Below are positions 1 through 64,000 of a DNA stretch of 64,000 nt, in pieces. The translations under genes and the position numbers were made by a program. Source of the DNA: the human T2T-CHM13v2.0 reference genome, Homo sapiens; NCBI GenBank assembly GCA_009914755.4, contig CP068257.2:43616001-43680000 (forward strand). Reading direction: 5' to 3'. Below the pieces are notes generated by a model. The model was not told the DNA's origin and ran no database searches. It saw only the letters and a list, made by a program, of their open reading frames with translations. How positions within the stretch are numbered: position 1 is the stretch's first letter; every line of letters starts with the position of its first letter.

Positions 1-1902
1 TGCCTGTTTATTCATCCTCCATGTTCCCTGAGGAGACGGGCCTGGGAGGGCAGAGGCAGGCCCCACTCACACTCAGACCCCAAGCCTGGGCCTACTGCTG
101 GCCACGTGGTGGCTCAGGAGACCGTGGCATCTGCCTCCTGGCGCAGGTGGCATGTGCCCGTTCTCCTGAGGGGCATTCTCTGCAGACCAGCTCACATGCT
201 GTAGCATTGCGGCCTTTCTCAGGAGTCAGCAAGCATGTGTGTTCGTGCAAGCCTTTCTAGAAAGTGACGGGTGGGGACATGTTGGCAGTGGGGGGAGGGG
301 AGGGGCCGATAGCCTTGCAGCCTCTTGCGGGCCCAGGGCTGTCCGCTCTCCGTACCACTCACATGGCCACCCTGAGGGCAGTGAACCCGGGGCCGTGAAG
401 CTGCTCTGGTGTGTCCTGAAAAGGCCTTTCCATAGGAGCGAGAGGTGGCCGTGATGGCTGATGGGTCTGGAACGCATGGTCCCGCAGAGAGGCACGGCTC
501 CACGGCGCCCCCAAAATGTGAGCCCCTCCATTCACTCCTGTCATTCCCGCTTGTCGGGGCCGGGTCACTGAACTCCCAGGCCTGCTTGGGCTGCCCCCCG
601 CTCCCTGAAGACTCCGTGGCAGAGGGCTGGAGTGCAGGGAGGAGATGGCCCCAGCAGTGGGGGGTCTGGAAACATCTCCATCATCTTTGGGGTCCCCTCT
701 GGACCCGCCATGGCCTCCCTCACACTCCTCCGTGCAGGTCCAGGCTCTGCCTCACACGTGCCTTGCTTGCCACACTGGGGGCTGGGAGGCTGGGTGGGCT
801 GGGGGTCTGTCCTCCGCCTTGAGGAGCAGGACAGCGAATCCACCCTAAACTGACTCAGCCCTGCCCTGGCCTCTTCTTGAGGTGGAAGCGGTGTGTGCAA
901 TGGGAGGGGTGTCGGGGCAGAACTGTGTCCCCCAAAATTCATATGTTGAAGCTCTAACCCCTAGAACCTCAGAATGTGACTTAGGTCTTAAAAGGAAATA
1001 GGGGCTTAAAAATGGGGATTGAGTTAAAACGGAGGCCTTAAGTCATTAAATTGTACACCTTCAATACGTAACCTTGCAGTGCCCCAGATACCTTAATAGA
1101 TAAATGTTTAAGGCAAAGGACATCAGCAGGGTGGCTGGGACCCAGTCTGCCTGGTGTCCCTGTAAGAGGAGGGGGTGAGGATATAGACACACGCAGAGGG
1201 ATGGCACCGTGAGGACACAGGGAGGAGACAGCGTCTGTGAGTCCAGGAGCATCTCAGGAAGCAGCCCTGCCCCTCCTTGACCTCGGAGCCAGCCTCCAGG
1301 AGAATCCCTCCGTGTTGGTGCTGAAGCCCCCAGGCTGTGGTGTTTTCTCACAGCCGCCCTGAGTGACTCACAGCAGTTTGTCCCTGATGACTCTGTGCTC
1401 TCCTGGGGCTATGTCTTGGTTCTGTGGCTGAGCACCCCTGTTCCCTGCCCTTCCAGGCTCCTGCTCTGACAGCTGGGTGCCTGTGCTGATCTCCTGGCTG
1501 GGGCCGGAGACTCGCAGATAGGAAGTGGGTATTCCTGCCAGGAGCAGGGCGTGCACTTCTGAAAACAGGAGGGTGATCGGTGCAGGGGAAGCCTGGCTTC
1601 ATGTGCTGCTGGAAGTGGATCTGGGGATGAGTGACTCGGCTTGAATCCCTCAGGAGGTGTCGGGCGCCAAGGTCCCGAGCAGTTCCTGCTTCTCGTTTTT
1701 ATAACCTGAGGTGTCCCAATTAGCGGCTGCTTCAGAACAAATCACCCTCAAACTTAATGGCATAAACAACCACTCATTTAATTGTCTTCCACAGTCCTCT
1801 GGGTCAAGGTTCCAGGCGGGCTGGGCTCAGGGCTCTACTTGCAAAATGCACTTTATGGGCCCAGCTTCTCCCTGCCGTGGTGGGGGCCCAAGAAGCATCC
1901 CC

Positions 1903-2225
1903 AGTCTGGTGGAGTCCCCGGTCTGGATGAGCCCCCGGTCTGGTGGAGCCCCCCGGTCTGGTGGAGCCCCCGGTCTGGTGCAGCCCCCGGTCTGGTGGAG
2001 CCCCCCGGTCTGGATGAGCCTCTGGTCTGGTGGAGCCCCCGGTCTGGATGAGCCTCTGGTCTGGTGGAGCCCCCGGTCTGGTGCAGCCCCCGGTCTGGAT
2101 GAGCCCCCGGTCTGGTGGAGCCCCCCGGTCTGGTGGAGCCCCCCAGTCTGGATGAGCCTCCGGTCTGGTGGAGCCCCCGGTCTGGATGAGCCTCTGGTCT
2201 GGTGGCGTCCCCGGTCTGGTAGAGA
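1903..2225. repeat. Minisatellite with a unit of about 19-21 bp (ggtctggtggagcccccc / ggtctggatgagcctct), about 16 copies
   Basis: The tandem periodicity is visible directly. The repetitive proline/tryptophan ORFs on both strands are artifacts of the repeat. Confidence 0.9.
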
Positions 2226-2884
2226 ACGTTGAGGTGAGTGCTCGAGGGGTTGCTCGCTGCTGCTGGGCCCCACGGTGCCCACCTGGCCCCCCAGGACCCC
2301 AACCCCACACAGCCCTTTGTTAGCCTCCCCACCCCATGCACCTTCCTCCCTCCCCAGAACATCTGGTGAAGATTTGTTGTAACCTCCTGGGCCCACAGTC
2401 CTTGGGGCTGCTGCGGTCCGAGTGTCGGTGTCCCCCAGAATTCACGTGTTGAAATCTTACACCCCAGTGAGCTGGTGTTAGGCCTTTAGGTGAGTGATGA
2501 GGCACAAGGCTGGAGCCCCTTGAATGCGATTCCCAGGGGTCAGCACAGCCTCGTGCCTGAGAAAGCAGACGCAGCCGGGGAGTTGAGACACGGCGCCAAC
2601 ACGATGTGAGCAGGAGGCCAAGCATAGAGACGAAGTTTAGTTTCATTAAATGTCTTTCTCTTTGGCCGCGTTGCGGGAAAAATTTCTGCTGCTCACGAGT
2701 AGAAACACAAAGCAGACAGAAGAAGCCACTTGCTGAGGGAACCCAGGGAAGGGTGAACAGAGGCAGGCAGGTCGGAGGGCCAGGGAGGAGCCTGGCGGCC
2801 CGGAGCTAGGGGACAGGCAGGGCCACCTTATGAAAGCAGAGGGAGCCTGGGGGCTTGGGTGGGTCGACCCTTTCTTGTGCTGCC

Positions 2885-3165
2885 TGTGTTCTTCCCTGAG
2901 TGCAGGAGAGAGAGGGAGACACAGAGAGAGGCAGAAAGAAAGGGAGAGATGGGGGAGAAACACAGAGACAGGGAGACACAGAGGGAGAGACATAGAGGGA
3001 GAGACAGAGAAACATGGGGAGAGATAGAGGGACAGAGAAGGAGTGATGGGGAGAGAGGGAGAGACAGAGAGACTCAAAGAGACAGTGACTGAGGGGAGAG
3101 GCACAGAGACAAACAGAGCAGAAGGGGGAAACAGAGACAGAAAGAGACACGGAAGAGGGTCCTGG
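2885..3165. repeat. Purine-rich (GA/GAGACA) low-complexity tract
   Basis: It runs gagagagggagacacagagagaggcagaaagaaagggagagatggg... Confidence 0.85.
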
Positions 3166-3734
3166 GCGGGGCCAGGAGCTCTGGTTTTGGGGGCAATAGG
3201 ACTCAGTACCCGAGGGGATGTGCTCGGCGTTTGGGTGGATGGGGGGCGGGTGAGAATGGGGGAGGCTGTTTCCTCAGTTTGGAGGCTCCATTGACTGTAG
3301 GAGACACAGTAGCAGAGAGAGTGAAATGAAAACTAAATCGATCTCGGAAGGAGACAGGGTGGAAGACGTGGCTTTTGTCCCGAAGTTTCCAAAATTCCAT
3401 GCACTGCACAAGTGTATTTGGGGCAGGGTGTGAACGGGCTTCCAGGATCCCCCACCTGATGGAGCCGAAGGTGCGGCGTCACCTGCTTCAGGAGAGCAGC
3501 TGCAACCACAGCTGGCCAGGGCCCCGCCTCCCAGCCCAGCTCTCCTGCCTGCCTGGGTGGTAACTCCACCCACAGGTGGCAGCCGTGGCCACGTGTCTCT
3601 GGGCCACGTGATTGTGTGGGGTCAGGCGTGACTCCTGCTGGGCTCTTCCACCTGCCAGGCTTGGGGGTGGGAGTGGGAGGACGTGGCTGTTGCTGTGGGG
3701 GCATCCCTCTTGTCACCGTGGCAGAGGAGCCTGG

Positions 3735-3870
3735 AGGAGATCCCAGCAGTGCCCCCCACACACACCCAGAGCGGATCCCAGCAGTGCCCCCCACACACAC
3801 CCGGAGCGGATCCCAGCAGTGCCCCCCACACACACCCGGAGCCGATCCCAGCAGTGCCGCCTGTGTCCCT
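3735..3870. repeat. Tandem repeat with a 38-bp unit, about 3.5 copies (gatcccagcagtgccccccacacacacccggagcg)
   Basis: Direct tandem copies are visible. Confidence 0.85.
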
Positions 3871-6704
3871 GGATCCAGCCGTGCCTGAGGCCACCTCACC
3901 CACTGCCTTTTGAGTGGTGGAAGTTGTGCTCTTGAACTTCAAAGCCAACTTGGGTCAGGCTTTTGTTCTCTTGCGGCTGAAAACGTGCTGGGGTGGTTGT
4001 GGGTGGGTGGCAGGTGCCTCAGGAGGTGGCACAGCTTCGTGGGCAGGGCCCAGAGGTGCTGACCCGGGAGGCCTCCTGGTGCCACGGGGAGAGCCATGTT
4101 GAGGGGTCTGGCACGGATGGTGGGAAGCACCAAGTAAGTGGCCCTGACTCCAAGAGAACGGGGGAGTCCAGGGCTGCAGGACGGAAGGGCCCAGTGCTGC
4201 CTGTGGCGGCTGGGGCAGTTCTGGCGCCTCACGGGAGGGGCAGCCGTGGAAGCCCCATGAGCTTCCTAGGTACCAGGCCCTCTCTCGGCAGGACGAATCT
4301 CACGTGGTCCTTGCTGCCTGGATGGAGGGGAGTGACTAAAGATGGCAGGGACAGAGGCGTGGCAGGTCCTGTCTGCAGGGTGCCGCCCCGAGGTGGAGCA
4401 GGGGGCCTGGCAGTCCCACCAGGCTCAGAGCCTCCCCTCACCCCGCGCTTGGCTGGGGACATCAGAGCCTGTGGTGAGGGCACCTGTAATTCTTGATGGG
4501 GGCTCTGCTGGGTCGGGGGCTGCTTAGGCCTGGATGCCCTGATTGTGCCCATCCCCCTCTCCCTCCACACTGTCCCCTGCTCCCGAGGGGCTCCCTGCAG
4601 CCCTGACTCTGGCTGGCAGGGGAGGAGTCTGTGGTTGGTGGCGCACAGCAGGTGCGCAGCTGCTGCCCAGAGCTGCCCCCGGGCTCGGGAACTGAAGGAA
4701 GGGCTGTGTAGCCTGAAGCCTGGGCCTGGCCTGTGCTGCGGCCGCACCGCTGGGTGATGCAGGAGCCACTCCACCTCCCTGGCACCCCAGCCTCATCCGG
4801 CAACCTGGGAGTGTGGGCCTCCTGCCCCTCCAGGGAGGCCCTGGCCGTGTCCTCATGGGGCCCCTCCAGGTCCTTGTGGCTCCAGGTCGGGACAGTGGCT
4901 GTGAGATCTGACCCTCCCGTTCCCCCTCCACCAAGTAGGAGAAACCCCGGAGCATGAGCCCTCGTCCTTCACCGTCCCGGGGACAGGGGGACCCCCAGAT
5001 GCTGCACGGCTGACAGGCCAACGTGGCAGAAGCTCCAGCTTCACAGGAAGCCAGTGACCATGAGAGTCTGTAGCTGTAACGAAGCCACAGAGCTGTGGCT
5101 TTCTTTCCCCTTCAGCTCTAGGAAAGGTTATCTGCCCTGCACAGATATCCGGAGGCCTGGCTGGGCTCTGAGAGCATCAGACTGATTATCGTAAGAAAAT
5201 AATCTCTGCAGACACATTCCTTGCTAGAAGCAGGGGACAAAGCCCAGCTTCAAAGACAATTCCACACACGCCCTCCCTGCCCTGCACAGCTGCCTGCCGG
5301 GTGGGAGCAGAGCCCTTGCAGCCGGGCTCAGGGGCCTGGGCAGGGACAGCGTGTGGCAGGGGCACAGCTGAGACAGGAGCCTCAAAGCGACACCAACCCG
5401 ACGTGAAGCTACAGTTGAGGAGACACAGCTGCCCCCATTCCCGGGCCTCATCTCCACAGTGAGACGCTGGACTCTCTCCCTGACCCACCGTCTCTTAGAA
5501 CCTCCCCTCCATCCGGAGCAGTTCGGCAGCCCCAGGGCAGCCAGGGGAACCCTGCCGAGTGCCTCTGGGCCGCCACAGACCGCAGAGCCCGCGGGAGCCT
5601 TGCTCACACAGCCTCAGGTCCACTGTGGTCTTGGGGGAAAGCCCTGTCCTGGGACAGGGGAGCCGGGGGTCGGGGTCCTGGCCCTGGACCACCATCTGGG
5701 GACCACGTTGTCACGCCTGCAAAGCTCCCTGCCCCACCCCCATGTGCCGGCTGGTGTTGACACCTTTGTAGAGTGGGAACCTGCCTCCGACCCCAGCCTG
5801 CAGCCACAGGGCAGGTTATAGACCAGGTGAGAGGGCGCCGCGCCCAGAACCAAGGAGCACAAGTCCGCAGTGCCCATGAGATCCTCATGCTGGCCGGCGC
5901 AGGAGCCATCCTCGGCCTCTGCAGGTCCTCGTGGGAAACCGCGGGGGCACGTGGGGCGGCTGCAGGGTCTGCAAAGCCGGCTGTTTGCGAAGGGCGCAGC
6001 TCCACCTGGAACAGCCGAGGCCGCCCACGCGCTTCCCGCGGGATCAGAGCAGCCTCCACGGCTGTTGTCTCAGGCACCACGGGATGCCTTTCTTCGTTTC
6101 AATAGCTGTGGGAAAGCCTCAATCGGTCCTGAAAGAACCCAGATGTGCAGCAATGACAAGGCCTTCTCTGAGACTCTAGAACCTTCTGCCATCTCAGACA
6201 GGAGGGAGCCGTGAGGCAGGCGGGAGATTTGCAGTCAGCAAAGGACGGGCAGGTGGGGCAGCTGCACACCCAGGGCCCTCTCCACGGTCCTCCCGGGCCC
6301 ACCCCTCCCGCGGTCCTGGGTCATCCACCTGCTGGCCTCACCCTGCCCACGCGGCCAGGTCCCACCGGCCCCTGAGCTCAACAGACCAAAGCTGGCCCGA
6401 CCCCACCCCCAAGAAGAATGAAACAATTTTTTTTTACCTCTTGCAGAAAAGTAAAAGATCATTTATTCATTCTGTTTCTAGATAGCAAAACTAAGTGTCA
6501 AAAGCACCTTCTGCACACAGTCTGCACACACTGGCCGGTGGTCCTGTTCCCGCAAGGTTGAGCTGTGTCCCAGAGACATGGGTCCTCCGGGTGATGAGGA
6601 GCCGCTGGAGGGCCCTGAGCTGCACGTGCTAATGATTAACGCCCCGTCCGTGCTGGCCGGTTTCTCAAATGCCTCCTGACGATTGCGCACAGCCGGACAT
6701 CATT

Positions 6705-7040
6705 TGTACTGAGAGACAAAAGGAAATCACTGAGGCTTTCTGAGGTGAGCTGGGCGGCCGCGGGGGGACTGGACTCACACCTGCTAACGGCCAGTCCACA
6801 GGACCTGCCCAGAGGCTGGGACACACCGCTGAAGTCACATCCCACGGGGAGCATCCTCACCAACTGACAATCAGCACGGGTTTGTAATTAAGGGTTTCTG
6901 CCCAGCCAATGAACGGCCTCCAGAAACAACCTTTGTGGAACCCCCTATAAAAGCCTTCCCAGCGCTTGCCTTCAGGACACTGCTCAGGGCTGACTCAGTG
7001 TACCCAAACTGCAGTCTTTGTTTCCCAAATAAGCAGTCAT
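6705..7040 (+). mobile_element. ERV 5' LTR of a class I, gamma-like ERV; family not assigned
   Basis: It is about 80-85% similar to 9275-9540 and 9841-9925. A TATA-like tataaaagcc lies at about 6940 and AATAA at about 7020. Confidence 0.55.
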
Positions 7041-9274
7041 TCATTCTACCTCCGTGTCAATCTTTTCTTCGTGAACACAGCTGGTGTCAGGAGCAGGGCT
7101 CAGCAAGATCTCTCCTTTGAGCGGCTTTCTCTGGAATCGGGTGAAGTCCCCACAACACAGAGGCCCCTGTGCGCGCCCCTTCTTTGGGGCCAGCACCTCC
7201 CTTCAACTGAGGCTGATACCTTTATTTGGGAATCTGGGGGCAGTTGCTGCCTCTGTGCCGGCAAAGGCTTTCAGCTTGGAGGACGTTTTCCCTGCTTACT
7301 GGAGATTTTCCCAATGGTGAGTATTATTATCTTAAGTATGGGACTCTGTGCGTCTAAACCTCGTAACAGTTGTGCCCCCTCTGGACTCCAGCCCCGTTTA
7401 TCTGGAGCAATGGACCTTTTTACATTGGCCAAACTGGGGTTCCTTTGCTACACCAACCTAGGTTTTCTCTGAACTAAATTAGAAGAACTTGGTTCCAAAA
7501 CAAGGGTCTTAGCATGTGGGAAGCCACAGAGCCCTAGGAAGGGGGCGTGCTCATGGAAAGATACTGAGCGCGAGGAGCGTTGGGTGCAGCTCCTCCAGAA
7601 GCGAGAGAACGGCCCGTGGCTATGTATTAAAATATACACGTCCAGATGGGGTGCTTGTTTTAATTGGCATTTGGAGGCATCTGGCTGGATGCCATCAGAA
7701 CTCTAACATTGCCTCTCTCCAAAACACAGCGCCTGAACTCACAGAGGCTGATAAAGCACTGAAAGGTGGAGTCCTGGGCCCAGGGCTCCTCCTGCCCCTC
7801 GTTCGGGTTGTTCGTGAGTTTGGTGTGCTTTGGAAACAGACTTTTTAACCTCCAGAGGGAACCAAATTAAAAATGACACTTTTGTCAATAGTTTATTAAA
7901 TTCAATTTGGCTTCCCTCTGACCATAATCAAAATTTCTGGGTATTCAAAATTGGAGTCAGATGAGGCTAAAGAAAAACTTGGTTGATTCCACAGCAAAAG
8001 CCGCTGCCTTGAGTTTCACTGAGACCAAAAACCTTACAGCTAAGATAATTTTCCCAAAAAGGATGTAAATGATGTTATTAAAGACACTCTGTCCCCAGCA
8101 CCCCATGAGCCAGTGTTACCAGAATCTATGAACACGTCAGACGACTCATTGGGCAACTAATGAACTTACACGTTTACAAAACAGTATTGGTGGGGAAATA
8201 TTTCAAGGGCGGCCGAAGAGGCACAACTGCCTTGTGCTGTTTGTCCAAAATTCAACCCAGCAAAGACAATTTGGAGAGTCCCAGGTCATTCTGACCTGCC
8301 AAGTGGACCCTCTGAGGTTTGGCAAATGGACTTCATCCAGCCACTGCCTCTCAAGACTGTAAGTATGTCGTGATGATTTGCATGTTCTTCTCCTGGGTAG
8401 AAGCATTCCCTTCCTGATGTGCCGCTGCCTCAGATGCTGCAAACTCTACAAGAACAGATTCTCCCTAAGTGACAAGGGCGTATCTTCACAGGTAGTGACA
8501 AGGAGCTCCACTGGCCAGGTCATAAAACAAATCTGTGAAGTCTGGTCCACATGACAGCACTGTCATTGTGCCTACCATCCCCAATCTTGCAGACTGGTGG
8601 AAAGCACAGATGGCATCAACTGGCAGAATTTCAGGAAGCACTAAAATTGCCCCCGCCAAAGGCACTTCCTCTGGTCCTTCTCAATCTAAGGTCTGCACCT
8701 TTTGGAAACTGCAAGTTGTCACCTTTTGAAATGATCACTGGAGGGCCAATGCATAGAGTCCCTTCTGCTTTTAATAGTCCACTGATGAAAGGAGACATGC
8801 TCCAGTATTGTAAAGGAATAATGAAGGCTGTCCACGCAAGTCATACCCTGGTCAGACAATCTTTACACAGTGTGTTCCCAGGAGATAAAGGCACCAGACA
8901 TCACAACCTTCAGCCTGATCATTTTCTCTATTGGAAAAGACATTTACAAAAAGATTTCCTTCAACCTCAGTGAAGAGTCCACATCAGGTACTCCTTACCC
9001 ATCCCTGTGCTGCCAAACTAAAAGGTGTTGACCCTTGGATTGAGGTTTCTCATTTAAAGAAACCTCTACCCCTGCTGGAATTCGGACAATCACCTGAAAT
9101 GAAAACTGACCCAAAGGTGAAGCAGATGACAGTTGAGCTTGACTGAGGTCACGTCCCCAACGAGGGACATGACTCCCTGGGACAAGTCCCTCCCAGCAAC
9201 AAGGGACAACATCACATTCACCAACTGATCTGTGACACTTTCTGGAGGAAGAACTTGGTCAAAAGGGGGAAATG
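7041..9274 (+). mobile_element. ERV internal region, heavily deleted, with a pol/integrase remnant
   Basis: An integrase motif WQMDFIQPLP is encoded at about 8320-8350. The ORF at 8551-8973 resembles the C-terminus of gammaretroviral integrase (...RSAPFGNCKLSPFEMITGGPMH...YWKRH...). A polypurine tract [14 protein letters not shown] at 9262-9271, immediately before the 3' LTR. Confidence 0.5.
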
Positions 9275-9925
<651 letters not shown>

Positions 9926-10894
9926 ATGCTTAATACTATTAAAAGTGAACAATGAAAAAGCAGATTCAAAACCTATTCAAATGGTTCTAACTCAATGTGT
10001 TAGTACAGTCACAGCTGCTTACTGAAAACACACACTTGGTCTACTTCAGGAAGACGTGTGGAGAAAGGGTGAAGGGTGAGCCACTGGGCCCAGCTCACCA
10101 CACGACGGCCCCCTGTGCTTGTGTGCGCCCCAACTCACAGTGACAACACTCCGGCCATGCCTCTGCGTGTTGGCTTGGTGTCATCTGCATTGCACTGGAG
10201 TGAAACAGGGTCAGGCTGCCACCATTCACACAAACTTTAAAAATGAAACCTTTATCAAGGGAACATCTTTGGACTGTTTTTAAAACCTTTGGAACCATGA
10301 CTTGGAGCTGGCAGAACAGGCTGTGGCTGTGGACTTCAGCACTACCAACAGTGCTGAAAACACTATGATTTACATCCATTCCAAGTTGCAAGTCCATCTT
10401 TTCTTCCTGCGACAAAAGACCATTAGCTTAAAAAAGGGAGCGGGTTCCATCATCCTTGCAGCAGCTAAGACAACCCCTTGGGGTCCACCTGGGCTCCCAG
10501 CCCCACCTTCCTGATGTTCAGACCCAGCAACTCCTTCCAGGGATACCGCAGGCACTCAGGTCCTCTTGTTAAATTAAATTTGGCCTAAAGCTGCCTCCAT
10601 TCTTTGCATTTCTGCCTAGTGAATTGCAACCTAACGAAGCATGTAAACAAACTCAACCTAATAAGTCTATTTTGTAACAAGTAGCTGAGTCTGTCATAAG
10701 CTGCCAGTGGGTCAGACCACACCCACAGGTGGCAGACGCCCAGCCGTAGCCAATCAGGCTGTTTCCGTGTCTCACTTCCGTGTTCTGTCTGTAAGTGCTG
10801 CCTGCCCGTGCTGCTGAGTGGAGCTCGCTGAACCTCTCCCGGTTCTGAGTGCAATTCATGAACTGTTCTTTGTTCAAATAAACTCTAAAGTTTT

Positions 10895-11201
<307 letters not shown>

Positions 11202-11978
11202 TAAAGTTTTTCAACACTCTTGACCATTGCGTCTCACCCGGACCACGCAACAGCCTCCTCACCAGCCTCCGGCTTCCAGGCTATTCCCTGCACAGTGGCC
11301 ACATCACACCCTACGCTGCTCAGACCCTGCAGCGGCCCTCCTACGCACAGATCCTCCTGATGCATCAGTGGCCCAGCTGCTCCATCTGGGACACCAGCTT
11401 CTCTCCGCCTTGGCCGTATGAGCCCTGGGGGCCTCTGTATTCATTGTTCCCGGCCATTGCGAGTTATAGCCCCCCCAGCCTTCCTGAGCCCCTCCCAACC
11501 TCCCACCACCTCCAGGCTTTCTCCACGCGAGTTCTGCAGCATTTACCAGCACCTACCACACAATCTTCTCACTGGCTGGTCTTTTCCCACCACAATTAAA
11601 CTCCCAAAGGCCATACTGCCATCTCCTATGTGCCTAAAAACCTGGCAGTTTTACACCTGAGGGATTCTTTCCCCAAAGAGGCCTCCCAGCAGTCTAATGA
11701 ACAGAAGAGGGCTGGCTGCTGTTGATGACGAGGACTTGCAGGGCCCCTTGAGCACACCCAGGCCACACTGGGGGCCCAGGGGCTCTGGCAGAAGTGGTGT
11801 CCTGATGTAGATGCCACAGCACTCGCAGGCCAGCAGGAGCGGCCCCTACCCTGTTCCTCCATGCCTGGTCACCATCCGCTTTCTGGGAGATCTGAAAAGG
11901 TTCTTCCACCTTCCGCTGTGTGGCAGGAAATGAGTCTAATGAGTCTACACTCCACAGCTACCAACTACCATAAAGCAG

Positions 11979-11984
11979 TTTATT
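11979..11984 (-). terminator. POFUT2: Candidate polyadenylation signal AATAAA for POFUT2
   Basis: This is the first canonical hexamer downstream of the stop on the minus strand. It is followed by a T/G-containing stretch and then an Alu. Confidence 0.3.
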
Positions 11985-12654
11985 TTTCTTAAAAAGGAAG
12001 GTACATGGTCACAGTCCAAAATGTTTTATACAGCTCTCAGCCTGGAAAATGCAACTGATGAAAAAGGCACTGTTTCTAGAACAAATGGAAAAAGAATAAA
12101 TATGTCATCATTTACCCTGCACAGCTTTGAGTAACACCATAGGACCCTGTCACACGTTCAGGGTCAATTTTAAAAGCTTGAGAAGACACAGCAAGGTGAT
12201 GTCCTAGACTAGCCAGGCTCCGAAAGGAAGAGCTGTCTGTCCCTCCTCACTAACTGTCCTCTCTCTGTCACAGGTGTCCATGTCACTGTTCCTCTAGCAG
12301 ATGTGGAAAGTGGCTGCTCAGTGAGGACTCAGCCCCCACCAACCTGACTGAGGGTCACACGACACCATGGTGGAAAGTCACAAAGGGTAACGGGCCAAGA
12401 GGGTGAGGGGGGCTCCCTGACCCTGAGGACCCCTGAGGCACTGCTGCACCTTCCACGGATTCTGTGTCTAGCGTTGCCCTCTTTGCAGATGCCCCTCGTG
12501 GTGGTGGCACAAAGACCTAAAAATGATTTCTGTAAAATGGGTACAAGGAGCTCCCTGATAAAGCAGCTCATCCTAGACAGCCTTTTGGAGTTAGCGTAAC
12601 TGTCCTTCCTCATTTCTAGTTCTCAATAGCGAATGGTAGACCTGGAGGCCCCAT

Positions 12655-12795
12655 GTGCACCTGCCAGCCGGGGCGAGGGCAGGGACGGCCAGCCGGGCGA
12701 GGGCGGGGCAGTCGGGGTGAGGGTGGGGCGGGGCAGTCGGGGCGAGGGAGGGGTGGCCAGTGGGGGCGAGGGTGGGTGGCCAGCCGGGCCTGGTG
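12655..12795. repeat. GC-rich minisatellite with a unit of about 20 bp (gggcgagggcggggcagtcg), about 7 copies, in the putative POFUT2 3'UTR region
   Basis: Tandem periodicity is visible. Confidence 0.8.
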
Positions 12796-13516
12796 TGAGG
12801 AGCAGAGCTGCAAGTTTCCTACAGACAATCCACTGAGTGCCCCAGAGACGTCACTGAAAAACTTCCCAGTGCTCTGACGTGCCAGCAGTAGGGCCTGAAC
12901 TGTCATCCCTCCACGGGGCTCCCTGAGGCCTCAGGCCCTTTCCTTTGCAGCACCAGGTCTGCCTTGCACGCATCCCAGGAGGAAACACACAGGCAGCCTC
13001 CTGCTGCGCGGAGGGCAACGGAGGGATTCATGAGGCCCCTGGTCGCTCTGCAGACATTTAAAATGACGCTTCTCCTTGCACCAGCTCCCAGGGAAATGTC
13101 AGCCCGGGTCCACCTGACGGAGGGCAGCTCACCCGCCTGCATCTATCCTCAATGCACTTAAAATATGAAGACATGAAAGGTGGCTGGAAAGGCCAGAGCG
13201 GGAGCCTGACAAACACTCCTGCTTCTGGGTCACCACGCGGGCACTGCTGGCAACCGAGCTGTGGGTTCACAGACGCTGCCTGAAAACAACCGCCGCCCCC
13301 GAGAGCAGCGGAGCCTCTTCATCAGCCATGGCGGCTGGCAACGCCGAGGACGGAGCCCAGCTCTAGAGGCGTGGGGCCTCTTCTGGGCCTGGGACCCTGC
13401 GAGGGACGGTCCTGTCCGCCCAGCTCCCGGCTGGCAGTAGACGGTGACTCCACGGCGACAGAACCTGCATCCACCCGCGCCTGTCGGGTCCGGGGAGCGG
13501 CCCTGGAGGATCCTCC

Positions 13517-13670
13517 TCAGTAGGTGATCTTCCAGTGGGTGGGTTGCTCACACGCCTTCTCTTGGTCTCCGCAGAACCTGTTGTACGTCGTCTTGGGGTC
13601 CAACCCCAGGATTTCTCTTTCCTCATGAATCCGAAAAGAAAATGTTGAGACTGAGGTGCCAATAAAAAAC
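13517..13670 (-). CDS. POFUT2: POFUT2 exon 9 coding part, with the stop TGA at 13519-13517
   Basis: The acceptor is cctttgcag|gttttttattgg. It translates as (R)[50 protein letters not shown] then a stop. Exon lengths sum to 1290 nt, which is 429 aa plus a stop. Confidence 0.88.
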
Positions 13671-14934
13671 CTGCAAAGGATCACAGAGGTTCCAGAGTCA
13701 GGGAGAACTGAGAGGAGCAGCTGAGTGAAATGAGTTCCACAGTTACATGGAACCAACACGGCCGTCCCCCGAGCACCCACCAGCCGGCCGCCCCCTTGCT
13801 GGCACCCCTCGCTCAGGTGCCCTCGACATCGGCGCCCTGAGGGGCTCTGCCTGGTGCTGCAGCCCCATCCACACCCCACAGTCAGCAGCCGCCACGCTCC
13901 TGTCCCACCGCATGTCCCCCTGGGAGCCCTCCTCTCCGTCACCAAATCCCAGGCCAGGCACGCCAGTGCAGGTCGAATACCTCCTGGGGGTCACACGGTG
14001 AACAATGAGAGATTCCTACTAACCACACACTGTCTAGCCAGGGCATGGCGGGTCCTTATCCTGAGGCACAGTAGACATCACGGAGGTCAAGGCCCCCTCC
14101 ACACACACGCTGTATGGGCTGGTGGGGACACCCTTCTCCAGGGGTTTCTCCAGACCTCAGGTCAGCGGCCTGCCCGTTCCTCCGGCTCCTGCGCAGCTGG
14201 TCTCTGGCTCTCCAGCGGCACTTCATGAACTTCGTGAACAAGCAAACCCCAGAGATGTTTCCAGAGCAAATGTAACATGCACAGCGCTGTACACAGAGCC
14301 ACAGGGCCAGCAGGCCACACAGGCCTGTATGCTGCTGCGGGGTGCAGCACTGGTGGGGAGACCCTCACCACCCCACACACAGGGGCCTGCCAGAGCAGGC
14401 CGCGCCGGCCCGGAGGCAGGGCAGCTTCAGTGAGCTGGGCCGAGCGCTTCGCGCAGCTGAGGGCAGGAGGCTGAGAGCTCAGTGCGAAGCCTCCCCACAG
14501 CAGGCTTCCTGGGCTGCGGAGACAGCACCGCCAAGGTCGCAGTCAAAATCCCAAGGCCACACCTGAGAAGCAGGGGTGAGCTCGTGACTGGGCTCCTGCA
14601 CACCTCCGCCCTGACCTAAGAAGTCAGCGCTGCATCCTGTCTGCTTAACAGGGAAAGGGACCCACACCCAGCAGACAGCATCACCCGGAGCCTCTGTGGG
14701 TCTTATACACCATGCCCAGAACACCACAGGAAATAGCAGATGTGTGAAGAGGCACCGGCTCAGGGCGCTCAGCATTCCTCGGGCAGGAGAGAGACAGACT
14801 AACCCACAGAGATGCACGCGTGTGCACAGTGCTAACCACGGGGAAGATCATTCCCTCTACTTTCATTTTCCATTTAACTCAAACCGTTTCACCCTAACCC
14901 CAGCCTTCATCTCCTATGCAGATGGGCAGGCAGG

Positions 14935-15235
14935 TCTTTGGAGGAACAGAGGCCCAGGCGTACCTCCCACAGCAACCCCAGAGGAATGACTGCACGCAGG
15001 GCCCACGCTCCCGGCCTCTGGGACGCTCACGGCAGCCCCACGAGAATGATCACACGAGGGCCCACGCTCCCGGCCTCGGGGACGCTCACGGCAGCCCCAC
15101 AAGAACGATCACACGAGGGCCCATGCTCCCAGCCTTGGGGACGCTCATGGCAGCCCCACGAGAATGATCACACGAGGGCCCACGCTCCCGGCCTCGGGGA
15201 CGCTCACGGATGCTCAACAACACAGCAACAAGGAC
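14935..15235. repeat. VNTR with a 60-bp unit, about 5 copies, in POFUT2 intron 8
   Basis: The unit cccacgctcccggcctcggggacgctcacggcagccccacgagaatgatcacacgagggc is repeated with few substitutions. Confidence 0.9.
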
Positions 15236-15591
15236 ATGCCCAAGTCCAGGGCACGGGCAACTCTCAGGGCAGGGGGCAGACAGGGGCAGAAACCGGGAAT
15301 GATGGGAAAATGCGACACAAGAAGAGGTTCTGAGACGAGGCCAGCTATGCCAACAGCCTGCTATGGAGGAATTCTGTGCATGAGAACTAAAGGGGCAAGA
15401 TGAACAATTAACTTCAGCCCAGGGAAACACTGAACCAGATGCTACAGGAGACTCAGACGAGGAGGCAAACAGTATGGAAATGACCACTGTGAACACAGGC
15501 GACCATCTGCTCTGACACCGAGTACTTGGGACAGAAGAACCTTTGAAAGCCACCCGACCCGCTCTCGGCCGACAGTGACGTGGGCAGGCAC

Positions 15592-15715
15592 CTGGCGTGT
15601 GCGCAGATCCACTGGTCAATAATCGCAACGCCTCCGTCCTTGTAGAGCTCCAGCTCCTCCCACGTGGGTTCAAACCTCACCATCTCGGGTAACAGCTTTT
15701 TTAGCTCTTCATATT
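15592..15715 (-). CDS. POFUT2: POFUT2 exon 8
   Basis: The acceptor is tttgcag|aatatgaag and the donor is cacgccag|gtgcctg. It translates as (E)[40 protein letters not shown](R), 124 nt. Confidence 0.88.
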
Positions 15716-15950
15716 CTGCAAAGTAGAAGGAGAGACCCTTTGAACCGGGATCCTCCAGTAAGGACAGATACGTGACTCTTTAGCAGACAGACATGCGTAC
15801 TTGGCTTCTGGTTAATTCGTTAGGAACTGGCTCCAAAGGTGCAGACACACAACTCAGCTTTACCCTCCCAGGAATTACAGTTGAAGATCATGCAGATCTT
15901 CATGGATCTGGGTAGTTCCAGGTCTACCCAGAACAGAACCAGGGATCAAG

Positions 15951-15967
15951 AAGAAAGGAAAGAAACG
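15951..15967. repeat. SVA target-site duplication, left copy aagaaaggaaagaaacg
   Basis: An identical 17-mer is found at 17755-17771, immediately after the SVA poly(A). Confidence 0.6.
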
Positions 15968-17754
15968 TGCTCCCTCTCCCTCTCCTTCTCCCTCTCCCTC
16001 TCCCCACGGTCTCCCTCTCTTTCCACGGTCTCCCTCTCATGCGGAGCCAAAGCTGGACTGTGCTGCTGCCATCTCGGCTCACTGCAACCTCCCTGCCTGG
16101 TTCTCCTGCCTCAGCCTGCCGAGTGCCTGCGATTGCAGGCACGCGCCACCACGCCTGACTGGTTTTGGTGGAGACGGGGTTTCGCTGTGTTGGCCGGGCC
16201 GGTCTCCAGCCCCTAACCGCGAGTGATCCGCCAGCCTCGGCCTCCCGAGGTGCTGGGATTGCAGACGGAGTCTCGTTCACTCAGTGCTCGATGGTGCCCA
16301 GGCTGGAGTGCAGTGGCGTGATCTCGGCTCGCTACAACCTACACCTCCCAGCCGCCTGCCTTGGCCTCCCAAAGTGCCAAGATTGCAGCCTCTGCCCGGC
16401 CACCACCCCGTCTGGGAAGTGAGGAGTGTCTCTGCCTGGCCGCCCATCGTCTGGGATGTGAGGAGCCCCTCTGCCTGGCTGCCCAGTCTGGAAAGTGAGG
16501 AGCATCTCCGCCCGGCCGCCATCCCATCTAGGAAGTGAGGAGCACCTCTTTCCGGCCGCCATCACATCTAGGAAGTGAGGAGCGTCTCTGCCCAGCCGCC
16601 CATCGTCTGAGATGTGGGGAGCGCCTCTGCCCCGCCGCCCCATCTGGGATGTGAGGAGCGCCTCTGCCTGGCCACGACCCCGTCTGGGAGGTGAGGAGCG
16701 TCTCTGCCCGGCCGCCCCGTCTGAGAAGTGAGGAGCCTCTCCGCCCGGCAGCCACCCCATCTGGGAAGTGAGGAGCATCTCCGCCCGGCAGCCACCCCGT
16801 CCGGGAGGGAGGTGGGGGGGTCAGCCCCCCGCCCGGCCAGCTGCCCCGTCCGGGAGGGAGGTGGGGGGGTCAGCCCCCCGCCTGGCCAGCCGCCCCGTCC
16901 GGGAGGTGAGGGGCGCCTCTGCCTGGCCGCCCCTACTGGGAAGTGAAGAGCCCCTCTGCCCGGCCAGCCGCCCCGTCTGGGAGGGAGGTGGGGGGGTCAG
17001 CCCCCCGCCCGGCCAGCCGCCCCGTCCGGGAGGTGAGGGGCGCCTCTGCCCGGCCGCCCCTACTGGGAAGTGAAGAGCCCCTCTGCCCGGCCAGCCGCCC
17101 CGTCTGGGAGGGAGGTGGGGGGGTCAGCCCCCCGCCCGGCCAGCCGCCCCGTCCGGGAGGTGAGGGGCGCCTCTGCCTGGCCGCCCCTACTGGGAAGTGA
17201 AGAGCCCCTCTGCCCGGCCACCACCCCGTCTGGGAGGGGTACCCAACAGCTCATTGAGAACAGGCCAGGATGACAATGGCGGCTTTGTGGAATAGAAAGG
17301 CGGGAAAGGTGGGGAAAAGATTGAGAAATCGGATGGTTGCCGTGTCTGTGTAGAAAGAAGTAGACATGGGAGACTTTTCATTTTGTTCTGCACTAAGAAA
17401 AATTCTTCTGCCTTGGGATCCTGTTGATCTGTGACCTTACCCCCAACCCTGTGCTCTCTGAAACATGTGCTGTGTCCACTCAGGGTTAAATGGATTAAGG
17501 GCGGTACAAGATGTGCTTTGTTAAACAGACGCTTGAAGGCAGCATGCTCGTTAAGAGTCATCACCAATCCCTAATCTCAAGTACCCAGGGACACAAACAC
17601 TGCGGAAGGCCGCAGGGTCCTCTGCCTAGGAAAACCAGAGACCTTTGTTCACTTGTTTATCTGCTGACCTTCCCTCCACTATTGTTCCATGACCCTGCCA
17701 AAATCCCCGTCTGTGAGAAACACCCAAGAATTATCAATAAAAAAAATAAATTAA
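15968..17754 (+). mobile_element. SVA retrotransposon, composite of CCCTCT hexamers, an Alu-like region, a VNTR and SINE-R, in POFUT2 intron 7 and antisense to the gene
   Basis: It has (CCCTCT)n at 15970-16060, antisense Alu-like sequence at 16060-16400 and GC-rich VNTR units of 35-50 bp at 16400-17240. The SINE-R (HERV-K env/LTR-derived) part runs 17245-17735 and ends in AATAAA plus an A-rich tail. 17-bp direct repeats flank it. Confidence 0.9.
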
Positions 17755-17771
17755 AAGAAAGGAAAGAAACG
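17755..17771. repeat. SVA target-site duplication, right copy
   Basis: It is identical to 15951-15967. It ends 20 bp from the exon 7 donor site at 17791. Confidence 0.6.
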
Positions 17772-17790
17772 AAAGCATTGAAGCTCCATA

Positions 17791-17971
17791 CCCTTTCTGA
17801 CGGCATCTGTGGCCACAAACACCTTGTCCAGCCGGTGGGTCTTCATGAGGCTGCGGATCTTCCTCACGGCCCCTTCCAGACTGGGTACATCCTGTCTGTG
17901 ACCCCAGATGAAATCTTTTCTTCTCAGGTGGACTCCCAGGTAGGGGCCCCCTAGCGCGGAGCCCAGCTTGA
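17791..17971 (-). CDS. POFUT2: POFUT2 exon 7
   Basis: The acceptor is tttgctag|gtcaag and the donor is agaaagg|gtatgg. It translates as [60 protein letters not shown] plus 1 nt, 181 nt in total. Confidence 0.88.
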
Positions 17972-18229
17972 CCTAGCAAAGAACCACAAGGAAATGCAGA
18001 AGCTGACAGGCGGGCTCGGGGCTCATCCTGGGCACCAGGTGGGACTCGAGACGCAGAGGGATGACCCTTTCCATGTGGCCTCCTCCACGGGGTGGCTCCA
18101 GGGCTGTCTAAGGGATTCAGGTGGAATCTCGGGGGCGACCAGATGTCTTTCTAAGAAGACAGTGAAGCAGTATTAATTACCAGAAATCATTTTATCTGAG
18201 GTAAAGAAAAATATTTAAAAAGAGAACAG

Positions 18230-24215
<5,986 letters not shown>

Positions 24216-24969
24216 AAGAAACACAAGTGGGATAAAAATGAAAAAAAATCTTCTATATTTTTTCCCCAGTAAAAACTGTCCAAGTAACTTAATTATTGCT
24301 GGAACAATGAATGCTATTCCACTTGGAAATAGCTCAAATACCCCATAAAGAACAAGCGAGTAAAATGGCACTTCTATGAAAGTTTTGTTTAAAAAACGCT
24401 AAAAACAGACACTGAAAATGCTTAAAAACAATATCAAGTTGAAAAAGCAACACATTTGTTGAAATTACATCACAGAAAAACTCAAACTTTCAGAAAACAC
24501 TTAAAAATATATACAAAGAATAAGAAAAGGATGATTCTAGACCAAAACAGCACTGATGGTGCTTTTGGGTGAGTCCAGGTGAACGCTGCTTTTTTCTCTT
24601 TATCAATCAAGTCAAGAGGGAAAAAGGCCGAACGTGCCTCTGACCACCTCGAGCTCCTGCTTCCGCGCTCCTGGCCTTGCCGCGCTCTGAGAACACCTTT
24701 GAGTCCGCTGGGCCTGCCATGACTGCCCGTGTTACTAAAGGTAAAGCCAGGCCGAGTGACTCCCTGAGTCTGCACATGACGAGGGCCCCAGGGTCCCGGC
24801 GCCTCCCGAGAGCAGGTCATTACTGTGACTCACATTCCAGAGAGGCGCCGAGGCATCCACGCCCACAGACACGCCAACCCTGCTGTGACTTTACATGGAA
24901 GGCCTGAGTGTGGGGCATCTCCAGAGAGACTTTACCTTTTCTCTAATTAACAAAAGGGAGGGGGGCTAC

Positions 24970-25095
24970 CTTCATCTTCATCCAGTCCTCCTGGAAGGGG
25001 ATCCTGTCTGCGTCGTCCGTGGAGTTGAGATGTCTGCTCCTGAACTCGTCTCCCACCTCCCGCAGGTGCCTGGCAAACACCATGCTGCGACGGGT
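24970..25095 (-). CDS. POFUT2: POFUT2 exon 6
   Basis: The acceptor is ttccacag|acccgt and the donor is atgaag|gtagcc. It translates as [42 protein letters not shown], 126 nt. Confidence 0.88.
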
Positions 25096-26055
25096 CTGTG
25101 GAAACGGCGACGGCTCGGCTGAGAACACGCCCGCCCGCCACGCAGCCCTCCCGGAGCGGGTTCTCCTGTCGCTGCCACCACCCACCCCCGCAGCTGGAAC
25201 AAGCCCCTCAGACACGTCATCCACGGTCGCCTGAGAAGCAGCGCCATCCACGGTGGAGGCTCTTGGAGGGTCTCCTGCATGAAGCCAACGCAGGGCAAGC
25301 CGCCCACCCCTGCCGGCTCTGCCAGCCCCTGCCGTGGGAAGCTGCGGCACACACTGGGCTCAGCTGGCCGTTGCCCCTGGCTGGCACAACTGTGTGCAGC
25401 TCCTTCCCCTCAGTCTCTCCCCAACTCGACTTCTAGCTTAGGCGGTTAGCACATCCTGCTTTGCCAAACGGGGTGGGACTGACCTGCACAAAGTCCCACG
25501 TGAGCAGGGACTGTGTCTCCTGCAGGCAGGTTCCGGCTTTACAAGCTGCTGCCCTGGTGAACACGTCAGCAGGCCTGCTGTGTCCACGGGAGGGGGCAGC
25601 CACTTCCCGCCCTCTGCTCCCACTCACTCACAGAACCAGGGGTGGCTATGGAAAGTCACCCCATCAATGCGGAAATCAACGCCAACGGAAAAGACCCGCT
25701 GCAGAGAATAGTCCCACCTTTCAAAGCTAAAGAGAGGAGAAAGGAGGGGTCTACGTTCCAGCCACTGACGGAGTCACTGACTCCGGGGCTGACTCCAGGG
25801 CGCTGCCACCGCATTCAGGGCCTGTGGCATCAGAGGGGAGAGCTGGGTGGCCCTGCGTGCTCCCGAGGACCTGGCTCTGCAGCCACGTGAGGCTTGGGGG
25901 TGGCACAGTCACCGCAGTTGCCCAAATCCATGGCTTAAAATGATGGTTTTAATCAGCAAGGTTCAAAAAGAGCTGTCGACTGTTTTAAATTTTCAAAAGC
26001 TAAATAATGGGCAACATACACTAACTGAGAAAAACGCTCCCGAGGAAACACTCAC

Positions 26056-26121
26056 ATCCCAGTATTCTTTCCCTCCATAGTGGTCGTGAAGTAGGTTCTC
26101 GGCTCTGTCTAACATCACGGA
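26056..26121 (-). CDS. POFUT2: POFUT2 exon 5, with a 5' boundary ambiguity of 1 nt
   Basis: It translates as [22 protein letters not shown], and the donor is gat|gtgagtg. A length of 66 nt is what the frame requires. The only upstream AG (aaaaacag|gtccgtg) would start the exon one base earlier, at 26122. Confidence 0.78.
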
Positions 26122-27058
26122 CCTGTTTTTAAACAACAGAAGAATAAACAGTTATAAGAGTTAAGGATGATGACATTCACACTCTCAGAGCACAAACTGG
26201 GAGAACCCCGGGCCGAGGAAGCAGAGACCAAGTCTCCGAGGGACACTAACCAGGGCGCGTTGGGTGGTTATGGCTGAGACACAGGCAGGCTGCTGTCTGG
26301 CCTCCACACCACGGTTCTGAGAGGGCTTTAATGCCGGCTGTCAACGAACAGAATGACATCAGAGAAAAGTATCTCCTAATTTGAGGAGTGTATTTGACAG
26401 TGGGCAAAAGGCTTGGAATCCAGGATCCACCGACGGCTATGGCAAGCTGCAGGCGTGCCTGAGGAGGGGAGGGTGGGGGAAGCTTTTCTTTGACAAAAAG
26501 GAGAGGTTCACATAAGCTGCCTGGAAACAAATTCACTGACTCGAGCTCAAAGCCGGAGCTGCATCTGTTCCGTGGTAGAGACGCCATTCCTGGGCAGGCA
26601 TTCTTTCCACAGCGTCTCGTCCGAATTACTGCAACCCTTGTCCGGTGGCAAACCTAGTCCCAGGAACACGGGCACACGACTGAAGCAGCGGCTGTGAAAG
26701 GTGAGGTGCGTGAAGCACGTGAGGAACGTCCTGGGGTTATTTCAGAGAGCCCTCCAGCTGGCCTTTATCTCAGACTCGCAGGCAGGTGCCTCCTCCTCAG
26801 TGCCTTCCTTGCTCCAGTTTGGGTCTGACAAGTCATCCTGGTGCCTGTGACTGTCACGTTACCTAATTCCACGTGGGAAGTGCCTCTCCTATTCCAGCCA
26901 TTGAGCCAACCGTCTCACCAAACTCCCCCCAGGGCTCTTGATGCAAAATAAAAACGAAACACACAAAATGGACCGTGAGCAAATAGACCTGAATATTGGG
27001 GTGGTAAAGGCTGGAATACAAAAACGCAGAAATTTTTAAGGAAAAATAAAAATTTTAA

Positions 27059-27656
<598 letters not shown>

Positions 27657-28594
27657 TTACGCCCTCATGGTTCACACAAAGACTCTTCTACAGAAACCTG
27701 GAAACAACCAAAAGCCACATTTTCTTCCATCTGTACACAGACAACTGCAAAAGAACGAGGTGATGTCCATGTGTCGTAATACCCAGGTGAATGGCTGGGT
27801 GGGAAGAAAGGGCAGACTGAAAACCGCATGGAGAGGGCACGTGTGGTGATTCCACGTGTGTTTCAAAAGATGGCTGCATGCACAGGCGGCCATGTGAGGC
27901 GATTTCTGGAGAGATGGGTGTAGCTGGATTCAGTGGGTGCCTCCGGCCCTGCTTCTAATGCCGTTTTAAGGGCTTTTTATGAAATGCAATACTGCACTTC
28001 AAGACGCACATTCCACACGGGCGCGGGTAGAGGACATTCCGCACGGGCACAGGTAGACAAACTGCTCCAAAATGAACACGGTGCAGCCCCCACCCGGGTG
28101 GAGGAACAAGGAGGAAGAAAGCGCTTCACACACTTGCTCTGCCCCGTCCTCAGGGGCCTCCCCGGCATCCTCCCATCTCTCCCTCCGATGCACGGGACTG
28201 TCTTTGACCTTCATGCACATGGAACATGACTACATTTATCTTTTTCTTTTTTTTTACTGGGCATTATATCTTGATTTCTCTTTGTTGAACACGGCAGCAG
28301 GTTGCCCATCTTCAGCTGTGGATCTACCACACTCTATCCAGTGCGTGGCTGAGGGGTGCACGTGTTTTCCTGGTCCGGGGAGGCTATGAACGTTCCTGGG
28401 CAGGGGTCTGCGGGTGCATGTCCCGCATTCAGGGTGCACTGGGTTCCCAGGGTTTTACCAGATTCTTGCTCCAGGAGCAGCCTTTGAGCCCCTGCAGGCC
28501 TGTCCTCCCGACAGCGGTTGGTTTCCCGAGCATGACAGCAATGGGGGCACCTGCTCGCATTAACAGCAGCTGTCCTTACTCCTGAATCGCATGG

Positions 28595-28800
28595 ATCCTG
28601 TGTTGGACTCACCTCACCCCAGGCTGCCCGTCCCTCACTCGCTGAGTTTCGTCTCAATTGCACGGATCCCGTCTTGGACTCGCCTCACCCCAGGCTGCCT
28701 GTCCCTCACTCGCTGGGTTTCGTCTCAATTGCACGGATCCCGTCTTGGACTCGCCTCACCCCAGGCTGCCCGTCCCTCACTCGCTGAGTTTCGTCTCCTG
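28595..28800. repeat. Tandem repeat with a unit of about 60 bp, about 3.4 copies, in POFUT2 intron 4
   Basis: The unit gcacggatcccgtcttggactcgcctcaccccaggctgcccgtccctcactcgctgagtttcgtctcaatt is repeated. Confidence 0.9.
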
Positions 28801-30300
28801 TATCCCAGAGAGTCCTTAGTTTATCAAATGTGCTGCAGGACCTCCCTCTCTGAGGCCTGTCTCCATTTTTCTAATGGACAAAAGTTCTTGATTTTAAAGT
28901 AACTGGCTTTACCAATCTTTCTTTTTTGGTCCATGCTTTTCCCATCTTGTTGAAGAAAGCTTTCTGCCCCACGGTGGTGAGGCTCCTCTCCTGACGGCTT
29001 GATAGCTTCACCTTCCCATTAGGGCTTTAACCCCCGGAAGAGACTTTCCCTGGGTGCTGGGGGCAGATGACCTCACCGCCCATCATCAGCCTCCTTTTCC
29101 ACTGCGCCTTTTCCCCCTGCTCCCCGGCAGAAGCGTTTCTCCTAAATCAGGACCATCTAGTTGGAAGCCCCCTCTGGGCTCAGCTCCATTCTAACCTGTA
29201 AATGTGAGTCAAAAAAACTGACTGGCAAGACTGTTCCACAGGCCCCAAACGTAGGCAGACTGGCTTCCAAAACCCGAATATTGTCATGAAATGAACCCAG
29301 TCCCAGGACAACATTAAAGCTGCATCTCAACAACCAAAACAATTCAGCCTAGCTCCCTCCACAACCTCTGAGTTCTGTCTGCAACAGCCGGGCTGGCTGA
29401 GCAGCAGACACGCGGGCCTGTGATGGAGCCACCTGCCTTCACAAAGGCCCAGAGCAGCTGAGACCATGTGGTCCCGGCCCGCTGGGGCCAGCGGCAGCTG
29501 TTACTGACCAGGGTGATACCGAGCCAGCTGTGATGTGCAACAGGATCGTGGCTGATGGCCTCTAGAGGCACACACAGGGCACGACAGCAGACAAGGCAGC
29601 CTCAACGTGGGCAAGTGCGAGGGGCACCCGTGCCCTGCTATGCCTGGTCTATGGGAGACGCTCACAGTGCCTGCTGGGGGATTCAGAAGACCCAAGGGAG
29701 GTGACGGAGAGGGTCCCAGTCTGCAGCAAGTTCTAAGAACGTGGCCATCAACAATTCCCTCCAGAGTTTACGACATCATCAGGTACTGACTTGTCTGCAA
29801 CCCCAGCCTCCTGGGTGGACCCTCGAGGCCCAGCTCACCAGGCCGGCGACCACTTGAGGCAGACGCATGGCCAAAGGTGGCTGCATGATCCTCCCCAGAC
29901 CCGTGAGGCAGAAAACAGATCAAACAGTGGGTGTTGGGTGTGGGGACGGGGGAGGTACTGGTAAAAGCTGCCCAAGTGCTACAAATCGAGAACAGTCTCA
30001 TGGTGAGCTCCCCGCCGCCCCCAGCCCAGCTCAGCCCCTCCCTGTGCACCTGGCCGGGCCGAGCCCTCACCTCTGTGCCCCTCACCCGCTGTCCACGTCA
30101 CCCACTGCACCCACTGGGCTGTTTCGCAGAGACACATGCAAGCACTTCCCTAACCACCACCCCCCAGGGCCCCCAGGGTCCGCTGTCTGTGAGGTGGGTG
30201 GGCCAGGGATGCGGGAGTATGGGCGGAGAGCCCCCAGCCCAGCATGCACGGAGCAGACGCCACAGCCTCCAGGCTGCTCCCGGGGGGCCTGGGGCACTCA

Positions 30301-30412
30301 CCGGGCTGATGTGTTTCTCAGCAGCAGGGGCGCCACGATGGAGGCTGAGCCCTGGACGGACAGACAGGAGACGTTTAGACCCCTGGTCTCCTCATAACCC
30401 CAAAACCATCCT
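30301..30412 (-). CDS. POFUT2: POFUT2 exon 4, with a 3' boundary ambiguity of 1 nt
   Basis: The acceptor is ttttccag|aggatgg and the exon translates as (R)[37 protein letters not shown]. The canonical donor cgg|gtgagtg gives 112 nt and ends in phase 0. That conflicts with the canonical acceptor of exon 5 (see findings). Confidence 0.8.
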
Positions 30413-31099
30413 CTGGAAAACAAAACCCACAGCAGCTCTATCAGTTTATTTTGCTTTCACAAGGAAAACAAATCAAGTCTAGACACGCACACACTGTGGC
30501 TTGCTCCTGATGAAACGCGGCTGCTTTAGGAAAACTTACTGATTGTGACTGCAGATCGTGACATTCTAGTAAAATTTTAAAAGAAGCCCACGAGTGTCTC
30601 TCAGGCTGATGGACCACTGAGGCTTTCCCCATGATAGGGGCTGGCGGGATGGCCGGGGAGGCAGAGGGAGCCGGACAGAGGCAGCCCTGTGCACCTTCAG
30701 GGCCAGCCTGGCTGTGACCGTCAGCCAAGTCAACCGCGCCCTTCCCAAGAGCTCACCTGCCATGCTTTAGAGCCAGCTGCCCTGGCACTGGACACATGGA
30801 GGCTGTTAACTGACAGCTTTTCCACAGGAGGCCTGGTAGTGTCAGAGCCTTTAATGGCAATCGACACTTGGGACTGACAAGACCTCCATCCCTGTGGCAA
30901 CATCCAAATGCATGAAAAGACACAGGGAAAGAGGCACGGGGTCTCAGCCAGATGTTCATCACGGCCCATTCTCCAGGCCTCAGCACAAAGGGGAACCGCC
31001 TGTCAAGGACGAGGAACGGTGTGGGCAGCCACAAGCGCTACCACCACAAGGGCCGCCGCAACACTGTCAGGATGCCCAGGAGGGGACGCCCAGAACCCT

Positions 31100-31320
31100 G
31101 CATCAGCAACCAGCATGGGCAGCGAGGGCACTGCGGGGGAGGCGGTTGCGGCCGGGGGGAGTGGGGGGTGAAGACACCGTGGCGGGGGGAGGCGGGGTGC
31201 TGCAGGGGGGGCGGGGGGCACCCATGGTGGTGGGGAGGAGTGGGCGGGGGGCGCCTGAGGCGGGGGGGGGGGGGGACGCATGCGGCAGGGGGAGGTGGGG
31301 GGGCACCTGCGGCAGGGGGA
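31100..31320 (+). repeat. G-rich tract (G-runs of 4-13 on the plus strand; C-rich in the POFUT2 pre-mRNA), starting about 20 nt downstream of the exon 3 donor
   Basis: Repeated GGGG+ runs are present. A G13 homopolymer lies at about 31262-31274. Confidence 0.85.
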
Positions 31321-31337
31321 GCAGCCTCAGCAGGCAC

Positions 31338-31482
31338 CTGTAGTACTCGTGCTTGTCCTGGGAGTACAGGAGCTGATCAATACACGGCCGCTCGTCCACC
31401 TTCTCTTCCCAGGTCCCTTCTTTCCACCCCTCTGCGTAACTTTGCAGGACGTAAACCTGGTCAATAAAGGGCCCACCAGATT
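31338..31482 (-). CDS. POFUT2: POFUT2 exon 3
   Basis: The acceptor is tctttcag|aatct and the donor is tactacag|gtgcct. It translates as (E)[47 protein letters not shown](R). The length is 145 nt. Confidence 0.88.
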
Positions 31483-32044
31483 CTGAAAGACACCAAGAAA
31501 AGCCAGGCAGTGTGACAGCGATCAGAAGCTCACTTACGGGCATGCATCAGTCACCAGCAGCTGACTCTTACTACTGTACACCACCCTATTCCCAAAGGGA
31601 GTGTAGGAGGCTCACAAAAGCAGAGACAGGGCAGAGCACATGCCATGAGGGCACAGGGCCATCAGCGTGCAACTGCAGCTGGCGGGGGGTGGTGTGGAGC
31701 TGGTACCCGATTCCCCGGCCCTACCCCTGCCTGGCTGCAGCAGGCCCCATCCTCACAGGGGCCCGTGTGAGCCCATCCAGCCCTCACGCCGTGGTCCAGG
31801 CTGTTCCCTGCCAGGACCACTCCCCTTGGGGGCTCGCCCTCCGGCCCTCTGTGAGGCCACTGTCCCCTACCCCCCTGGTTTCCCACAGCGCTCCTCACCC
31901 CCTCGGCCACCATCTACTGCACTGGTGTCCTGCCTCCCCCGGGGACAGAGGCTCAGGTGAGCAGGAGTCGTGCCTCTTACCCACGGCCCGACCCGCACCA
32001 AGAAGGTGGCACTGTGACGCCCAAGAGGTCAGCAATTAAGATCT

Positions 32045-32240
32045 GCTCAAAGGCAGCAGGAATAAAGCGGGAGGGAGCACCGCGCAGGTGAAGTTCTGGG
32101 GCAGGAACAAAGCGGGAGGGAGCACCGCGCAGGTGAAATTCTGGGGCAGGAACAAAGCGGGAGGGAGCATCGCGCAGGTGAAGTTCTGGGGCAGGAACAA
32201 AGCGGGAGGGAGCATCGCGAAGGTGAAGTTCTGGTATCCT
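32045..32240. repeat. Tandem repeat with a 48-bp unit, 4 copies, in POFUT2 intron 2
   Basis: The unit caggaacaaagcgggagggagcaccgcgcaggtgaagttctggggcag is repeated. Confidence 0.9.
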
Positions 32241-33632
32241 TTTTGCTCACTCATGACTGGGGGCTAAGGGCTGCGTGGCCTAAGGGCCTGAGGCCACAGC
32301 TGCGGGGGCTTCTTTTAGGCTAGTGGGAGGTGGTGAAGATCCTGCACGCTGGGCGCTATGTCAGCCACATCAGGAGCTCACCGTGTGCAGTCTCTTGGCA
32401 GCCTCGCCCTAGGACAGGCACCCAGTTCCTTCCCCACCTCACAGGCGAGGAAACAGCTCAGCAAAGCCCCAGGCTGGTGGATGGCAGGTAAGCGTGAGAC
32501 CAGCATATGTGCCTCAGAAGCTCATTACACAGCATCTGTCTTCCCAGACCTTCCCAAGCACTTGGATGCCCAAGGCCCAGACCTGTCCGCTTCCCTGTCA
32601 GGAAACCCACTGGTACCAAAGGGAGGTAAGGATAGCATCTCTGGGTTCCTATAACCCAATGTTCAGACCGAGGGCTGGCTGCTAGTTAGACCCAATACCC
32701 AACCACAGCTTTCATCTTCCAGGACTCACAAGCAAATTTTAAAGTCAACTCAGGAAAGGACGCACTCCAGGAATGCTTTTTACAAGCAGCAGACTTTCTG
32801 ACTTGGTATCAACAAGGATGTTGGAGGTTACCGCCTGTTGTTGCATGCCCCTAGCACTCACAAGACTGACCTTGACACAGAAAACATTTCAGAGTGACAA
32901 GATCTAGGGTGCAACGAGAACCACATCCTTGAAAAATGATGACACGGGAGCCACACTCCTTGGCAGGGAGCAAAGGTCTCTAAGCCCCGAGAGTGGCTGT
33001 CGAGTAAGAACTCAACAGATGCTGGAAAGCAGGAGCCTGACTCAAAACTAACTCATTCGTCTTCAAGGCCTCTCAAGTGCAGCAGCAAAGCATCACTTAC
33101 CTTTATCTCTTCCAAACAACGCAACACAAAAAGCTCTAAATACCTTCATTCTAAGAAGAGCTTTAATTCTTCTCTTAAAATTAACTGAAAAGATGAAGCA
33201 ACACAAAATTAAACGAGACAGACCTTTATCCCTGGCGCTGCACTGAGACACCACGAAGCATACTCCACACGCAGTGCGTCTTCCTGAACGTAAAACAGCC
33301 TTTCGCACAGGGAGCCGAGTCCTGTCACTATAACACCCAGGGGTGGCCGCTTTCTTAGGGTGTAAGGGCGGCTCTAACTGAGGGAGCACAAAGCTCATCC
33401 ACTTCAGGTCCATTTCCGAGAAACATTTTGGGAAGCTCACTGCAGCGTGGGAAAGGGACTGTGCTCCTGAACGGAGGAGGTGCTGCCACAGGCCTCAGGC
33501 AGCAGCACTGGGCACTGGAGGATGCTGGTGAGGCTGGATGCAATCGTAAGCCCAACCTGATGTCTACCTTAGAAATGACTGCCTGGCCCCAGTTAAGCAA
33601 CCACGGCCTCCCAGCGTGCCGCTCGGCCTCAC

Positions 33633-33883
33633 CTGCGATGAACTGCTCATACTCGATGACAGGGATGTTTTTATTGAGACTTGGAAGATCAAAAAACTCA
33701 GACCAGGGAATCCGGACCTGGTGGATGTCAGGACTCTGCCAGTGATAGAGGCGGCCCCATGGAGGCAGGACAAGCACCCACTCCTCCGTCTTCAGCAGAG
33801 TCTTCAGGAGAGAGGCGATTCGGATATAGACATCCCTGCGCAGGTTGAAGCCTTCCGGGGGGTTGACGTCATACAGAAGATAC
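33633..33883 (-). CDS. POFUT2: POFUT2 exon 2
   Basis: The acceptor is tgctcag|g and the donor is atcgcag|gtgagg. It translates as (R)[83 protein letters not shown]. The length of 251 nt is phase-consistent. Confidence 0.88.
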
Positions 33884-34984
33884 CTGAGCAGGGAGAAGGA
33901 GGACCACAGGTCTCAAATGCTGAGGTTTCTGCACGGAAAACCCGACTGCTCACAAGTCTCAGCGCGTGGCCCGACTCTAGGCACTTAACAATGGTTCCTA
34001 GTTTGTGAAGGCAGTGAGTGGCCTGTTTCTCTATGACCAGTTACTTACGGAGCCTGTAAGCAGAAGCAGCAGACATGCTAACATCGTTTTAACAATTAGC
34101 AATAGTTCAACACTAAGGCAGAGGAATCCCAGTGACTGGAACCCAAGAATCAGTACCCACATGGTTCTCAAACTGTTTGGTCTAAAGACCCCTTTACACT
34201 GGAAACAATGACTGACGGCTGGTTATGTGCACTATGTCTATTGATACGTCCTATGTTAGACGTTAAAGCTACAAGTATTTAATTCAGCTAAAAATAAGAA
34301 GCCATTACATGTTAACAAAAACCACATATTTAAATAAAAAATAAGTGTATTTTAAAAAATGAATTAGAAGAACTGTGATGATGTTCTTAATTTTTGCAAA
34401 TCTCTTTTGGGTTTGGTGACAGCTGGATTCCCATACCCGTTTCTGCATTCAATCTGTTGTGACATCACAGATCAAGTGGTTTCTAGGAAAACTCCACAGT
34501 GCATTCATGAGAAGTGAAAAAGGCGTATAATACTCTGGTACTACTATTAAAACGGCTACAAAAGCTCAGAGATCCAGGACACACTTTAAGATCACTGCCC
34601 TAGAGGAAGGACACAAAGCGCCCCAAGGCACAGACAAGTCCCCAAGGCACAGACAAGTCCCCAAGGGCTACAGAAACCCTGTCCCTGGCGCTCTCCTTTC
34701 CCTGCTCTGCGCTGGTTTTCCATACTCCCATCGTCGCGAGTGAAGCTGCGTGCAGCGCCCAGGCCTGCGAACGCCACGAGGGGCCGTGCACACCTCTGCG
34801 TCCAGGCCCCTCCCGGGGTCCGCTTGGAGATCCCACAGCCACAGGGCGGCCGCGAAGCTCGTCTTGGCCCTGAGAATTCACTGCGGAGCGCCCGCCCGGC
34901 ACTGACTCCCGGCTCCGCACACCCAGGCCTGGACCCGTGTCACTTGCAGGGGCCTCCGGAGCCAGCCCACGCTCAGCCTGAGCA

Positions 34985-35640
34985 ACCCGGCCCCCTTCCT
35001 GGGCTCCCGAGGCTGCGCCCCGGGCCTCGCAGACGACCCCGCCTGCAGACCCGGGCCGCAGTGACGCAGCCTCGACTACAGCCAACCCGCTGGCCCGACC
35101 CTGCCCCCAGCCCCCGCCCCATCCCATCCCCCAGACTCCAGCCCGGCCCCGGCCCCTGCCCCTGCCCCTGCCCCTGTCCCGTCCCCGTCCCATCCTTCTT
35201 GGCCCCGGCTCCCGCCCCGCCCCCATCCCATCCCTCGGGCCCCCGTTCCTGCCCCCATCCCATCCCACCCCTCCTGGCCCTAGCCCCTGCCCCGCCCCCA
35301 TCCCATCCCATCACCCTGGCCCCTGCCCCGCCCCCATCCCATCCCATCGCCCTGATCCCTGCCCCGCCCCCATCCCATCCCTCCTGGCCCCTGCCCCCTG
35401 CCCCTAGACCATCACCCTGGCCCCTTACTCCGCCACATTCCTTGCCCCAGAACCCTGACCCCATCCCATTCCCCTGACCCCTGCCCCCTGACCCCGCTCC
35501 ATCCCATCCCCCTGGCCCCTGCCCCATAACTCCGCTCCATTCCATCTCCCTGGCCCCGGACCACCCTCCATCCCGTGGGCCTGCCCCTGACCCCATCCCA
35601 TCTCCCTGGCCCCTGACCCCGCCCCGCCCCCATCCCATCC
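34985..35640. repeat. GC-rich minisatellite with units of about 35-40 bp (ccctgccccgcccccatcccatcccatcaccctggc), many copies, in POFUT2 intron 1 next to the promoter CpG island
   Basis: The tandem periodicity is highly regular. It produces the 314-aa Gly/Arg-rich artifact ORF on the minus strand. Confidence 0.9.
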
Positions 35641-35649
35641 TCTGACCCT

Positions 35650-36830
35650 GCCCGGTCCTGGAACCCCAGCGTTGGCACCGTGGACGCGCGTTTACCGTCT
35701 GCGGGAAGCCGCCCCCGACAGAATATCGGCCGCCGATTGTCCGGGCCAGAACTCCTGGCCGGAGGCAGAAGCCGGAGGCCAGGACACTGCCCCCAGCAGC
35801 AGGAAGACGAAGCTGAGTGTCGCCATGGCCCCGGGCGGCCACGCACTTCCGGCGGCCGCGCCCCGCCCCGGAACCACGCCCCGCCCCCGTGAAATGCGTT
35901 CCCAGTAGCCACGGCAACGCCCAGCTCCGCCCTCCCGGCGCATGCGTTATGCGCCATCACCGGCAAGCAGGGGCGGGAGGGGGAACTGCGCGTGCGCAGA
36001 GTCTCCGCCCTCCTGACCGCAGCGGCTAGAGGTTCCATTGCAGACCCGGAGGCCGTGGCTGTGGTTCGCGGCGGTGCTGTCGCGGGCGCCCTGGCGCAGC
36101 CCACGCAGGGGCTCCTGAGGGTCCGCGAGGCCGGGAGGTCCGGGGGTCGGGAGGTCCCGGGGTCGGGAAGTCGGTGGACCCTGCAGGCCAGTGGGGAGGG
36201 TACGCGAGACTGGGGGCCGGGAGGGCTGACGGCTGGTGGCGCGGGGCGGGTCCGTGGGGAGGAGGCCCGGGGCTGGTAGGGGCGGGAGGGCTGGACGGCG
36301 GGGGCGGGGCGGAGGAGGGGGTCCGTAGACGGGGTCGGCGCCGGGTGCTCTCGCCCCTCTGGAGCTGGGGTCGGGGCGGGAGCCGCGCATGAGAGCCTGG
36401 GTTTCTAGTCGGGGGGCGCCGTCGAGCTCCACACCTGCGGCCTCCTGGGTGCCCCCAACCCTGGAGCCCCGGCGAGGGGGCACCCGGGCTGAGGCCTGGC
36501 CCTCCAAGGAGCCCTGGAGGGACTGTGCTGCTAGGGCGCGGGGCTCGATGGGGTGATCTGGAGACCTGGGGGGATCCGGGGCTGCCGCCCCTGCGCTGCC
36601 AACCTCCCACCCCGCCCCTTCTGCGAGGCGTTATTAAAGGTCTGGTTTCGGGAGCCAGGTGCGTGCCCGCCGCCGCCGCTCCCCGCAGCCTCCAGGCAGC
36701 TCCCGCTGTTCCCCGAGGGCACCAGCACTGGCCGACCGACCTGGCTTGGGGCGCGGCGCTGGCAAACCCGGCCTTCTGAGGGGACGCCACGCTGACTCTA
36801 GTGCAGGCAGCCCCCAAAACGGTATAATTG
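35650..36830. promoter_or_regulatory. CpG island and TATA-less promoter of POFUT2, probably bidirectional
   Basis: CpG density is very high. A GC box (ccccgcccc) lies at about 35861-35870. An ETS-like ccggaagt lies at about 35846-35853, just upstream of the ATG on the minus strand. No TATA box is present. Established knowledge says LINC00205 is transcribed divergently from this island. Confidence 0.6.
35696..35826 (-). CDS. POFUT2: POFUT2 exon 1 coding part, ATG at 35826-35824
   Basis: The minus-strand translation [43 protein letters not shown] matches the POFUT2 N-terminal signal peptide. The Kozak context is ggggccATGg. The donor is cg|gtaaac, phase 2. The exon sits in a CpG island, and the 5'UTR extends upstream to an undetermined TSS. 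Confidence 0.85.
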
Positions 36831-39654
36831 GACGAATTTCTTGAAGGATGCCAGTTACCAAAAAAGAAAATACTAATGCTTATTATCTGTTAAATTTGAG
36901 ATCAATTTGTTATCAAATTTTCTCACACAGAAAATTCCAGGCCCAGAGGGCCAAGCTGGTGAATCCTACTTAGAGAAGAAATAATAGGAATCCAGCCACT
37001 CAGACGATGGACGAGGAGGGGCACTTCCCTGCTCGATGTATGGGCCAGCATTGCCTTGATAGCAAAGTCAGACATCACCAGACAGTAGAACCACAGACCA
37101 ATGTCTTTCATGAACCAAGACACAGCATTTAAAAAAATTAGCAAATGGAATTTATATCTGCCTATTGTTTACAAAAAAAGCCAAACTTTGTAAAATACTT
37201 GAAGAGATTTATTCTGAGCCAAATATGACCCATGACACAGCCTCAGGACGTCCTGAGAACTTGGCCCAAGGCGGTTGTTTTACTGCTTGGTTTTATTCAT
37301 TTCAGGGAGACATAAGACATCAGTCAGTACATGTGAGGTGTGCATTGGATTGATCCAGAAAGTCAGGACGACTCCAAGTGGAAAGGCCTCCAGGTAATAG
37401 GTGGATTCAAAGATGTTTCTGATTGGCAGTTGGTTGAAAGAAGTTACTATCTGAAGGCTTGGAATCAATAGAAAGGAGTGTCTGGGTTAAGAGAAGGGGC
37501 TGTGGAGACCGAGGTCCTTATTATGTGGATGAAATCTCATAGGTGTCCGCCCTCAGAGGCAATACATGGCAAATGTTTCCTATTCAGACCTTCAAAAGGC
37601 ACTAGACTCTCAGCCAGTCTCCTCAGGATCAGAAAAAGAGCTGGAAAGGGAAGGGGAGTCTACAGAATATGAATTTCCCCACAAGACACCGCTTTGCGGG
37701 GCCATTTCAAAATTTGTCAAAGAGATATATTTTGGGGTAAAATACATTGATACTTTGAGGGCCTGTTGTCACGTGATGCTATACCAGCGTCAGATTGGAA
37801 CTTGGTGTCTTGCTGCTATGGAGTCTGCTGTCAGTCTGGTCAGCTGCACCTGAACTCCAAAGGGAGGTGGGTATAATGAGCCATGTCCAATCCCCGTCCC
37901 TTCCTGGCCTGAGCTCATTTTTCAGGTTCTTCAGAATCCCCCTGGTGGAGATGAGGGATCCGTTCAGTGGGTTGGGGAAGCTTAGAGTTTTATTTTTGAT
38001 TTACACTATGTGAAGCAGAAATTAAAATACTGTAACCCTGATAGGGTTATTTTAAAGCTGCAGGAATCAAGGCAGGTTGCCGTGGGTAAGAGGATAGACA
38101 GGCAGGTCATGTAGCAGGACGAGCTGCGGACAAAACCCCTCAGACACCAGGTTAAGGAAGGATTTGGCTTTATTCGGCCGGGAGCTTCGGCAGACTCGCG
38201 TCTCAAGAACCGAGCTCCCCGAAAACAGAGTTCCTGGCCCTTTTAAGGGCTTACACCTCTAAGGGGTCCACGTGAAAGGGTCGTGATAGATTGAGATCAC
38301 ATGTGGTTAGAGTGGGAGGGGGGGGTAATCTTTTAACCTCAGGCCTGGTCATCGGTGGCACCGGCTGGTCTTGCTGCTGACTTCATTCCTGTTGTTTTTC
38401 AACTTTTACTTCATCCTTCTCTTCAGAGACAGGAGACAGTAAAAGAAATGGCCTCTCTCCTCTGTCAGAGTGGAGTCCCGAGCTCCCAGAAATGCCACAT
38501 GATGGACAAACGCTTGGGGGAAAAAAAAAAAAAGGAGACCTCAGTCGGACACAAAAGCAGGAGCTTTAAAAGAAAAAATAAGAGATAAGTTGAACTTCAC
38601 CAAAAAATAAGCGTTTCTGGTCTTTGAAAGACACTTAAAATGAAAAGGCAAGCCATCGATGGGGAAAATACTCAGAATAATGGATCTGACAGAGGGCTGT
38701 ATCTAGAATATATGAAGATATTTTAAAATCCAGTAATTTGACATAAAGATGGTAGCCAGCCTGACACACAAAGGAACCCGAATGGCCAATGGACAGGAAG
38801 GGAACCCGTATGGCCGATGGACAGAAAGGGAAGTGAACGTGAACATCTCATTGGGGATGCCGTTATCACCACTGGAATAGTCAAAAACATGGACACCAAG
38901 TATTGGTGGGTGAGTGGAATGGCGGGAACCCACATACACGGTCGATGGGAGCTGCACCCTTTGGAAATCATTTCACAGTTTGTGCTCCATCCTGGCCAAA
39001 CCCACAGCTGGAGTCTTTCCAAAAACAGTGACGGGAGTTTCCACCAGGGAGTGCCTCAAACCATCCCGAGATGGGGCTGGTTGGGATTCCAGGGAGAGGC
39101 ACTCGTTGCCAGGGTGATCCGTCCAGAGCACTTCCTAGGGGATCTGGCATAAGGAGGGCTGCAGTGTATCCTCAGGACAGATAGGACAGATAGTGTATCT
39201 TTGGGACAGACGGCAAGATGGGGATTCCACCCAGGTCTGTCTGCAGCGAGTTGATATGAGAGTTTAAGGAATTTGGACCAGGGCTGCTTTGTTTCAGGGT
39301 TTTGGGCAATGACCTAAACACCTTTATCAGTGCCTGGGAATGCTCAAGGCCCAGCTTGAGTTCAGGCCTGCAGGGAAAACCTGCAACTGGCCGGGCCGCA
39401 GAGTGGTCAGGGCACGGAAAGCCAGAAGCTGGGGACACACCTGCTGTATGATCCAGCCGTTCGTCTTTACCTGGGAGAAATGGCACCACCTGGCTGAACA
39501 TAACTTCTTACACACCCGTGAGTCCTCCTGGACAGGTGCTGTGACCTCGTGCAGCCTTGGGGACCCTGACACTCCCACGGACAGGCCAAGGGGTTTGCCT
39601 GGGCCCTGTGGGCACAGAGTCCCTTGAGATGGGTTTCCCTATGCAGCCCCCCAC

Positions 39655-39800
39655 CCCCCACCGGGGACCCATGGCACTGCAGCCCTCACCCCCCCTCTAG
39701 GGACCCACAACACTGCAGCCCTCGCCCCCCTCCGGGGTCCCACAGCACTGCAGCCCTCGCCCCCCATCGGGGACCCACAGCACTGCAGCCACGCCCAGGC
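39655..39800. repeat. Tandem repeat with a unit of about 37 bp, 4 copies (gggacccacagcactgcagccctcgcccccc...)
   Basis: Direct tandem copies are visible. Confidence 0.85.
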
Positions 39801-42800
39801 CACCGCCTCCAAACACAGGGCCGCTGCTGTTTCTGTGAACAGATACTTCTTGCAGATGTCAATGGTTAATGGATGGGGAGGTGACCGCCCAAGCAGAAGC
39901 CGACCCTCTTCATGAAGGGGCCACAGGTCACCCCGAAGCAGAAATCCATAGAACAGCCAAGGCCACAGCGGAACCGAGCAGGCCACGCCTCTGCCTCTGG
40001 GCCGCTCAGGGCCAGGCCTCCCTGACCCCACTGGCTCTATTGTGAGGACTCAGGGTGGAGCTCTGCTGGGCTCAGTGGCCTTCACAGCCGGGGTCCACAG
40101 ACCCGGGTCCTACGGGCAGTACTGTGCTCACCTAGAGGCCACGGTCCATGCCCTGTCTCCAGCAGGCCCAAGTCACTTGTCCATGGCGAAGGCCCGGCCT
40201 TGCTTCAGGCCCCGGGCGCGCTCCCCCTGCTCCCCCTGCCCACCGTTTCTTCCCAGGTGACAGAGGCGGGAGAGCAGGCGAGCCACGTGCCGGGCGCCGC
40301 AGCAGGGGGCACTCCAGGCTGGCGCCCCTCTGCCTCTCTGTGGGCTCTGACCTTTCTTCTCCCCGCCTGGGCAGCCTCCTTCAGGTTGGGGAGTCTTTTG
40401 TTGACCCCTGGATTAAAGTCCTAATCAGGAATGACCCGGAAGAGGTCTTATGAGGCTTTCCTCAAGAGAAGAAAATCTGTCCCTGAGTATCAGGAAGTGG
40501 CCCCTTTCCCTGCACCGCAGTCTTCTGTGACCAGCGGCTCACACAGCGAAGGAGGGGCTGGCGGCCCCCACAGGCCACTGCCCCGAGGCCGCCACGAGAG
40601 GGCAGGAGAGCCCTTCCTGGGAGCTCTGTGCCACGGGGAAACGCAGCCCCGCCAAGCACAGCATGGATGTTTCCAGCAGGGAATGAAGAGAGAGGCCCCA
40701 GCACATGAGAGAAGAGCACACTGGGCGGCCCCTGTCGGAGCCTCTCCTGTCCCCAGCGACCCCTGAGAGCAGGCCCTGGGCCTCTGCGGCCCCTCCCGGA
40801 GCCACTCTTCAACTGCTGACCTGCTCCCAGCTCTTCTGTGCCCTGCCCAGCTCCCTGCAAAACCTCACCTGAGGGGAAGGAGGCCCTGTTTGGGCTCAGA
40901 CGCAGCAGGTGCAGCTTGTGGTCCTGGGGCCACACCTGTTAGAGCCCATCCTTCTACCCCTGCTGGGCCCTGAGTGTCGTCCGTCCCCACAGAACTCAGC
41001 AGGGTCAGGTCTGGGCACTCCAGGCCGCCAGCCCCCTGAGTGAGCCCTGGGCCCGAGGTAGTTGTGGGTCACAGGCACCCCAGCCAGAACACCCACAGTG
41101 GGTAGATGTGTGGGGACCGGATGTGGGTCCTTTCCTGAGAGACGTGCAGATGGGGAGAGGCTGGGCAGTTCTCAGCACAGCTGGAGCATCTACCTGTCAC
41201 CACCTCGGAGCCTCCTGGCCCCGTGGGGGCGGCCCTGGGAGCAGGGTCGGCAGTGAAGAGCAGAGAAAGGCAGTTGGGGATGTTGCCACTGTCCCCCGAG
41301 ACCACCCTGCCATGGAGACGAGGGAGCTGTCCCTTCGCGGAAGGGGGCTGGCCAGCAAGAAGGACAGAGAGTGGACTGGCCGAGGACCGCTGAGCTCAGG
41401 ACCCAAGGAGGACTCTTCTAGGAGACGAGAGAGCGAACGCCAGGGACCCTGTGCAGGCCTGCTCCTCCGTTTGCAAGGTGAGTTACCAGGTTCACGTGTT
41501 TGGAGTTTCTGGACTCATTGCGGAGTTCCACCCCTGCACGTTGCGGTTCCCCAGTAATCAAATCCTGGCTTTTGTGCCTGGAAGTGCACAGGGAGGGGAC
41601 AACTTTGTGAGTCAGTGGCAGGGCAGGGAGTTCTGGTTCTCCAGAGCCAGAGGCCGTGCTCAGAAGGATTTCTTAGCAGGAGCCTTGGGGCCCCCAGTCA
41701 ACACTTCCCTACGGACAGCCTGGCCAGCTCTGTGCACGGAGCAGGCGCCCGAGGGTCCCAGGTCACCAAGTGACCAAGTCGTGAAGGCGCCCAGGGTTTC
41801 CTGGGGGTGCGCTGATCCCAAGGAAGCCACGTGTGGTCAGCATGGGGGAGGGGACCAGCGCCCCGGGGGGCCTGCAGCACAGCAGGGCCTGCCCTCCTGG
41901 GTGAGACTGGCCGGTGCCTGTGGGGATCTGGGGGGCTACAGTCAGGGCTCTGTGCTCCCGAGGGCCACGCCAGCCCACCTGCCCTGGAACAGAACCCGAG
42001 GCTTCTGCCTAGGGGAGTACCTGGGCACCTGCCTCCTGTGCTGCCCTGGACACATCCCAGCGGCTGCACATAGGGGAGGCACAGCCTGGGCTCAGGGCCA
42101 GGGTCCACTCTGTGGGGATACTAGACCCGGGGGTGACAATGCCAGCTCAGAACTTCCCCCCACACCTGGGCTCCTCCAGCCTGGCCTTTCCTGGGGAAGG
42201 GAGGGCCTGTCCTTCCTCAGCACTGTGGGAGGGAGGCAAGGCCTGCGGTTGAAGCGTCCCCAACACGGGGCTCCAGGAGAGAAAGCACCACATCTCAGGG
42301 AATGAAAACAGAGACGGGGCCGCCCAGTGCACTCGGTGGCTCGGAAATCATTAAAGAATGTTCTGAGCCCCCGATTTTGGCTGTAAAAGGGACTGGCCGG
42401 CTTGTGACCGCTCCCCTGTCTGTGCCTTGAGACGGGAGTGTTCAGCGTTGGGGGCAGCTTTCCCTCCAAGAGGAGCTTCACAAACATCCGCTCTCTGCGG
42501 GGCCGCCTCTCCGTGGCCTGGGGCCGCTGTCGGAGGAAGGCTCTCCAGCTGCCGTCATCTGGGAAACGTGGGGGGCGAGCAGGGGTCACGGATGGGGCTC
42601 ACTGGGGACTGTGAGAATCTGTCCCGCAGGACTTTCTGGGATGGAAACGCTGGCAGAGGTGAAGCCTGCGTCATGTGCTTTACTGAACCCGGCTGCTTAT
42701 TTATGTTCGGAGGGCTGGTTTCAAGGACTCCACGTCTCCCTCTCCAATGATAGCGTCAGCGGAAATGCAGACGGGGACGGGGCTGCTGGGTTTCCTCCCT

Positions 42801-43589
42801 GGAATGAAGCACAGCCGGAGGTTTTGCTGATTCACCAGCAGGCCCTGACCGCTGAGTTCAGGGTAACAAATCCACATGGATCCTGAGCCCGCATAGCTCC
42901 CTGGGCCTCAGCATAAACATCGTAAACCTCCGGGCCCTGGCAGTGTCTGTTTCATCCCCTCCAGAGCAAGTGCAAGTGTGAGATTTAGAGATTCTAAGAG
43001 GGGAAGGGCCAGAGGTCTTGAAAACGACCTTCATTCGTTCATTCATTCGAGAAGTTTGCGAGGGCCTCCGTGTCCTGCGTTTAGTGGGGCCTAGGACGCA
43101 GATGTGAAGGGCGCTGCTCTCAGGAGCAGACAGAGGTGGGGATGAATCAGTACACGCCCACCTCGGGCCCACAGGGGAGGATGCGCGGAGCTGTGGGTGT
43201 GGGGAGGAGACCCCTCTGCGTCATGCTGACGGTGTCGGCAGAGTCGCCAGCTTCTGCAGGAGCGGTACCTGTGGGTTCTTCTGTGACTTGTTTAACCGCA
43301 TCTTTTGCCCAGTAGTTAGTCTTTTCCTGTTGGGACACCATGTTGGTAGTTTGGAAATGGTTTCTTCCATCCATTGCCTGCCTTTTAGCTTTGTCGATGG
43401 TGTTCTGTTGTAAATTTTGGTGCACGTTTAATGTGAACAATGGTTATGAGACGAGTGCCATGAGTTCCTGTGTGCCTGTCACCCAGCCCGGCCACAAGAG
43501 GTGCTGGGGGCAGTGTCCACACCCCCCTTTCTTAGGACGCCTGAGTCTCAGATGTGACTTATAGGGTATTTCTTATGGCAAGACGGTTA

Positions 43590-43930
43590 AAACAAACTTC
43601 AGCGTCTCGTCTGTCCTTCTATGGCTGTGGCTTCTGATGTTCTAATGGCGTTCTCGTCAGCCGGGGCTGAGAACAAAATAACATAGACTGTGGGGCTTAA
43701 ACAGCAGAAACTTACTTCCCACGGTTCTGGAGGTTGGGAGTCTTGGATCACCGTGTAGCATGGTCAGGTTCCTGGTGAGGGTGGGATTCCTGGCTAACGT
43801 AACGAAGGCTCCCTCTCCTGATACCGTGTCACTGGGGGTGAGGCTTCAACACAGGAATTTTGGGGGGACACATCAGCATTCACTCCATCACAGGTGGTTA
43901 GCCCTTTAATCCGCGGGAATTTTGTTTGGG
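43590..43930. repeat. Unclassified interspersed repeat, MER/LTR-like
   Basis: It contains the common repeat motif ...cacggttctggaggttgggagtcttggatcaccgtgtagcatggtcagg...ggcttcaacacaggaattttgggggga. The family was not resolved from memory. Confidence 0.3.
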
Positions 43931-45381
43931 GTTGTGTGAGATACGGGTCTAACGTTTTCTTTTTCAAATACGTAGCCAGTTGTCACATCATTTATTGAAA
44001 AAGGAATCTTTTCTCCACCGACTGACATGAAATGCTACCATCATCGTAAATAAAATTCCCGTAAATACTTGCTGTCTCTGCTGTCTCAGTCCTGACTCAC
44101 GGGCTGAGTTCTCTTTCTGCACAGTAGCACTGGCATTAACTGTGACAGCTTTACAGCAGGCTCCCTCCCCGAGGCCGTTCAGAAGCATTCCTCAGCGGGT
44201 CCTACACGTTTCCTCTCCCATGTCAAGTTTAGAAGCAGTGTCAAGACCCACAGCAGTCCTGCGGGAGTTTTAAGGGATGCACGGAGTTTATGGGGACAGT
44301 TTGGAAAATTGACATTCATGTGACTTAGAGTCCTACTACTTGAAAATGGATTCCAGCTCTCAACGAATTTAGAGCTTTGGCAAAATTTTTAAGATTTCTT
44401 TGATGTCCGATGTGCTCATTTCTTGGTTTGTTCTTGAGTATTTTGTGGATTTTTATGAAATCCACAAAGTTTTTGTTATAATGAATGGGACACTTTCCCA
44501 TAAAATGTTGTAATTCTGTATTGCTGTTTTAGTAAACACTGTTGATTGATGTATATTGATGTTACACTTGGTCACTTGTAATAGTTTGTCCGTTCATTAT
44601 TTTGAACTTTTTAGGTAAACAGTCATATAATTATGCAAATAATTATAGTTGTGTCTCTGCCTTTCTAATATTTATACTTTGTGTATATTATCATGTTGGC
44701 CAGGACTCAAGCGTCTTTCTCTTGTTTCTGACTAATGCGAATGATTCTAATGCAGGGGTTTCCAAACTGGTGGCCGGGGGGCCAAATCCAGCCAATGGTC
44801 TCTTCTTGTAAATAAAGTTTTATTGGAACACAGTTACACACATTTTTCTACATATTGTCTGATGGCTACTGTCACGCCACAGCAATGCTGTTAAATAGTC
44901 CAGACAGAGGCGGTATTGCCCGAAAAACCTAGAATATTCACCATCTGAGCTTTTACGGGAAAATTTGCTAATATCTGTTCTCATGCATTAAATACAATGT
45001 TTGTTACAGGTTAAGGAAGTTTCTGACTATTTTTAGCTTTCTGAATATCTTGTGGTTGTGTGTGCTTTAAAATTAGGACTAAATATTAAATTTACCAGTT
45101 GCTTGTTAGGGGCCTATCTTTTGAGATGCCCAAAGTTTCCCTTTTTTAGTCTCTTCATGTAGTGAGTTGTACTAACAGATTCTCTAATGTTGAACCGTCT
45201 TTGCTTTCCGGAGATAGACTTTACTTGCTCCTGGTGGATTGGATTCTGTTTGTTAATACTTTTATTTTTGGGTAATTACATCCCTATTATAAATAATATG
45301 TCAGCATCATTGTGTGTAGATGTGTGTGTGTTATTCTTGCCATTAGTTTCTCAGGTTTTTGGTTAACTATTGATATGGTTT

Positions 45382-45775
45382 GGATCTGTGTCCCCACCCA
45401 AATCCGATGTTGAATTGTAATCCCCAGTGTTGGAGGTGTGGCCTGGTGGGAGGTGGTTGGATCATGGGAGTGAATTTCTCATGAATGGTTTAGTACCTTC
45501 CTCTTGGTACTGTTCTCGCAATAGTGAGTTCTCGCGAGATCTGGTCGTTTAAATGTGTGTGGCACCTCCCTGACCCTCCTGCTTTTGCTCTGGCCATGTA
45601 AGACGCACCAGCTCCCCTTTCACCTTCTGCCACGATTGAAGGTTTCCTGAGGCCGCCCCGAAGGTTCCCATACAGCCTGCAGAACCATGAGCCAATTTAA
45701 CCTCTTTTCCTTATAAATTACCCAGTCTCAGGTATTTCTCTATAGCAATGTGAGAATAGACTCATACAACTATAT
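45382..45775 (+). mobile_element. MaLR LTR, THE1/MST-like
   Basis: It begins tgatatggtttggatctgtgtccccacccaaatccgatgttgaattgtaatcccc and ends ...ttataaattacccagtctcaggtatttctctatagcaatgtgagaata, as the THE1/MST consensus does. Confidence 0.6.
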
Positions 45776-59984: not shown

Positions 59985-61390
59985 GACTAAAGATAGCCTT
60001 TTCAACAAATGGTGCTGGAACAACTGGACATCCACATGCAGAAAAAACAAATGAATCTAGACACAAACCATAAAACCTTCATAAAAATTAACTCACAATT
60101 TATCACAGACCTAAATGTCAAATGCAAAACTATAAAACTCCTAGAAGGTATCGCAAGAGAAAATCTAGATGACTTAGGATTTGGTGATGTTTTTAAAGTA
60201 CAACATCAAAGGCTGATCCATGAAAAAATATCAGTGATAAGCTGGACCTCATTAAAATTAAAACCCTCTGCCCTGCAAAAGACAAAGTCAAAAGAATGGG
60301 AAGATGAGCCACAAACTGAAAGAAAGTGTTTGCAAAATACACATCTGATAAAGGACTGTTATCCAAAATATATAAAGAACTCTTAAAACTCAACAGTAAG
60401 AAAACAAACAACCCGATTAAAAAATGGGCAAAAGACCTGAACAGACACTTCATTGGAGAAGATGCACAGATGGCAAAGAAGCACATGTAAAGATTGTAAG
60501 AAATGCACCTAAAACAACAATGAGATGCCACCACACACCTGTTAGGAAGTCAGATTCCAGAACACTGACCACTGAATGCTGGTGAGGGTGTGGAGCAAAG
60601 TTTGGCATTCACTCATCACTGGTGGGAATGCAGAACAGCACAGCTACTTTGGAAGCCAGTTTGCAGTTTCTTACAAAACTAAATGTGTTCTTACTATACA
60701 TTCTAGCAATTACATTTATTGGCATTTACCCAAAGGAAGTGAACATTTATTTCCATACAATCACCTCCATGCAGATGTTTATAGAAGCTTTATTCATAAT
60801 TGCCAGAACTTGGAAGCAACCAAGATGTCCTTCAGTAGGTGAAAGGGGTAGGTGGACCGTGGCACACCCAGACAGTGGAATATGATGCAGTGCTAGAAAG
60901 AAATGTGCTGTCAAGCAGCCAGGAGAAAACATGCAGGAGCCTTGACTATGTATTACTACGTGAAAGAAGCCATGCAGAGAAGTCTACAGACGGTGTGATT
61001 CTAACCATGTGACACTCTGGAAAAGGCAATATCGTGGTCGCCAGCGCTCAGGAGGGAGGGACAGACAGGCAGAGCCCAGGGGATCTTCAGGGCGCAGAAC
61101 CGCTCTGTGTGGGACTGCAGTGGTGGATCCATGCCATTGCACATCTGTCCAAACCCACGGCATGAAGAGCACCAAGAGCGAGCCCTCGTGTGGACCAGGG
61201 TCTTTGGGTGCTGACAATGTGGCCACGCAGGCTCATGGCTTGTAATAAATGGGCCGCTCCGGTGTGGGTGTTGATGGTGAGGGAGGCTGCATGTTTGTGG
61301 TGGGGCAGAGGGTGCATGGGAACTCTGTACCGCCTGCTCGATTTTACTGTGAACCTAAACCTTCCCTAAAAAATAAAGTCTATTTAAAAA
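59985..61390 (+). mobile_element. Old L1 (L1PB/L1MA-like) 3' end, comprising the ORF2 C-terminus and 3'UTR
   Basis: The ORF2 C-terminal sequence reads [15 protein letters not shown]...IKINSQFITDLNVKCKTIKLLE. The 3'UTR ends ctctgtaccgcctgctcgattttactgtgaacctaaaccttccctaaaaaataaagtctatttaaaaaaaaa. Confidence 0.8.
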
Positions 61391-61611
61391 AAAACTAAGA
61401 AGGACAAGCTGCGTTAATAGACATGCATAAGAAAGCGAGAGTAAATGAAGCAGGAATAGAGAAATAAACCAGCGGAGTGGAGTTGAGAGGGCAGGAAAAG
61501 TTCCACGCAACTGTGGGAGTCCCATTCGTGATAAGGGCGGTTTCTCAAATGAGGGGTATGCGATGGACTCCCCAGTACATGTGAAGTCAGACCCTCGCAA
61601 GACTGAACCAA

Positions 61612-61734
61612 GAAGAAGTTGAATCCTGAATAGACCAATAACAAGTTCTGAAATTGAGGTAGTAATAAATAGCCATTCCTCCCATTCCTCACTTCATTCC
61701 CAAAAACATGTTTCACAGACAGTAAAAGCCTAAA
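61612..61734 (+). mobile_element. Short diverged L1 ORF2 fragment
   Basis: It reads gaatagaccaataacaagttctgaaattgaggtagtaataaa, which is [11 protein letters not shown]. It is an inverted duplicate of 62640-62710. Confidence 0.4.
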
Positions 61735-62810
61735 CAGGAAGGGAAACTATAAGATATCAGAGGATGGGAGTTCACTCATGATTTGGGTTTCTGCTTATCT
61801 GTTGTTGGTGTATAGGAATGCTTGTGATTTCTGCACGTTGATTTTGTGTCCTGAGACTTTGCTAAAGTTGTTTATCAGCTTAAGAAGCTTTTGGGCTGAG
61901 ACGATAGGGTTTTCTACATACAGGATCATGTCATCTGCAAACAAAGACAATTTGACTTCCTCTCTTCCTATTTGAAACCCTTTATTTCTTTTTCTCGCCT
62001 GATTGCCCTGGAGTCAGAACTTCCAACACTATGTTGGGAAAGAGTGGTGAGAGAGGGCATCCCTGTCTTGTGCTGGTTTTCAATGGGAATGCTTCCAGCT
62101 TTTGCCCATTCAGTATGATATTGCCCATGGGTTTGTCATAAATGGCTCTTACTATTTCAAGGTATGTTCCTTTAATACCTAGTTTATTGAGAGTTTTTAA
62201 CACGAAGGGTGTTGAATTTTATGAAAGGCCCTTTCTGCATCTATTGAGATAATCATGTGGTTTTTGTCATTGGTTCTGTTTATGTGATGGATTACGTTTA
62301 TTGACTTGTGTATGTTGAACCAGCCTTGCATCCCAGGGATGAAGCTGACTTGATCGTGGTGGATAAGCTTTTTGATGTGCTGCTGGATTTGGTTCGCCTG
62401 TGTTTTATAGAGGATTTTCACATTGGTGTTCATCAGGGATATTGGCCTGAAGTTTTCTTTTTTGTTGTTGTGTCTCTGCCAGGTTTTGCTATCAGGATGA
62501 TGCTGGTCTCATAAAATGAGTTAGGGAGGAGTCTCTCCTTTTCAATTATTTGGAATAGTTTCAGAAGAAACGGTACCAGCTCGTCTTCATACTTCTGATA
62601 GAATTCAGCTGTAAATCCATCTGGACCTGGGCTTTTTTAGGTTGGCAGGCCATTTATTACTGCCTCAATTTTAGAACTTGTTATTGGTCTATTCAGGGAT
62701 TCAACTTCTTGGTTCAGTCTTGGGAGGATGTATGTGCCCAGGAATTTATCCATTTCTTCTAGATTTTCCAGTTTATTTGCATAGAGTTCAAAATAACTAT
62801 GAATACAGCT
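61735..62810 (-). mobile_element. L1PA-like ORF2 segment, inverted, covering the EN/RT linker through the RT domain
   Basis: Minus-strand ORFs read [65 protein letters not shown] and [25 protein letters not shown]...[17 protein letters not shown]. Confidence 0.8.
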
Positions 62811-62814
62811 AACA

Positions 62815-64000
62815 AGGGAAGTGAAGGACCTGTTCAAGGAGAACTACAAACTGCTGCTCAAGGAAACCAGAGAGGACACAAGCAGATGGAAAAACATTCC
62901 ACGCTCATGGATAGAAAGAATCAATGTTATGAAAATGGCCATACTGCTCAAAGCAATTTATAGATTCAATGCTATTCCCATTAAACTACCATTGACATTC
63001 TTCACAGAATTAGAAAAAACTATTTAAAAATCCATACGGAACCAAAAAAGAGCTCTCATAGCTAAGACAATCTTAAGCAAAAATAACAAAGCTGGAGGCA
63101 TCATGCTACCTGACTTCAAAATATACTACAAGGCCACAGTAACCAAAACAGCATGGTACTGGTACAAAAACAGACACATAGACCAATGGAACAGAATAGA
63201 GAACTCAGAAATAACACCATATGTCTACAACCATCTGGTCTTCGACAAGCCAAACAAAAACACGCAATGGGGAAAGGATTTCCTAGTTAATAAATGGTGC
63301 TGGGAGAACTGGCTAGCCATATGCAGAAAATTGAAACTGGACACCTTCCTTACACCTTATGCAAAAATTAACTCAAAGTGGATTAAAGCCTTAAATGTAA
63401 AACCCAAAACTATAAAAACCCTAGAAGAAAATCTAGGCAATGCCATTCAGGACATGGGCACAGGCAAAGATTTTATGATGAAAATGCCAAAAGCAATGGC
63501 AACAAAAGCAAAAACTGACAAATGGGATCTAAATAAACTAAAGAGCTTCTGCACAGCAAACGAAACTATCATTAGAGTGAACAGACAACCTACAGAATGG
63601 GAGAACATTTTTTGCAATCTGTTTGTCTGACAAAGGTTTAACACTTAGAATCTACAAGGAACTTAAGCAAATTTACAAGAGAAAAACAAACAACCCCATT
63701 AAAAAGTGCACAAAGGATATGAACAGACACTTCTCAAAAAAAGACATACATGCAGCCAACAAATGCATGAAAAAAGGCTTAACATCGCTGGTCATTAGAG
63801 AAATGCAAATCAAAACCACAATGAGTTCTCATGCCAGTCAGAATGGTAATTATGAAAAAGTCAGGAAACAGCACATGCTGGCAAGGCTGTGGAGAAATAG
63901 GAACACTTTTACACTGCCGGTGGGAATGTAAATTAGTTCAACCATTGTGGAAGACAGTGTGGTGATTCCTCCAAGATTGAGAACCAGAAATACCATTTGA
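62815..64000 (+). mobile_element. L1PA-like ORF2 distal segment, direct, continuing beyond the window end
   Basis: Plus-strand ORFs read [57 protein letters not shown] and ...[49 protein letters not shown]. The window ends inside ORF2. Confidence 0.85.

What the first reader, a model, noticed from the sequence alone, without database searches (positions are those of the whole stretch)
15951..17771. SVA with an intact 17-bp TSD fills most of POFUT2 intron 7 and ends 20 bp from the exon 7 splice donor
Without the SVA, intron 7 would be only about 270 bp. The 1.8 kb antisense SVA, with its hexamer, Alu-like, VNTR and SINE-R parts and a poly(A) at 17735-17754, lies 20-36 nt into the intron. That is close to donor-proximal splicing signals. 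SVAs are young, often polymorphic, GC-rich, methylated and able to form G-quadruplexes. Known SVA insertions in genes perturb splicing and expression. The perfect 17-bp TSD argues for a recent event.
Basis: seen in the sequence. Interest (0 to 1): 0.55.

Follow-up and report, generated by a model that had tools for sequence, protein, structure and literature searches.

The report
Known human-specific SVA in POFUT2 intron
A full-length 1.8 kb SVA_F retrotransposon, absent from both Pan assemblies and macaque, lies backwards in intron 7 of human POFUT2 close to the exon 7 splice donor; it is real, but it is already annotated in the reference genome and has been studied in two papers, so it is ordinary.

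Summary
A perfect 17-bp direct repeat (AAGAAAGGAAAGAAACG, 15951-15967 and 17755-17771) brackets a + strand element. The element has a (CCCTCT)n region, antisense-Alu-like region, 850-bp GC-rich VNTR, SINE-R, AATAAA and a short A-tail. The flanking exons are POFUT2 exons 7 and 8 on the - strand. Intron 7 is 2076 bp, of which SVA plus one TSD is 1804 bp. The right TSD ends 20 nt from the donor and the A-tail ends 37 nt from it.

Two Pan assemblies (271-bp intron) and macaque (250 bp) carry the exact empty site with one TSD copy, so the insertion arose on the human lineage.

GRCh38 also carries it. The window is a different human haplotype: its VNTR lacks one 49-bp unit and the element differs at 12 substitutions.

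Published RepeatMasker tables call it SVA_F. It has been cloned and represses a reporter. SVA-to-exon junction reads were seen in 2 of 10 motor cortices. It is not among 65 common presence/absence-polymorphic reference SVAs.

All annotated protein isoforms keep the normal exon 7-8 junction. Verdict: already known, largely tolerated, low interest.

The parts
15951..15967 (+). 5' target-site duplication, AAGAAAGGAAAGAAACG
   Evidence: It is identical to 17755-17771 and these are the only two copies in the window. A single copy is present at the empty site in the Pan assemblies and macaque.
15968..16045 (+). SVA 5' end: two extra bases (TG), then a CCCTCT-type hexamer repeat and linker
   Evidence: Read directly from the sequence. 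TRF finds a period-6 CTCCCT array at 15970-16019.
16046..16388 (+). Alu-like region (antisense Alu fragments)
   Evidence: blastn gives about 70-73% identity over 170-240 bp, and up to 93% over about 55 bp, to ordinary Alus in the window. The Alu that matches in the same orientation is preceded by poly-T. The Alus that match in reverse start with GGCCGGGCG and end A-rich.
16389..17238 (+). VNTR: GC-rich tandem array (74% GC) with four G-quadruplex motifs on the + strand
   Evidence: TRF periods of 40, 49 and 127 bp; composition; G4 motifs. It differs from GRCh38 by one 49-bp unit and 10 substitutions.
17239..17735 (+). SINE-R region
   Evidence: Read directly from the sequence. It has no other copy in the window. 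It lies within the published RepeatMasker SVA_F annotation. Its HERV-K10 origin was not tested here.
17736..17754 (+). Polyadenylation signal AATAAA (17736-17741) and short interrupted A-tail
   Evidence: Read directly from the sequence.
17755..17771 (+). 3' target-site duplication
17792..17972 (-). POFUT2 exon 7 (181 nt), donor AGG|GTATGG
   Evidence: Spliced reconstruction of the 429-aa protein. It is 100% identical to GRCh38 and to one Pan assembly (L002) and 99.4% to the other (L003).
15716..17791 (-). POFUT2 intron 7 (2076 bp). The SVA plus one TSD makes up 1804 bp of it.
15592..15715 (-). POFUT2 exon 8 (124 nt)

Best explanation
This is a full-length SVA_F retrotransposon. It was inserted by L1-mediated target-primed reverse transcription into the originally ~270-bp intron 7 of POFUT2, after the human-Pan split, in antisense orientation to the gene. 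Nicking was at an A/T-rich L1-endonuclease-like site; on the gene-sense strand the sequence at the nick reads TTTCTT/C. The insertion produced a 17-bp target-site duplication.

The element is present in two independent human haplotypes (GRCh38 and this window). Those two haplotypes differ by one 49-bp VNTR unit. It is absent from a published list of common presence/absence-polymorphic reference SVAs, so it is most likely fixed or near fixed.

It is normally removed with the intron. It places acceptor-like and donor-like sequences on the pre-mRNA strand, and a GC-rich VNTR of the kind reported to be bound by ZNF91. I infer that its effect is a modest cis-repressive or modulatory influence, with rare exonisation, rather than a disruption of exon 7-8 splicing.

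Shown here: identity, anatomy, position, human specificity and the VNTR difference. Taken from papers: subfamily, reporter repression and junction reads. Inferred: fixation and the size of any effect on POFUT2.
For: - Anatomy and TSD.
- Gene and exon map.
- Precise empty site with one TSD copy in two Pan assemblies (intron 271 bp) and Macaca fascicularis (250 bp).
- The SVA is present in GRCh38 with identical TSDs, at chr21:45267949 and 45269802.
- Difference from GRCh38 of one 49-bp VNTR unit plus 12 substitutions.
- RepeatMasker SVA_F. The hg19 entry is chr21:46687927-46689722, 2.3% divergence (PMC10063665, supplementary file 6). The hg38 entry is chr21:45267987-45269807 (PMC10380656, Table S2).
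- The POFUT2 SVA was cloned and represses a luciferase reporter. POFUT2 on a human chromosome 21 in mouse cortex is upregulated by the SVA-lncRNA AK057321 (PMC10063665).
- SVA-to-exon junction reads in 2 of 10 motor cortices (PMC10380656).
- There is no chr21 entry among the 65 common polymorphic reference SVAs.
- All seven retrieved human isoforms keep ...DAVRK|EYEELKK.
- A rough PWM finds acceptor-like sites on the gene-sense strand scoring as high as the gene's real acceptors. It also finds two donor-like sites scoring above the exon 7 donor.
Against: - Fixation is not shown. Only two human haplotypes were examined, and the polymorphism list covers common variants in one mostly European cohort.
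- I did not verify the subfamily call against consensus sequences.
- The reporter assay places the SVA outside its intronic context.
- The junction reads were seen in a minority of samples and were not validated by RT-PCR for this gene.
- The splice-site PWM uses frequencies recalled from memory, so it only ranks sites.
- Gorilla and orangutan loci were not retrieved.
Confidence: 0.9

Rival explanations
1. The SVA is a presence/absence polymorphism in living humans, and the filled allele measurably changes POFUT2 splicing or expression. In other words, it acts as an sQTL or eQTL.
For: SVA_F is the youngest classical subfamily and many of its copies are polymorphic (PMC12593883). The site is empty in the Pan assemblies. 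Junction reads were seen in only 2 of 10 brains, which could reflect genotype.
Against: Both human haplotypes available carry the SVA. It is not among the 65 common polymorphic reference SVAs. It does not appear in the PD-cohort reference-SVA supplement that was searched. No paper in the library pairs POFUT2 with sQTL.
Confidence: 0.07
2. VNTR length, rather than presence or absence, is the functional variable. Alleles differing by 49-bp units would differ in the amount of repressor-bound repeat or in G-quadruplex load, and so tune POFUT2 expression or cryptic splicing.
For: The window and GRCh38 differ by one 49-bp unit that contains a G4-type motif. VNTR deletion abolished repression for the CHAF1B SVA (PMC10063665). 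Widespread structural variation within SVAs is described in the abstract of PMC8997352.
Against: There are no expression or splicing data by allele for this locus. A one-unit change in an array of about 20 units is small.
Confidence: 0.15
3. The element is an older insertion shared with other apes that was precisely deleted in Pan. Alternatively, it is an assembly artefact or a composite that is not an SVA.
For: None found.
Against: Macaque also has the empty site, with a single TSD copy and no scar. The element is present in two independently assembled human haplotypes. All canonical SVA parts are present in the canonical order.
Confidence: 0.01

Closest known systems
The same element as annotated in the human reference: RepeatMasker SVA_F at hg38 chr21:45267987-45269807 (hg19 chr21:46687927-46689722)
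   Same: It has the same position between POFUT2 exons 7 and 8, the same strand and the same TSDs. The sequence is identical apart from one 49-bp VNTR unit and 12 substitutions.
   Different: The window is another human haplotype. It is about 99.3-99.7% identical to GRCh38 across the gene.
X-linked dystonia-parkinsonism SVA_F in TAF1 intron 32 (from my own knowledge of the literature)
   Same: It is a human-specific SVA_F lying antisense in an intron of a protein-coding gene, with a hexamer and VNTR rich in GC and G4 motifs.
   Different: The TAF1 insertion is a rare founder allele with a demonstrated effect: intron retention and reduced expression that scales with hexamer length. The POFUT2 copy is in the reference genome, appears not to be a common polymorphism, and has no known phenotype.
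CASP8 intronic SVA and other exonised reference SVAs (PMC10380656)
   Same: They are intronic reference SVAs that contribute splice junctions to host transcripts. The POFUT2 SVA is in the same table of 92 novel exonisation events.
   Different: The CASP8 SVA is polymorphic and its genotype is associated with transcript changes. Most exonised SVAs in that study (73%) are in the sense orientation, whereas the POFUT2 SVA is antisense and was seen in only 2 of 10 samples.
CHAF1B, HTT, JAM2, AGPAT3 and CDK5RAP2 intronic SVAs, reported as repressive (via ZNF91 for CHAF1B and HTT) and countered by the SVA-lncRNA AK057321 (PMC10063665)
   Same: The POFUT2 SVA was tested in the same reporter series and was repressive. 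POFUT2 responded to AK057321.
   Different: VNTR-deletion and ZNF91 experiments were done on the CHAF1B SVA and ZNF91 on the HTT SVA, not on the POFUT2 SVA.

Membership tests
SVA (SINE-VNTR-Alu) retrotransposon | 5' (CCCTCT)n hexamer repeat | tested here: met
   TRF finds a period-6 CTCCCT array at 15970-19 (15970-16019), 8.5 copies. The sequence is shown.
SVA (SINE-VNTR-Alu) retrotransposon | Alu-like region made of antisense Alu fragments | tested here: met
   It matches ordinary Alus in the window at about 70-73% identity over 170-240 bp, and up to 93% over about 55 bp. Orientation relative to the poly-T and poly-A ends of those Alus shows it is antisense.
SVA (SINE-VNTR-Alu) retrotransposon | GC-rich VNTR of roughly 35-50-bp units | tested here: met
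   TRF finds an array at 16390-17235, period 40, 20.7 copies, with 49-bp and 127-bp higher-order periods. GC is 74%.
SVA (SINE-VNTR-Alu) retrotransposon | SINE-R derived from the HERV-K10 env 3' end and LTR | not tested
   No HERV-K reference sequence was available in the tools. The region lies inside the published RepeatMasker SVA_F annotation, and it matches my recollection of the SVA consensus, which is only a lead.
SVA (SINE-VNTR-Alu) retrotransposon | AATAAA signal, poly(A) tail and flanking TSD at an L1-endonuclease-like A/T-rich target | tested here: met
   AATAAA is at 17736-17741 and the A-tail runs to 17754. The 17-bp perfect TSD begins AAGAAA. The pre-integration site is seen in the Pan assemblies and macaque.
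SVA_F subfamily (human-specific) | Diagnostic substitutions and indels of the SVA_F consensus | not testable with these tools
   No Dfam or Repbase consensus was available. Two published RepeatMasker tables, on hg19 and hg38, call it SVA_F, with 2.3% divergence in the hg19 table.
SVA_F subfamily (human-specific) | Absent from the orthologous site in non-human primates | tested here: met
   Intron 7 is 271 bp in two Pan assemblies and 250 bp in macaque, each with a single TSD copy. Gorilla and orangutan were not retrieved.
SVA_F1 (MAST2-SVA) | Hexamer and most of the Alu-like region replaced by MAST2 exon 1 | tested here: not met
   The 5' end is a hexamer repeat followed by a complete Alu-like region. 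It is therefore classical F, not F1.
POFUT2 (GDP-fucose protein O-fucosyltransferase 2) gene | The flanking exons encode POFUT2, and the intron lies between coding exons 7 and 8 | tested here: met
   Nine GT-AG exons give a 429-aa protein. It matches PDB 4AP5, human POFUT2, at E = 5.7e-290. The locus matches GRCh38 chr21:45264482-45288871.

The most novel reading that the evidence does not exclude
Because the insertion lies only 20-37 nt downstream of a middling exon 7 donor, it displaced the ancestral donor-proximal intronic sequence by 1.8 kb. The SVA, and allelic differences in its VNTR length, may therefore have given humans a lineage-specific and individually variable change in POFUT2 exon 7-8 splicing efficiency or expression. 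POFUT2 O-fucosylates thrombospondin repeats of ADAMTS-family and related proteins (from my own knowledge), so such a change could matter.
Probability: 0.1. Interest if true: 0.4.

Novelty: already known. Interest (0 to 1): 0.15.

Why it matters
The finding matters little beyond confirming the annotation. The element is in the reference RepeatMasker track as SVA_F. It has been cloned and assayed as a transcriptional repressor, and it is listed among SVAs with exonisation junction reads.

This analysis adds two small things. The first is a direct demonstration of the exact empty site in two Pan assemblies and macaque. The second is that two human haplotypes differ by one 49-bp VNTR unit. If VNTR length or the insertion itself were shown to tune POFUT2 output, it would be one more example of human-specific SVA cis-regulation, not a new principle.

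Tried and rejected
- Three isoforms that are not the longest product of their gene (bonobo X2, orangutan X2, human X4) were not on record. The longest isoforms worked.
- Exact-match scans for the empty-site junction and the filled 5' junction in metagenome contigs, and for the empty site in prokaryotic genome contigs, gave 0 hits. These scans are uninformative about human allele frequency.
- A full-text search for the hg19 and hg38 coordinates returned only unrelated papers.
- POFUT2 plus sQTL returned no paper.
- The supplements of PMC8149882 and PMC12593883 contain no POFUT2 or chr21 entry. PMC8997352 has no supplements held as text.
- An Rfam scan of the whole window gave no family at gathering score.
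- I did not attempt an independent subfamily assignment from memory of consensus sequences, because it would not be a test.
- The shared-ape and artefact readings were rejected.

Full report
**1. The observation**

The 17-mer AAGAAAGGAAAGAAACG occurs at 15951-15967 and again at 17755-17771. These are its only two occurrences on either strand of the 64-kb window, and identity breaks immediately outside both copies.

Between the two copies lie 1787 bp, 63% GC, with the canonical SVA order on the + strand:
- Two extra bases (TG), then a CCCTCT-type hexamer array. TRF finds period 6 at 15970-16019.
- An Alu-like region, about 16046-16388.
- A GC-rich tandem array at 16389-17238. TRF gives period 40 with 20.7 copies, plus 49-bp and 127-bp higher-order periods. 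GC is 74%.
- A unique region of about 500 bp, 48% GC, at 17239-17735: the SINE-R.
- AATAAA at 17736-17741 and a short interrupted A-tail ending at 17754.

The Alu-like part matches ordinary Alus elsewhere in the window at about 70-73% identity over 170-240 bp, with short stretches up to 93%. The flanks of those Alus give the orientation. The one that matches in the same orientation is preceded by poly-T. Those that match in reverse begin GGCCGGGCG and end A-rich. The SVA's Alu-like part is therefore antisense Alu, as the family definition requires. The VNTR and SINE-R have no other copy in the window.

**2. The gene context**

A tblastn of the POFUT2 protein, recalled from memory and used only as a probe, located nine coding blocks on the - strand. 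Choosing GT-AG boundaries reconstructs a 429-aa product from nine exons. That product matches PDB 4AP5, 'GDP-fucose protein O-fucosyltransferase 2', at E = 5.7e-290 over residues 22-429.

Exon 7 is 17972-17792, with donor AGG|GTATGG. Exon 8 is 15715-15592, with acceptor ...CTACTTTGCAG|A. Intron 7 is therefore 15716-17791, 2076 bp. The SVA plus one TSD accounts for 1804 bp (87%) and the remainder is 272 bp.

The right TSD copy ends 20 nt from the exon and the A-tail ends 37 nt from it. The SVA's 5' end is 252 nt from the exon 8 acceptor, well clear of the branch-point region. The SVA lies on the + strand and the gene on the - strand, so the element is antisense to the gene.

**3. Comparison with other genomes**

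A protein search and a cluster listing gave the longest POFUT2 isoforms for human, Pan and macaque. Their encoding loci were then fetched:
- L001: GRCh38 chr21:45264482-45288871.
- L002 and L003: assemblies GCA_028858775.3 and GCA_028858825.2. The source names the protein Pan paniscus. From memory of the accession numbers, I take these to be the chimpanzee and bonobo T2T assemblies.
- L004: Macaca fascicularis.

Intron 7 is 2125 bp in GRCh38, 271 bp in both Pan assemblies and 250 bp in macaque. Removing the SVA and one TSD from the human sequence gives an alignment that is collinear with the Pan and macaque introns. Each of those carries a single copy of the TSD sequence and no scar.

This is the classic filled-site versus empty-site signature of a retrotransposition on the human lineage after the split from Pan. 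A precise deletion in Pan is excluded by the macaque empty site. Gorilla and orangutan loci could not be fetched, because only the longest isoform of each gene is indexed.

**4. Human variation**

The window is not GRCh38. Across the POFUT2 locus it is about 99.3-99.7% identical. GRCh38 has the same 17-bp TSDs, at chr21:45267949 and 45269802.

A global alignment of the two SVA alleles shows one 49-bp VNTR unit present in GRCh38 and absent in the window, after 16833. There are also 12 substitutions: 10 in the VNTR and 2 in the SINE-R, at 17584-17585. Two independent human haplotypes therefore carry the insertion and differ in VNTR length.

For presence/absence polymorphism I could use only the literature:
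- The element is not among the 65 common polymorphic reference SVAs genotyped in the ALS consortium cohort. That table has no chr21 row (PMC10380656, Table S3).
- It does not appear in the PD-cohort supplement.
- It does not appear in a 2025 catalogue, which in any case covers non-reference insertions.
- Scans of metagenome and prokaryote contig collections for either junction found nothing and are uninformative.

Fixation or near-fixation is thus an inference, not a demonstration.

**5. What is already published on this element**

- PMC10063665 (Commun Biol 2023), supplementary file 6, lists the hg19 RepeatMasker entry: chr21, + strand, SVA_F, 46687927-46689722, 1795 bp, 2.3% divergence, inside POFUT2.
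- The same paper cloned the POFUT2 SVA from a BAC and reports that it represses a luciferase reporter. It also reports that human POFUT2, on a human chromosome 21 carried in mouse cortex, is upregulated by the SVA-derived lncRNA AK057321.
- PMC10380656 (Int J Mol Sci 2023), Table S2, lists chr21:45267987-45269807, SVA_F, +, POFUT2, among 92 'novel exonisation events'. [quoted passage not shown] This one was seen in 2 of 10 motor cortices.

These hg38 coordinates fall inside the TSD-bounded element I located in GRCh38. The element, its subfamily and a first functional characterisation are therefore already in the literature.

**6. Likely mechanism and consequence**

*Insertion.* The TSD begins AAGAAA, and the complementary gene-sense strand reads TTTCTT/C at the nick position. 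This is a degenerate L1-endonuclease target (consensus TTTT/AA, from established knowledge). Together with the poly(A) end and the 17-bp TSD, it indicates L1-mediated target-primed reverse transcription.

*Consequence for splicing.* All seven human isoforms retrieved keep the junction ...DAVRK|EYEELKK, and none contains SVA-derived coding sequence. The solved-structure construct also carries that junction. The intron with its SVA is therefore normally removed.

I scored splice sites with a rough position-weight matrix built from recalled human splice-site frequencies. It is useful only for ranking within this gene.
- The exon 7 donor scores 6.2, mid-range among the gene's eight donors (4.3-11.4).
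- On the gene-sense strand the antisense SVA carries many acceptor-like sites that score as high as the real acceptors. Examples are TTCTTTCTACACAG|A at 17345 (10.8) and the repeated VNTR motif TCCTCACTTCCCAG|A (9-10).
- Two donor-like sites score above the exon 7 donor: 17440 GGG|GTAAGG (8.1) and 17668 AAG|GTCAGC (6.9).

This makes the published low-level junction reads plausible. It does not show which sites are used.

*G-quadruplex motifs.* These are enriched about four-fold in the element: 5 in 1.8 kb, against 0.7 per kb in the window. Four lie on the SVA-sense strand in the VNTR and one on the gene-sense strand in the hexamer region.

*Best-supported reading.* The element is a tolerated, human-specific intronic SVA_F with a modest repressive or modulatory cis effect and occasional exonisation.

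**7. Verdict**

The observation and the interpretation are both correct. But the element is a known reference-genome SVA_F that has already been catalogued and assayed, and no evidence here points to an unusual mechanism. Novelty: already known. Interest: low.

The most novel reading not excluded is that the insertion, or its VNTR length, tunes exon 7-8 splicing or POFUT2 expression in a human-specific and allele-specific way. Testing it needs population structural-variant genotypes, junction counts and a minigene or CRISPR deletion.

Noticed in passing
window 13681-13710 (POFUT2 intron 8, about 11-43 nt upstream of the exon 9 acceptor at 13671/13670): The window haplotype has one copy of a 33-bp segment (CAGTTCTCCCTGACTCTGGAACCTCTGTGAC..). 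GRCh38 and both Pan assemblies have two tandem copies. This is a derived 33-bp deletion in the branch-point region of the last intron. The acceptor and polypyrimidine tract themselves are unchanged.
   Followed up: partly
window 15000-15209 (POFUT2 intron 8): A GC-rich 59-bp tandem repeat with 3.6 copies and 91% matches. It is a minisatellite about 380 bp downstream, in the gene sense, of exon 8.
   Followed up: no
window 12517-36826 versus L001 (GRCh38 chr21:45264482-45288871): The window is a human haplotype other than GRCh38. Across POFUT2 there are about 0.25-0.5% mismatches plus about 20 gap openings. That is several times what I recall as the genome-average human heterozygosity, and it fits my recollection that this distal part of chr21q is unusually variable.
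   Followed up: partly
window 28582-28797 and 32056-32234 (POFUT2 introns 4 and 2): The offset self-matches in the window-versus-GRCh38 blast (93-96% identity at shifts of 71 and 45 bp) indicate two further short tandem arrays inside POFUT2 introns.
   Followed up: no
proteins P0031-P0039, P0045, P0053, P0073, P0077 (bird POFUT2 models): Many bird gene models fuse POFUT2 (PF10250) with PF02130 in products of 560-661 aa (most 610-661), most of them flagged LOW QUALITY by NCBI. From memory, PF02130 is the YbeY/UPF0054 family, so these may be read-through or merged models with a neighbouring YBEY-like gene rather than real fusions.
   Followed up: no
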